From NCBI GenBank assembly GCA_018003655.1, contig JAGNDY010000005.1, positions 1-54,966 on the forward strand: a stretch of DNA of 54,966 nucleotides, in the 5' to 3' direction. The position numbers and the translations under genes are program-made. A model generated the notes under the pieces. It did not search any database. It was not told where the DNA came from and saw only the letters and a program-made list of their open reading frames with translations. The DNA comes from Candidatus Nanopelagicales bacterium (lineage in GTDB: Bacteria; Actinomycetota; Actinomycetes; S36-B12; UBA10799). Shown one piece after another: positions 1 to 54,966 of the stretch. The first letter of the stretch is position 1, and each line of letters begins with the position of its first letter.

Positions 1-2
1 CC

Positions 3-851
3 AAGAAGCCGATCGATCACGACTCAGAGATGGGTCTACGGGCAACTATCGGGCTCATCTCCGGTACTTCTCTGCTTCGCAGGGTCGTGCTCTTCACTGT
101 GATCTTTCAACTGCTCGCTTGGCCCCTTACCCGAATCTTCCAACACGTCGCCAAACTCGTTCTCGACAATCCGTTGACGTTCTCGATGCTGCTCGTGTCG
201 TTCCAGATCGGCGCGCTGCTCGTCGGGCCCGTCCTGACGATCAGCGAGAAGCGAGCCACTTACTCGAAGATCGTGCAGCGGACATCGCTGATCTTGGTCC
301 TGGCGCTGATCCTCGTTGCGGTCGCTGGTGAACTTCCCGGCGGAGCCGTCCAACTCGCGCTGATCATGGTTGTTCTCATCCCCTTCGGGCTCGCCGTGAA
401 CCTCTCGGCCGCCTTGCTCCAGGCCTGCATGCAAGTCGGGTCGCCGGACACACGGGAACCAGCGATCCTGGCGATCTACGCGGGCTGCATCTCCCTCGTC
501 GGTTTCATCGGCACGCTCGCGATCAGCGCGCTCGTCTCGTTCGTGTCACTCTGGATCATCCTGGCGGTTGAGGGTGTCCTGCTAGGCCTGCTGATGATCG
601 TCGCCAATCGCACAAGGTGGTTTGCGGATCTGGATGCTGCCGAGTCCGACGCGGGCACGACCGCGATCGACCGAATAAGGCGCCACCACAATGGGCGCCT
701 GCGTTACGGCTTCGCCAGCTTTGGGCACAGTCTCGAGCCGCTGTCCGTCGGTCATCACCGAACGCGAGAGGAAGCGCACGGCGCAGGCCGAGCAGCAGAT
801 CCTGGCAATCCGCCGGTCAGCGGCACCGGTTTGACGAATCCACCGGGATGA
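3..851 (+). CDS. Integral membrane protein, probably the C-terminal six-helix half of an MFS-type transporter; 5' end runs off the window
   Basis: The frame of ORF 30..851 stays open back to nt 3. Six hydrophobic ~20-aa segments are separated by short charged loops. No catalytic motif recognised. Confidence 0.5.
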   Translation, partial: KKPIDHDSEMGLRATIGLISGTSLLRRVVLFTVIFQLLAWPLTRIFQHVAKLVLDNPLTFSMLLVSFQIGALLVGPVLTISEKRATYSKIVQRTSLILVLALILVAVAGELPGGAVQLALIMVVLIPFGLAVNLSAALLQACMQVGSPDTREPAILAIYAGCISLVGFIGTLAISALVSFVSLWIILAVEGVLLGLLMIVANRTRWFADLDAAESDAGTTAIDRIRRHHNGRLRYGFASFGHSLEPLSVGHHRTREEAHGAGRAADPGNPPVSGTGLTNPPG

Positions 852-967
852 CAACGTTCGCCCTCTTGACCTGAGGGGCAGGTGTCGACGCTGCGGCACG
901 TCCCTGCGCACCTCCGCTCGGCTCGTCCAGAGTCTTGCTCGCGACCATGACTCGTAAGGTCACGGAC

Positions 968-2605
968 TCAATGGTTGGCGAAGTCGCACGTCTTGGATCG
1001 TGGATGCTTCACGTTGCGAACGTAGGGATCGATGTGCCGGGCCACGCAGACCGAGGGCGTGTTGTTCCAGATCACATGCTGGCCGCCGCGGTACTTGATG
1101 AAGGCGGCCCTCGGGAAGGCGTTCGCCATGGATTTGGCCCACCGCATCGGCGTAGCCGCATCCTTGGTCGCGTTCGCGATGACTATCTTGAGGCCTGCGA
1201 TTCGTGCCCGGTTCGTTTTGGAACGAGTGCGCGGGATTGGGTCCGGTTTGACCTTCAGTCCGCTACAACCGATCGCGTAGTCGGTTGTTAGCGAGCCCCC
1301 GAAAACGGGCCCAGCAATTGCGTTGCGTTTGACGACCCGTCGCTGCCTCGCGGCAGACATTCGATCCTTGTAGTCCAGACAGTTGACCACGGAAAAGGCG
1401 CCTCCGGCGTTGGTATTCGACTTGGTCGCTGCCAGCACGGTTCTAAGGATGCCCCGGGCCTGATCACCACCAGCACCAGCAACTCGAGCCTGATTGACGA
1501 TCGATGGGAGCGCATCGATCGTCGGCCACTGGGCCTGCGCCCCCACAACCCCCATCATGAAGTCCAGGTACGACCAACGAGTGAAGGTCTCTCCCCCGCC
1601 CAAGTCGATGGGTGCAGCGGCAAGGCCATCTCGGGTGGCCAGCAAGGAGGCGTAGCTTGCTGGGCTCAACTTTCTAACGAAGCCAAGTGCCTGATCCGCC
1701 GCGACCCCACCTTGAGTCAAGCCTGCGTAGCTTCCCTTCGGATCAATGTTTCCGTCCTGCACCATGGCTCGGACTCTGTTTGGGTAGAGCATGGCGTAGA
1801 CCACGCCAATCCGGGTTCCGTAGCTCATCCCCCAATAGGTCAGCTTCGAGTCCCCAACCTTGGCTCGCAAACGGTCCAGGTCTCGCGCGGCATTATTGGT
1901 GCCCATGTAGTTGATGAAGCGCGCGTTGCGCTGCTGGCACAGTCGGTTTGCCTTAGCCAAGTTCGCGGCGGACTTGTTACGGACCACCGACCAAACGACC
2001 GGTCCACTGATCGGCCGAACGGAGTATGGCGTTGCGCAACTGCGCAGCACGGGCCGGGTCGCTCCGATACCGCGCGGATCCCAACTGACGATGTCGAATT
2101 TGGCTCGGATCGATGCTGGAACGATCGAGCCGACGCCAGCCACAGCAGCAGCTCCCGCGCCGCCCGGGCCACCGGGATTGAAAATCAGCGAACGCCGAGC
2201 GACGCCAGTCGCCGGGAGTTTGCTCACGGCTAGCCGAAACTTGCCTCGCTTGGGGTGGTCGTAGTCGAACGGGACTTTGAGCGTCGCGCATAGCAGCGTT
2301 GGTGCCGAGTCGGTGGGGCAGCCCCGCCAATTCAGCCCCCGAACGTCGCCACGGGTCGACCGAAAACTCCGCGCCGGAACCGTTGCGGGCGCATCCAGAC
2401 TCTCTTCCAAGGCCGCCAGGTCAGTGGCCGAAGGTCCACCGGATCGCGCGCCATTCGACTCGAGGTCTTGGGTGGGGCCGACTGCGGCCGCGCCGGCCGT
2501 CCCTACCAACGAGGACGCCAGAGCGACACAGAGTGCGATGGTTGCGGTCTTACCCGCTGGTCCTCGAGTCACGAGGTGACTCTCGCACACGCTTCGTGGC
2601 ACCAC
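968..2605 (-). CDS. Secreted alpha/beta hydrolase, tripeptidyl-aminopeptidase (TAP-like) family
   Basis: 545-aa ORF with a signal-like segment TATIALCVALASSLVGTAGAAA. Nucleophile elbow GMSYG sits in YWGMSYGTRIGVVYAMLYPNRV. The true start may be the internal GTG near 2572. Confidence 0.85.
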   Translation of the reverse strand: MVPRSVCESHLVTRGPAGKTATIALCVALASSLVGTAGAAAVGPTQDLESNGARSGGPSATDLAALEESLDAPATVPARSFRSTRGDVRGLNWRGCPTDSAPTLLCATLKVPFDYDHPKRGKFRLAVSKLPATGVARRSLIFNPGGPGGAGAAAVAGVGSIVPASIRAKFDIVSWDPRGIGATRPVLRSCATPYSVRPISGPVVWSVVRNKSAANLAKANRLCQQRNARFINYMGTNNAARDLDRLRAKVGDSKLTYWGMSYGTRIGVVYAMLYPNRVRAMVQDGNIDPKGSYAGLTQGGVAADQALGFVRKLSPASYASLLATRDGLAAAPIDLGGGETFTRWSYLDFMMGVVGAQAQWPTIDALPSIVNQARVAGAGGDQARGILRTVLAATKSNTNAGGAFSVVNCLDYKDRMSAARQRRVVKRNAIAGPVFGGSLTTDYAIGCSGLKVKPDPIPRTRSKTNRARIAGLKIVIANATKDAATPMRWAKSMANAFPRAAFIKYRGGQHVIWNNTPSVCVARHIDPYVRNVKHPRSKTCDFANH

Positions 2606-2651
2606 CTACCTAGCGGCCGATGCCTACCCTGGGTGAGAGGTGAAGTGCGGC

Positions 2652-3101
2652 CTACTTGACGGTGATGGTCGCGGTCTCGCCGGAGATGACCTCGACCACG
2701 GGGTACGTACCCGCCTGGGGGAAGTCGAACGTCTCGATCAGTCCGCCGGTGACAGTCGCTTGGTCAAGGCTGCCGACGGTGACGGCGAACGTTCCTGAAC
2801 CGTCGGCCTTGAAGGTGACGTTCTGACCTACCGCGATCGTCAGTTCCTTCGGGGTCATACCCGTTGAAGACACCATGATCGTCCGGTCAGCGGGTGCGGT
2901 GCCGTTGCCCAACACCGGTGTGCCTGTTGCGGTGTCGCCGCTGCTGGTTTCGGTTGCCGATGGCGCACTGCTGGTAGTTGCCGTGGGGGTGCTGTCCGAT
3001 GAACTGCTGTCGCTGCTGCAGGCGCCCAGAACTGGCGTGATTGCGATGACTGCTGCGGCCAATACGAGGCTGCTCCGCTTGTACTGCGCCATCTTGGTCA
3101 T
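2652..3101 (-). CDS. Lipoprotein with a cupredoxin-like C-terminal domain lacking copper ligands
   Basis: ATG 3101 is preceded by GAGGGAG. Signal peptide plus lipobox LGAC, then a Ser/Thr-rich linker. The C-terminal strand pattern TIAVGQNVTFKADG...AGTYPVVEVISGETATITVK resembles a blue-copper fold but has no His/Cys/Met ligands. Confidence 0.7.
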   Translation of the reverse strand: MTKMAQYKRSSLVLAAAVIAITPVLGACSSDSSSSDSTPTATTSSAPSATETSSGDTATGTPVLGNGTAPADRTIMVSSTGMTPKELTIAVGQNVTFKADGSGTFAVTVGSLDQATVTGGLIETFDFPQAGTYPVVEVISGETATITVK

Positions 3102-3266
3102 TGGACTCCCTCGGCTAGTCGGCCTGGTCGGCTCGGATGGACGATAGCGGTCCGACACCGCGCGTTGCCAACCGGAATCATGCCTTCGGCTGACCGATGT
3201 CTGCTCTCGCGCCCAGCGGTGCCGACCCCGTGCGACTCAGTGGGTGACGGTTGCTTCACCGGACCG

Positions 3267-4226
3267 CTAGGAGCGCTCAGACACAACCGCGTGAAGCGCG
3301 ATTCCTGCCGCGACGGCGGCGTTCAGCGACTCAACCCGGCCGTTGATCGGAATGGATGCCAACAGGTCGCAGTTCTCGGCAACCAGGCGGCTCAACCCCT
3401 TGCCCTCGCCGCCGATCACCAAGAGCACGGGATCGTTGCCGAGACCCAAGGCATCGATGTCCGTTGAGCCCTCGCCAGCCAGGCCGACGACTGTGAACCC
3501 AGCATCCTTGGCGTCCTCGATCGTCCGGTTCAGGTTCGTCACCATGGCGACCGGAATGTGGGCCAGCGCACCGGCCGACGTTCGCCAGGACGCTGCCGTC
3601 ACCGTGGCCGAGCGACGCGAAGGAATGACTATTCCGGTGCCGTCGAACGCTGCGGCCGACCGTGCGATCGCACCGAGGTTGCGCGTGTCGGTTACCCCGT
3701 CCAGCGCGACCAGCAGCGCCGGGCGGCGGTCGGTTCCAGCGAAGAGCAGGTCAGCAATATCGGCGTACTCGTACGGCGCGACCGCCAAGACGATGCCTTG
3801 GTGGACACCACCGGCGATCTCATCGAGTTCCTCACGCCGACATTCGCGCATCTCCAAGCCGTTCTCCAACGCGGTGGTCAGCGCTTGCTTGATCCGTGGA
3901 TCGGCGTCGATGTTGCGTTGGACCAATAGCGTCCGAGCCGGGACTCCAGCAAGAACCGCCTCCAGCACCTGGTTGCGACCGGCGACGATGTCCGGGTTCT
4001 TGCTGGCGCCCCTCGGCGCACGACCCCGGCCGCCTTGCTGTTTGGCGGCTTGCACGGCCTCGGCGCGGGCACGCTTGCCCGCCACATGGCCCGGCCGTTC
4101 AGTCGCCTTGGGCGTCGGGCCCTTGCCTTCCAAGCCCTGGCGACGGTTGCCGCCGGAACCCACGCCCCGTGGCTTCTTGGCTTCGGTGTTGCGCACCGCA
4201 CCCTTGCGCTTGGAATTGCCAGCCAT
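3267..4226 (-). CDS. rlmB: 23S rRNA (guanosine-2'-O)-methyltransferase, SpoU/TrmH family (RlmB)
   Basis: Basic Lys/Arg/Gly-rich N-tail followed by a SpoU domain (LDGVTDTRNLGAIARSAAAF, LLVIGGEGKGLSRL, IPINGRVESLNAAVAAGIAL). The ATG overlaps the cysS stop by 1 nt. Same position as Rv3579c. Confidence 0.9.
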   Translation of the reverse strand: MAGNSKRKGAVRNTEAKKPRGVGSGGNRRQGLEGKGPTPKATERPGHVAGKRARAEAVQAAKQQGGRGRAPRGASKNPDIVAGRNQVLEAVLAGVPARTLLVQRNIDADPRIKQALTTALENGLEMRECRREELDEIAGGVHQGIVLAVAPYEYADIADLLFAGTDRRPALLVALDGVTDTRNLGAIARSAAAFDGTGIVIPSRRSATVTAASWRTSAGALAHIPVAMVTNLNRTIEDAKDAGFTVVGLAGEGSTDIDALGLGNDPVLLVIGGEGKGLSRLVAENCDLLASIPINGRVESLNAAVAAGIALHAVVSERS

Positions 4227-5635
4227 CAGGAATCACCGGCCAGCGACCATCGCGAACCATCGGCAGAGTCCTCGATGCTGATCCCGGCGGCAATGATCCG
4301 GTCCCGAATTGCATCAGCAGTAGCGAAGTCACGCTCCGCTCGAGCCTCTTGGCGAGCGCCAATCTCGGCTGCAACAAGCGCGTCGAGTGCCGTTCGCAGT
4401 CGCTGGTCATCGGCCTCCGAGCCAGCCCACGGCGGGCTCAACGGATCAACCCCAATGACATCGAGCATCGAACGAACCTCTGCAAGCACTGGCACCAAGC
4501 CCTCATCGTCGCGAGCGGCGAGCAGGCGGTTGCCTTCGGTCACTCGTTCATGCGCCACCGCAACGGCGGCCGGAACTGCCAAATCATCGTTCATCGCATC
4601 GACGAAGCTCTTGGGAAGATGCTTTGTTGGATCGGGATCCGACGTTCCGACCCGGGACGCGGCACGCTTCACAAAACCCTCGATCCGTCGGTAGCTCGCG
4701 GCGGACTCGGCCAACGCCTCGTCGGAGAACTCCAGGTTGCTGCGGTAGTGCGCAGCCACCAGATACCAACGCAGCTCGACCGGGCGCACGCGACGCAGCA
4801 CCTCAGCCACGATCATCGAGTTACCCAACGACTTGCTCATCTTCTCGCCAGCGGTCGTCACCCACGCGTTGTGCAACCAGTACTGCGCGAAGGCGTCGCC
4901 GGCAGCCCGCGACTGCGCAATCTCATTCTCGTGGTGGGGGAAGACCAGGTCGAGTCCACCGCCGTGGATATCGAACTGCGCACCCAAGTAGGCCCGTGCC
5001 ATCGCCGAGCATTCCAAATGCCACCCGGGTCGACCCTCGCCCCACGGCGTGGGCCAACTCGGCTCGCCCGGTTTGGCGGCCTTCCACAACGCAAAGTCGC
5101 GCGGGTCGCGTTTGCGGGTATCCAACTCGCTGTCGGCGCCCGGTTGCAGATCGCCTGGCCGCTGGCCGGACAGCGCGCCGTAGTCGGCGTAGGAATGAAC
5201 GTCGAAGTAGACGTCGCCACCGGACTCATACGCGTGGTCACGCTCGATCAGGCGGGTGATGAGCTCGACCATCTCGGTCACATGGCCCGTTGCCCGTGGT
5301 TCAACCGTGGGCGGTACGCAGCCGAGTACCTGGTACGCCAGTTGGAACTCGAGTTCGTATTGATGGGCAACCGCCCACCACGGCCGACCCTGCTCGACAG
5401 AGCGGGTCAGAATCTTGTCGTCAATGTCGGTGACGTTGCGGCACAGCACAACCTCGTATCCGCTGATGCGCAACCAACGCGAGAGGACGTCGAACACCAG
5501 ACTGGAGCGGATGTGGCCGACGTGAGGGGCGGACTGCACCGTGGCGCCGCACAGGTACATCGAGACCTTGCCGGGTTCGAGCGGGACAAAGTCCCGTACC
5601 GACCGGGTCGCGGTGTCGTGCAGGCGTAGGCTCAC
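4226..5635 (-). CDS. cysS: Cysteine--tRNA ligase
   Basis: Class I motifs are present: HVGHIRS (HIGH) and KMSKSLGN (KMSKS). The likely start is GTG 5635 (VSLRLHDT...) rather than the longest-ORF start at 5704. Confidence 0.95.
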
Positions 5636-5660
5636 GGGCGCAAGCCTACGGGTTGGCTGC

Positions 5661-6062
5661 CTACTGACCCATGGTGACGACGTGCTCGGGCTTGATCCGC
5701 ACAATCACCCGGACGTTGTCCGTGCCATCGTCCATCGGATAGCGGTCGGCATCCATGTACTTCTTGGCCAGCTCGTCGATGAGCTCGCGCCCGCCTTCGG
5801 TGGTCATGGTCGCGGTGCCACGCACCTCGATGTAGCTGTAGGGATTGGTGGGTGGATTCACCAGGATGGTGACTCTGGGGTCGGCAACCAGGTTGAGTTG
5901 CTTGCGCCGACCCTCCGTTGTGGAGAAGAGAATGTCGTCGCCGTCGGTCTTGACCCACACCACCGAAAGCTGCGGCCGACCGTCCGGGTTGATCGTGCCC
6001 ACCACCGCGAACACAACCTCGTTGAACAGCGCTTTCTGGGCATCCGTCAGAGCAGCAGTCAT
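5661..6062 (-). CDS. PPOX-class (pyridoxamine 5'-phosphate oxidase-like) probable F420-dependent enzyme
   Basis: 133 aa. The pattern [18 protein letters not shown]...[25 protein letters not shown]...YIEVRGTA is typical of the split-barrel PPOX/F420 family. Confidence 0.8.
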
Positions 6063-6120
6063 GCTCGGAACGCTATCTGCCCTCTGCCCAAAAAGCGAGG
6101 CACAGCCACTCTTGCGCTGA

Positions 6121-6618
6121 TCAGCTCACCAGGGCGATCGCGATTGCGGCGATACCCTCACCGCGGCCAGTCAGCCCGAGTCCATCGGTCGTTGTCGCCG
6201 ACACGGAAACAGGCGCACCGACAGCATCAGAAAGAACCTCTTCCGCTTCCACGCGGCGAGGCCCGATCTTTGGCCGATTGCCGATGACCTGCACCGACAC
6301 GTTGCCGATCCGCCAGCCCGCTAGCCGCACCCGATCCGCAGCCTCCGCGAGCAGGGTCACTCCGCTCGCACCCTGCCATTGCGGCTCATCCACCCCGAAG
6401 TTCGAGCCAAGATCGCCCAGCCCAGCGGCAGAGAACAATGCGTCGCAGCACGCGTGCGCTGCGACGTCACCATCTGAGTGCCCGGTCACGCCGGTTTCGT
6501 CAGGCCAGAACAACCCGACCAGATGTAATTGCCGACCATCGGCAAAGGGGTGCACGTCCGTGCCGATCCCCACCCGCGGGGCCAAGTGGGAATCCCCAGC
6601 ATGCGCTGACGAGGTCAT
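6121..6618 (-). CDS. ispF: 2-C-methyl-D-erythritol 2,4-cyclodiphosphate synthase
   Basis: Motifs [11 protein letters not shown] and [19 protein letters not shown] 6618 is preceded by GAGGAGG. Lies directly after ispD. Confidence 0.93.
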
Positions 6619-6625
6619 CTGCGAG

Positions 6626-7351
6626 CTACCTCCTCGACTTGTCAGCCAACACCGCACGAGCCACGGCGATGTCGAACGGCGTCGTCACCTTGAATGCCTC
6701 GGGCTTGCCGGGCACTACCAGAACGGGGAATCCGTACGAGGCCACAATGCCAGCATCGTCCGTGTGGTCCGTCCCCTCGACGGTTTTGCGGTGGGCGTCA
6801 TAGAGCGCGCCCCGGTCAAAGCCCTGCGGGGTCTGGACACCTCGAAGACTGCTCCGGTCGACCGTTTCCAACACGGACTCGCCCGCATCGACCCGCTTGA
6901 TCGTGTCGGCTACCGGAAGCCCCGGCACCACCGCGTCAGACCCGGAATGCACTGCGGCGATGACCTCGCTGAACAACTCACGGGGTGCGAAGGCCCGGGC
7001 CGCGTCGTGGATTAACACCACCTCAACGACCGCCGGCAACTCCTTCAATGCCTTGGTCACCGATGCTTTGCGCGTCAGGCCGCCAGTGACGATCGTGGTG
7101 GGTTTGGCTGGCCAGCGATCGCAGATCTGCTGGACTTCGGACTCGTAGCCCGGTGGCCCAGCGACGACGACCATGTCGACCTCAGGGACCGTCGCGATGA
7201 TTTCCAATGTGTAGTCGAGCAGCGCCCGTTCGGCAACCTTCGCCAGCGCCTTGGGCAACGCCCCACCGAGCCGCTCACCACGACCAGCGGCAGCGACGAC
7301 AACGGCGACCTGCCCAGGTGGGCGGTCGCCGTTAGCAGTCGAGTGGGACAT
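6626..7351 (-). CDS. ispD: 2-C-methyl-D-erythritol 4-phosphate cytidylyltransferase
   Basis: N-terminal [13 protein letters not shown] nucleotide-binding loop; 241 aa; carD-ispD-ispF order. Confidence 0.93.
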
Positions 7352-7371
7352 GGAGTTGTGGTCGTCGTGAC

Positions 7372-7854
7372 CTAGGAGGCCAGCACCTCGTCGAGCAGTG
7401 ACTCGGCCTTGTCTTCGTTGGTGTGCTCCGCCAGGGCGAGTTCGCTGACCAGAATCTGGCGGGCCTTGGCGAGCATGCGCTTCTCGCCAGCGGACAGGCC
7501 GCGATCCTTCTCGCGTCGCCAGAGGTCGCGAACAACCTCGGCAACTTTGATGACGTCGCCGGAAGCGAGCTTCTCCAGGTTGGCCTTGTACCGGCGCGAC
7601 CAGTTGGTCGGTTCTTCGGTGTACGGCTGACGCAGGACGTCGAAGACCTTGTCCAGGCCTTCCTGATTGACGACGTCACGGACGCCGACGAGATCGACGT
7701 TGTCAGCAGGTACTCGAACGGTCAAGTCACCTTGCGCAACGCGCAGTACCAAGTACTCACGTGGCTCACCCTTGATCACCCGCTGCTCGATCGATTCGAT
7801 CAGTGCAGCCCCGTGATGAGGGTAAACAACGGTGTCTCCGACAGAGAACGACAT
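7372..7854 (-). CDS. carD: CarD-family RNA polymerase-binding transcription regulator
   Basis: [39 protein letters not shown] is the Tudor-like RID, followed by a helical C-domain. Start ATG 7854. Confidence 0.93.
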
Positions 7855-7998
7855 ATGGCGATATGCCCCTTTCGCGATACCCAAGGGTAACATGCGTAGT
7901 TGATCATGATTCCAGCTTCAACTAGCCGCTGCGCCGACATGGGCACCACGGAGGAGCCTGCGAGCGTTCAACGCGCTAGGCTGCCCGCCGTGAACCGG

Positions 7999-8580
7999 AT
8001 GAATCGTCGAGTGACCGTAGTCGTCGCCGCAGCCGCCACTGTTCCCCTGCTCGCAGGCTGCTTCAACGGCTTCAATGCCCAGACCGACACCCAAGGTCCA
8101 TCGGGTGACGGCACCTCCGCTGAGGTGGGCAATCTGCAGATCCGCAGCGCTACCTGGGTCCGTAGCGCCAAGGACCCTCGCACGATGACGATGGCGGCGA
8201 CATTCGTGAATCCCAGCAGGGAAGCAGACGTGCTCGAGTCGGTGACCACTGACCCGAAAGCCTTTGTCATCGGCATCACCGGCGGAAAGATCGACCTCCG
8301 TCCTGCCAGCGATGTGCGCGTCGGATTTAACAGCGACGTATACGTCAACGGCTACGGCGTTGACGCGGTCCCGTCGGGCTACGTATCGACGACCTTCACC
8401 TTCAAGAACGCCGGCGCGGTCACCATCCCGCTGCTGACCGTCGCGCCCATTGGCATCTATGCCGGCATCGAGCCCAACCCTGCGGGAATCGGGCAGAAAC
8501 CCACCCCCCGCGCCACGGCTACTCCGGGCGCGCCGATCCCAAGTCCTGCCTCCGCAAGCGCAAGCCCCAAGGCCGCGTAG
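7999..8580 (+). CDS. Lipoprotein, LpqE-position (family assigned by synteny only)
   Basis: Signal peptide plus lipobox LLAGC. Divergent from carD, as lpqE (Rv3584) is in M. tuberculosis. Pro/Ala/Ser-rich C-tail. Confidence 0.65.
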   Translation: MNRRVTVVVAAAATVPLLAGCFNGFNAQTDTQGPSGDGTSAEVGNLQIRSATWVRSAKDPRTMTMAATFVNPSREADVLESVTTDPKAFVIGITGGKIDLRPASDVRVGFNSDVYVNGYGVDAVPSGYVSTTFTFKNAGAVTIPLLTVAPIGIYAGIEPNPAGIGQKPTPRATATPGAPIPSPASASASPKAA

Positions 8581-8582
8581 CG

Positions 8583-8636
8583 ACACGACTCACCCCTCGA
8601 ACCCGACCGTGGTCGGGTTCGAGGGGTGAGTCGTGT
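8583..8636. terminator. Perfect 26-bp inverted repeat between convergent genes (probable bidirectional terminator)
   Basis: acacgactcacccctcgaacccgacc / gt / ggtcgggttcgaggggtgagtcgtgt. Located between the stops at 8580 (+) and 8653 (-). Confidence 0.6.
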
Positions 8637-8652
8637 GCGCTGGTCGAAGCGA

Positions 8653-9204
8653 TCAGCTGCTGCCTGAGTTTGAGTTGTCCTGTTGATCGTTTTCGCCATC
8701 ACAGCGATTGATGCCTGCCTCGGAGTTGGCTGTGCAGACACTGAAGTACGTCGGCGCACCCTTCTCTGCGCCGGCGCCAACACCCGTCCAGACCTCGCCC
8801 TTCTGAGCACGCAATCCGGCACCTTGGCCGCCATATGGGCCCCAGCCGCCGCCGCCGGAGTTCTCCTTGACGATCTTGTAGCCCGCAGCGGTCAGTTCGC
8901 CCTTGTAGAAGCTGACAACCTGAGCGGGGTCCTTCGCTGAGTTCTTGTACCGCGAGTAGGTCTGGTTGCCACTGATTTTGATGGATCCCGCGGGTGGTGC
9001 CGGGATGCCGGCAACCGGCTCCGCCGTAGCCGTTGCGGTCGAGGTGACGGTGGGGGTTGCCACTGTCGCGGTCGGGGTCGGGGTCGTGGAGGAATCGGTG
9101 CTACTGCTGCAGCCGGCCGCGACGACAAGGGAACCAATGCCGATGGTCGTGAGACCGATGGCTCGGAGCCGGTGAGAACTTCCAACGTGCGTCTTCTTCG
9201 CCAT
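8653..9204 (-). CDS. Lipoprotein of unknown function
   Basis: Signal peptide plus lipobox VAAGC, a Thr/Pro-rich linker, and a Gly-rich C-domain with two Cys. No family recognised. Confidence 0.7.
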   Translation of the reverse strand: MAKKTHVGSSHRLRAIGLTTIGIGSLVVAAGCSSSTDSSTTPTPTATVATPTVTSTATATAEPVAGIPAPPAGSIKISGNQTYSRYKNSAKDPAQVVSFYKGELTAAGYKIVKENSGGGGWGPYGGQGAGLRAQKGEVWTGVGAGAEKGAPTYFSVCTANSEAGINRCDGENDQQDNSNSGSS

Positions 9205-9320
9205 GAGTGTCCATTCCTGATCAAGAGGATGATGGGGTGAAAGTACTCATGTGAACGCCTCGTCGCGCGCCGAAAAGGCGCGGCAGGCCCGAACGATGGA
9301 TCGACCCGGAGTTCGGTCCG

Positions 9321-10007
9321 CTACGCGTCGAACTTGTATCCCAGGCCGCGCAGGGTAATCAGGTACTTGGGTTCGGATGGATCCGGTTCGATTTTCGATC
9401 GGATTCGTTTGACGTGAACGTCAAGGGTTTTGGTGTCACCGACGTAGTTGGAGCCCCAGATCCGGTCTATCAACTGCGATCGCGTCAGGACTCGGCCGGA
9501 GTTGCGTAGCAGGAGTTCGAGCAGCTCGAACTCCTTGAGCGGCAACTTGACCTCGCGTCCGTCGACGATCACTAGGTGGCGATCGACATCCATTCGCACT
9601 GGGCCGGCCTCAAGGACGGCTGAGGGTTCAGCCTCATCACTCGGCGCTGATCTGCGGCGCAAGACTGCGCGCACTCGAGCGACCAATTCACGGCTGGAGA
9701 ACGGCTTGGTGACGTAATCGTCGGCCCCGAGTTCCAGGCCGACGACTTTGTCGATCTCGCCATCCTTCGCAGTCAGCATGATGATCGGCACCGACGAGAC
9801 TTGGCGAAGTTGCCGACACACTTCAGTTCCTGGCAGTCCAGGCAACATGACGTCGAGCAGGATGAGGTCCGGGCCAAGGCGCTCGAACATCTCCAGCGCA
9901 GCGAGCCCGTCCGCCGCCACGGCCACTTCGAAGCCCTCCTTCTTCAGCATGAAGCTGAGTGCCTCGCTGAAGGACGGTTCGTCCTCCACGATCATCACTA
10001 CCGTCAT
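9321..10007 (-). CDS. regX3: OmpR-family response regulator (RegX3/PhoP-type)
   Basis: Receiver domain (VMIVEDEP...LILLDVMLPG...LTAKD) plus winged helix (TLDVHVKRIRSKIE...LITLRGLGYKF). ATG 10007 overlaps the kinase stop by 4 nt (ATGA). Confidence 0.9.
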   Translation of the reverse strand: MTVVMIVEDEPSFSEALSFMLKKEGFEVAVAADGLAALEMFERLGPDLILLDVMLPGLPGTEVCRQLRQVSSVPIIMLTAKDGEIDKVVGLELGADDYVTKPFSSRELVARVRAVLRRRSAPSDEAEPSAVLEAGPVRMDVDRHLVIVDGREVKLPLKEFELLELLLRNSGRVLTRSQLIDRIWGSNYVGDTKTLDVHVKRIRSKIEPDPSEPKYLITLRGLGYKFDA

Positions 10008-11293
10008 GGCCGAGCCTCCTGTGAATCGCGGCCAGTCGATCTGGCCAGTGGTGACGCCTGTGCGGGCCTCACGACGTTGCCGCGGACGCTGGGCAGTCGA
10101 AGTGTGAACGTACTGCCCTCCCCTTCCACCGACCAAACCGTGACGTCGCCGCCATGGTTACGGCAGACGTGTTTGACAATCGCCAGGCCCAGGCCGGTAC
10201 CGCCGGTAACCCGTGAACGCGCCTGATCGACGCGGTAGAACCGTTCAAAGATTCGATCAACCTCAGCGGCGGGAATCCCGATGCCTTGGTCGGTCACGCT
10301 GATCTCGATTACCTGATTCGTCGTTTTGGTCGCGACTGCTATGCGGGTGTTGGGCGGGCTGTAGGACACAGCGTTGGACAACAGATTGCGTAGCGCAGTG
10401 ACCAGTTGGCTTTCCACGCCGTGGGCGATCAGGTGGTGCGTCCCGCCGGCGACAATCTCGATCCGGCCGGAGTCGGCAGCCATTCGCATTGAGTCGATTG
10501 CCTCGGTAACCACCGCGTCGACATCGACCGCCTCTGCATTGGCCATCGGGTCATCACCCTGCAGTCGTGACAGGTCAACCAAGTCGGCGACCAGGTTCGA
10601 CAGACGCGCGGTCTCCAGTTGCATCCGTCCGGCAAAGTGCCGGACCTCATCCGGGTCATCGGATGCCGCTAGCACCGCTTCAGCCAGTAACGACAGGGCA
10701 CCAACGGGGGTCTTCAGTTCGTGGCTGACGTTCGCAACGAAGTCCCTGCGAACCTCGTCCACTCGGCGTGCGCTGGACAGGTCTTCCAACATCACCAGGT
10801 TCGCCCGCGCGGTGATCGGCGTGATGCGCGCGAGCAAGTCGAGGCGGCCACCGCGGAAAGCGGGTCGACGGACATTCAATTCCTCTTCCACTACCTGCCC
10901 AGGGTGGCGCACAGTCACCGCGACGCGAGCGATCTCTGGATCCGCAATTCCACTGGGTTGGATCAGGCCGAGGTCCGCCGCTCGGGCAGACGCGCTGAGC
11001 ACCGTCCCGTTACCGGAATCCACCACCATTGAGGTGCCTGGCAAGGCCGAGATCGCGCGGATTACCAAATCGGCAGAGATATCGGCTGGCATCGACCCGG
11101 GGGCTTTCGCGGTCGAATGTGCCAAACCATGATCGGGATGGTGGCGGCTGAGCCATAGCCACACGACGAACGCACCCACTAGCGCGCCTGCGATAAGGGC
11201 AGTCAGGACTGCTGCCCCACTGGCATCCACGATTTGAGCATAGGGCCGAATTGTCCGGCGCCGACCCGCGCCTGCTGATTCGAGACCTTGCAC
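10004..11293 (-). CDS. senX3: Sensor histidine kinase (SenX3/PhoR-type)
   Basis: N-terminal TM helix, H-box SHELKTPVGAL, N-box LLSNAVSYSP, and G-boxes DQGIGIP and GGTGLGLAIV. The start is uncertain: GTG 11293 or GTG 11230. Confidence 0.88.
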   Translation of the reverse strand: MQGLESAGAGRRRTIRPYAQIVDASGAAVLTALIAGALVGAFVVWLWLSRHHPDHGLAHSTAKAPGSMPADISADLVIRAISALPGTSMVVDSGNGTVLSASARAADLGLIQPSGIADPEIARVAVTVRHPGQVVEEELNVRRPAFRGGRLDLLARITPITARANLVMLEDLSSARRVDEVRRDFVANVSHELKTPVGALSLLAEAVLAASDDPDEVRHFAGRMQLETARLSNLVADLVDLSRLQGDDPMANAEAVDVDAVVTEAIDSMRMAADSGRIEIVAGGTHHLIAHGVESQLVTALRNLLSNAVSYSPPNTRIAVATKTTNQVIEISVTDQGIGIPAAEVDRIFERFYRVDQARSRVTGGTGLGLAIVKHVCRNHGGDVTVWSVEGEGSTFTLRLPSVRGNVVRPAQASPLARSTGRDSQEARP

Positions 11294-11300
11294 ACCTGCT

Positions 11301-11344
11301 GTTCACTTGTCGGCCACCTGCCGTTGCCCGCTGGTAACCAACTG
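11301..11344 (+). promoter_or_regulatory. Four phased 11-nt PHO-box-like direct repeats in the senX3/phoU divergent region
   Basis: GTTCACTTGTC GGCCACCTGCC GTTGCCCGCTG GTAACCAACTG. The units resemble the actinomycete PHO direct-repeat unit G(G/T)TCAYYYR(G/C)G. The first unit is the best match. Confidence 0.4.
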
Positions 11345-11397
11345 TTCGCGCAAGTGTGTGGTTCCGGTTCGGCCATACGGACTACTCTGGAACCATC

Positions 11398-12057
11398 ATG
11401 CGGACCACATACCACGAAGAACTCGAAGATTTCGATGAGAAGCTGGTGGAGCTGACTCGCCTCGTCGACGCAGCGATGCTGGCGGCTACCCAGTCTCTCC
11501 TCGATGCCGACCTGAGCAAGGCTGAGGCTGTCATCGCCGGTGACGACGCCATCGATGTGCTCGCGGCGGATTTGGAAGATCGCGCCCTCAACCTGGTTGC
11601 ACTTCAGGCTCCAGTGGCCACCGAGTTGCGCGTCCTGCTCTCCGGCCTGCGGATCTCCGCATCGCTTGAGCGGATGGGCGACTTGGCGACCCACGTGGCG
11701 AAGGCGACCCGGATGCGGTACCCGGCACACGCGGTGCCAGCGGAGCTACGAGGAATCTTCATTGAGATGGGGTCGGTCGCCGAGCGGATCGTCCGACGCA
11801 CTGGTGAGGTGCTCAGTGAGCGCGATGTCCCTGGGGCCGAGGGCTTGGCCGCGATGGACGACGACATGGACAGATTGCACCGGGAATTGTTTCAAGCGGT
11901 GCTCGATCCCACGTGGCCCTACGGCATTGAAGCGGCCGTCGACATCACGCTGCTGTCGCGCTACTACGAGCGATTTGCCGACCACGCGGTCACGATCGGG
12001 ATGCGGGTTGTTCACATCGTGACCGGCGAACCGTACGTCTCACGTTCCGCTAGCTGA
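11398..12057 (+). CDS. phoU: Phosphate signalling complex protein PhoU
   Basis: About 220 aa and all-helical, with two PhoU repeats (AVIAGDDAIDVLAADLEDRA; AMDDDMDRLHRELF). Divergent from senX3-regX3. Confidence 0.9.
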   Translation: MRTTYHEELEDFDEKLVELTRLVDAAMLAATQSLLDADLSKAEAVIAGDDAIDVLAADLEDRALNLVALQAPVATELRVLLSGLRISASLERMGDLATHVAKATRMRYPAHAVPAELRGIFIEMGSVAERIVRRTGEVLSERDVPGAEGLAAMDDDMDRLHRELFQAVLDPTWPYGIEAAVDITLLSRYYERFADHAVTIGMRVVHIVTGEPYVSRSAS

Positions 12058-12133
12058 ACCAATTTCACGCACGCAGTCGGAATACGCGCGGACCGGATTC
12101 TTGTTGGCGCCCTGAAGAGGGGGCAGCCGAGTA

Positions 12134-13483
12134 GTGAGCGAGAACATGCGCGACCATCGAGACGTGTCCGTCCTGTCCGTCCCCGACGCGAGCCTGCGCC
12201 CGAGCCGTGCGGCCGTCCTATCGGTACACACCTCGCCGTTGGATCAGCCCGGTACCGGGGACGCTGGTGGTTTGAATGTCTATGTTGTGGAGCTTTCGCG
12301 GCGTCTCGCAGCGGCGGGCGTCGATGTGGAGATCTTCACCAGGGCGACCAGGCCGGAGTTGCCGCCGGTCGTGGAGTTAGCCGACGGAATTCTGGTCCGA
12401 CACATTGAATCCGGTCCGCTGGAGGACATTCGCAAGGAGGACCTCCCGGCCCAGTTGTGCTCGCTGACCGCAGGTGTTCTGCGCGCGGAGGCGAATCGGC
12501 CGCCGGGCTGGTTCGACGTCATTCACTCCCACTACTGGCTCTCCGGCCAAGTCGGGTCGGTAGCCAGTGACCGCTGGGACGTACCGCTGATTCACTCGAT
12601 GCACACCATGGCCAAGGTGAAGAATGCCGCGCTGGCGACCGACGACGTCCCAGAGCCTCCGATGCGGGTCATGGGCGAGCAACAAGTTGTCGAAACCGCC
12701 GACCACCTGGTTGCAAATACCGAGGCCGAAGCCACCGAGTTGGTAGACCTATATGACGCCGACCCCGACCGGGTCTCTGTCATTCACCCCGGCGTGGATC
12801 TTGAGTTGTTCACCCCGGGTCGCCGCGCGGACGCCCGTGCCAGAAGAGGCTTGGCCAGCGATGCTCTCGTCCTGCTCTTTGTCGGCAGGATTCAGCCCCT
12901 CAAGGCCCCCGATGTCGTCATCCAGGCGACTGCGGCTCTCGTGGCGCAGTCGCCTGGTCTGCGTGATCGCCTCGTCACGGTTGTGTGCGGTGGACCATCC
13001 GGGGCCGGCGTTGAACGACTTGATGAACTGCGCAAATTGGCCGCCTCGCTCGGCGTAACTGACCTGGTGCGGTTCGAGCCGCCAGCGACCCGGGCAGAAC
13101 TCGCACAGTGGTACCGAGCTGCCGACCTGGTCTGCGTTCCGTCCTACTCCGAGAGCTTCGGGTTGGTCGCCGTCGAGGCGCAGGCTTCCGGTACGCCGGT
13201 TGTCGCCGCGGACGTGGGCGGGCTGCGAACGGCGGTGGCCGATGGAGTGTCCGGATTGCTCATCCCCGGCCACAACCCGCATCTTTGGGCGAACACGATC
13301 GAGGATTTGCTGACAACCCCGCGCCAATTGGAGGCGTTGGCAACCAACGCACGCAAGCACGCGACGAACTTCGGCTGGGCGGCCACGACGGCGTCAACGC
13401 TGGAGGTTTACCGCAAAGCAATGCGAACCCGGCGGCTGCGCACCATCGAGGCCCTCGTCGCAAGCGATCGGAGCACCGCGTGA
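12134..13483 (+). CDS. mshA: D-inositol-3-phosphate glycosyltransferase (mycothiol biosynthesis)
   Basis: GT4 enzyme. [22 protein letters not shown] is typical of MshA, and the C-terminal [23 protein letters not shown] is the E-x7-E region. Start GTG 12134 or ATG 12146. Confidence 0.92.
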
Positions 13484-13995
13484 ACGACCTGAACGACGCG
13501 CAACTCGTGGCCCGTGAGGTCATCGTCACCTACCTGCAGGCCGCTGGGATCGACTTCGAGGAGACCCAACCTGGTTCCTTCGCCGCCACGCTCCCAGGCG
13601 AGCACCGGCTCAAGACCACAACGTCGCTGGTCGTCGGAAGCTCAACGGTGTCCATCAACGCGTTCGTGGTTCGCAATCCTGATGAAAATCACGAGGGTGT
13701 CTACCGGTGGCTGCTGGAGCGCAATCGTCGCCTCTACGGCGTCAGCTATGCGATCGACCAACTCGGCGACGTGTACTTGGTCGGTCGGGTTCCGCTGCAT
13801 GCCGTCACGGAAGCCGAAGTAGATCGTGTGTTGGGGTCGGTGTTGGAGAACTCCGACGGTGCCTTCGACCGTCTGCTCGAGCTGGGGTTCGCGACAGCTA
13901 TCAGCCGGGAGTGGCAGTGGCGGATATCCCGGGGCGAGAGCACTCGCAACTTGGCGGCATTCGCGCACTTGGCCAACCCAACTGCGGAGGCCTGA
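13480..13995 (+). CDS. YbjN-domain protein (Rv0487-position)
   Basis: GTG 13480 overlaps the mshA stop (GTGA). About 170 aa, sitting between mshA and gpmA as in mycobacteria. Confidence 0.75.
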
Positions 13996-14029
13996 TCGAC
14001 GACCGCGCACGATGCGGCAAGATGAAGTC

Positions 14030-14788
14030 ATGACCTCGACGACTGTTGGCAAGTTGGTGCTGCTTCGACATGGCCAGAGCACCTGGAACTCCCGCAATCT
14101 GTTCACCGGGTGGGTAGACGTTGAGCTCACCGAACAAGGGGTAGTCGAGGCCGTTAGTGGCGGGAGAATGCTCGCCGACGCCGAGCTGCTGCCAGATGTC
14201 GTCCACACTTCCGTGTTGCGTAGGGCAATCCTGACTTCCCAACTCGCCCTCGATGCTTGCGGCCGGTCCTGGATCCCGGTTCATCGATCCTGGCGACTCA
14301 ACGAACGTCACTACGGCGCGTTGCAGGGCAAGGACAAGAAGCAGACCCTGGCCGAGTTCGGTGAGGAGCAGTTCCTGCTGTGGCGTCGGTCGTTCGACAC
14401 CCCGCCGCCGCCGATCGACCCGGACAGCCAGTTCGCGCAGACCCACGACGTTCGCTACGCCGACCTGGCACCGGAAATCCTGCCTCGATCGGAATGCCTC
14501 AAAGACGTCATCGATCGGATGCTGCCGTACTGGTACGACGCGATCGTTCCCGATCTGCGGGCTGGCAAGACGGTCCTTGTGACCGCTCACGGCAACTCAC
14601 TGCGTGGCCTCGTCAAGCACCTCGACGGCATCTCCGACGAGGACATCGCCGGACTCAACATCCCGACGGGTATCCCGCTGCTCTATGCGCTGGATCAGGA
14701 ACTCAAACCACTGGTCGCTGGCGGGAACTACCTCGATCCGGCGGCCGCCGCGACCGCAGCGGCCGCCGTTGCGAGCCAGGGCCACTAG
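14030..14788 (+). CDS. gpmA: 2,3-bisphosphoglycerate-dependent phosphoglycerate mutase
   Basis: [29 protein letters not shown] carries the catalytic RHG, and VTAHGNSLR carries the second His. Confidence 0.95.
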
Positions 14789-14796
14789 CCGCGGCA

Positions 14797-15063
14797 CTAG
14801 CGACGAGTAATCTCCAGCACTTTGGTCCGAACGTCAGCCAAGTAGTAGCCGGCAAGCACCAACGCGGCCAGCCCCAGTAGGCCAACGCCGCCGAAGAACA
14901 GCTGAAGGGCGACGCCGACGCCGAGGAACGCGATCCAAGCGAGCTTGGTCTGTCGTTCGACAGCCGGGAACGCAGCAGCGGGGCGGATAAGGCAATCAAC
15001 GAACGCCCACACGTTGATCGCCAACATGAGGAAGTACACGGCGTTCATGGCCATCTGCATCAT
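14797..15063 (-). CDS. DUF2516-family small membrane protein
   Basis: 88 aa with three hydrophobic helices. Sits next to the HbhA-position gene, as Rv0476 does. Confidence 0.7.
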   Translation of the reverse strand: MMQMAMNAVYFLMLAINVWAFVDCLIRPAAAFPAVERQTKLAWIAFLGVGVALQLFFGGVGLLGLAALVLAGYYLADVRTKVLEITRR

Positions 15064-15094
15064 GGGCTTACTGTACGGAATGGCGCCACGAGCG

Positions 15095-15124
15095 AGGCCC
15101 GCCCCACCGATGGTGGGACGGGCC
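15095..15124 (-). terminator. Stem-loop downstream of the Lys-rich protein gene
   Basis: aggcccgccccacc / gat / ggtgggacgggcct, a 14-bp stem with one mismatch. No clear U-tract. Confidence 0.35.
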
Positions 15125-15159
15125 TGGCTGTGAATCGCTGACGAATCAGCGGTTTGCGT

Positions 15160-15636
15160 TTACTTGATGCCTAGCCGATCGCGAACCTGGGCGACTGCCT
15201 CATCAAAGCTCTTGCGAACCTCGACGTAGCGGGCGCTGACACGCTCACGGAGGTCGATGACGACCTCTTGGGCGCGGGCCGGAGCCGCAACAACGGCTTC
15301 TTGAACGTTCTCAAGGCGCTCGACAACCTCGGCGCGAACGTCGTCGACCTTGGGAAGCTCGACGTTGGGAAGCTCAACCTTTGGCAGGTTCAGGTTGCGA
15401 ACGTTGGCCTTCTTGACGGCGGCCTTCGCTGTGCCCGTGGTCCGGCTGGCGCTCTTGGTGACCTTGGCCTTGGGAGCCGTTACGGTCTTCTTCGCGGTGG
15501 CCGGCGTGGTCTTCTTGGCGGCGGGCTTGCGCGCTGCGGTCTTCTTGGCGGTCGGCTTGGTGGCCGGCGCGGTCTTCTTGGCAGCAGGCTTGCGCGCTGC
15601 GGTCTTCTTGGCTGTGGTGGTAGCCATATCGATCAT
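15160..15636 (-). CDS. Lys/Ala/Pro-rich basic protein with a coiled-coil C-terminal half (HbhA/histone-like position)
   Basis: The N-terminal half consists of AKKTAARKPAAKKT-type repeats, and the C-terminal half is helical (VDDVRAEVVERLENVQEAV...). Flanked by XRE and DUF2516 genes like Rv0474-Rv0476. ATG 15627 (MATTT) has the better SD spacing. Confidence 0.75.
   Translation of the reverse strand: MIDMATTTAKKTAARKPAAKKTAPATKPTAKKTAARKPAAKKTTPATAKKTVTAPKAKVTKSASRTTGTAKAAVKKANVRNLNLPKVELPNVELPKVDDVRAEVVERLENVQEAVVAAPARAQEVVIDLRERVSARYVEVRKSFDEAVAQVRDRLGIK
15484..15627 (-). repeat. In-frame tandem duplication (63-nt unit with 30/33-nt sub-repeats) encoding the Lys-rich repeats
   Basis: 15508..15570 is nearly identical to 15571..15627. 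The core ggtcttcttggc recurs at 15508, 15538, 15571 and 15601. Confidence 0.8.
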
Positions 15637-15680
15637 CCCTTTCGGTGGGTGAATTTCGGCGCTCCAACCGGTTGCTGCCC

Positions 15681-16163
15681 TTAGGAGGCGGCATCCAGCG
15701 GGTCGCCGGTCTTGGTGGGCCCTCCGACGTTCGTGACCCGAGGTAAGGGCAGGTCGCCCATTTCCTCACCGGGTGAGTCGGCGTCATTGCCTTCACCACG
15801 GATCGCGTGTTCGGTGGGTTGTGCGGCGTTCTCGGTTTGAAAAGCCGCGTAAATCTCCAGCAGAACCCGGCGTTGGCGATCGGTCAGGGCGGAGGTAGCC
15901 ATGATGGCCGCCGTTACCGAGACTGTCTCTCCGGTGTCCTCCAGAATTCCCGCCTTGACGTAGAGCGTCTCAGCGGAGATTCGTAGTGCCTTGGCTATCT
16001 GTCCAAGAATCTCGGCACTGGGTCTTCTGAGGCCACGCTCGATCTGGCTGAGGTATGGATTGGACACCTCAGAACTCGCGGCCAACTGCCGTAGGGACAG
16101 TTGGGCGAGTGTGCGCTGCTCACGGATGTACTCCCCAAGCCCGCCCACATCGATTCGCGCCAC
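15681..16163 (-). CDS. XRE-family helix-turn-helix transcriptional regulator
   Basis: HTH segment LSLRQLAASSEVSNPYLSQIERGLRRPSAEILGQIAKAL. Rv0474-like position. Confidence 0.85.
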   Translation of the reverse strand: MARIDVGGLGEYIREQRTLAQLSLRQLAASSEVSNPYLSQIERGLRRPSAEILGQIAKALRISAETLYVKAGILEDTGETVSVTAAIMATSALTDRQRRVLLEIYAAFQTENAAQPTEHAIRGEGNDADSPGEEMGDLPLPRVTNVGGPTKTGDPLDAAS

Positions 16164-16272
16164 ACCTCAATTGTGCCCCGGGTGCTTGCTATTGCAAACA
16201 CCCTGAGTAGGAGTGATTCTGTGAGGTCACGCACAATGCAGCGCGTAGTCGGGCAATAACAGGGTGGATGCC

Positions 16273-16818
16273 CTACTGGCGGCGTGCTGCAGCAAGCAAA
16301 TCGTCGACCTGCGCGGTGCCTTCGCGGTATCGGCGGGTGAGTTCGGTGCTCAGCCGATCGATCTGACGGTGGATCTGCGCGCGGGTGTCAGACACGATTC
16401 GTTCATGATCAGTCAAGGAGCCCAAGCACTCGCGAAGTTCGCCGTCGGTTGCAGTGGACACGTTGACGCTGGCGAGTTCGCTGAGAGCGACCTCGGCCTC
16501 CCGCGCCGTGCCATCTTCCCGAGTCGGATCGTTGAGCGAGACAAAGCGACCCTGGCCGGGCTTACCACCGGCAGGGTGGTCGGACAAGATCGTCGAAAGG
16601 TTGGCAATGAGCTCCTCGCCCTCGCCAGCGCGTCGACGCACTTCCGCGCGGATGATGTCGATTCGGCCGTGGAGGAGTCGACGAACGTAGGACAGTTCCT
16701 GCTCTTCGACCTCAGCATCACGGCGTGATTGGCGCAACTCCGCGAGGCTCAACTCAGCGAGACTCGACGTTGTGACGTCCAGCTCCGTAAGGCCATCGGA
16801 TTCGTGTGTACCGCCCAT
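16273..16818 (-). CDS. RsiG-like (AmfC-type) candidate c-di-GMP-binding anti-sigma factor
   Basis: 181 aa and helical, with two copies of E-x3-S-x2-R-x3-H-x3-D (E39..D54 and E139..D154). SYVRRLLHGRIDIIRAEV resembles the RsiG helix-1 signature. Confidence 0.5.
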   Translation of the reverse strand: MGGTHESDGLTELDVTTSSLAELSLAELRQSRRDAEVEEQELSYVRRLLHGRIDIIRAEVRRRAGEGEELIANLSTILSDHPAGGKPGQGRFVSLNDPTREDGTAREAEVALSELASVNVSTATDGELRECLGSLTDHERIVSDTRAQIHRQIDRLSTELTRRYREGTAQVDDLLAAARRQ

Positions 16819-16860
16819 GATCAGCCTTCCTATTTCTCGCTGATTGCCTGAGGATAACCC

Positions 16861-17298
16861 TCATACGTCCAATATCAATGTGATTGGACCCTCATTAGTC
16901 AGCTCAATCTGCATGTCAGCACCGAAGCGGCCGATCGCTACCGTCGTTCCGAATGCCTGTAGCTCATCGATGACCGCTGCGACCAGCGGCTCGGCCGCGG
17001 TCCTCGGCGCCGCCGACTCCCAGGTGGGACGCCGACCTTTTGTGAGTTGTCCGTAGAGGGTGAATTGACTAATTACCATTGCGGGCAAACCGAGATCGCC
17101 GATGCTGGCCTCTCGCCCGTCCGGGCCGTCAAAGATCCGCAAACCGTGCAACTTGCTGGCCAGCTTGCGCGCTTCCTCCTCGGTGTCGCTGTGGGTCACG
17201 CCAACCAGAACCACCAGGCCCAAACCCTGGAATTGTCCGATCACCTCACCAGCGACACTGACCCTTGCGGCTCGTGACCTTTGCACAACGGCACGCAT
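16861..17298 (-). CDS. dtd: D-aminoacyl-tRNA deacylase
   Basis: MRAVVQRS...VLVGVTHSDT...SQFTLYG...GRRP...FGADMQIELTNEGPIT is the canonical Dtd pattern. The ATG overlaps the ygfZ stop by 1 nt. Confidence 0.93.
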   Translation of the reverse strand: MRAVVQRSRAARVSVAGEVIGQFQGLGLVVLVGVTHSDTEEEARKLASKLHGLRIFDGPDGREASIGDLGLPAMVISQFTLYGQLTKGRRPTWESAAPRTAAEPLVAAVIDELQAFGTTVAIGRFGADMQIELTNEGPITLILDV

Positions 17299-18338
17299 CA
17301 GCCGACCACAACCGCCTCTTGGGCTGCGTCGATCAGCGAACCATCGCTGCCGCGCCGAACGACCAGCGCAGCATCGGTGGGCACCGACCGTTTAACGATG
17401 GCCGTCGCGATGGGGCCAAGTTCGTAATGTCGGGCTACCGATCCGATCTGGCCAACCACGCGATCGCCGAACAGGACCTCGTCGCCATGGGCAGGCACCT
17501 CGTTGGTCGAGCCGTCGAGGTGCAGCAGGACGAGTCGACGCGGAGGCCGACCCAGGTTGTGAACGCGGGCAACCGTCTCCTGACCGCGGTAGCAGCCTTT
17601 GGACAGGTGAACTGCCGGCCCAATCCAGCCCACCTCGTGCGGCAGGGTCTTGTGGTCGGTATCCGACCCCATGCGCGGTACCGCTGCTGCCACCCTGAGC
17701 GCGTTCCACGCCCAGGATCCCGCGAGCGAAGGCGCAGCGGCCAAGATGCCCGCCAGTTCGGAGCGCGGGACGATCGTCTCTTCGCCTTGCCACACCGCAG
17801 GTCGCGCGGGCACGTATCGGTCGGCGCCGCCACCCCGGTCGGTGCCCGCCTCGGTCAAACCGGTCCCGGCATAGTCGGCCGGAACCCGCCAGCGGGTGTA
17901 ATCGCCGGATAGCTCGATGTCCGCTCCGACCCAGATCACCGCGTAGTCCTGCGAAACGTCGGCAACGGTCACGTCGCGCATGAACTTCATGGAGTTCAAG
18001 TAGGCCACCACGGCTTGCGCGGTGCCGGGCTCGATAGTCATCCAGGTCTGGTTGCCGTCATCAACCACGTGGAGGTCATGCTCCACGTGACCGTGCGGGT
18101 CGAGGATCAACGCTTGGGCGCTCTCGCCGGCGGCCAGTTGCAGCACGAGCTGACTGGTCAGGTCATTGAGCCAGCCGAGCCGATCTGGACCGGACACGGT
18201 CACAACTCCGCGGTGGGACAGGTCCACAATCGCCGAGCCGCTTGCCAATTCCCGCTGCTCGCGGTGCGGATCTCCGTAGTGCCAGGGCACCCCTACATCG
18301 GCATCGTTGTCCGGTGCTGGAATCGGCTTATCAGTCAT
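17298..18338 (-). CDS. ygfZ: Folate-binding protein YgfZ (GcvT-like)
   Basis: Contains the KGCYRGQETVARV signature (K-G-C-Y-x-G-Q-E). 346 aa. Confidence 0.88.
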   Translation of the reverse strand: MTDKPIPAPDNDADVGVPWHYGDPHREQRELASGSAIVDLSHRGVVTVSGPDRLGWLNDLTSQLVLQLAAGESAQALILDPHGHVEHDLHVVDDGNQTWMTIEPGTAQAVVAYLNSMKFMRDVTVADVSQDYAVIWVGADIELSGDYTRWRVPADYAGTGLTEAGTDRGGGADRYVPARPAVWQGEETIVPRSELAGILAAAPSLAGSWAWNALRVAAAVPRMGSDTDHKTLPHEVGWIGPAVHLSKGCYRGQETVARVHNLGRPPRRLVLLHLDGSTNEVPAHGDEVLFGDRVVGQIGSVARHYELGPIATAIVKRSVPTDAALVVRRGSDGSLIDAAQEAVVVG

Positions 18339-18400
18339 CAGGTCAGTTCACTTCCGTCGATTCGGTCACGGGTGTCCGGCTGCTCGTCTGCCGCTGGATG

Positions 18401-18826
18401 TCATCCACCGACTTTCTTGGCGCAGTCGCCACAGACTCCATGTAGTACCAAGTGCCCGACGTCGGCGATGAAGCCGGATTGCTCCGCCACCGCAGACACC
18501 ATCGGGTCCAACGTCGCCGCATCGATTTGCGATACCCGGTCACAACGTCGGCAAACCAGATGTATATGTGGGCGCTCGTCAATCGAGTGGTACGTCGGTG
18601 AGCCCTGCCCCAAGTGAGCGTGCGTGATCAGGCCGACGTCGTCGAGCAATTCCAGCGTTCGATAGACCGTTGACAAGTCGATAGCCGAACCGCGCCGACC
18701 CGCCTCGGCGAACACCTGGTCGGGGGTTGCGTGACGCACCTCGGCGATGACCTCCAACACGAGGATCCGCTGCGAGGTCGCCCGATGGCCGCGTGCCCGC
18801 AGTTGCTCTGCCCACCGATCGGACAT
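18401..18826 (-). CDS. Fur-family metalloregulator
   Basis: Winged helix (RATSQRILVLEVI...STVYRTLELLDDVGLI), a His-rich site HAHLGQGSPTYH, and two CxxC pairs (CRRC, CGDC). Start ATG 18826. Confidence 0.85.
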   Translation of the reverse strand: MSDRWAEQLRARGHRATSQRILVLEVIAEVRHATPDQVFAEAGRRGSAIDLSTVYRTLELLDDVGLITHAHLGQGSPTYHSIDERPHIHLVCRRCDRVSQIDAATLDPMVSAVAEQSGFIADVGHLVLHGVCGDCAKKVGG

Positions 18827-18836
18827 CTCGCCTCGC

Positions 18837-19373
18837 CTAGTCGACCTTGGCAAGGCGAGCCGACAAGTGGTTGCTCAGCCGCTCGCCAACCGCAGCCATG
18901 TCGAACGCCCAACCGAGATCACCCTCAATGAGGCCGTAGAGGCGGGTGCCACCGTCATACTCCTTGGCCGACTTGCTGCGCGCCACGATGTCGGTCCGTA
19001 GTTCCACCCTCGCGCCGGTGATCCGGGCGTCTTGGATAGCGGTTACTTCGACCTTGCCCTGATAGGTCTCCAGGTGGCCCGTCGAATGTACGAGCATCAC
19101 CTCGACCTCGTTGTCCGGCAGCGGACGCCAATAGCCGGATTCCGACGCGGCTGGCCGGATTCGATTGCCCTGCTCGTCAATGACCCACGAGACGCTGTTG
19201 TAGGTCAGGAACGGTCGCCCGTCAAAGGCGAAGGTCAGTTCCTGCCCGAACCGGAAATCCTCGATGGTGGGGTAGGTCCCGAGGCCGACTCCGACCCATC
19301 TGCCGATCAGCCACGAGAGGGGAACGAGCTGCTCAGGCAACTCGCTGGGTGCGGGCGAGGACTCGGTGCTCAT
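18837..19373 (-). CDS. Nitrobindin/FABP-like heme-binding beta-barrel protein (DUF1794)
   Basis: LSWLIGRWVGVGLGTYPTIEDFRFGQELTF is the family-typical N-terminal signature. 178 aa. Confidence 0.82.
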   Translation of the reverse strand: MSTESSPAPSELPEQLVPLSWLIGRWVGVGLGTYPTIEDFRFGQELTFAFDGRPFLTYNSVSWVIDEQGNRIRPAASESGYWRPLPDNEVEVMLVHSTGHLETYQGKVEVTAIQDARITGARVELRTDIVARSKSAKEYDGGTRLYGLIEGDLGWAFDMAAVGERLSNHLSARLAKVD

Positions 19374-19543
19374 GCGCCGGTCGGGTTAGCGCGGGTCGCC
19401 GGTCTTGTACAACCGGTAGACCACGTAGCCGATGAACCAAGCCGACGCGACAGCAACGAGCACGAGCAGCGACGTGAAGAAGAGTTCAAGCACGCGACCA
19501 GCCTAGCCCGCTAACGACGTCGTGCCTGCGCGAGGATGGGGGA

Positions 19544-19903
19544 ATGCATCGACTAGTTGTCAAGCTGACCGTCGGCGATAGCGAGCCGGAGCGCTGTTCC
19601 CAAGCGTTCTCCGTTGCTGCGGCAGCCATCGCCGCCGGAGCGGACGCGTCGGTCTGGCTGACCGGCGACGCGGTCGGCTTCGCGAAGCCTGGTTTCGCCG
19701 AGGGGTTCACGCTCGCGGATTCGACGTCGATGACCCAACTGCGCGACCTGGTCATGGCGGACGGATTGCTGACGGTCTGCACCCAGTGCGCCCAGCGACG
19801 CTCCCTGACCGCTGCGGACTTCTTGCCAGCCGTCCGGATCGCGGGGTCCGCCGCATTCGTCGAAGAGTGCCTCATCGACGGAACCCAGGCGTTGGTCTAC
19901 TAG
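19544..19903 (+). CDS. DsrE/DsrF-like sulfur-relay family protein
   Basis: 119 aa. MHRLVVKLT...AAAAIAAGADASVWLTGDAV...LTVCTQC is the Rossmann-like DsrE pattern with conserved Cys. Confidence 0.75.
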   Translation: MHRLVVKLTVGDSEPERCSQAFSVAAAAIAAGADASVWLTGDAVGFAKPGFAEGFTLADSTSMTQLRDLVMADGLLTVCTQCAQRRSLTAADFLPAVRIAGSAAFVEECLIDGTQALVY

Positions 19904-19921
19904 CGCCTGGGTTCCGTCGAT
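19874..19921. terminator. 18-bp perfect stem whose loop contains the DsrE stop codon (convergent-gene terminator)
   Basis: atcgacggaacccaggcg / ttggtctactag / cgcctgggttccgtcgat. Confidence 0.5.
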
Positions 19922-19956
19922 CGGTCCGTTCCTGACAGCCGCCGCGTCGAACGTGC

Positions 19957-20256
19957 CTACCCGGGCAGCTCCACCAGTACTTCAGCAATTGCGCCCTGGC
20001 TCGCGACCACGCTGCGGTCGAGGGTTGCACCCGGCGCCAGCATCCGTAGCGTCCAACCTCCCGGGGCCGCGAAGAACCGGAACTGACCTGTGGCACTCGT
20101 CGGAACCTCAGCCGTGAACTCTCCCGTGCTGTCGAGCAGGCGCACGTAAGCGCCACCTAACGGTTCTCCACCGCGGGAGACAACCCCTTGGATCACCGCC
20201 TCCTTGGTGGCATCAATTCCTTCGGTGGACAACCCGCCGGTCGTTGCGCCGCACAT
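19957..20256 (-). CDS. DUF1416 protein (SseC-like), partner of rhodanese
   Basis: About 100 aa starting MCGATTGG... The ATG shares 1 nt with the rhodanese stop. Same pairing as cysA2/sseC2 in M. tuberculosis. Confidence 0.8.
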   Translation of the reverse strand: MCGATTGGLSTEGIDATKEAVIQGVVSRGGEPLGGAYVRLLDSTGEFTAEVPTSATGQFRFFAAPGGWTLRMLAPGATLDRSVVASQGAIAEVLVELPG

Positions 20257-21119
20257 CAGGCCTGGCCCCCCGCTGGAGTCCCCGCGATGGCGCCCTTTTG
20301 GACCGGCACGCCAACCAGGGAGCCGTACTCGGTCCACGATCCGTCGTAGTTGCGCACGTTCTGCAAACCCAGCAGCTCGTGCAGTACGAACCAAGTGTGG
20401 GCAGAGCGCTCGCCGATACGGCAGTAAGCAACCGTGTCCGTTGCCAGGTCGACTCCCTCGGCTTCGTAGAGCGCCGTCAACTCCTCGTCGGAGCGGAAGG
20501 TGCCATCGTCGTTGGCCGCCTTGCTCCACGGGATGTTCGCCGCGGTCGGGATGTGCCCGGCCCGTTGCGACTGCTCCTGCGGCAGGTGGGCCGGCGCCAG
20601 AAGCTTGCCCGAGTATTCATCCGGCGAGCGCACGTCGATGAGGTTTTCGACGCCGATGGCTGCGATGACCTCGTCACGTAGCGCGCGGATCGTGGGGTCC
20701 TGCGGCTGGGCCACGTAGGTGGTTGGCGTGCGCTCCGGCACTTCGGTTACCAGTTCGCGCGAATCCAGCTCCCACTTCTTCCGTCCGCCATCGAGCAGGC
20801 GAACGTCGGGGTGACCGTAGAGCTTGAAGTACCAGTACGCGTATGACGCGAACCAGTTGTTGTTGCCGCCGTAGAGAACGACGGTGTCGTCGTTCGAGAT
20901 TCCCTTGCTGCTGAGCAGCGCCTCGAACTGCTCCTTTGTGACGAAGTCACGACGAACCGGGTCCTGCAGGTCGTCGCGCCAATCTATCCGGACGGCATTG
21001 CGGATGTGGTTCTTCTCGTAGGCGGTGGTGTCCTCATCGACCTCGACGAGGACGATGCTGTCGCCCGCGAGGTTCTCCTCGACCCAATCGGCCGAGACGA
21101 GTGCGGTCTCACGACTCAT
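20256..21119 (-). CDS. Thiosulfate/3-mercaptopyruvate sulfurtransferase (tandem rhodanese)
   Basis: Two rhodanese domains with active-site loop CRIGERSAHTW. SD AGGAGAA lies upstream of ATG 21119. Confidence 0.92.
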   Translation of the reverse strand: MSRETALVSADWVEENLAGDSIVLVEVDEDTTAYEKNHIRNAVRIDWRDDLQDPVRRDFVTKEQFEALLSSKGISNDDTVVLYGGNNNWFASYAYWYFKLYGHPDVRLLDGGRKKWELDSRELVTEVPERTPTTYVAQPQDPTIRALRDEVIAAIGVENLIDVRSPDEYSGKLLAPAHLPQEQSQRAGHIPTAANIPWSKAANDDGTFRSDEELTALYEAEGVDLATDTVAYCRIGERSAHTWFVLHELLGLQNVRNYDGSWTEYGSLVGVPVQKGAIAGTPAGGQA

Positions 21120-21133
21120 GATGTGTTTCTCCT

Positions 21134-21190
21134 TTGATGTCAGGGTGATGCGTTGATGTCAGGGTGATGCCTTGATGTGACTGGATGGGG
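21134..21190. repeat. Three tandem 19-nt units immediately upstream of the rhodanese SD
   Basis: ttgatgtcagggtgatgcg / ttgatgtcagggtgatgcc / ttgatgtgactggatgggg. Confidence 0.85.
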
Positions 21191-21204
21191 CTTGGAAGTG
21201 CTCG

Positions 21205-21696
21205 TCAGCTGGTGGCGACTGCGCCGCGACCGACGCGCTTGATCAGCAGGTACATCTCGCAGCCGAGGCAGAAGTCGAACGCCGTGTTGAGGAACGCTGC
21301 GGCAAGGGCGAGCGCAATCGCGAAGTAGAAGACGATGGACAGGCCAGCAAGTAGGCCGACGAGAGCCACCAGAGCGAAGGCAAGGCCGACCGCCTGGGCG
21401 AACCGCGGTGGCGCCGGGTCCTCAAGCTCTGCCGGGGGGCCCAGTCGTGGCCGGACGAAACGGCGGTAGATCAGGCCATAGGGCTGAGCGTGCAGGCCAA
21501 GAACCGCGCCAGCCGCGAAGGCCAAAGTCTGGATCGCGAGCAGTGCTGCCGATAGTCCTGAGGTGGGTCCGAGCAGCAGGAGCGCTGCCAGCACGGCAGT
21601 GGTGATTCCCGCGCCGAAGCGTGGGCCACGGGGGTCGATACCTCGGACGGGGGTTGTTTGTGGTGAACGTTGAACGGTTTGTGGCGGTGTAGTCAT
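21205..21696 (-). CDS. DUF4395 membrane protein
   Basis: Four hydrophobic helices and a C-terminal FDFCLGCEMY motif. ATG 21696 has SD GAGGGA. Confidence 0.8.
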   Translation of the reverse strand: MTTPPQTVQRSPQTTPVRGIDPRGPRFGAGITTAVLAALLLLGPTSGLSAALLAIQTLAFAAGAVLGLHAQPYGLIYRRFVRPRLGPPAELEDPAPPRFAQAVGLAFALVALVGLLAGLSIVFYFAIALALAAAFLNTAFDFCLGCEMYLLIKRVGRGAVATS

Positions 21697-21730
21697 GATT
21701 CCCTCTGGTCGAAGAGCTGTTCTGTGGCCG

Positions 21731-21750
21731 GCACCGATCAGATTCGGTGC
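21731..21750 (-). promoter_or_regulatory. Perfect 7-bp hairpin in the leader between the Cys-rich sORF and DUF4395
   Basis: gcaccga / tcagat / tcggtgc. It lies 34 nt upstream of the DUF4395 ATG, and one arm overlaps an alternative pairing partner. Confidence 0.3.
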
Positions 21751-21848
21751 TGAACAGCAAGGGCCTCGCCTCGGCACGGTGGCAGGTCACGCGCCGCCTT
21801 CGAGGAGGGGCGCATCCGTGCCGGATCTAGCGAAGGGTCGCTGTCCGG

Positions 21849-21941
21849 TCAGGACATACAGGAACAGGACATACACATGCAGGTAGTGGACAGGCAGAAG
21901 TCGACGGCACGCCGCTTCACCAAGTCAACCTGCTGATCCAT
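21849..21941 (-). CDS. Cys-rich 30-codon small ORF (candidate regulatory leader peptide)
   Basis: Translates as MDQQVDLVKRRAVDFCLSTTCMCMSCSCMS. Five Cys fall in the last 15 codons, three as TGT, a codon expected to be uncommon in such GC-rich DNA. It begins 10 nt after the thioredoxin stop and has no clear SD. Confidence 0.4.
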   Translation of the reverse strand: MDQQVDLVKRRAVDFCLSTTCMCMSCSCMS

Positions 21942-21951
21942 GGGCGGTAGC

Positions 21952-22494
21952 TTAGGACGCTGCCTGGGCTTGACCCAAATCGGGGTCCCCAGCCGACGCA
22001 TCACGTGTTGTCGCCTTCTGCGGCTGACCCTCGACCGGAAGTCCCGAATCGGGCGGAACGACCGCTCCGAGCGCCGCCACAACGTCGGCGAAGCGGGGCT
22101 GACCAGCAGCGCGGTGTGCCACGGCACCGGTGGGTTCCAGGATGAACACGGTCGGTGTCCGCATGACGTTGAATTGGCGGGTCAATTCGAGCTGCGACTC
22201 GGCGTCCACCTCGGCGTAGACCACGCCATCCACCATGTCAGCCACCCGTTCCAGGGTGCGCTTGGTCGCGCGGCACGGCTGGCAGAAGGCGGAGGTGAAC
22301 TGCACCAACGTTGCTGCCGTTCCCAGTTCAACCCCGAGGTCGTGCGCCGTGAAGGCGGGTCTTGCCACCGCAGCGGTGGAGGTGTCAAGGCCCTTGGAAG
22401 CAGCGAATCTGCCGTCGGTTCGTTTGCGCCACAGCCCGAACGCCGTGGCCGCGACCAGAACCGCGACCAGCGCGATGACGCCCGCCGAATTCAT
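21952..22494 (-). CDS. Membrane-anchored thioredoxin-fold protein (ThiX-like)
   Basis: N-terminal TM helix, then a thioredoxin fold with redox motif CQPC ([13 protein letters not shown]). The ATG overlaps the glnR stop (ATGA). Confidence 0.85.
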
Positions 22495-23213
22495 TGGCTG
22501 ACCTCTGTCGTAACCACCGATGTGTGGCTCGCCTCGTCTTTGGGCGGCACCACGAAGCGGTAGCCAACATTGCGTACTGTTCCGATCAACGCCTCATGCT
22601 CAGAGCCGAGTTTGGCCCGTAGACGTCGGACGTGCACGTCGACGGTGCGGGTCCCACCGAAGTAGTCATAACCCCAGACTTCCTGCAACAACTGCGCCCG
22701 GGTGAAGACCCGGCCGGGATGCTGAGCGAGGTATTTGACGAGTTCGAATTCCTTGAAAGTCAGATCGAGCGGATGGTTGCGCAGCCGAGCGGAATAGGTT
22801 GCCTCGTCGATGACCAATTCGCCACCGCGGATCTCGTCCATCCCCGCAGTGGTCGAGGTCGCGGCAATCCGGCCGATCGAGATGCGCAGCCGGGCCTCAA
22901 GTTCGGCGGGTCCAGCCGTATCCAGCACCACGTCGTCCACACCCCAGTCAGCGGTGATCGCGGTGAGTCCACCCTCGGTCACCGCCAAGATCACTGGCAC
23001 GTCGACGCCCGTCGTTCGAATCACTCGGCACAGGCTGCGGACCCTGGGCAGGTCTGCTCGACCGTCCACCAGGATCGCGTCGGTCGGGGGCGCATCGAGG
23101 AGGGCAGCGCCGTCCGCTGGCATCACGCGTACTTGGTGTTGCAACAGACTCAGGGCCGGGAGCACCTGCTCGCTGGGCGCCAGCGCATTGGTGAGCAACA
23201 GCAACGTGCTCAT
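22491..23213 (-). CDS. glnR: GlnR-type orphan OmpR-family response regulator (nitrogen regulator)
   Basis: [30 protein letters not shown]...[20 protein letters not shown] is the atypical receiver, followed by an OmpR winged helix ([15 protein letters not shown]...VRNVGYRF). Adjacent to mshD, as Rv0818 is to Rv0819. Confidence 0.85.
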
Positions 23214-23343
23214 GGCTGCGCCCCCTTCCACTGTGGCGACGAGCTCGGCGATCGTTCAGGTCAAGAGTCAACAACTACCTGCGAGGATACCTTCCAACCC
23301 CAAACGTGCAGCAGGAAAGGGACAAGCGGTGGCCGACGAATTC

Positions 23344-24273
23344 ATGATCCAGGACGGCCCGCGACTCGACGCTGCCGAACTGCGCGCCGTCGCAAAGCTC
23401 CTCGATCGAGTCGTCGAGTCCGGCGGTGTCCGACCTCTTAGCGAGAAGGTGGTGGCCGAGCTGCGGGCTGGCGCAGACGCCGATGGACGGCATATCCGGC
23501 TATACCGGGACGATTCGTTGGTTGCCTACGCCAATGTGGACTGCTCGGATGCCGACCGTCCGGTGGTAGAGATCGCCCTTGACCCGTGCGTTGAACTGGA
23601 CTGGGTCGGCGTGCTCGTGCTCGACCGCCTGGTCGCCACGACTGCGGGGGATATCCAATTGTGGTGTCACGGATCGCAGGGAAATTTGGCCAACCTGGCG
23701 GTGGACCGGGGTTTTGCGTTGCGACGCACGTTGATCCGGATGCGCCGCGATCTGTCGCAGGTACTGCCCAAAGCCGACCTGCCGCCAGGTGTGCGGGTGC
23801 GGGCGTTCCGGGTTGGTGAGGACGAACAGGCCTGGCTCGCGGTCAACTCTCGCGCGTTCGCTGATCTGCCCGATCAGGGTGGCTGGGGCGGCAGCGAACT
23901 CGCTGCGCGCCTTCGAGCACCGTGGTTCGATGCGAACGGCTTCCTGCTGGCCGTCAGGGAGGGCGAACGCGGTGGAATAGATGAGTTGGTGGGCTTCCAC
24001 TGGACCAAGATTCACACAGATGGCGCGGATGCTGGTTTGGGCACCCGGTCCGAGCGGGTCGGTGAGGTCTACGTGCTGGGAGTTGATCCGGCCTTTCAGG
24101 GCACAGGACTCGGGACAGCACTGACTTTGCTCGGACTTGCGTATCTCGCATCATGTGGGCTCACATCGGTCATGCTCTACGTCGAGTCGGACAATCTGGC
24201 CGCGATCCACACGTATGAGCGACTCGGGTTCCGGCGGTACGCCGCGGACAGTCTCTTCGCGCTGAAAAGCTAG
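23344..24273 (+). CDS. mshD: Mycothiol synthase (acetyl-CoA:Cys-GlcN-Ins acetyltransferase)
   Basis: Two GNAT domains; the second carries the acetyl-CoA motif VLGVDPAFQGTGLGTAL. Start is ATG 23344, or alternatively GTG 23329. The upstream part of ORF 22810.. is antisense to glnR. Confidence 0.85.
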   Translation: MIQDGPRLDAAELRAVAKLLDRVVESGGVRPLSEKVVAELRAGADADGRHIRLYRDDSLVAYANVDCSDADRPVVEIALDPCVELDWVGVLVLDRLVATTAGDIQLWCHGSQGNLANLAVDRGFALRRTLIRMRRDLSQVLPKADLPPGVRVRAFRVGEDEQAWLAVNSRAFADLPDQGGWGGSELAARLRAPWFDANGFLLAVREGERGGIDELVGFHWTKIHTDGADAGLGTRSERVGEVYVLGVDPAFQGTGLGTALTLLGLAYLASCGLTSVMLYVESDNLAAIHTYERLGFRRYAADSLFALKS

Positions 24274-24354
24274 TCAGCCGGGTTCGCCGCGACTGGCCTG
24301 GGAGCGTCCACACACGGCTGTGCGCATGCCCGCGACATCTGGGAGGATGCAGTC

Positions 24355-26487
24355 ATGACCACCGAGATCACACGCAGCTCCGAAACAGGCGAGCAGGTCG
24401 AAGTCGGTCAAAACATCGGCGACCAGATCGGGCATCGCTACATCGACCGCGAACTGTCCTGGCTGGCGTTCAACCAACGGGTGCTGGAACTCGCCGAGAA
24501 CCCCGACCTGCCGCTGCTGGAACGAACCAAGTTCCTTGCCATCTTTGCCAGCAACCTCGACGAATTCTTCATGGTTCGGGTCGCCGGGCTGAAGCGCCGA
24601 ATTGCCACCGGCATTGCGGTTCGGGCCGCCAGCGGTTTGCTACCGCGCGAAGTCCACGGCGCCGTGTTGGAGAAGACCCGGGAACTGATGGGTCGGCAGG
24701 CATTCTGCTTCCGGCAGGAGGTGCTCCCGGCCTTGCAAGCGCAGGGCATCGAGTTGATTCGCTGGCAGGAACTGACCGAGCTCGAGCAGGAGCAGCTCGG
24801 ATCGTGGTTCGACGAGAAGGTCTTCCCCGTCCTTACCCCGCTGGCAGTCGATCCTGCCCACCCCTTTCCCTACATCTCCGGCCTGTCGCTGAGCTTGGCC
24901 GTCATCGTCCGGAATCCGGAAACCGACGAGGAACTGTTTGCCCGCGTCAAGGTGCCGGAGACCCTGCAGCGGTTCGTGCAGATCGGTCCGCAACGGTTCA
25001 CTCCCCTCGAGGACGTGATTGCCGCCCACCTCGATCGCCTATTCCCTGGCATGACCATCGAGGAATCGAGCACGTTCCGGGTGACCCGCAACGAGGACGT
25101 CGAGGTCGAGGAAGACGACGCCGAGAACCTGCTCAAGGCACTTGAGCGCGAACTTATGCGCCGCCGATTTGGGCCCCCGGTGCGTCTTGAGGTCGAAGAA
25201 TCCATCAACGAGCACATGCTCCGGCTACTCGTACGCGAGTTGGCGGTCAGCGATGCGGAGGTGTTCCGACTCCCCGGCCCAGTCGATTTGACCGGATTGT
25301 GGACCCTGGTTGACCTCGATCGTGACGACCTGAAGGATCCGGCATTCGTGCCAAAGACGAACCGCGACCTGGCCGGCGTGGAAACTGCGTCCGAGCCCGA
25401 CGTGCTCGACGCCATGAAGCGCGGTGACATCCTGCTGCACCACCCGTACGACTCGTTTTCGACCAGCGTTCAGCGCTTTCTCGAACAGGCAGCGACCGAC
25501 CGCAAGGTGCTGGCCATCAAGCAAACCCTGTACCGGACATCTGGTGACTCACCGATCATCGATGCGCTGATCGAAGCAGCCCACGCGGGCAAGCAGGTGC
25601 TGGCGCTGGTCGAGATCAAGGCGCGCTTCGACGAGGAGGCGAACATTTCCTGGGCTCGCAAGCTCGAGCGCGCAGGCGTGCATGTGGTGTACGGACTCGT
25701 GGGACTCAAGACCCACTGCAAGCTCTCCATGGTGATACGCGATGAGGGAGACTCGCTCGTCCGCTACACCCACATTGGCACGGGCAACTACCACCCGAAA
25801 ACGGCTCGCCTCTATGAAGACCTTGGACTGCTCACCAGCGACCGCGAGGTTGGCGAAGACGTCGGCAATCTTTTCAACCGGCTGTCTGGCTACTCGATGA
25901 AGAATGAGTACCAACGGCTGCTCGTAGCCCCCCATTCCATCCGCTCGGGATTGGTCGATCGCATCGAACGCGAGATTGACAATCACGAGGCTGGCCGGTC
26001 AGCGCGAATTCGATTCAAGTGCAACTCGATCGTCGACGAGGCCACCATCGATGCGTTGTATCGGGCCTCCAACGCGGGCGTGCCCGTTGACATGTTGGTT
26101 CGCGGGATCTGCGCGCTTCGACCCGAGGTTCCGGGCCTGAGCGAGAACATCCGGGTGCGCAGCGTGCTTGGTCGTTTCCTGGAACACTCTCGCGTCTACG
26201 AATTTGCCAACGGCGGCGACACCGAGGTGTTCATCGGCTCTGCGGACCTGATGCACCGCAACCTCGATCGGCGCGTGGAGACACTGGTTCGGATCACCGA
26301 TCAGGAACACATCGCCGAGATCGCGGGCTTGCTCGACCTCAGTCTGGAAGACCAGACCGCGTCGTGGCATCTTGATAGCGATGGAACGTGGACTGGGGTC
26401 CATACCGATAGCGAAGGCAGGCCATTGCGCGACCTACAGGCGTACCTCATCAAAGCTCACTCGAAACGACTCGGCGCTAGTTCATGA
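24355..26487 (+). CDS. ppk: Polyphosphate kinase 1
   Basis: 710 aa with [19 protein letters not shown] at the N-terminus and two PLD-like C-domains ([10 protein letters not shown]; [10 protein letters not shown]). Confidence 0.96.
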
Positions 26488-28010
26488 CGCAAAGTCCAGT
26501 CGCGGTCAGGGAAGTCGAACTCAAACTGCGGGTCCACGGATTGTTCCGGCTGCCCGACCTCGTCAGTGAGAGAACCGGCGTGGGACGCGCCAAGCGGCAA
26601 GTCGTCCGCAACCTGCAGGCGATCTACTACGACACCGAGGACCTTCGCTTGTATCGCTGGGGCGTCACGCTGCGGCGGCGCGAGGGTGGCCCGGATGCCG
26701 GGTGGCATCTGAAACTCCCGGTCCCTGGATCGGCCGGCCAAGCCCGCGACGAGCTCCAGTTGCCGCTGTCCGAGGGTGCGGTCGGAGATGTTCCGGCTGT
26801 CCTCCGAGAAATCGTGACCCCGTACACGCGCGGTATTGACTTGGTTGCCAAGGCGGAACTGCGCACCGAGCGCACGCCCTACCTGCTCTACGACCGCACT
26901 GGCAAGGCGTTCGCCGAGATGGTCGATGACAGCGTCTCCATCGTTGACAACGACGCTGTCGTGGAGCGTTTCCGGGAGCTGGAGATCGAAGCGCTCATCG
27001 ACGACGCTCCCCTCCGACAGGTCATCGACCCCCTGATCGCGGCCGGTGCGATCCCTATCCGCGGCAATAAGGTCGGCAACGCCTTGGGACCACAGGCGTT
27101 CGGGCCAGCCGACGTGCTCAGCCCAGGCGAGGTCGGCCCGCAGGACAGCGCCGGTGATGCCATCACGGCATTTCTGCGCAAGTACGTCATCGCGTTCATC
27201 AGACAGGATGTGCGCGTTAGGCGCGACCTTCCTGACGGCGTTCACCAAATGCGGGTTGCTGCTCGCCGTTTGCGCAGCGGGCTGAAGGCCTTCGGCCCGC
27301 TCGTGGACAAGAAGTGGGCCGACGACCTGCGCAAGGAGTTGGGCTGGGCAGCCAGCGAACTTGGAGCCGCCCGGGACACCGAGGTGCTGTTGGAACGCCT
27401 CGATCGTCACGCCGCCGACCTCGGTTACCGCGATGCTGAGCTGGTGAAGGCGCTGATCGATCCGCAACTCAACGCGCGACTCGACAATGCGCGCGGCCAT
27501 TCCCTCGGCGCACTCTTGAGCCCACGGCACCTGCGTTTGCTCGACGATTTGGTTGCCGCGGCCGCGGCACCGAACCTGACCGAATTGGCCGACGAATCTA
27601 GCGCCGAGGTCTTCCCCGAGTTGGTCGACCGAACCTTCCGCCGACTGGCTCGGCAGGTGAAGGAGCTCCAACTCGAGGGACCGGCCGAGGTCTGGCACGA
27701 GGCTCGAATCTCGGCGAAGCGAGCCCGATACTCAGCCGATGCCATCTCCGGTGTCTTCGGTGCCCCCGCGAAGAACCTCGCAGCTGCACTGTCGGAGGTG
27801 ACGGAGATCCTGGGCGAGCACCAGGACGCCTGCATCGCCCAGGATGTATTGCGCGAGATGGCCGCAACCGACGGCCTCGATGGCCCGACCGGGTTTGCGT
27901 TGGGGTTGCTCCATGAGCACGAATTCGAGGCGGAAATCCATGCCCGACTCGAGTTTCAACGAGTCTGGCCGTCAGTGACCCGCGTGCACGAGCGCACGCA
28001 ACTGGCATAG
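26484..28010 (+). CDS. CYTH- and CHAD-domain protein (triphosphate tunnel enzyme fused to a polyP-binding helical domain)
   Basis: EVELKL (ExExK) lies at the N-terminus. The C-terminal basic helical repeats are [13 protein letters not shown] and [13 protein letters not shown]. The ATG overlaps the ppk stop (ATGA). Confidence 0.88.
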
Positions 28011-28027
28011 CGGACGGTCAACGAACA

Positions 28028-28945
28028 ATGGCGAAATCGAACAATAACGAGATCCTCGCGGCGGGGGTTGTGCTCCTGCGCAAATACAAAGGGGATCCAC
28101 AGGTTTGTGTGCTGCACCGGCCGACTCACCGGGACTGGTCGCTACCCAAGGGCAAACTCGAATCGCGCGAGCACATCATCACCTGTGCGCGCCGGGAGAC
28201 CATTGAAGAGACCGGTGACGACGTCGTCCTCGGTGTTCCGCTGCTCACCCAGAAGTATCGGGTTGAGGGTCGGCCCAAAGTCGTTCGATACTGGGTTGGC
28301 TGGGTCAAGAGCGGCGGGCCTGGTTTCTCCCCCAACCGCGAGATCGACAAGTTGGAATGGCTGTCGCCGAACAAGGCAGCCAAGCGCCTGACCTACCGGC
28401 GAGATGTGCAGATCATGCGCAGCGCGCTGGACGTCGGTCCCACCACCCCGCTGATCTTGCTGCGCCACTCCCAGGCGGTCCGGCGAGCGGTGTGGAATGG
28501 ATCCAAGGATGCGTTACGGCCGTTGGCCCCGGTCGGCAAAGGCCGCGCACGCAACCAGATCGGCGACATCTTGGCTGCGTTTGGAATTGAGTCGATCCAG
28601 TCCTCGGATGCCTTGCGATGCGTGCAGACCGTTCGCCCGTACGCCGACTCGGCCAAGCTGAAGATCGAGATGGATTCGCTCTTTAGCGAGGAGGGGTTCG
28701 AACCCTCAAAGAAGGCATCACTGGGCAGGATCAACGACTTGCTGGCCGACCCGTTGGCCACGGTGCTGTGCACGCACCGACCGGTACTTCCGGAGATCGT
28801 CGCGCAGGTGCGCAAGCGAACGGGACTGAATAACACCAAGCAACTTGATCCCGGGCTACCCCCCGGGGGGTTCATCGTCTTGCACCGGCAGTTTGACCCC
28901 AAGCGCGGTATGCGCGTCGTTGCCGTCGAGCGCCACGCCCCTTAG
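28028..28945 (+). CDS. Nudix hydrolase fused to a histidine-phosphatase domain (MutT1-like)
   Basis: Nudix box [23 protein letters not shown], then LILLRHSQA (RH catalytic motif of histidine phosphatases). Same architecture and ppk1 adjacency as Rv2985. Confidence 0.88.
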
Positions 28946-29724
28946 CCGAAACGACCGGAGATGTAGTCCTCCGTGGCCTTTTCGCTTGGGTTGGAGAACA
29001 TGCGCGCCGTTGACCCGACCTCAACGAGCTCGCCGGGTTGACCCGGTCCCTTGAGGTTGAAGAATGCCGTCGTCTCGCTGATGCGAGCCGCCTGCTGCAT
29101 GTTGTGGGTGACGATCACGATCGTGTACTGCTCGCGCAATTGGCTGATGAGTTCCTCAATCGCCAGCGTCGAGATTGGGTCCAGGGCTGAACACGGTTCG
29201 TCCATGAGGACGACCTGCGGCTCGACGGCAATGGCCCGGGCGATGCAGAGCCGCTGTTGCTGACCACCGGAAAGGCCCGCTCCTGGCCGATCGAGGCGAT
29301 CCTTGACCTCTTCCCACAGATTCGCCCCGCGCAGTGAACGCTCGACGATGTCGTCGGTGTCGGACTTCCTTACCCGGCGACCTTTTTCCAGTTTCACGCC
29401 AGCAACGACGTTGCCGTAGATCGACATCGTCGGGAAGGGGTTGGGCCGCTGAAACACCATTCCCACCACGCGCCGCACGTTGACCGGGTCTACGTCATCG
29501 GCATAGATGTCTTGGCCGTCAAGCAGGACTTTGCCTTGAACGTAGGCACCCGGGATGACCTCGTGAAGCCGATTGAGTGTCCGCAGGACGGTCGACTTGC
29601 CGCAGCCGGAAGGGCCGATCAGAGCCGTCACGGAACGAGGCTCCACAGCCAGGTTGACATCTTGAACCGCCATGAATGATCCGTAGAAGACATTCAAGCC
29701 GCTGATGTCGATTCGCTTTGCCAT
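28942..29724 (-). CDS. pstB: Phosphate ABC transporter ATP-binding protein
   Basis: Walker [10 protein letters not shown], signature LSGGQQQRL, Walker B VVLMDEP. Confidence 0.96.
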
Positions 29725-29772
29725 ACCGCCCTCGTCAGTTCCGCTCAGATTCAGTGTGCATGATGATCCGCC

Positions 29773-30843
29773 CTATCTAGCCTTCGGCGCAAATATTCGA
29801 GCGACCACCTTCGCACCGATGTAGAGGATCGCGACGAACAGGATGAGTACGAACGCACCACCCCAGGCTCGGTCGACCGCCACCGGAGTTCCACTGCCGA
29901 TCTGGTCCCAGATGAACGTGGGCAATGCCGCCTGCGGTCCATCGAACAGATTCCAGTTCATGCTCTGCGTCAGGAACGTGGTCAAGAGCAGCGGCGCGGT
30001 CTCACCTGCGACGCGAGCAATCGCCAACATCACGCCAGTGATCACACCCGGTAACGCCGTTGGGATGACGATGCGCAGAATCGTCCTCCACTTCGGGACG
30101 CCGAGGGCGTAGGACGCCTCCCGCAGATCGTTCGGAACCAGTTTGAGCATCTCTTCGGTGGTCCGGACGACCACCGGCAGCATCAGGATCACCAGCGCCA
30201 GCGACGCGGCGAACCCGCTGCGCTGCATGCCCAAGGTCAAAATCAAGGCCGTGTAGATGAACAGGCCAGCCACGATGGACGGCACGCCGGTCATCACGTC
30301 GACGAAGAACGAGATTGACAGAGCCAGCTTTCCGCGCCCGTACTCCACCAAATAGACCGCGACCATGATGCCGATCGGAACAGCGATCACCGTCGCCATG
30401 AGGACCTGCTCGATGGTCCCAACCAGCGCGTGGGCGATTCCGCCACCCGGGGTACGGGCGCTCACATTGCGCATGGTTGAGCTGAAGAACTCCGCATTGA
30501 TCACGGAGATGCCCTTGCTGATGACGGTGAACAGAATCGCGACGAGCGGAATGAGCGCGATGACGAAAGCCGCGTAGACCGCCGTGGTCATCAAGCGATC
30601 GACGGCATGACGACGACCCTCAACGCGGAAGCTCCAGACCGACTGGACGACGACGAAGATGATCACTGCCCACAGCAGAGTCAGCGCGACACCCTGAATC
30701 AGTCCGATCAGCGCCATCAGAATGGCGACGATCAAGGCTGCCCCCGCGAGTCCGGGGAGTGCTCGTTTTGGCAGTCGCCGACCGACCAGCTCGGCCCGGA
30801 TCGACTTCTCGACTGGTTTGCCCTCGGGGGGTGCGATCGCCAT
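29773..30843 (-). CDS. pstA: Phosphate ABC transporter permease PstA
   Basis: Polytopic, with permease EAA-type loop EASYALGVPKWRTILRIVIP. ATG 30843 shares 1 nt with the pstC stop. Confidence 0.92.
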   Translation of the reverse strand: MAIAPPEGKPVEKSIRAELVGRRLPKRALPGLAGAALIVAILMALIGLIQGVALTLLWAVIIFVVVQSVWSFRVEGRRHAVDRLMTTAVYAAFVIALIPLVAILFTVISKGISVINAEFFSSTMRNVSARTPGGGIAHALVGTIEQVLMATVIAVPIGIMVAVYLVEYGRGKLALSISFFVDVMTGVPSIVAGLFIYTALILTLGMQRSGFAASLALVILMLPVVVRTTEEMLKLVPNDLREASYALGVPKWRTILRIVIPTALPGVITGVMLAIARVAGETAPLLLTTFLTQSMNWNLFDGPQAALPTFIWDQIGSGTPVAVDRAWGGAFVLILFVAILYIGAKVVARIFAPKAR

Positions 30844-31835
30844 CAGTTCGACCCCGAGAACTCTTTGCGACGCGCGACGATGAGCCTCGCGGCCATATTG
30901 ACGGCCAGGGTGATGACGAACAACACGAGGCCGGATGCGACCAGGGCTGACAGTCCGACGGAGCCAGCCTCGTTCCACTTGAGCGCGATATTGGCGGCGA
31001 AGGTGTTGCCGCCGGGCTCAGTGATGTGCCAGTTGATGGTGAAGACCGCGGACAGCACCAATGCGACGGCGATGGTCTCACCCAGCGCCCGCCCGAGTCC
31101 GAGCATCGCGGCCGAGATCATGCCGGGCATCCCAAACGGGAACACCGCGAGGCGAACCATCTCCCAGCGGGTGGCACCTAGGGCGAGCGCGGCTTCGACG
31201 TGACCGTGCGGCACTTGCAGAAAGACCTCACGAGAGACCGCTGAGATCGTCGGCAGAATCATGATGGCGAGAACGACGCTGGCGACGAAGATGCTCTTGG
31301 TGTAGACCTCGTCCGGGTTGGCAAACAGCGGTATCCAGCCGAAATAGTTGTTCAGCCAGGCCGAGATGCCTTCCATCCTTGGCATCAGGAATTGCAGGCC
31401 CCACAGACCAAAGATGATCGATGGAACAGCGGCAAGTAGATCGATGATGAACGCGAGCGATGATGCGAACCGGCGCGACGCATAGTAGGCCGTGAATAGC
31501 GCGATGCCGATCGCAACTGGAACAGCCAAGATCATCGCGATGATTGAGGTGATGAGGGTTCCAAAAGCGAGCGCCGCAATGCCGAACGCGGGCGGTGTGG
31601 AATCAGGGAACCACTCTTGAGTGGTGAAGAAGTTCGCGGTGTTCTGCTGCAACGAGGGGATCGCCTTCCAGGCAAGGAAGACACCGATGGCTGCGGTCAG
31701 AACCAAGATGAGGACGCCCGCGCCGCGAGATAGACCGAAGAAGACTCTGTCGCCGCGGCGAACCGCTTCGCCCTGAATCTCGGCAGCAATCTCGTCGTCG
31801 GCTGGCGACAGCGTGTCTTGGGCCATGGTCTTCAC
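30843..31835 (-). CDS. pstC: Phosphate ABC transporter permease PstC
   Basis: Polytopic, with loop EAALALGATRWEMVRLAVFP. Confidence 0.93.
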   Translation of the reverse strand: MKTMAQDTLSPADDEIAAEIQGEAVRRGDRVFFGLSRGAGVLILVLTAAIGVFLAWKAIPSLQQNTANFFTTQEWFPDSTPPAFGIAALAFGTLITSIIAMILAVPVAIGIALFTAYYASRRFASSLAFIIDLLAAVPSIIFGLWGLQFLMPRMEGISAWLNNYFGWIPLFANPDEVYTKSIFVASVVLAIMILPTISAVSREVFLQVPHGHVEAALALGATRWEMVRLAVFPFGMPGMISAAMLGLGRALGETIAVALVLSAVFTINWHITEPGGNTFAANIALKWNEAGSVGLSALVASGLVLFVITLAVNMAARLIVARRKEFSGSN

Positions 31836-31879
31836 CTCCTCATTTCGAACTCACTTGGGACATCGCTGGGCCGGACACG

Positions 31880-31933
31880 GATGTGAGCGGCTGCGGTCGT
31901 CGACTCACGTCGAATCGCGCAGCCGCTCACATC
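31880..31933 (-). other. Intercistronic pstS-pstC stem-loop (16-bp perfect stem)
   Basis: gatgtgagcggctgcg ...22 nt... cgcagccgctcacatc. Flanking bases (31874..31944) can extend the helix. Confidence 0.55.
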
Positions 31934-31953
31934 TAACCCGTGTCGAGCGGCAG

Positions 31954-33036
31954 TTAGCTCAGTGAACCAACAGCAGTGTTGACTTTGGTCAGCAACTCCG
32001 CCGGGATCGGCACGTAGCCGGTGTCGGCGAGCTTGGACTGCGCCGAGTCGCTGGCGGTGTACGTGAGGAAGGACTTGGTCAAAGGCAGCAGATCGCTGGC
32101 CAGTCCCTTCTCGCAGGTGACCTCGTACGTCACGAGGACGAGCGGGTAAGCCGCGGGATCCTTCGTCGCGTAGTCAATCTTGAGTGGGAGGTTGTTGCCA
32201 CTTCCGGTGACGGTCGCCAGTGCCAGCGCGGCCGAGCCCGTTTCAGCGGAGGGAGCTACTGCGCCGCCACCATTGTCGATGCTGGCGGTGTTGAGTTGCT
32301 GATCCTGAGCGAACGAGAGCTCGATGTATCCGATCGCGTTCTTGGTGCTCTTGACCGAAGCGGCGACACCGTCGTTGCCCTTGGAACCTTGTCCACCGGG
32401 AGCAGTCCAGTCCTTACCTGGGGTGTACTTCCACTCGTCGGGAGCGGTCGCGACGAGGTACTGCGTGAAGTTGTCCGTCGTACCCGAGGAATCGCTGCGG
32501 TGGAACTGCACGATGGTCGCGTCAGGCAACGTCACGCCGGAGTTCGCTGCCGCGATCGCGGGGTCATTCCACTTGGTGATCTTGCTGCTGAAGATGTCAG
32601 CGAGCAACTTAGGAGTGAGGGTGAGCTTGTCGACCCCGTCAACGTTGTAGGCCGCGGTGATCGCGCCACCGACCATCGGCATGTTGATCGCCGGGCCCGA
32701 TGCGCAACGCTTGCTGGCGGCCGTGAGGTCGGCGTCCTTGACGGCCGAGTCAGAGCCAGCGAATGCGGTCTGTGCGTTGATGAAGTCCTGCACGCCTGCG
32801 CCGGAGCCATTGCCTTGGTAGTCGATCGTCGCGCCAGAGCATGCTGACTGGTACGCGTTGATCCATTCGGTCATGGCGTTCTTCTGAGCAGTCGAACCGG
32901 ATGCCTTGATGGATCCGGACTCGCAGCTGATGCCATCGGAGTTGCTGTCCGAGCTCGTGCTGCTGCTACAGGCGGCGAGTGCCGCAGCGCTGACAACCGC
33001 GAGGCTGAGCACCTTGACGCTCTTGGTGATCTTCAC
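31954..33036 (-). CDS. pstS: Phosphate-binding lipoprotein PstS
   Basis: Signal peptide plus lipobox LAAC. Periplasmic binding-protein fold segments are GSTAQKNAM and SDSSGTTDNFT. GTG 33036 is preceded by GGAGGA. Confidence 0.94.
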   Translation of the reverse strand: MKITKSVKVLSLAVVSAAALAACSSSTSSDSNSDGISCESGSIKASGSTAQKNAMTEWINAYQSACSGATIDYQGNGSGAGVQDFINAQTAFAGSDSAVKDADLTAASKRCASGPAINMPMVGGAITAAYNVDGVDKLTLTPKLLADIFSSKITKWNDPAIAAANSGVTLPDATIVQFHRSDSSGTTDNFTQYLVATAPDEWKYTPGKDWTAPGGQGSKGNDGVAASVKSTKNAIGYIELSFAQDQQLNTASIDNGGGAVAPSAETGSAALALATVTGSGNNLPLKIDYATKDPAAYPLVLVTYEVTCEKGLASDLLPLTKSFLTYTASDSAQSKLADTGYVPIPAELLTKVNTAVGSLS

Positions 33037-33087
33037 GTTTTATCCTCCATAGTTTTTCTCTGTCTACGTGCCGCCGACACTAAGCAC

Positions 33088-33131
33088 CGATGGTGACCGC
33101 AGGAGGGGTCCACGATGAACGGAAGATGAAC
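33088..33131 (-). promoter_or_regulatory. PHO box: phased 11-nt direct repeats upstream of pstS
   Basis: The minus strand reads GTTCATCTTCC GTTCATCGTGG acccctcctgc GGTCACCATCG. Three of the four phased units match G(G/T)TCAY. They lie about 50-95 nt upstream of the pstS start. Confidence 0.6.
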
Positions 33132-33140
33132 GAATAACGT

Positions 33141-34094
33141 CTAGCTTGTGATCGGCGAAGGGAAAGTCCCGGCTTTGGCCAGCAGACCTGGGGTCGGTCG
33201 GCCCAGTTGGTCGCCGAGCCAGTCGCTGGCCACGATCAGCGCATCGAGGTCGATGCCGGTCTTGACGCCGGAACGTTCGAGGGCGAAGACCAAGTCTTCG
33301 GTGGCGATGTTGCCGGTCGCCCGGGGCGCGAATGGGCACCCACCGATGCCGCCGAGACTCGAGTCGAGCACTCGCACGCCGGCCTCGTAGGCAGCGAGGG
33401 CCGACGCGTACCCGGTGTTACGGGTGTTGTGGACGTGAACCCGCAACCGCACATCACCGACCACGTCTTGCACGGCGGCGATTCGGCGAGCAACGTCCCG
33501 GGGTACCGCTACCCCGATGGTGTCGGCGACGGCAATCTCCACCACTCCACTCTGAGCGAGTCGACCGGCCACGTCGGCCACCCTGCCGATCGCAACCTCT
33601 CCCTCATACGGGCACCCGAACGACGCGGACATCGTGACCGTTGGGATCACACCGGCGGCGTTGGCCAACGGTGCGACCTGCTCGACGGTCGCGATCGCTG
33701 CCTCTGTGGTCATCCCCTGGTTCTTCAGGGAAAACGTGTCGGTGACCATGACGACCATGTTGATCTCGTCTACCTGGGTCTGCCTGGCACGCTCGAACCC
33801 ACGAGCGTTGAGCACCAGCCCGATCCAAGCGGCGGAGAGACTGTTCGCGTCATCTTTCGCGGGCAGGCCAGCGAGGACCGCCTCCGCGTCGGCCATCTGC
33901 GGCACTCGTTTGGGGTTCACAAACGACGCGACCTCGATCCGCCGGATTCCCGCGTCCACACATCGCTGGATCAGGCCAAGCTTCTGATCCGTTGATAGCC
34001 GGGCGGGGTCGTTCTGTAAGCCATCCCGGGGGGAGACTTCCACAATTTCGACACCACGAACGGGGCTTGAGTTCATGCCTCTAGGATCACTCAT
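33141..34094 (-). CDS. Hydroxymethylglutaryl-CoA lyase (DRE-TIM metallolyase)
   Basis: Motifs VEIVEVSPRDGLQN and VHVHNTRNTG. Start is ATG 34094 or 34076. The longer ORF extension to 34313 is not protein-like. Confidence 0.88.
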   Translation of the reverse strand: MSDPRGMNSSPVRGVEIVEVSPRDGLQNDPARLSTDQKLGLIQRCVDAGIRRIEVASFVNPKRVPQMADAEAVLAGLPAKDDANSLSAAWIGLVLNARGFERARQTQVDEINMVVMVTDTFSLKNQGMTTEAAIATVEQVAPLANAAGVIPTVTMSASFGCPYEGEVAIGRVADVAGRLAQSGVVEIAVADTIGVAVPRDVARRIAAVQDVVGDVRLRVHVHNTRNTGYASALAAYEAGVRVLDSSLGGIGGCPFAPRATGNIATEDLVFALERSGVKTGIDLDALIVASDWLGDQLGRPTPGLLAKAGTFPSPITS

Positions 34095-34128
34095 CGGACC
34101 TACAACAGCTACGAGAGGTGCGTTTGGC

Positions 34129-34425
34129 GTGATTACGCATGTGGTGCTGCTCGGACTGACCGACGCCGATGATTGCCCCGAGGCCCTCGACCGGCTACGC
34201 GCGCTCCCAGCCCGAATCCCCGAACTTCTCACGCTGCGGTGCGGCCAGGCGCTGGCCGGAGCCGCCTCAACCGGCGGCGGGTTGAACCTTGTCCTGATCA
34301 CCGAACACGCCAACGAGGCCGGGCTAGCCAGCTACCAAGACCACCCCGTGCACCAGGAGTTCCTCGAGTGGATCCAACCCCGCCTGGCGACTCGCGCCGC
34401 CGTCGACACCGACGACCTGCGATAG
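34129..34425 (+). CDS. Dabb (stress-responsive alpha/beta-barrel) family protein
   Basis: GTG 34129 (ITHVVLLGL...) has SD GAGAGG. About 98 aa, ending ...YQDHPVHQEFLEW... Confidence 0.75.
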   Translation: MITHVVLLGLTDADDCPEALDRLRALPARIPELLTLRCGQALAGAASTGGGLNLVLITEHANEAGLASYQDHPVHQEFLEWIQPRLATRAAVDTDDLR

Positions 34426-34451
34426 CCCAGCAGTAACCCAGCCTCCGAACC

Positions 34452-34517
34452 GGAAAGTTACCCAGTGGTACGGCTGCGACACGCCGGGGGAAACAGCCAT
34501 ACCACTGGGTAACTTCC
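34452..34517. terminator. Long imperfect inverted repeat between convergent Dabb and glgC genes
   Basis: ggaaagttacccagtggtacggctg ...17 nt... cagccataccactgggtaacttcc. About 23 bp paired, with one bulge and one mismatch. Confidence 0.55.
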
Positions 34518-34535
34518 TAGTTTGGCGCGGTGGTT

Positions 34536-35756
34536 TTAGGCGGTGATGCCCTTGCCGATGACGACAATGCCACCGTCGGAGACCGTGAAGCCCCGAGCCC
34601 GGTCGGCGGCGTGGTCAACGCCGATCTCGGTTCCATCCGGAATCACGCAGTACTTGTCGATGACCGCGCGGTTGATGGTCACACCTTTCCCGACTCGGGT
34701 ACCGGGCATGATCACCGAACCCTCGACCCGACTGCCCTCGTCAATGTGCACGTCGTAGGAGACCACCGAGTCGCGAACGCTGCCGCCGGCGATGATCGAT
34801 CCCGCCCCCACCATCGACTGATTCGCCGCACCATTGAGGACGAACTTGGCAGGCGGCAGCGGGGGAAGATTTCCCAGAATGGGCCACTGGCTGTTGTAGA
34901 GGTTGAAGACTGGGTGGACGCTCACCAGGTCCATGTGCGCGTCGTGGTACGCGTCGATGCTGCCGACGTCACGCCAGTACGCGTGGTCACGCTCGGTGGA
35001 TCCCGGTACGTCGTTCTCGTTGAAGTCGTATACGTGGGCCATGCCCTGTTCGGTGAGCATCGGGATGATGTTCCCGCCCATGTCGTGTACCGAACTCACG
35101 TCGGCGGCATCCTTCTTCAAGGCCTCAATCAACACGTCCGTGCTGAAGCAGTAATTGCCCATCGAGACGTAGGCCTCGTCCGGGGAACCCGGAATCGCGG
35201 GTGGATCTGCCGGCTTCTCCAGGAATGCATTGATCTTGCGCCCGTCCTGGGCTGTCTCAATGATGCCGAACGCGCTGGCCTCCGACCGCGGCATGCGAAT
35301 GCCAGCGATCGTCACGCCAGCACCGCTGTCGACGTGCTGCTGGACCATCTGGCGCGGGTCCATCCGATAGACGTTGTCCGCTCCGAAGACCACGACGATG
35401 TCCGGCCGTTCGTCGGCGACCAGGTTCAGGCTCTGGAAGATCGCGTCTGCGCTGCCCGTAAACCAGCGGGGTCCGAGCCGCTGCTGGGCGGGAACCGGGG
35501 TTACGTAGTCACCGACCATCGAGGACATCCGCCAGGTCGTGGTGATGTGCCGATCCAACGAATGCGATTTGTACTGCGTCAACACCGCGATGCGCATGTA
35601 TCCGGCATTCACGAGGTTCGACAGGACAAAGTCGATGAGCCGGTAGGCACCTCCGAACGGCACTGCGGGCTTGGCCCGATCAGCGGTCAGAGGCATAAGG
35701 CGCTTGCCTTCGCCACCAGCGAGAACGATTCCGAGGACGTGAGGTTGGTTGCGCAC
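34536..35756 (-). CDS. glgC: Glucose-1-phosphate adenylyltransferase
   Basis: [29 protein letters not shown]-terminus, with a left-handed beta-helix C-terminus. Confidence 0.96.
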
Positions 35757-35876
35757 GGGGCCAACCTACCCGGGATGGACCCTTCAATGTCACCCCACTT
35801 AATCCGGGTGAGGATTGCCGAGCACGTGAGTGGCTTCCCGCGCTTCAGAGCATGATTCGGGCCTAGGCTCGCCCCT

Positions 35877-37034
35877 GTGAGAGCAGCGATTTTGACCCGC
35901 GAATGGCCCCCGAATGTTTACGGTGGAGCCGGTGTCCACGTTGAGTATCTAGTTCCTCAACTCAGGAAGTTCATTGAAGCGGATGTCTTCTGCTTCGGTG
36001 AACCCCGTCCGGACGCGCACGCGTTTGAGATTCCAGCGGGATTGAGCGATGCCAACGCGGCACTGCAGACACTCGGGGTTGACCTGGAAATCGCCTCCGC
36101 GACCGCGGGTGCAGACGTGGCGCACTCCCACACCTGGTACGCCAACATGGCTGGCAACCTGTCGGGTCAACTACACGGCATCCCGCACGTGATCACGGCG
36201 CATTCGCTGGAACCTCGGCGGCCGTGGAAAGAGGAGCAGCTCGGCGGTGGATACCGCATCTCAAGCTGGGTGGAGCGGACGTGTTACGACAAGGCCGACG
36301 CAATCATCGCAGTCAGTTCCGGGATGCGCGACGACGTGCTCGACTGCTATCCGTTCGTTGATCCCGGCAAGGTTCACGTCGTCTACAACGGCATCGACAC
36401 CGACCTCTATCGAAACGTCAAAGAGACCGACGCACTTGAGCGCCACGGGGTGGACCCAAGCAAGCCGTTCGTGCTATTCGTCGGTCGGATTACTCGGCAG
36501 AAGGGCATCGCTCACCTCCTCAAGTCCGCCCGCATGTTTGACGAGTCGATCCCGCTGGTGCTTTGCGCCGCCTCCCCCGACACCCCGGAACTGGGTGCTG
36601 AGGTGTCAGCCGAGATCGCCGATCTGCAAGCAACCCGCGGGGGTGTTCATTGGATCGACGCCCAACTGTCCCGCGACGACGTCATCCAATTCCTTTCCCA
36701 CTGCCTGCTATTCGCGTGCCCGTCGGTCTACGAGCCACTGGGCATCGTGAACCTGGAGGCCATGGGGTGCGAGGCGCCCGTCGTGGCCAGCGCAGTCGGC
36801 GGCATTCCAGAGGTCGTCGTCAACGGCGAGACGGGGATCCTGGTCCCCTACGACGAAAACGAGACGCGAGCGTTCGAACACGCATTCGCCGACGCCGTCA
36901 ACCGGATGGCGTCAGACTCTCTTGCCGCGAAGGCGATGGGTATCCGTGGCCGCGCCAGGGCCGTAGAGGCGTTCGGATGGCAGGCGATAGCCAAGCAGAC
37001 CGTCGAGGTCTATCGTTCGGCAGGAGCGCGGTAG
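35877..37034 (+). CDS. glgA: Actinobacterial GT4 glycogen synthase GlgA (alpha-maltose-1-phosphate synthase GlgM type)
   Basis: MRAAILTREWPPNVYGGAGVHVEYL N-terminus and the E-x7-E region PSVYEPLGIVNLEAMGCEAPVVAS. Divergent from glgC. Confidence 0.9.
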   Translation: MRAAILTREWPPNVYGGAGVHVEYLVPQLRKFIEADVFCFGEPRPDAHAFEIPAGLSDANAALQTLGVDLEIASATAGADVAHSHTWYANMAGNLSGQLHGIPHVITAHSLEPRRPWKEEQLGGGYRISSWVERTCYDKADAIIAVSSGMRDDVLDCYPFVDPGKVHVVYNGIDTDLYRNVKETDALERHGVDPSKPFVLFVGRITRQKGIAHLLKSARMFDESIPLVLCAASPDTPELGAEVSAEIADLQATRGGVHWIDAQLSRDDVIQFLSHCLLFACPSVYEPLGIVNLEAMGCEAPVVASAVGGIPEVVVNGETGILVPYDENETRAFEHAFADAVNRMASDSLAAKAMGIRGRARAVEAFGWQAIAKQTVEVYRSAGAR

Positions 37035-37129
37035 TTCGCGACGTCCAACCGCGCAAACGAGCCCGCGCCGACGCAGGAATTTCCGAAGCGTCGGACAAGA
37101 AACCGCAACCAATGCCACAGGAGGCAGTA

Positions 37130-37561
37130 GTGACGCAGGTAGGTCCCGTCGAGGTGCTCGTCGTCTCGTTCCCCGGTAGCAAGTTCAACGGTTCGGTCGC
37201 ACCGGCATTGCGCGACGTCGTCGCGCGTGGTGACATCGCCGTGGTGGATCTGGCGTTCATGACCAAGGACCCAGATGGCACGGTAGCGATCGTCGAAATG
37301 AGCGACGTCGACGAATCGTCATTCCTGGATGAGGCGTTGGAAGACGTGCTCGATCTACTCAACGAAGATGACCTCCTCGCCCTCGCTGAGTCGCTCGACC
37401 CGGGCTCATCGGCGGTTGCCATGGTGTTTGAGCACACCTGGGCACGGCAGCTCGCCGCAGCCGTGCGTGGTTCTGAGGGTGAGGTCATCTTCTCCGAGCG
37501 CATCCCACGCGATGTCGTGGAAGCCGCTGTCGCTGTGGCAAAGGAAGCGCTCAGCGCGTGA
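37130..37561 (+). CDS. DUF6325/DUF1269-like acidic protein (family name recalled, unverified)
   Basis: GTG 37130 lies 5 nt after AGGAGG. 143 aa, with VEVLVVSFPGSKFNG...DIAVVDLAFMTKDPDG... Confidence 0.7.
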   Translation: MTQVGPVEVLVVSFPGSKFNGSVAPALRDVVARGDIAVVDLAFMTKDPDGTVAIVEMSDVDESSFLDEALEDVLDLLNEDDLLALAESLDPGSSAVAMVFEHTWARQLAAAVRGSEGEVIFSERIPRDVVEAAVAVAKEALSA

Positions 37562-37636
37562 GAACCCTGGTCGCACCACGGCCGGACTTGAAACACACTC
37601 ATAGACTGACATCGAAAGAACACTAGGGAGATAATC

Positions 37637-37996
37637 ATGATGAGACGACGACGCGGACCTGGACTACTCGGAACCATGGTCGTAGCCGGTGGCACCGCCG
37701 CAGCGGTGAATAGCCACTCGCAGAACAAGCAGCAGGCCGCCGCCGCAGCGCAGCAAGATGCCCAAAACGAGGCTGCCCAACAGCAGCAGCTGCAGGAGCA
37801 GCAACAGCAGATTGCCGCACTGCAGGCCCAGCAGGCCGCTGGCGCAGCACCCGCTGCCGCTCCGGCCGCAGCGCCCGCAGCCAGTGGCGGAGAAAGCCTG
37901 GTGGATCAGTTGCAGAAGCTCGCATCGCTGAAGGACGCTGGCGTTCTGTCCCAGGAGGAATTCGACGTAGCCAAAGGCAAACTGCTGGGTTCCTAG
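37637..37996 (+). CDS. SHOCT-domain protein with a TM helix and Gln/Ala-rich linker
   Basis: C-terminal LQKLASLKDAGVLSQEEFDVAKGKLL is a SHOCT motif. There is an N-terminal hydrophobic helix and a central poly-Q/A tract. Confidence 0.78.
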   Translation: MMRRRRGPGLLGTMVVAGGTAAAVNSHSQNKQQAAAAAQQDAQNEAAQQQQLQEQQQQIAALQAQQAAGAAPAAAPAAAPAASGGESLVDQLQKLASLKDAGVLSQEEFDVAKGKLLGS

Positions 37997-38068
37997 CTCA
38001 CCAATCGCACCCCGACCCGCTGGCCTCACTGGCTGGCGGGTCGTTGTGTGTTCGCGGATCGACCGACC

Positions 38069-39622
38069 TCAGGTGGTGAGGGCCGACAGGGGCAGGCCGT
38101 ATTGGGCCAGCAGTACAACTGCCGCTGGCCGTCTCGTATCCGAATCCGGTGCGGGGTCTCGTAGGTCGATCACCGTGAGGATGCCGTCGGATTCGGAAAT
38201 CTCCACAGCTGGATCGGCCGACTTGACCACGTACCGCCGAGCCGCAGGAGCTGAACCACCCCACGATCGCCTCACACCGGCCGTGTCAACTTTCGGCCAG
38301 ATCTGAACGTCGCGGGTCGCCTGGGCGACCGAGGAGTCGAGCAGCAGGGCTTGTGCGACCTGTTCGGAAATTGTGCGCTGGGCCTGTTCATCCCGCTCGC
38401 GCTGACCGTTCTCGGTCAGCTTCGCCAGCACTTGTTCAGCCAAGCCAGCGCCAACATCTCCCACGAGCCGGTCGAGTTCATCGTCGACCTCGCGATTAGC
38501 GGCCGCCGTCGCGGCTTGGGCAGCCGCCACCATCCGACTGCGACCGAACATCTTCGCCAGCCCGCCCTTGCTGGTCAGCATCGCCAGCGCGGCAACCGCG
38601 TCTGTCCGGCTCAACGCCGGCGCGTCAGGCGTCGCTTCCGTTCCGGACTCCGCCGCAGCCTTGATAGGTGCTTCGGTTGCGGAGGGGTCGGCGTCTGCAG
38701 TGGCGCCGACCGCGGCATCCTTCGCGTTGCTAGCAATCGCCGTGTCAATCAAGTCGGCAAGCTCAAGTCGCAATGACCGGCCGATCTCGCGCCGGAACGA
38801 CTCAAGCGATGCCGACAGTTGCGCGTCAGCACGGAGTACGGCAGCGGTGTCAGCCCGTTCGCCGGCGTCGCCGATCTCAGCAGCCGCAGCACTCGCAGCG
38901 GCGAGCTGCTGGGCTGCCTTCGCGCGGTCACGCAACAGGCTTTCCACGTCCGCGGCCACCGCCTCGACCTCGGTGTTGGCCACGGGATCATTCGAAGCGA
39001 TCGTAGAGCCACTGGCTGAAAGCTGCGCCGAGTCGTGCTCTGCCGAGGCACTGGCCACCGACTCGACCGACTGCGCGCCGAGCGCGACGTAGCGACAGAT
39101 GCGCCCCTGCGCATCCGGTAGCTCGCCGAGCACGCTGGCGGGAGCGGGAGCCTTGATCTGCACCCAGGCGCCCAAGGCCTGAGCGGCCGCTGCCACTGAG
39201 GGTGCGCCGATGGTGACCAAAGCCAGGTCGCAAAGCCCGCTGCCCTCCTCGTCGAGGGCGAGATCGAAGGCCTCCAGGTCCCAAGCGTCGCCAGCAACGA
39301 ACGCCGGCCAAACGCGCGGCCGGAGGTCCGGTTCCAGTTGCCGCAGTGCGACGAGCATCGACAGAACGTCGTCGCAATCGGAAGTGGCAGCGGCAATCAA
39401 GACGGCCGGAACTGCTGCTGGCTCACCCGCCGCTGGTCGGAGCTCGCGAAGCTTGTTCACAACGGCCGCAATGTCGGTGTCTGCCCCGCTGGTCGCGTCG
39501 ATTCCAACGACCAGTCCCTGCTGGGTTGCGAGCAGCTCATCGCGGATTTCCGCTGCTTTGGCGCCGACGGCAACGACGACGACTGGAGAGGATTTGCGCC
39601 TATCGGCTTCCAAAGGGCTCAC
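38069..39622 (-). CDS. Hypothetical 517-aa Ala-rich protein (no family recognised)
   Basis: Long ORF whose G/C-biased third codon positions fit the local coding pattern. It has an alpha/beta-like N-domain of about 190 aa, a central low-complexity Ala/Glu/Asp helical region, and a beta-rich C-domain of about 80 aa. Confidence 0.7.
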   Translation of the reverse strand: MSPLEADRRKSSPVVVVAVGAKAAEIRDELLATQQGLVVGIDATSGADTDIAAVVNKLRELRPAAGEPAAVPAVLIAAATSDCDDVLSMLVALRQLEPDLRPRVWPAFVAGDAWDLEAFDLALDEEGSGLCDLALVTIGAPSVAAAAQALGAWVQIKAPAPASVLGELPDAQGRICRYVALGAQSVESVASASAEHDSAQLSASGSTIASNDPVANTEVEAVAADVESLLRDRAKAAQQLAAASAAAAEIGDAGERADTAAVLRADAQLSASLESFRREIGRSLRLELADLIDTAIASNAKDAAVGATADADPSATEAPIKAAAESGTEATPDAPALSRTDAVAALAMLTSKGGLAKMFGRSRMVAAAQAATAAANREVDDELDRLVGDVGAGLAEQVLAKLTENGQRERDEQAQRTISEQVAQALLLDSSVAQATRDVQIWPKVDTAGVRRSWGGSAPAARRYVVKSADPAVEISESDGILTVIDLRDPAPDSDTRRPAAVVLLAQYGLPLSALTT

Positions 39623-39664
39623 TGCGGCAGGCTACCCCGCTATGGCATGCGGCAGGGTGAACCT

Positions 39665-42406
39665 ATGCAACCCGCCGAAAGCCGTGTTGAGCCCGATCGC
39701 CCCCTCATGGGACCCGCCCGCGACACCGCTGAGGGAGCTCGGATGGCCGAGGCGGGCGGTATCCAGTTCGGCCCAGAGGAGGCAGGGCCCTGGTATGAGT
39801 GGGGCCCGTATCTGTCGGAGCGTTCGTGGGGAACCGTCCGCGAGGACTACTCCGGCTCGGGCGACGCGTGGTCGTTCTTCCCCTACGAACACGCGATCAG
39901 CCGGTCCTACCGTTGGAGCGAAGACGGTCTGGCCGGGATCAGCAACATCTGGCAGGACATCTGCTTCGGGCTAGCCCTTTGGAACGGCCGCGACTCCCAT
40001 CTCAAGGAACGACTCTTCGGCCTGAACGGTCATCAGGGAAACCACGGCGAGGACGTCAAGGAGTACTACTGGTACCGAGACGCGACCCCGTCGCAGTCGT
40101 GGCTGCGGTGGCGCTATCACTACCCACAAGCCGCGTTCCCCTACGACGACCTGATCGCCACCAATGCAGATCGAGGTCGTGACCAGCCCGAGTACGAACT
40201 CATGGACACCGGAGTCTTTGACGACGACGAATTCTGGACGGTCGAGGTCGACTACGCCAAGTCAGATCCGTCGGACATGTCAATCCGCGTGCGGGTCACC
40301 AATAACGGGCCAGCAGCAGACACCATCCACGTGCTGCCCCAACTGTGGTTTCGCGACACCTGGTCATGGGGTCGGCGGCATCGTCGGCCGGTCGTGCGGC
40401 GCGTCTCGCGACCGAATGACTCCTACACCCTGGTCGCCGAGCATTGGCGAGCTGGCACCTACCACCTGGACGCCGCAGCCGGACCCGACGGCCAGTACCC
40501 GACCCCACTCTTCTGTGACAACGCAACGAACAACGCGTCGATCTTCGGCGACGACGTGGAGGCGATTTCTGAGTACCCCAAGGACGGCATCAACAACCAC
40601 GTGATCCACGGTGCTGAGACAGTGAATCCAGCGTTCGCCGGGACCAAGGCTGCGCTCTGGTATCAGTTTGAGGTTCCGGCTGGCGAGACGGTTGAACTTC
40701 GGCTTCGGTTTTGGTCACCATCGGAAGGTGACCAGCGCGATCCCGCCTGGGCATCGGATCATTTCGAGAACGTGATGACTCTGCGGGAAGAAGAGGCCGA
40801 CGAGTTCTACCGCGCAATCGCACCACCGGATACCGACGGCGAGCGCCTTGCCGTGATGCGCCAAGCGTTTGCGGGGTTGATCTGGACTAAGCAGTTCTAC
40901 CGCTACGACGTCAAGCTCTGGATCGACGGCGACCCGCACGAGCCACCACCGCCCGAGGGTCATAGAGAGGGCAGGAACCAGGGCTGGCGGCACTTCGATG
41001 CATACGACATATTGAGCATGCCCGACGCCTGGGAGTACCCGTGGTTCGCGGCGTGGGACTTGGCCTTCCACACCGTGGTGTTCGCCCATGTGGACCCGGA
41101 GTACGCCAAGTACCAGTTGTCCGTCATGTTGCGCGAGTGGTACATGCACCCCAATGGTGCGATTCCCGCGTACGAATGGTCATTCGATGACCGCAATCCG
41201 CCGGTGCACGCATGGGCAGCGCTGCGCGTCTACGAGATCGAAGGGGGGCGCGATCACGAGTTCCTCGCTGCCGTCTTCCACAAACTCCTGATCAACTTCA
41301 CCTGGTGGGTCAATCGGGTGGATGCCCAGGGCAACAACGTGTTCGAGGGCGGTTTCCTCGGACTGGACAACATCGGACCGATCGATCGCACGCACGTCCC
41401 GGCCGGCTGTCGTATCGAACAGGCGGACGGAACGGCCTGGATGGCGTTCTACTGCCTGATGATGCTGCGGATCTCCATGCGCCTGTCCCAGCACGACGGG
41501 TCCTATCGACCGATGATGCTCAAATTCCTCGAGCATTTTGCCGGCATCACCGATGGCATCGCCGAGTCTGGAATGTGGGACCCTGAAGACGGTTTCTTCT
41601 ACGACCAACTCGTGCAACCGGACGGAACCAAGATCCCGTTGAAGGTCAAGAGCGTCGTCGGGGTGATTCCAGTGATGGCCGCAGCCTTCCTGGAGTCGAG
41701 CAGCCAGGATTACGTCAAGAACGCCGACCGCATCGAACGCCGCTTCAGCCAATTCATGCGCCGACGCGGTCTCGACACAGCCGAGTTGGATCGGGCCGGC
41801 TTCGTCTACCGGACTGACGACGACGCTGGCTCGAAGTTACTGCTGACAGTCGTCGATCCCGAGCGCCTGCGACGTGTGCTGATGGACGTCTTGAGTGAGG
41901 ACTCCATGCTCTCCCCTTACGGAATCCGGTCCCTCTCGCTGGTTCACCGGGACAGACCGTTCGAGGTGAACATCGAGGGCCAGGAGTTCCGCATCGATTA
42001 TGAGCCCGCCGAATCCACCACCGCGATGTACGGCGGAAACTCCAACTGGCGCGGGCCGGTGTGGTTCCCCATCAACCACTTGGTGATCGAGGCGCTTGAG
42101 CGCTACTACATGTACCTAGGTGACGACTTCACGGTCGAGTGCCCCACTGGATCGGGAATGATGATGAACTTGCGCGAGGTCGCCAACGAACTGCGCCGAC
42201 GCCTGACGGCGCTGTTCCTGCCCACCGCCGGTGGTGGCCGACCCTGCTTCGGGGAGACGGAGAAGTTCAGCGACGACCCCCGCTGGAATGAATTGGTGAT
42301 GTTCCACGAGTACTTCAATGGTGACGACGGCACCGGCATCGGTGCCTCCCACCAGACCGGTTGGACCGGCCTCGTCGCCGACCTCATCATTGGCCGCCGG
42401 GGGTAG
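39665..42406 (+). CDS. GH63-like (MGH1-like) glucosidase, (alpha/alpha)6-barrel
   Basis: WYEWGPYLSERSWGTVREDYS...AWSFFPYEH...RWSEDGLAG is the N-domain signature of the large bacterial glucosidase family. The start is uncertain, with ATG at 39647, 39665 or later. Confidence 0.8.
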   Translation: MQPAESRVEPDRPLMGPARDTAEGARMAEAGGIQFGPEEAGPWYEWGPYLSERSWGTVREDYSGSGDAWSFFPYEHAISRSYRWSEDGLAGISNIWQDICFGLALWNGRDSHLKERLFGLNGHQGNHGEDVKEYYWYRDATPSQSWLRWRYHYPQAAFPYDDLIATNADRGRDQPEYELMDTGVFDDDEFWTVEVDYAKSDPSDMSIRVRVTNNGPAADTIHVLPQLWFRDTWSWGRRHRRPVVRRVSRPNDSYTLVAEHWRAGTYHLDAAAGPDGQYPTPLFCDNATNNASIFGDDVEAISEYPKDGINNHVIHGAETVNPAFAGTKAALWYQFEVPAGETVELRLRFWSPSEGDQRDPAWASDHFENVMTLREEEADEFYRAIAPPDTDGERLAVMRQAFAGLIWTKQFYRYDVKLWIDGDPHEPPPPEGHREGRNQGWRHFDAYDILSMPDAWEYPWFAAWDLAFHTVVFAHVDPEYAKYQLSVMLREWYMHPNGAIPAYEWSFDDRNPPVHAWAALRVYEIEGGRDHEFLAAVFHKLLINFTWWVNRVDAQGNNVFEGGFLGLDNIGPIDRTHVPAGCRIEQADGTAWMAFYCLMMLRISMRLSQHDGSYRPMMLKFLEHFAGITDGIAESGMWDPEDGFFYDQLVQPDGTKIPLKVKSVVGVIPVMAAAFLESSSQDYVKNADRIERRFSQFMRRRGLDTAELDRAGFVYRTDDDAGSKLLLTVVDPERLRRVLMDVLSEDSMLSPYGIRSLSLVHRDRPFEVNIEGQEFRIDYEPAESTTAMYGGNSNWRGPVWFPINHLVIEALERYYMYLGDDFTVECPTGSGMMMNLREVANELRRRLTALFLPTAGGGRPCFGETEKFSDDPRWNELVMFHEYFNGDDGTGIGASHQTGWTGLVADLIIGRRG

Positions 42407-42629
42407 CTGCGTCCGGCGCGGTCCGGTGGCGTGTCCGCGCGACCGCCCACGCCGCCGGGCGCCTCGGAGGGAACCGTCACTGGCGGTGACCCGTCTGAGT
42501 TGTGGCGGGCTTCCATTTGGGTTGCGCGCCGTAGTGGCGCACAATGGGCGCACGGTCGGTCGGCAGGTCAGTGGGATAACTCCCAGCCACCGGTCGGAAT
42601 GTTCGACGAATGAGTTGAGGAGAGGCATC

Positions 42630-43373
42630 ATGCGGCGCACAGGGGCTTCGATTGCGATCGCGGCATCCATGGCAATGGCCTTTGCCGCAGTTGGTGCTGC
42701 CGCGCCCGCTCAGGCCGCAGTACCAGCGAAGAAGCGGGTCACGGCGGTCCAAGAAAAGAACATCAATCAGGTTCTGGCGGGCAAGGCCGTCCTGAAGGTC
42801 GGCGACCGCGGCGGCGCAGTTCGCAATGTCCAGAAGCGTTTGAACAACGCTGGCATCATCACGCCCATCACGGGTCGCTACACCAACTCGACCAGCAAGG
42901 CCGTGAGCCGTTTCCAGGGCAAGTTCTTCTGGGGCTCTACCGGCCGCGTCAACGCCGCCACGTACATCACCCTGCGCAAGCTCACTCGCCATGGCAGCGG
43001 CGTCCCAGCCGCGTGCAGGAACGCGTCGAAAATCATCTGCATCGATAAGACCCAGAAGATCGTTCGCTTCTACCAAAACGGGAATCTCAAGCGTTCCCTC
43101 GATGCCCGCTTCGGCGCCCCGGGAACCCCGACGCGCGAAGGCAACTTCCGCGTCAACTCCAAACTGCCGCACAACATATCGACGTTGTACGGAACCCAGA
43201 TGGACTGGTCGCTGTTCTTCAGCGGGGGCCAAGCCGTCCACTTCTCCAAGTACTTCCGCGCCGCTGGTTACAACGGAGCCTCACATGGATGTGTGAACCT
43301 GCGTGACTGGAAGGGCGCCAAGTGGATCTATCGGCACATGCCGGTGGGTGGCAAAGTCAAGGTCTACCGCTGA
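42630..43373 (+). CDS. L,D-transpeptidase with an N-terminal peptidoglycan-binding domain
   Basis: Signal peptide, then a PG_binding_1-like segment (GDRGGAVRNVQKRLNNAG), then a YkuD domain with catalytic SHGCVNL. ATG 42630 has SD GGAGAGG. Confidence 0.9.
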   Translation: MRRTGASIAIAASMAMAFAAVGAAAPAQAAVPAKKRVTAVQEKNINQVLAGKAVLKVGDRGGAVRNVQKRLNNAGIITPITGRYTNSTSKAVSRFQGKFFWGSTGRVNAATYITLRKLTRHGSGVPAACRNASKIICIDKTQKIVRFYQNGNLKRSLDARFGAPGTPTREGNFRVNSKLPHNISTLYGTQMDWSLFFSGGQAVHFSKYFRAAGYNGASHGCVNLRDWKGAKWIYRHMPVGGKVKVYR

Positions 43374-44365
43374 GCAGTTCGCACTCGCGCCAGCAACTCC
43401 CACTGGTCACGCAGGACCCCCAGGTTGCTGCCGCAGCATTGGCCAGCGAGCACCTAGCCGCGCTGCCGACCGAGACCGTATACGGACTCGGCGGCTTGGC
43501 AAACTCACCGACCGCCGTGGCAGCAATCTTCCGGGCCAAAGGGCGACCTGCTGACCACCCCGTCATCGTCCACGTCGGTGGGCCGGACGAGATCGACCGC
43601 TGGGCTCGAGACGTGCCAGTGACCGCCAGGGAGCTCGCGCAGGCATTCTGGCCAGGTCCACTGACGTTGGTCGTCCCACGTGCTGCCATGGTCAGCGATG
43701 CGATCACCGGCGGTCAGCAAACCGTCGCGCTGCGCGCACCGGACCATCCACTGTTCCAAGCGGTCATCGCCGAACTCACGCGAACGCTGGGTTCCGGTGT
43801 CGGGATCGCGGCACCGAGCGCCAATCGCTTCGGCCAGGTCAGCCCGACCACTGCTGCTGCCGTCCGCGATGGCCTCCGGGGTCAGTTGTCGGCCGCTGAT
43901 GTGATCCTCGACGGCGGGCCGTGCGCAGTCGGTGTCGAGTCGACCATTGTGCTCTGCGGCCCACGTACCGTTACGATCGCGCGGGCCGGTGGCGTGACCG
44001 CTGAGCGGCTCGGCGCGGTTGTGGAGCTCGCCGCCCAACCGGCAAAGAGCTCGCCGCGGGTGCCCGGGTCGCTCGCGTCTCACTACGCACCCGACGCCCG
44101 CGTCATCCTCGCCGACAACCCCGCGACGGTGTCCATTGCCGATAGCGGTGCGGTCGGGCTGATCGCTGGTGCAGGCGTTGCGACCCCATCCGGATGGCTT
44201 CGCCTCTGCAGTCCCGCGGACGACGACGACTACGCACGCGACCTCTACGCGGCACTCCATCGGGCCGACGAGGCCGACCTCGATGTCGTCGTGGCAGTTC
44301 CGCCGGAAGCAACCGGCATTGGTACCGCGATTCGTGATCGACTCACCCGAGCGGCAAGTCGCTAG
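43322..44365 (+). CDS. tsaC: L-threonylcarbamoyladenylate synthase (Sua5/TsaC, long form)
   Basis: Motifs LPTETVYGLG, FRAKGRPADHP and SANRFG, plus a C-terminal Sua5 domain. The start is unclear. ATG 43322 would overlap the transpeptidase gene by 52 nt; in-frame TTG 43439 is an alternative. Confidence 0.88.
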   Translation: MDLSAHAGGWQSQGLPLSSSHSRQQLPLVTQDPQVAAAALASEHLAALPTETVYGLGGLANSPTAVAAIFRAKGRPADHPVIVHVGGPDEIDRWARDVPVTARELAQAFWPGPLTLVVPRAAMVSDAITGGQQTVALRAPDHPLFQAVIAELTRTLGSGVGIAAPSANRFGQVSPTTAAAVRDGLRGQLSAADVILDGGPCAVGVESTIVLCGPRTVTIARAGGVTAERLGAVVELAAQPAKSSPRVPGSLASHYAPDARVILADNPATVSIADSGAVGLIAGAGVATPSGWLRLCSPADDDDYARDLYAALHRADEADLDVVVAVPPEATGIGTAIRDRLTRAASR

Positions 44366-46443
44366 GAAACGCCAGATGACCCCAGCGTCTGGATGATGCT
44401 CTTGGTCGGGTCGATGTCGGCAACCTCTGGGATTCCGAGGGTGTCCAGGTCCGGCAGGTTCGGCACACTCACTCCCCACGAGGTCAGCTGCCGCGTGACC
44501 GAGTCCCGGGCGTTGGCGAACTTGCGCGCCACCAACCGCCGCGTTGCCCACTCGCTTTCCCGTGCGCGCAGGCGAGTCTCCATGGCTGTGGCCTGCTCGG
44601 GCGAACAAGACAACGCGTAGGCTATTTGAACGGACTCGCAAGTGTCGATCCGGTAGTCGTGTCCCCTCCGGATGAACTTCCCGACCTTGAAATCCATTCC
44701 GTTCTTGAGGTCGACCAGCGTCAGGACGAAGGTTGTCACTGCCCGCCAACGCGTCTCCCGCGGCACCTTGGGCGGGCGGGTTGTCGGAGCACCCATCCAC
44801 CAGGGCTGCTTGACAACCAGCCGATAAGTGAATTTGTTGACCGGATCGTCATGGTGGACGATCATGAAATGCCGCGCAGCCTGGCGTTGGCGCTCAGGGA
44901 AATCGGCGAACTCGTCCGGCTGGGAGACCAACATCATCCGGTGCTCGGGATCGAATTTGTCGCGCGAGTTCCACCAGGAGTTCCAGGTGGTAGATCGGAA
45001 CGGAACCCCCAGATAGAGACCGCGTTCAATGCCGAGTTCATCGAAGACCCGTGCGCCTTGCGGGTAGGCAACATCGAGAGCCACCTGGGCACCGAGGCTC
45101 TCGCCAAACTGCACGAGCCGAGGACGTTTTTGCCCGGGCATGGCGGCGATTCGGTCACGGGTCAACTCCAGTACTCGTCGTTGGAGGGCAACCCCATCGT
45201 GGGTGTCGAACAGCGCCATCGCGCTGGGCACCAAAGCGTATTGCGGAACCACCGTGGCGCAGTTGCCTCGGGTCAGGTACTCCAGAGTTTCGGTGAAGAC
45301 GTAGGAGACGTAACCGACTCCGGTCGGTGACGCGATGCAAATCAGCGATCGGTCGAATGCGCCGACCGCTTCCATCTCCTTGAGGCAGACTTCTGCGCGT
45401 TCCTCGGTCGTCTCGGCTGCCTCGAAGCCAGCCACCACCCGCACCGGTTCGGTAGCCGGCTCGCCCATCACGGCAGTGATGGCGTCAGCATCGAGCGCCA
45501 TCAACACGAAGCGGCGCCCTTCCTTGCCGATCGTGTCGAACTCAACCACCGACCGCGGACCAGCGGTGACGTGCGGATTGGTTGGTGGGTCCGGGTAGGC
45601 CGGCTCGACGATGTCGCCGTGGCGCTCGATTCGGCGCTTGAGTAGGACGAATGCCCCAGTACCCGCCATTCCGAGCATGCCCAGGGAGACAGCGTGCCCG
45701 ACGAGCGGACTGCCTATGTCATAGCGGCGCAGCTTGGTGTCAAATGCCTCAACGACGGAGCTCGCCACGAATTGCTCGGCGGAAGTCAGCACCATCAGGC
45801 CAGCAGCCGCGCCGAAACCGGTCGCCGTTGCCTTAGCTGTGGTCATGAGGCCCGCGCTTTTGATCGCCTTGCGGTCCGGATCGACCAACCCGAAATGGCG
45901 AGCGTTCTCGTTGCGGACGAACACCGTGAAGCCCGCCACCAAGCCGCCGAGCGCAACGTCGACCAGGGCACGACGCTCGGCGAACGCTCGACCGGGGAAG
46001 ATCTTGATCAGGGCAAAGTCAGTCAGCTGAACGGCAGCACCAGCGGCACCTCCCAACATCAGCGTCTCGCCGACAAAGCGGGTGATCGAGGTCGCCAGCG
46101 ACTCGTTGTCCTTTGGCGGCAGGATCCGCTCAACCGTCGCGCCGAACCCAACCAAGACAACGTCGGCAATCAGGGTTCGCTGCGGGTCGGGTCGCCGCCC
46201 ACGCATGCCGTGGGTGCCCGTGGTGAACAACGAGAAGGTCTCCGCCGCCGCGTGCGCGGTCGTGGTCGCCTGATAGATCGCGGCCGTCACAACCCCGGTC
46301 GCCAATGCCTGATCCGTGACGCTGCGCGGCAGCAGTCCTCGCACGAATGTCGACGCAAGGTTTGCCGAGGCCGCGAGGATTCCGGCCCTCGCCGCAGGTG
46401 AGGCGATGAGCTTGTTTCCGCGCATCTTCCATCGGGGTGCCAC
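44362..46443 (-). CDS. Membrane-anchored alpha/beta hydrolase (Abhydrolase_9-like: N-terminal polytopic domain plus C-terminal hydrolase)
   Basis: The N-terminal ~270 aa hold several TM helices. The C-terminal fold has nucleophile elbow GESLG (VQFGESLGAQVALD). The stop overlaps the tsaC stop region. Confidence 0.75.
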   Translation of the reverse strand: MAPRWKMRGNKLIASPAARAGILAASANLASTFVRGLLPRSVTDQALATGVVTAAIYQATTTAHAAAETFSLFTTGTHGMRGRRPDPQRTLIADVVLVGFGATVERILPPKDNESLATSITRFVGETLMLGGAAGAAVQLTDFALIKIFPGRAFAERRALVDVALGGLVAGFTVFVRNENARHFGLVDPDRKAIKSAGLMTTAKATATGFGAAAGLMVLTSAEQFVASSVVEAFDTKLRRYDIGSPLVGHAVSLGMLGMAGTGAFVLLKRRIERHGDIVEPAYPDPPTNPHVTAGPRSVVEFDTIGKEGRRFVLMALDADAITAVMGEPATEPVRVVAGFEAAETTEERAEVCLKEMEAVGAFDRSLICIASPTGVGYVSYVFTETLEYLTRGNCATVVPQYALVPSAMALFDTHDGVALQRRVLELTRDRIAAMPGQKRPRLVQFGESLGAQVALDVAYPQGARVFDELGIERGLYLGVPFRSTTWNSWWNSRDKFDPEHRMMLVSQPDEFADFPERQRQAARHFMIVHHDDPVNKFTYRLVVKQPWWMGAPTTRPPKVPRETRWRAVTTFVLTLVDLKNGMDFKVGKFIRRGHDYRIDTCESVQIAYALSCSPEQATAMETRLRARESEWATRRLVARKFANARDSVTRQLTSWGVSVPNLPDLDTLGIPEVADIDPTKSIIQTLGSSGVS

Positions 46444-46570
46444 GCGCCCGACGCTATCGGGATTGAACCGTGCTTTGCCGCTTTGCAGATTCGACCGGCA
46501 TCACCCAGGTGCGCGTAAGGCGCTTGCGCGAGCGCGAATCCTGGCCGTGTGGCCCGGTAGGTTCACGGCC

Positions 46571-48229
46571 ATGAGCGCCGCAACCGCCGAGGCTGGCTCG
46601 ACCTCCTCGGCGACCCCCACACCCAAACACAAGTGGTGGGCTCTCAGTGCGCTCTTGCTCGGCCTGTCCATGATCGTCATCGACAGCAGCGTCGTCAACG
46701 TTCTGATACCAGACATGGTCGACGACCTCGATCTGACTCAAACGGGCACGCAGTGGGTGAACTCGATCTACTCGTTGATCTTCGCCTCGCTACTGATCAC
46801 CGTCGGCTTGATGGCCGACAAGTACGGTCGCCGACTGCTGTTCGTGCTCGGCATCATCGTCTTCGTTGCCGGCAGTATGTTCAGCGGAACGGCCGGCGAT
46901 CCGAGCATCCTGATCCTGGCGCGTGCGGTGCAGGCAGTCGGTGCCTCAATGATGCTGCCATCGTCCATTGCGGTTATCAACGTCCTGTTCGTCGGCAAGG
47001 ACCGCGCGGTCGCCTTCGGGCTGTGGGGAGCGGTGTTCGGAGGCGCGGCCGCACTCGGACCGCTGCTGGGTGGCTGGCTCGCAGAGGAGTTCTCCTGGCG
47101 CTGGGCCTTCCTCATCAACATTCCCATTGGAATCATCGCTGGCATCGCTGTGCTGCTGACGATGCCGGAGAGCAAGGTCGCCAGCGTCCGCAAGGTCGAC
47201 ATCGTCGGGGTGCTGCTGTCCTCGTTCGGACTGGCCTTGCTGGTGTTCGGACTCATCGAGGGCCAGCAGTACGGCTGGGGGACGGCTATCTCCGGATTCA
47301 GTCTCGGACCGGTGAAGCTGGAAATCGGCGGAATCTCCGTCGTGCCGATCGCGTTTGTACTCAGCATCGTGTTGCTGGCGAGCCTGTTGAAATGGGAACG
47401 CTATCGAGCGAGAAGAGGATCCTCTGTCCTGATCAATCTGACGCTGTTCAGGATTCGGCGCTATGGCTTTGGAAACATCGTCGCCTTGGTGGTCAGTCTG
47501 GGCGAGTTCGGAATCCTTTTCGTGCTGCCTTTGTGGCTCCAAAGCGTTGCCGGGTTCGACCCCCTCACAACTGGCGCTTTGATCGCATTCCTAGCGGTCG
47601 GAACGCTGGCAGCTGGTGGCAGCGCGCGCCACATGTCGGCTCTGATGGGTCCGACGAAAGTGGTCCGACTGGGCATGATCTTGGAGATCATCGGCATCGT
47701 GGGAATTGGGCTGAGTCTGAACACCGTGACCTCACCGTGGTGGATGGCAATCCCGCTGGTGATCTACGGAGCGGGGGTTGGACTGGACTCGGCCCAGTTG
47801 ACCAACGTCGTGCTGGCCGACGTGCCGCCGGACTCATCGGGTCAAGCCTCGGCAATGACCTCCACCTTCCGCCAAGTCGGCTCCGCCCTCGGCGCCACCG
47901 TCTTGGGCGCAGTGCTCTTCAGCGGACTCGGCGACGAGCTGAACGATCAACTCGACAACATCCCCGGTATCAGCGAGGCCCAACGGACACAGGTGGTCGA
48001 CTCGGTGCGGGGAACGGCCGGACAGTCCATCGTTGCGATGGACAAGAATCCGATCCTCGCGCCGATAGTTGCCGACGCCAAGGCCAGCTATACCGACTCG
48101 GCCCGCTGGACGGCATGGACCGCGGCGATCTTTGTGTTCTGCGGCCTGTTGGTCTCCTTCGGCCTTCCCAAGGACAGCAAGCAGGAAGAGGAGCTTGAGG
48201 CCGCAGTCGCTGAACCCGAGCTAACCTGA
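46571..48229 (+). CDS. MFS transporter, DHA2 (14-TMS drug:H+ antiporter) family
   Basis: Start ATG 46571. Motif A-like GLMADKYGRRLLF, with about 14 hydrophobic segments. Confidence 0.9.
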   Translation: MSAATAEAGSTSSATPTPKHKWWALSALLLGLSMIVIDSSVVNVLIPDMVDDLDLTQTGTQWVNSIYSLIFASLLITVGLMADKYGRRLLFVLGIIVFVAGSMFSGTAGDPSILILARAVQAVGASMMLPSSIAVINVLFVGKDRAVAFGLWGAVFGGAAALGPLLGGWLAEEFSWRWAFLINIPIGIIAGIAVLLTMPESKVASVRKVDIVGVLLSSFGLALLVFGLIEGQQYGWGTAISGFSLGPVKLEIGGISVVPIAFVLSIVLLASLLKWERYRARRGSSVLINLTLFRIRRYGFGNIVALVVSLGEFGILFVLPLWLQSVAGFDPLTTGALIAFLAVGTLAAGGSARHMSALMGPTKVVRLGMILEIIGIVGIGLSLNTVTSPWWMAIPLVIYGAGVGLDSAQLTNVVLADVPPDSSGQASAMTSTFRQVGSALGATVLGAVLFSGLGDELNDQLDNIPGISEAQRTQVVDSVRGTAGQSIVAMDKNPILAPIVADAKASYTDSARWTAWTAAIFVFCGLLVSFGLPKDSKQEEELEAAVAEPELT

Positions 48230-48235
48230 GGCGCC

Positions 48236-48637
48236 ATGGAAACCACTCTGCTTTCGCTGCAAACCAACGAACGGCTTGTCACTGATCTGACCAACGAGTT
48301 GAGTGAATTCTGCCGTGGTCGCGGCGATGGACTTGCCCACGTCTTCGTCCCGCACGCCACCGCTGGCGTTGCCATCATGGAGACCGGCGCTGGCAGCGAA
48401 CCGGACTTGGACGCCACCCTCGAACGACTGCTTCCGCTTGCCGACATCTACCAACATCGACATGGCAGTCGTGGTCACGGGCGCGACCACGTGGTCCCAG
48501 CGTTCATCAGCCCATCGATCACGATCCCGGTGATCGACAGCCGACTTGCGCTGGGCACCTGGCAGTCCGTGGTGCTCGTTGACAGCAACGGCGATAACCC
48601 GCAGCGATCGGTCCGGTTCAGCTTCCTGCCTAGCTAG
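48236..48637 (+). CDS. yjbQ: YjbQ/UPF0047 family protein (secondary thiamine-phosphate synthase-like)
   Basis: 133 aa with GLAHVFVPHATAGVAIME...HGRDHV...LGTWQSVVLVD. Confidence 0.85.
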   Translation: METTLLSLQTNERLVTDLTNELSEFCRGRGDGLAHVFVPHATAGVAIMETGAGSEPDLDATLERLLPLADIYQHRHGSRGHGRDHVVPAFISPSITIPVIDSRLALGTWQSVVLVDSNGDNPQRSVRFSFLPS

Positions 48638-49580
48638 CGCTAGCGCTCACGTCGAAGGGAACCTCTACGACCTGTTCGCTGAGTTCCCACAACTTCTTAG
48701 CGGTTGCCTCGTCACGTCCCTGGCTATAGAGCGTCAGGACTTTCGGAGTCCCGCGAATCTGGCCCAACTGGCTTGGTCCGACGAAGTCGCCACTGCCAAC
48801 ACCAGAATCGGTCGCCGCCATCACTGTCGGGCGAGCACCTCCCTTGGCCGACTGGAACAGGACCTTGCCGAACCCAGTGGCGACCGGCGCCAGCACACCT
48901 AGGCCGCGACCCTTCAGTTGTCGACTGAGCAGATTGGTGGAGCTGACCCCCGGGTGGACTCCGATGCTGGAGACATTGAGTCCGGCGGCCTGAGCACGAC
49001 GACTGAGTTCCTGGGAGAACAACAGTGTTGCCTGTTTGGTGTTCGAGTACACGGCCATTTCCTTGTATGGATTCGGAGCGACCAGGGTGTCGCGAGTCAT
49101 CGCCGCAGTGAGCGATCCATTGCGACTAGCGATACTCGACAAGGACAGCACCCGCGGGTTCTCGGCTGCGACGATCAGTGGCCACAGCCGAGCGGTCAGT
49201 GCGAAATGGCCGAGGTGGTTGGTACCCATCTGCATTTCGAAGCCCTGCGCGGTGAAGGTTTCGGGCCCACCCATCACGCCAGCGTTGTTGACCAAGGTGT
49301 CGATCGACCTGCCGTCCTTCAGCAGGCCCGCTGCGCACCGCGCGACCGAGTCCAAGTCGGAAAGGTCGAGTTCAACAATCTCGGTTGTGCCGGAACTGTC
49401 ATCACCAGCGATCGTGGACTGAGCCCGCTCGGCAGCCGTCATGTTGCGGCAAGCCATCACCACGTGCGCGCCGTGGCGAACCAGTTCCCGGGCAGCCTCA
49501 AACCCCACGCCCGAGTTCGCCCCAGTGATAACCACATTGCGGCCGGACAGGTCACCAATCATGGATTCGTTCCAGCTCAC
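48630..49580 (-). CDS. SDR-family NAD(P)-dependent oxidoreductase
   Basis: TGANSGVG (TGxxxGxG), NNAG, and catalytic YSNTK (YxxxK). Confidence 0.9.
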   Translation of the reverse strand: MSWNESMIGDLSGRNVVITGANSGVGFEAARELVRHGAHVVMACRNMTAAERAQSTIAGDDSSGTTEIVELDLSDLDSVARCAAGLLKDGRSIDTLVNNAGVMGGPETFTAQGFEMQMGTNHLGHFALTARLWPLIVAAENPRVLSLSSIASRNGSLTAAMTRDTLVAPNPYKEMAVYSNTKQATLLFSQELSRRAQAAGLNVSSIGVHPGVSSTNLLSRQLKGRGLGVLAPVATGFGKVLFQSAKGGARPTVMAATDSGVGSGDFVGPSQLGQIRGTPKVLTLYSQGRDEATAKKLWELSEQVVEVPFDVSASAS

Positions 49581-49676
49581 GTCTGCTCCCAGGTTGACGG
49601 GTTCGACGCCGCACCTGCGCGAACGTCGTAGTCCTGTGATACTCGACCATCGGAACTAACGCGAGGAGGCCGGGGC

Positions 49677-50633
49677 GTGCGAGCGATCCAAATCACCGAG
49701 TTCGGTGGACCTGAGGTTCTGCAGGTAGCAGATGTCTACGACCCGACGGTCGGTGCGAACGAATTCCTACTCGATGTCAGCCATGCTGGCGTCAACTACG
49801 CCGACACCCACCAGGCAGAGAACAGTTACCTCTCCGCCGCGTCGCTGCCGCTGATCCCCGGCGGCGAGGTCGTGGGTACCGACCCCGAGGGCCGCCGGTT
49901 CGTGTCCCTGATCGACGGTGGCGGGTACGCCGAGCGAGCAGTCGTCTCCCGCTTCACCTCGTACGAGGTCCCCGACGACATCGATGACCTGACCGCACTC
50001 GCGATGATCGTGCAAGGCACCACCGCCTGGTTGTTGCTGCGTAAGAGCACCCACATGGCCTACAACGAGTCCGTGGTCGTGCATGCTGCCGCAGGTGGAG
50101 TCGGATCGATCGCCGTGCAGTTGGCGAAAGCCTGGGGAGCGGGTCGCGTCATCGCCACAGCCAGCAGCGAAAGCAAGCGCGAGCTGGCGCTGGAGCTCGG
50201 CGCAGATGTGGCCATCGACTCAAACTCCGACAACATGACAATGGCGATCAGAGATGCCAACGACGGTCGAGCCGTTGACGTCATTCTGGACATGACCGGT
50301 GGTCGGATCACCGACGAGAGCGTCCGAGCACTGGCACCGTTCGGTCGGCTTGCGTTCTATGGTCAGGCCAGCCGGCAAGCTCCCCAGCCGATTGCACCGA
50401 CGAGCCTGCTGCAGCACTCCACCACCATTGCCGGGATGTGGCTACCGCACGCGTTCCGACTACCCGGGGACATCGTCGGGCTGGCAATGACTGAACTGTT
50501 CGAACTCGCTGAGCAGGGTCGGGTGAGGGCTGTCGCGGGCGGGGAGTACCCGCTGGAGGACGCCCGCGCCGCGCACGAAGCTTTGCGCTCGCGCAAGACG
50601 GTCGGGAAGTTGCTGCTCAACCCGAGTCTCTGA
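49677..50633 (+). CDS. Quinone oxidoreductase / zinc-independent MDR-family NADPH-dependent reductase
   Basis: GTG start. GroES-like N-domain and a Rossmann domain with VHAAAGGVGSIAVQLAK. Confidence 0.85.
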   Translation: MRAIQITEFGGPEVLQVADVYDPTVGANEFLLDVSHAGVNYADTHQAENSYLSAASLPLIPGGEVVGTDPEGRRFVSLIDGGGYAERAVVSRFTSYEVPDDIDDLTALAMIVQGTTAWLLLRKSTHMAYNESVVVHAAAGGVGSIAVQLAKAWGAGRVIATASSESKRELALELGADVAIDSNSDNMTMAIRDANDGRAVDVILDMTGGRITDESVRALAPFGRLAFYGQASRQAPQPIAPTSLLQHSTTIAGMWLPHAFRLPGDIVGLAMTELFELAEQGRVRAVAGGEYPLEDARAAHEALRSRKTVGKLLLNPSL

Positions 50634-50718
50634 CATCCATCGTTTCTCTGACGGACATCGGGCGCCAGGGTGGTGGAATCTCGACGCTCCGCAGCGACTA
50701 TTCACCGACCTGATGAGG

Positions 50719-51123
50719 TCAGCCGGCCTGTGCGTAAGAACTCTTGATGATTTCGGCCAGAACATCGGTGTCAACGTCGGCGAGCCGCTTGAGGTAGAGG
50801 CAACCCTTCCCGAGTTTGTGCGGGCCGAGGCGAGCGAGCGCCTCGTCGAGCGCCTCGAAACCCTGAGTCAGGTAGATGGTCACGTTCTGCTTGCGTGGGG
50901 AGAAGCCGATCTTCATCCAGTCGAGTTCTCGGCCGCTGGCGTAGCGAAGACGCTGGGAACCAAATCCAACGATCGCCGGGCCCCACATGACCGGGTCGTC
51001 GCCGGTGACCTCAGACATCAGGTCGCACACTGCCAATGCATCACCACGACGCGTGGCGTCCTCGATCGACTCGAGGAACGCCTTGACGTCCCCGTCATTC
51101 GCCTTTGTCTTCAGTTCGGCCAT
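50719..51123 (-). CDS. DUF1801 (YdhG-like) domain protein
   Basis: Start ATG 51123. Contains DVKAFLESIED...DPVMWGPAIVGFG... Confidence 0.75.
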   Translation of the reverse strand: MAELKTKANDGDVKAFLESIEDATRRGDALAVCDLMSEVTGDDPVMWGPAIVGFGSQRLRYASGRELDWMKIGFSPRKQNVTIYLTQGFEALDEALARLGPHKLGKGCLYLKRLADVDTDVLAEIIKSSYAQAG

Positions 51124-51207
51124 GCCACCGCACCCTAGGGACCCGACGGGGATCTGGCCAATGCTGCCCGGTCGACACACCGAGACATGGCCCTGCCGAA
51201 CGTTCGG

Positions 51208-52419
51208 TTACGCCTTCGGGTAGGTGGTGACGAGCACACCGAGGCACATTTCGTCGGTCGTTCCCTCACCCCACACGACGTACCTGGCAGGAGTGTTCTT
51301 TAGCGACGGCAGTTGGCTGCGCAGTTTGGCGTCGTGGGTGCAACGAACTCGCACGGTGTCACCGCGCTTGAGCGTGACCGGCTTGGCCAGTGGCTTGGCG
51401 CCCTGGTTGTCGAAGTCCCACACCGGAATGTCCAGCACGGTCTTGGCCCTCGGGGTACCCGGATTGACGTCGATCTCGATCGATTTGCCCAGCAAGTGCA
51501 TATGCCCGGCAGCGGCCCAGATGGTGGTGTCTCGGTTGACCGGTCGCGTGCACTGCTGCGTGGAGCCAGCAACAGGATTCAACGGATCGCCTCCGCAGAG
51601 CAGTTGCAGCCCCGCGATCGTGCCACCGCTTTGCGGACCGAAGCGTTGGCTCACGTCGGCCACGGCATTGCTGCGCTCGCACAGCAGGCCTGTCTCGCCC
51701 GGCGCGCAGGGAAGCTCAACCGGGCCGGGGAGCAGCATGGTGTGGATGGGTGTCACGCCGGCGGTCTTGTCCGACAGTCGCAATTGAACCTTCGAGGCAT
51801 CTGTGCCAGTGCCCGCCCGCAGGTTGTAGTGCATTTGCAGCACGATCTGACTGCCCGCTGGCAGGACCGTTCCCGTCCCCGTGCGGCTGACGCTCTCCTT
51901 GCCCCCCGGCGCCCAAGCCGCCAGCCATGGCGCGTCATCGAGTTCACCAATCGCTCCGGTGCCCTTCGGTGCCGGAATCAGGGTGCCGCCAAAGCAGGTC
52001 CATCCCTGACCTGGCGACTGCGCATCCAGCTTCTTCGCATCGGCCACCTGCTCCGGCGTGACCTTGTAGAGGATCGCGTGGTGCACCATCGCCTTGTTGT
52101 CGGGCAACACCTGCACGCCCGACAACGTGGTCTTCTTGGTTAGGCCGGGATCGACCAGGAAGCACCGATAGTCGTCAGTGCCGCCGTTCTGGGCCGTTGG
52201 TTCATAGGCGCCCTCCGGCAGCCCCAAAGTCTCGAATCGCTCGCCGGCTCGCAGTGGGGAGGACACCGGCACCGGTATAGCAACCCCGGCTGAGTGGCCG
52301 TGACTATCTGCCGCAGCGTCGGAGGAACCGCCACCGTTACCAACGACCGCGAAGACCACCACGAGCGCAACCAGCGCGGCGATTCCACCGAATACCCACG
52401 GCCTTGCCCGAGACGTCAC
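51208..52419 (-). CDS. Membrane-anchored/secreted type-II copper monooxygenase (PHM/DBH-like)
   Basis: N-terminal TM helix. The ligand set is in canonical order: MVHHAILY (HH), IVLQMHYN (H), GHMHLLGK (HxH), TTDEMCLG (M). Several paired Cys. Confidence 0.8.
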   Translation of the reverse strand: MTSRARPWVFGGIAALVALVVVFAVVGNGGGSSDAAADSHGHSAGVAIPVPVSSPLRAGERFETLGLPEGAYEPTAQNGGTDDYRCFLVDPGLTKKTTLSGVQVLPDNKAMVHHAILYKVTPEQVADAKKLDAQSPGQGWTCFGGTLIPAPKGTGAIGELDDAPWLAAWAPGGKESVSRTGTGTVLPAGSQIVLQMHYNLRAGTGTDASKVQLRLSDKTAGVTPIHTMLLPGPVELPCAPGETGLLCERSNAVADVSQRFGPQSGGTIAGLQLLCGGDPLNPVAGSTQQCTRPVNRDTTIWAAAGHMHLLGKSIEIDVNPGTPRAKTVLDIPVWDFDNQGAKPLAKPVTLKRGDTVRVRCTHDAKLRSQLPSLKNTPARYVVWGEGTTDEMCLGVLVTTYPKA

Positions 52420-52442
52420 CCTCGATTGTCACCTGAGAACGC

Positions 52443-53852
52443 TCAAACGCCAAGTTGGGCCTTCACCCTGCCCGCCTTGATGGCCTTCAGTAGCTCCGCG
52501 TGATCCAACTCGTTCTGGTCCGCGTAGTCCTCGGCGAAACTGGCTATTGCCTTTGCGAAGACCGCTCCGGTTCCGACGTAGGAGGAGATAGCGATGCGAT
52601 CACCGGAGCGGGCATGCGCACGCGCCAACGTCCAACCGCACATCTTTGCGTAGATCGACATGGCGACTGGATTCATGACGTCGATATCAGCTGAGCCTTT
52701 GCCATCACGCAACTGGCGAACGTAGAACTCACGGTCGATGCCGTCTGGGCCTTTGACCCGCGTCCAGCCGAGGAAGATGTCACTGGCCGCCTGCATCAGG
52801 CGTTGGCCGGCCACCACTCGTTGACCGGCATTCCTGAACGCGCTTCTGCCCGTGTGGGGCTCAAGCACGGACTCCTGCGCTTGTTTGATCTGCAGAATCA
52901 GCGGATCGTTTTCGTCACGTCCAAACATCAGGGCTATCCATGCGCGGGTCCCAACACTTCCGACGCCAACGACTTTGTGGGCTATGTCGGCAAGTTCGTG
53001 AGCGTCAAAGAGGTGGCGACAGTCATCGGACAGCGTGCGCCGGTAGGTGCTGAACGCCTGCGTGATAGCGCTGGTGACAGCGTCGGCCTGGTCTGAGGAA
53101 AAGAGCTCATTGATCGGCACGATCAGGGGTGGTTGGGAAATGAAGCGTGGCTTGCCATCAACTACCTCGGTCAGCTTTTCGAGTGCCTGCAGGTTGTCGC
53201 GGGCGACGGCCTTGTCCCGGGCCTTGCGCACTCTGTTGATTTGCTTCTTGCTCACCTCGGAGGCGAAGCGCCGCATATACGCCTCGATCTCCATCCGTGC
53301 GTACCAGACCTCAAGGTCACCCAGGCCGGCAAACTCGACCATCGCCTCCTGGTAACTGCTGACCAGCGCTGACAACACACTCGCCCGTTGTGAGACCGTG
53401 AAAGCGTTGCTGCGCCCGGCGACCGCCATGCTCGCTGCCAAGCGTTTGAGGTCCCACTCCCACGGCCCGGGGTTGGTCTCATCGAAGTCGTTGACGTCGA
53501 ATACCAGCCTCCGGTCGGGGGCCGCGTACACACCGAAGTTGACAAGGTGCGCATCTCCGCAGGCCTGCACGGGCAGTCCGCTGTCGGGGGTGGAGGCCAA
53601 GTCCGCGGCCATCACTGCTGCCGCACCTCGGTAGAAGGCAAAAGGAGAGGCGGCCATCCTGCCGTACCGGATCGGAACGAGATCCGGCACGCGGGTGGCC
53701 GCCTGCTCCTGCAGAATGTCGATCGGATCGCGGCGATCCGCGAGCGCCTTAAACCCTGCCTGACTTGACCGGGGAACTTCGGCCCTGGCCGCCTTACCCC
53801 TTGCTACTCGCTCAGGGACGCTCAGATGGGTATGTGCTCGTGAACCTGCCAC
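52443..53852 (-). CDS. DUF2252 domain protein
   Basis: 469 aa. The N-terminal third, LVPIRYGRMAASPFAFYRGAAAVMAADL...CGDAHLVNFG, is the family hallmark as I recall it. Confidence 0.78.
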   Translation of the reverse strand: MAGSRAHTHLSVPERVARGKAARAEVPRSSQAGFKALADRRDPIDILQEQAATRVPDLVPIRYGRMAASPFAFYRGAAAVMAADLASTPDSGLPVQACGDAHLVNFGVYAAPDRRLVFDVNDFDETNPGPWEWDLKRLAASMAVAGRSNAFTVSQRASVLSALVSSYQEAMVEFAGLGDLEVWYARMEIEAYMRRFASEVSKKQINRVRKARDKAVARDNLQALEKLTEVVDGKPRFISQPPLIVPINELFSSDQADAVTSAITQAFSTYRRTLSDDCRHLFDAHELADIAHKVVGVGSVGTRAWIALMFGRDENDPLILQIKQAQESVLEPHTGRSAFRNAGQRVVAGQRLMQAASDIFLGWTRVKGPDGIDREFYVRQLRDGKGSADIDVMNPVAMSIYAKMCGWTLARAHARSGDRIAISSYVGTGAVFAKAIASFAEDYADQNELDHAELLKAIKAGRVKAQLGV

Positions 53853-53889
53853 GCTGCCTCCTGGTTTCGAGTCCAGGGGGCTAGAGCTC

Positions 53890-54261
53890 CTAGGACAGCG
53901 CCTTCTGCTTCAGCGCATTGAACTCATCTTGGGTGATCGCGCCCGCGTTGAGCAATTCCTGCGCCTTGGAGATCTGATCGGTTGCGCTGCCGGTATCAGC
54001 AACGCTGCGGATGTAGTCGGCTTGCTGCTTCTGCGCCGCGATGGCCATCTCCTGATTGCGGGTAGCCATTCCCCGACCGTAGGCGATCACGTAGACCAGC
54101 AGCGAGAAGAACGGGATCGCGAGCAGCAAGAGGAACCAAAGTGCCTTCCACCAACCGGACATATCCCGGCGGAAGAGGTCGAACACCACCGTGAAGAGGA
54201 GCATGAAGTAGATGATCATGAAGAAGATCGTGATGATCGAATAGAAAACGTTGTCGCTCAT
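53890..54261 (-). CDS. PLDc_N-type membrane domain fused to SHOCT
   Basis: Two TM helices with WWKALWFLLLLAIPFFSLLVYVI (PLD-nuclease N-terminal-like). C-terminal LLNAGAITQDEFNALKQKAL is a SHOCT motif. Confidence 0.8.
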   Translation of the reverse strand: MSDNVFYSIITIFFMIIYFMLLFTVVFDLFRRDMSGWWKALWFLLLLAIPFFSLLVYVIAYGRGMATRNQEMAIAAQKQQADYIRSVADTGSATDQISKAQELLNAGAITQDEFNALKQKALS

Positions 54262-54515
54262 GTAGTAAGCCTCGCAGTTGGGTTTGGTCGGAAACTGAAT
54301 ACTTCCCCACGATCCTACGTGGGCAACCCCGCCGTACTCGGAGCCCGGACCCTGGTTTCCCAGCGTTCGAGGAAATAGCCTTGCCGTGGCAATCGGGTGA
54401 ATGACGTAACGGGGTGGACCGAGGCGGATGTTTACTGTTCAACGAATTTCTCCGACGGTTTGCGCAGTTTTTGTCCCCGGCAGCGGGGTTAGTGTGCGGT
54501 TGGGAGGCGTCGCCA

Positions 54516-54966
54516 ATGACCAATGATCGGTTGCCTGGCGAGCACGTCGCACCTGAACGCGCAGGCGCAGACCGCCAGCGGCCAGTAGATCTCGCCGTGC
54601 GATCCCGGTCATTCGGCGGCTGGGCGGGCGAATATGACCGCTACCGTCCGACCTACCCGGATGTCGCAGTTGAGCACGCCCTCGCGCAGGCGCTTCTACC
54701 GATCACTCACGTGGTGGATCTCGGTGCCGGCACGGGCCAGCTGTGCAAACGTCTGCGACACATCGATCCTAAGCTTGCAATCACAGCAGTCGAGCCCGAC
54801 GAACGCATGCGCCAGGTTCTCGCCGCCAACATCGGCCAAGAGCGTGTGGTTGCCGGATCGGCCGAGCAGATCCCCCTTCCCGACGCATCCGCCGAAGCGG
54901 CCCTGGCGGCACAAATGTGGCATTGGGTCGATCCCGTTCGCGCGTGCGACGAACTCGGTCGGGTGA
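54516..54966 (+). CDS. Class I SAM-dependent methyltransferase, 3' end beyond the window
   Basis: This ORF is not in the supplied track because it is open-ended. ATG 54516 lies 8 nt after GGGAGG. Translation gives ...YDRYRPTYP...VVDLGAGTGQL (motif I)...AVEPDERM... Confidence 0.75.
   Translation, partial: MTNDRLPGEHVAPERAGADRQRPVDLAVRSRSFGGWAGEYDRYRPTYPDVAVEHALAQALLPITHVVDLGAGTGQLCKRLRHIDPKLAITAVEPDERMRQVLAANIGQERVVAGSAEQIPLPDASAEAALAAQMWHWVDPVRACDELGRV

Follow-up and report, generated by a model that had tools for sequence, protein, structure and literature searches.

Cysteine-responsive control by a leader peptide has been shown experimentally in mycobacteria, where the Cys-rich leader Ms5788A/Rv0815A acts as a translational attenuator that switches on a sulfurtransferase operon when cysteine is scarce. 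In M. smegmatis the peptide VSTRLELSLTKRRAVDLCRVAGCCCCCCCC is encoded within the locus thiX-Ms5788A-Ms5788-cysA2 (Ms5789)-Ms5790, in which Ms5788 has been described as a 159-aa hydrophobic protein and thiX as transcriptionally independent of Ms5788A. Ms4527A (…ARRHVDKRVCSCCCLP, upstream of the Rv2391 homologue) and the NF042934 domain combine an RRxVD…C module with a leaderless Cys-rich reading frame placed before sulfur-assimilation genes. Ribosome dwell on regulatory codons likewise chooses between RNA pairings in the classical leader peptides trpL, hisL and leuL, and in the SD-masking attenuators (ermCL, the cat leader) the output, as in ermC, is exposure of a downstream Shine-Dalgarno (SD) sequence.

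We analysed a locus of the same type in a stretch of 54,966 nucleotides (hereafter the window) from an uncultured, freshwater-type Nanopelagicales-like MAG lineage, a host far from the Mycobacterium in which Ms5788A was described. Judged by sequence comparison, the Cys-rich sORF of the window is a divergent homologue of Ms5788A/Rv0815A; it likely encodes the leader peptide of a translational attenuator that responds to cysteine and governs the DUF4395-rhodanese-DUF1416 operon, a reading backed by homology, by synteny and by sequence statistics across the family. Homology, translation-type conservation, leaderless promoter geometry and predicted pairing are what is established here; that the operon responds to cysteine, and that this response needs translation of the sORF and an RNA duplex, is known by experiment from M. 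smegmatis alone.

The leader sORF, its operon and its mycobacterial counterpart

The sORF and the genes around it are as follows.

21952..22494, minus strand: thiX-like thioredoxin-fold gene, upstream of the sORF (Pfam PF00085; gene calls in relatives)
21849..21941, minus strand: leader sORF, 30 codons plus TGA (sequence and NCBIfam profiles)
21205..21696, minus strand: DUF4395 membrane protein, 163 aa, first gene of the putatively regulated operon (Pfam PF14340, E = 3e-43)
20256..21119, minus strand: two-domain rhodanese, a CysA2-like thiosulfate / 3-mercaptopyruvate sulfurtransferase (Pfam PF00581 twice and NCBIfam NF008557)
19957..20256, minus strand: DUF1416 protein, SseC-like (Pfam PF07210; gene calls in relatives agree)

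The gene order named in the first-pass annotation of this DNA (thioredoxin, sORF, DUF4395, tandem rhodanese, DUF1416) is recovered by Pfam, and its claimed identity with the mycobacterial operon agrees with the published M. smegmatis locus, the DUF4395 protein being the counterpart of Ms5788. The Cys-rich peptide of 30 aa could likewise be reproduced: the frame runs from ATG (21941..21939) to TGA (21851..21849) and encodes MDQQVDLVKRRAVDFCLSTTCMCMSCSCMS, equal in length to Ms5788A, with its five Cys (residues 16, 21, 23, 26 and 28; codons TGC, TGC, TGT, TGT and TGT) all within the last 15 codons. Both distances that had been given also hold, with 10 nt between the thioredoxin stop (TAA, 21954..21952) and the sORF start, and, for the spacer put at about 150 nt, 152 nt (21848..21697) between the sORF stop and the DUF4395 ATG at 21696, compared with 97 nt in M. 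smegmatis. The DUF1416 ATG overlaps the rhodanese TGA (TGATG), and 4 nt are shared between the start of the thioredoxin gene and the stop of a gene for a GlnR-type response regulator; we regard the thioredoxin gene as probably context, outside the regulated unit. A GTG-started extension of the sORF frame to 92 aa (21849..22127) was put down to fortuitous overlap with the thioredoxin reading frame. No second Cys-leader was found elsewhere in the window, which holds a single RRxVD-type sORF and a single Cys-rich sORF with a leaderless-type -10.

The peptide scores 19.3 bits (E = 6.6e-4) against NCBIfam NF042933, the Ms5788A family Cys-rich leader peptide, below the curated cut-off of 45 bits, with residues 7-26 falling on profile positions 7-26 of 27; its same-locus relatives score 38-46.4 bits. 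Against NF042934 (putative leader peptide, 'cis_reg_atten') the score is 15.7 bits for a cut-off of 27; the window sORF has the RRxVD…C module in common with this domain and with Ms4527A, and differs from them in its downstream operon. Residues LVKRRAVDFC correspond to LTKRRAVDLC of Ms5788A, giving the common motif L-[TV]-KRRAVD-[LF]-C, and in an alignment anchored on KRRAVD the Cys columns of the window (7, 12, 14, 17 and 19) all hold Cys in Ms5788A. In the window, as in Ms5788A, a -10 hexamer lies where a leaderless start would require it, and pairing between the 3' Cys tract and the SD region of the next gene is predicted. They differ in the arrangement of Cys, five interspersed (C-x4-C-M-C-M-S-C-S-C-M-S) against eight consecutive in Ms5788A, in the residue that follows the first Cys (Leu in the window, Arg in Ms5788A), and in tract make-up, which consists of repeated UGU and UCCUG units in the window and of a UGY run in Ms5788A. 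Canestrari et al. 2020 recognize a polycysteine sORF operationally by at least two consecutive Cys codons; the window sORF has no CC dipeptide, its Cys being separated by 1-4 residues. The description of the Cys as interspersed rather than consecutive is thus true of the window, but beyond the mycobacteria such spacing is the rule for this leader family, the majority of its members there having no more than 1-3 Cys.

Probable leaderless start and family-wide constraint

Comparison was made with a set of 92 unique related sORFs, in which two further elements stand out.

21949..21954, minus strand: -10-like hexamer TAAGCT (TANNNT), overlapping the thioredoxin TAA stop (sequence; geometry common in related sORFs)
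21900..21917, minus strand: codons for K9-R-R-A-V-D14, conserved family motif (92 unique sORFs)

The TAAGCT hexamer ends 7 nt before the sORF ATG and is invariant in close relatives, and the region upstream of the start is free of any SD-like motif. Of the 92 sORFs, 75 (82%) have a TANNNT hexamer 6-7 nt ahead of their start codon, against 0.8% of all ATG/GTG in the same loci. Because this spacing is so widely conserved, the sORF is probably leaderless, its transcript beginning at the A of ATG 21941; the same geometry speaks against the view of the first-pass annotation that the sORF sits inside a longer transcript. A promoter scan with E. coli-type -35/-10 elements gave no match here, that model being uninformative for actinobacterial promoters.

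Loci with a DUF4395 gene numbered 80 in genomes and 70 in metagenomes, and an sORF of this kind is present at 43 and 53 of them, respectively. Among the genome loci, rhodanese follows DUF4395 in 36 of 42 with the sORF but in only 2 of 33 without it (Fisher P = 9e-13, ignoring phylogenetic non-independence). Within KRRAVD both R and the D are invariant across the 92 sORFs and V is present in 88; codon entropy is about 0 bits at positions 1-2 and 0.8-1.7 bits at the third position. An alignment across relatives, which had been proposed as a check, thus found the sORF conserved, with motif residues fixed and synonymous positions drifting, and this pattern argues that the sORF is translated. We rejected the idea that the motif is conserved because its RNA folds into a hairpin, since the third positions of relatives (R1 CGC, V GTG) would break the hairpin of the window.

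The Cys-bearing C-terminal part is variable: the number of Cys ranges over 1-5 and the tail beyond column 14 over 0-10 codons, three sORFs ending at that column. The codon at column 14 always stands at the same distance of 14 codons downstream of the K, often has the rare CGA behind it, and is TGT in 89 of 89 sORFs; among the 110 remaining Cys codons, 105 are TGC. In 66 of the 92 the stop comes 4 codons after this TGT, and by our own estimate of footprint size a ribosome waiting on it would cover the terminal UCCUGA. The TGT codon had been called uncommon in this GC-rich DNA, yet it accounts for 26 of 113 Cys codons (23%) in long ORFs and is not rare in the genome; since three TGT among five Cys codons would arise by chance with P of about 0.08, the signal is meaningful only at the level of the family. 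Canonical non-mycobacterial members, such as MSSTMLTKRRAVDHCRVRSSLCRMS (Nocardioides) and MSSQVSLTKRRAVDLCRVATCLCMS (locus L130), share the motif, the 14-codon spacing from K to TGT, the leaderless -10, a ...TCC TGA ending and DUF4395-rhodanese downstream.

At the same locus in Propionibacteriaceae, unrelated poly-Cys leaders likewise finish with runs rich in UGU and then CGN, a likeness of sequence that hints at convergent selection for UGU.

Putative sensor tract and its predicted pairing with the DUF4395 ribosome-binding site

The RNA elements considered here are the following.

21849..21881, minus strand: putative sensor / anti-SD tract TGC ATG TGT ATG TCC TGT TCC TGT ATG TCC TGA (sequence)
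21860..21876, minus strand: Cys-tract strand predicted to pair with the DUF4395 SD/AUG region 21703..21687 (pair probabilities about 0.5-0.99)
21717..21725, minus strand: ACAGAACAG, alternative Cys-tract partner (for CUGUUC-C-UGU; RNAalifold consensus, invariant in relatives)
21687..21705, minus strand: DUF4395 ribosome-binding region, with SD GAGGGA (21705..21700), ATG (21696..21694) and first codons (sequence and fold)
21697..21848, minus strand: structured spacer, 152 nt, including hairpin 21750..21731 and helix 21823..21816 : 21779..21772 (fold z-score -3.0)

The tract holds three TGT codons (21875..21873, 21866..21864 and 21860..21858) and three UCCUG units. It is locally AT-rich, as had been claimed, at 45% GC against 63% for the whole window. 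Its repetition is visible by eye and against relatives; Tandem Repeats Finder reports no repeat, the tract being too short for it. The nearest canonical relatives (L130) end ...TGC CTC TGT ATG TCC TGA, to which the window adds a 15-nt extension (CSCMS) that triples both the column-14 TGT and the UCCUG anti-SD unit. The window and the loci L081-L087 differ from the canonical family by these five extra codons, by three TGT and by five Cys, the maximum of the sample, and the distance from column 14 to the stop (8 codons in the window) is unique among the 92, for which the mode is 4. A metagenome scan for close relatives returned one further near-identical locus (L087), the rest having at most 69% identity.

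Among these close relatives the Cys tract is 100% invariant in L081-L087, and the DUF4395 ribosome-binding site (RBS) is invariant as well. The sORF retains 97-98% nucleotide identity where the flanking genes of the same relatives have 76-90%, and the difference is sharper at third positions, 93-100% identical in the sORF against 54-77% in flanking genes. In L082 both changes in the sORF are non-synonymous and every third position is retained.

The leader folds with a z-score of -3.2, and both the minimum free energy (MFE) structure and the partition function pair the Cys tract (21876..21860) with the DUF4395 SD/AUG region (21703..21687). It is this pairing, absent from the first-pass annotation, that fits the published mechanism. 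In the RNAalifold consensus 21876..21868 again meets the start-codon region, while 21867..21858 takes 21725..21717 as its partner; two folding methods thus differ as to whether the SD is paired with the Cys tract or lies inside a local hairpin. The predicted cost of opening SD and AUG is 8.2 kcal/mol in the free leader; centring a ribosome footprint on the second or third UGU lowers it to 5.1 and 4.3 kcal/mol. A ribosome stalled at UGU is therefore predicted by the folding model to loosen the pairing between tract and RBS, which would still be partly sequestered under these constraints.

Across the family, a CCUGA tail and CAGG in the RBS co-occur (45 of 52 against 14 of 37, P = 3e-6), and cognate tail:RBS duplexes outdo permuted partners (z = -4.2), both figures ignoring phylogenetic non-independence. 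The duplex energy of sORF tail and RBS did not differ significantly from that of mononucleotide shuffles (median z = -0.45, window z = -0.34), a comparison less informative than the permutation of cognate partners, and at least 4 tail:RBS pairs are predicted in only 24 of 41 leaders of relatives. The wobble U of the invariant UGU is predicted to be paired with A in 55 of 72 leaders, the location of its partner differing among subfamilies. Since four close relatives show no compensatory base changes, the predicted structure is without covariation support.

The spacer, when folded on its own as the first-pass annotation had suggested, proves structured (z-score -3.0), and its identity is 97% to L081 and 86% to L082. 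The 7-bp hairpin noted there (21750..21744 : 21737..21731) exists and belongs to the MFE fold. A two-way switch had also been proposed for 21816..21824. Its components are present, with helix 21823..21816 : 21779..21772 in the MFE fold and GGUGCCGG at 21735..21728; the switch itself is unsupported, a G-to-A change at 21821 in L082 disrupting both pairings, and most spacer substitutions of L082 break predicted pairs. An Rfam 15 scan of 21000..22600 with E up to 10 gave only chance-level matches, the best (isrG, 17.9 bits against 100) lying inside the thioredoxin gene.

Proposed mechanism, alternatives and significance

We propose that a promoter with its -10 TAAGCT over the thioredoxin stop would start the transcript at the A of ATG 21941, from which the sORF would be translated leaderless. 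In free RNA the Cys/Met/Ser tract, with each of its three UGU codons beside a UCCUG anti-SD unit, would form a helix with the SD/AUG region of DUF4395, or alternatively with ACAGAACAG just upstream, and this helix would hold DUF4395 initiation off; rhodanese and DUF1416 would follow DUF4395 by polarity or coupling. When Cys-tRNA(Cys) is scarce, ribosomes would pause at UGU, their footprint would mask the tract, and the freed RBS would allow translation of the operon. With cysteine plentiful, the ribosome would terminate and depart and the helix would re-form. Compared with trpL, hisL, leuL, ermCL and the cat leader, this design is without terminator or antiterminator and has a predicted leaderless start, and its sensor would be a single conserved wobble-read Cys codon (tripled in the window), not a codon run or a drug-bound nascent chain.

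Control might instead be exerted mainly through transcription or RNA stability, by Rho-dependent termination or RNase attack in the untranslated spacer and DUF4395, governed by whether the sORF and DUF4395 are being translated, rather than by SD masking. The mycobacterial authors leave the choice between transcriptional and translational control open for other Cys-responsive operons and ascribe control of the downstream cysA2 to polarity, and the 152-nt spacer of the window is long, C-rich in places and strongly conserved. We nevertheless judge this unlikely, because an independent SD added at the Ms5788 locus abolished cysteine control, which points to control of initiation, and because the co-variation of tail and RBS is what SD masking predicts. 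Nor does the minus strand carry an intrinsic terminator between 21100 and 22600, hairpin 21750..21731 being followed by CGGCCACAG.

Selection at the amino-acid level on L-T-K-R-R-A-V-D, with free synonymous drift, is more than a pure codon counter needs, and could be read as the mark of a functional small protein (thiol-, persulfide- or metal-binding) that acts together with DUF4395, a CxxC membrane protein, and with the rhodanese; the upstream position of the sORF would then be a matter of co-expression and not of cis-regulation. The invariant C-L-G-C-E motif of DUF4395 and the constant company of the sORF with DUF4395 plus rhodanese would suit such a protein, but its Cys-bearing end is the very part that varies, and close relatives are constrained at the nucleotide rather than the peptide level, as the two non-synonymous changes of L082 illustrate. 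Published work adds that deletion of the sORF derepresses the operon in M. smegmatis, that a frameshift in the tract abolishes regulation in cis, and that the Mtb counterparts are thought to be unstable; a small-protein role thus seems very improbable. A RiPP-type precursor, for which a conserved N-terminal motif followed by a variable S/T/C-rich C-terminus has the general shape of leader plus core, is hardly credible given the linkage of the sORF with a leaderless-type promoter and with the RBS of the gene that follows, the experimental precedent for cis-regulation, and a neighbourhood (GlnR-type regulator, thioredoxin, DUF4395, rhodanese, DUF1416, DsrE-like, nitrobindin-like, Fur) devoid of maturase-type genes. 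The metal- or thiol-binding and RiPP readings floated in the first-pass annotation are accordingly not favoured.

Within the translational attenuator, sensing may involve more than simple counting of Cys codons, although we hold this refinement to be rather doubtful: the sensor would have two parts, a nascent-chain module, L-T-K-R-R-A-V-D, and one obligatorily wobble-read UGU placed so that the waiting ribosome covers UCCUGA. With the sensor codon in the A site, a distance of roughly 8-14 residues would by our estimate separate the module from the peptidyl-transferase centre, placing the module deep inside the exit tunnel. If this is true, the motif would slow or prime the ribosome and a single hungry codon would be enough, and the three-fold UGU/UCCUG amplification in the lineage of the window would retune sensitivity.

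The window sORF is a variant of a known mechanism, with a remodelled sensor tract, that falls under curated HMM cut-offs in annotation. Its tripled UGU/UCCUG is a variant made by nature in which to study how the threshold of the response depends on the kind of sensor codon and on how many there are, and the comparative set yields testable rules, namely leaderless promoter geometry, a selected peptide motif at a fixed distance from an invariant UGU, and an anti-SD over the stop codon. The range of an attenuator proven only in mycobacteria thereby widens to include an uncultured and distant lineage of actinobacteria, along with many further Actinomycetota, and this suggests that throughout the phylum ribosomes translating a leaderless mini-ORF are direct sensors of cysteine and sulfur supply.

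The sORF and its gene neighbourhood

Read directly from the sequence, the 30-codon Cys-rich reading frame (sORF) encodes MDQQVDLVKRRAVDFCLSTTCMCMSCSCMS, its start, stop and both spacings being those of the first-pass annotation, and its Cys codons are, in order, TGC, TGC, TGT, TGT and TGT.

22494..21952, minus: thioredoxin-fold gene, stop TAA, 10 nt upstream of the sORF ATG
21954..21949, minus: TAAGCT (TANNNT), putative -10, ending 7 nt before the sORF ATG
21941..21849, minus: sORF, ATG to TGA
21205..21696, minus: DUF4395 gene, ATG at 21696, 152 nt beyond the sORF stop
21119..20256, minus: two-domain rhodanese gene, next after DUF4395
20256..19957, minus: DUF1416 gene, start overlapping the rhodanese stop
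19544..19903, plus: DsrE-like gene, divergently oriented, downstream of the operon
19373..18837: nitrobindin-like THAP4_heme-bd gene, downstream of the operon
18853..18401: Fur-family gene, downstream of the operon (the layout of 18401..19903 refers to the window and to the close relatives L081-L085)

The Cys tract is indeed locally AT-rich (45% GC vs. 63% across the window). TGT is not uncommon here as had been supposed: 23% of the Cys codons in long ORFs across the window are TGT, and against that background three TGT among five Cys codons are unremarkable taken alone (P about 0.08).

Upstream, a GlnR-type response-regulator gene ends in a TGA that overlaps the thioredoxin ATG (ATGA, 22491..22494), and the two genes look translationally coupled. 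MshD-like acetyltransferase and polyphosphate kinase genes also lie upstream of the operon; the neighbourhood resembles the mycobacterial glnR-mshD region in synteny. In the DUF4395 membrane protein, F-x-x-C-L-G-C-E near the C-terminus and P-P-R-F-A-Q were invariant over 18 diverse homologues, and the presence of a CxxC in a membrane protein encoded with a sulfurtransferase in one operon suggests relay of thiols or persulfides.

A leader family across Actinomycetota

The comparison covered 80 genome loci and 80 metagenome loci with a gene for a DUF4395 relative. An sORF matching M-x(5-9)-L-T-K-R-R-A-V-D-x-C-R-x(5)-C-x(3)-stop lies upstream of that gene at 43 of the genome loci and at 53 of the 70 metagenome loci having enough upstream DNA (hosts include Nocardioides, Microbispora, Kitasatospora, Spirillospora, Pseudonocardiales and Nanopelagicales MAGs). 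A downstream rhodanese gene accompanied 36 of 42 genome loci with the sORF vs. 2 of 33 without (P = 9e-13, ignoring shared ancestry). We also noted the leader sORF missing at DUF4395 genes with no rhodanese downstream. Across 92 unique sORFs the L, R, R and D of the motif were invariant and V was kept in 88, with third-position entropy of 0.8-1.7 bits at the L/R/R/V/D codons; such fixed residues with drifting third positions mark an ORF that is translated and selected at the amino-acid level. A hairpin in the window's KRRAVD-coding RNA was rejected as the cause of conservation, because the relatives' common codon choices would break it.

The window's peptide scored 19.3 bits (E = 6.6e-4) on NCBIfam NF042933, 'Ms5788A family Cys-rich leader peptide', short of the curated cut-off of 45, and 15.7 bits on NF042934, 'putative leader peptide', below its cut-off of 27; its relatives' leader peptides reach 38-46 bits on NF042933 and so link it to the curated family. 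The family was founded on Ms5788A from M. smegmatis (VSTRLELSLTKRRAVDLCRVAGCCCCCCCC, located between thiX and the Ms5788-cysA2 operon), which is likewise 30 codons long and has Cys at all five window Cys columns (7, 12, 14, 17 and 19, counted from the K of KRRAVD). The consecutive Cys that define the mycobacterial polycysteine type are lacking in the window's peptide. Agreement in locus, motif and Cys positions, with the HMM score under its cut-off and the Cys interspersed, leads us to file the sORF as a variant of a known leader type, neither a recognised member nor something new. No account of this leader outside mycobacteria turned up in the full-text paper searches.

What sets the window's sORF apart is its ending. 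Its closest canonical relatives end ACC TGC CTC TGT ATG TCC TGA (locus L130: MSSQVSLTKRRAVDLCRVATCLCMS) and the window's sORF ACC TGC ATG TGT ATG TCC TGT TCC TGT ATG TCC TGA, a gain of 15 nt coding CSCMS, which leaves three copies each of TGT and UCCUG in place of one. Its five Cys are the highest number in the sample, it alone has eight codons from column 14 to the stop, and the CSCMS extension is fixed throughout the close relatives L081-L087 (DUF4395 82-99% identical).

The column-14 Cys codon (window 21875..21873), the second conserved Cys codon of the family, was TGT in 89 of 89 unique sORFs; these come from GC-rich Actinomycetota, and their remaining Cys codons were TGC in 105 of 110 (about 95%). 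The stop lies four codons beyond it in 66 of the 92 sORFs, TCC TGA being the most frequent ending, and the codon after it is usually CGN, often the rare CGA. By our reckoning of footprint size, the terminal UCCUGA would lie beneath a ribosome that waits with this TGT in its A site. Three loci (L044, L098, L099) carry a TGA stop at column 14, which shortens the leader and leaves it one Cys; they represent either decayed sensors or a different control mode. Propionibacteriaceae-type loci (L004, L008, L011, L021, L024, L028, L033-L035, L069) have no KRRAVD leader upstream of DUF4395; in its place stand unrelated poly-Cys sORFs (e.g., MHTSLRLAVTQSYGNAPLCMCCCRKS, MSASVYTIVRPACCRMRMCCR) that matched no NCBIfam model and have Cys runs rich in TGT, closing with TGT CGC/CGT. 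These look like an independent leader replacement at the same locus.

Predicted structure of a probably leaderless mRNA

A TANNNT hexamer ended 6-7 nt before an in-frame ATG/GTG for 75 of the 92 sORFs vs. 0.8% of the ATG/GTG triplets found anywhere in these loci. Given this -10 geometry in the window, where no GGAG, GAGG or AGGA occurs within 48 nt upstream of the sORF, and given that thiX of M. smegmatis is described as being transcribed independently of the Ms5788A sORF, the sORF is probably leaderless and its earlier placement within a longer transcript probably mistaken. The putative -10 opens with the thioredoxin TAA. Read-through from the glnR-like/thioredoxin pair is possible, since no terminator was found between that pair and the sORF.

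We compared the window with L081 and L082, which match its DUF4395 protein at 90% and 82% identity. Nucleotide identity was 97-98% in the sORF (third positions 93-100%) and 97% and 86% in the leader spacer (21848..21697), vs. 76-90% in flanking genes (third positions 54-77%); the 85-nt DUF4395-rhodanese spacer (21120..21204) was 53-61% identical vs. 86-98% for the leader, which confines conserved regulatory RNA to the leader. The preserved third positions, together with two L082 sORF changes that are both non-synonymous, place the constraint within this clade on RNA sequence, which fits an element that would use nearly all its nucleotides for coding, for pairing or for both.

Folding of the 265-nt leader gave -106.4 kcal/mol (z = -3.2 vs. 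dinucleotide shuffles). In the MFE structure, 21876..21860 (G UGU A-GUC-UG-UUCCU) pairs with 21703..21687 (GGGAA-CA-GAC-UACAC), spanning SD, AUG and codons 2-3, with pairing probabilities of about 0.5-0.99; RNAalifold, run on the window together with three relatives, retained the start-codon part, placing CUGUUC-UGU instead on ACAGAACAG (21725..21717) and the SD in a small local hairpin. In both predictions alike, the RBS is sequestered in a domain closed by the Cys tract. Two previously proposed elements, hairpin 21750..21731 and helix 21823..21816 : 21779..21772, recur in the MFE fold, and the proposed alternative-pairing segment (CCGGCACGG) is struck by one pair-breaking L082 substitution. 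With a roughly 30-nt stalled-ribosome footprint forced unpaired, the predicted cost of opening SD+AUG was 5.1 kcal/mol with the A site at the second UGU, 4.3 at the third and 7.4 at the stop codon, vs. 8.2 for the free leader.

Across the family, CAGG occurred in the RBS of 45 of 52 leaders with a CCUGA sORF tail vs. 14 of 37 without (P = 3e-6), and cognate tail:RBS duplexes exceeded permuted pairings in stability (z = -4.2; none of 5000 permutations equalled them), shared ancestry being ignored in both tests. Only 24 of 41 leaders have at least four predicted tail:RBS pairs, and in the window the local duplex does not outdo its shuffled versions (z = -0.34). Close relatives show no compensatory base changes, and about nine of twelve L082 substitutions at paired positions disrupt predicted pairs.

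Proposed attenuation and its alternatives

Canestrari et al. (bioRxiv 10.1101/834739; Mol Microbiol 2020) showed that Ms5788A is translated and leaderless, that the SD region of Ms5788 is the pairing partner of its Cys tract, and that its non-start, frameshift, pairing and deletion mutants fit a cysteine-responsive translational attenuator; in M. tuberculosis, Rv0815A and three other sORFs are now regarded as Cys-responsive attenuators. A homologous leaderless, cysteine-responsive, SD-masking attenuator is the best explanation of the window's sORF, and we hold it with good confidence. Control mainly at transcription or by polarity seems unlikely, and a stand-alone thiol-binding small protein distinctly more so; the search of the locus for support of other readings returned no Rfam family, no terminator and no maturase gene, and a RiPP precursor is very improbable.

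In many relatives (e.g., L055/L074/L077, Nocardioides-type loci) the first sORF codons and the stretch surrounding the invariant UGU are complementary, as are CGACAGAGC and GCUCUGUCG; the 5' end of the leaderless mRNA is thus a possible third pairing partner, absent from the published model. The invariant UGU and its usual CGN successor, for which decoding kinetics or pairing are candidate causes, could interest specialists, as could the fact that LTKRRAVD, set a constant number of codons from that UGU, is conserved at the amino-acid level.
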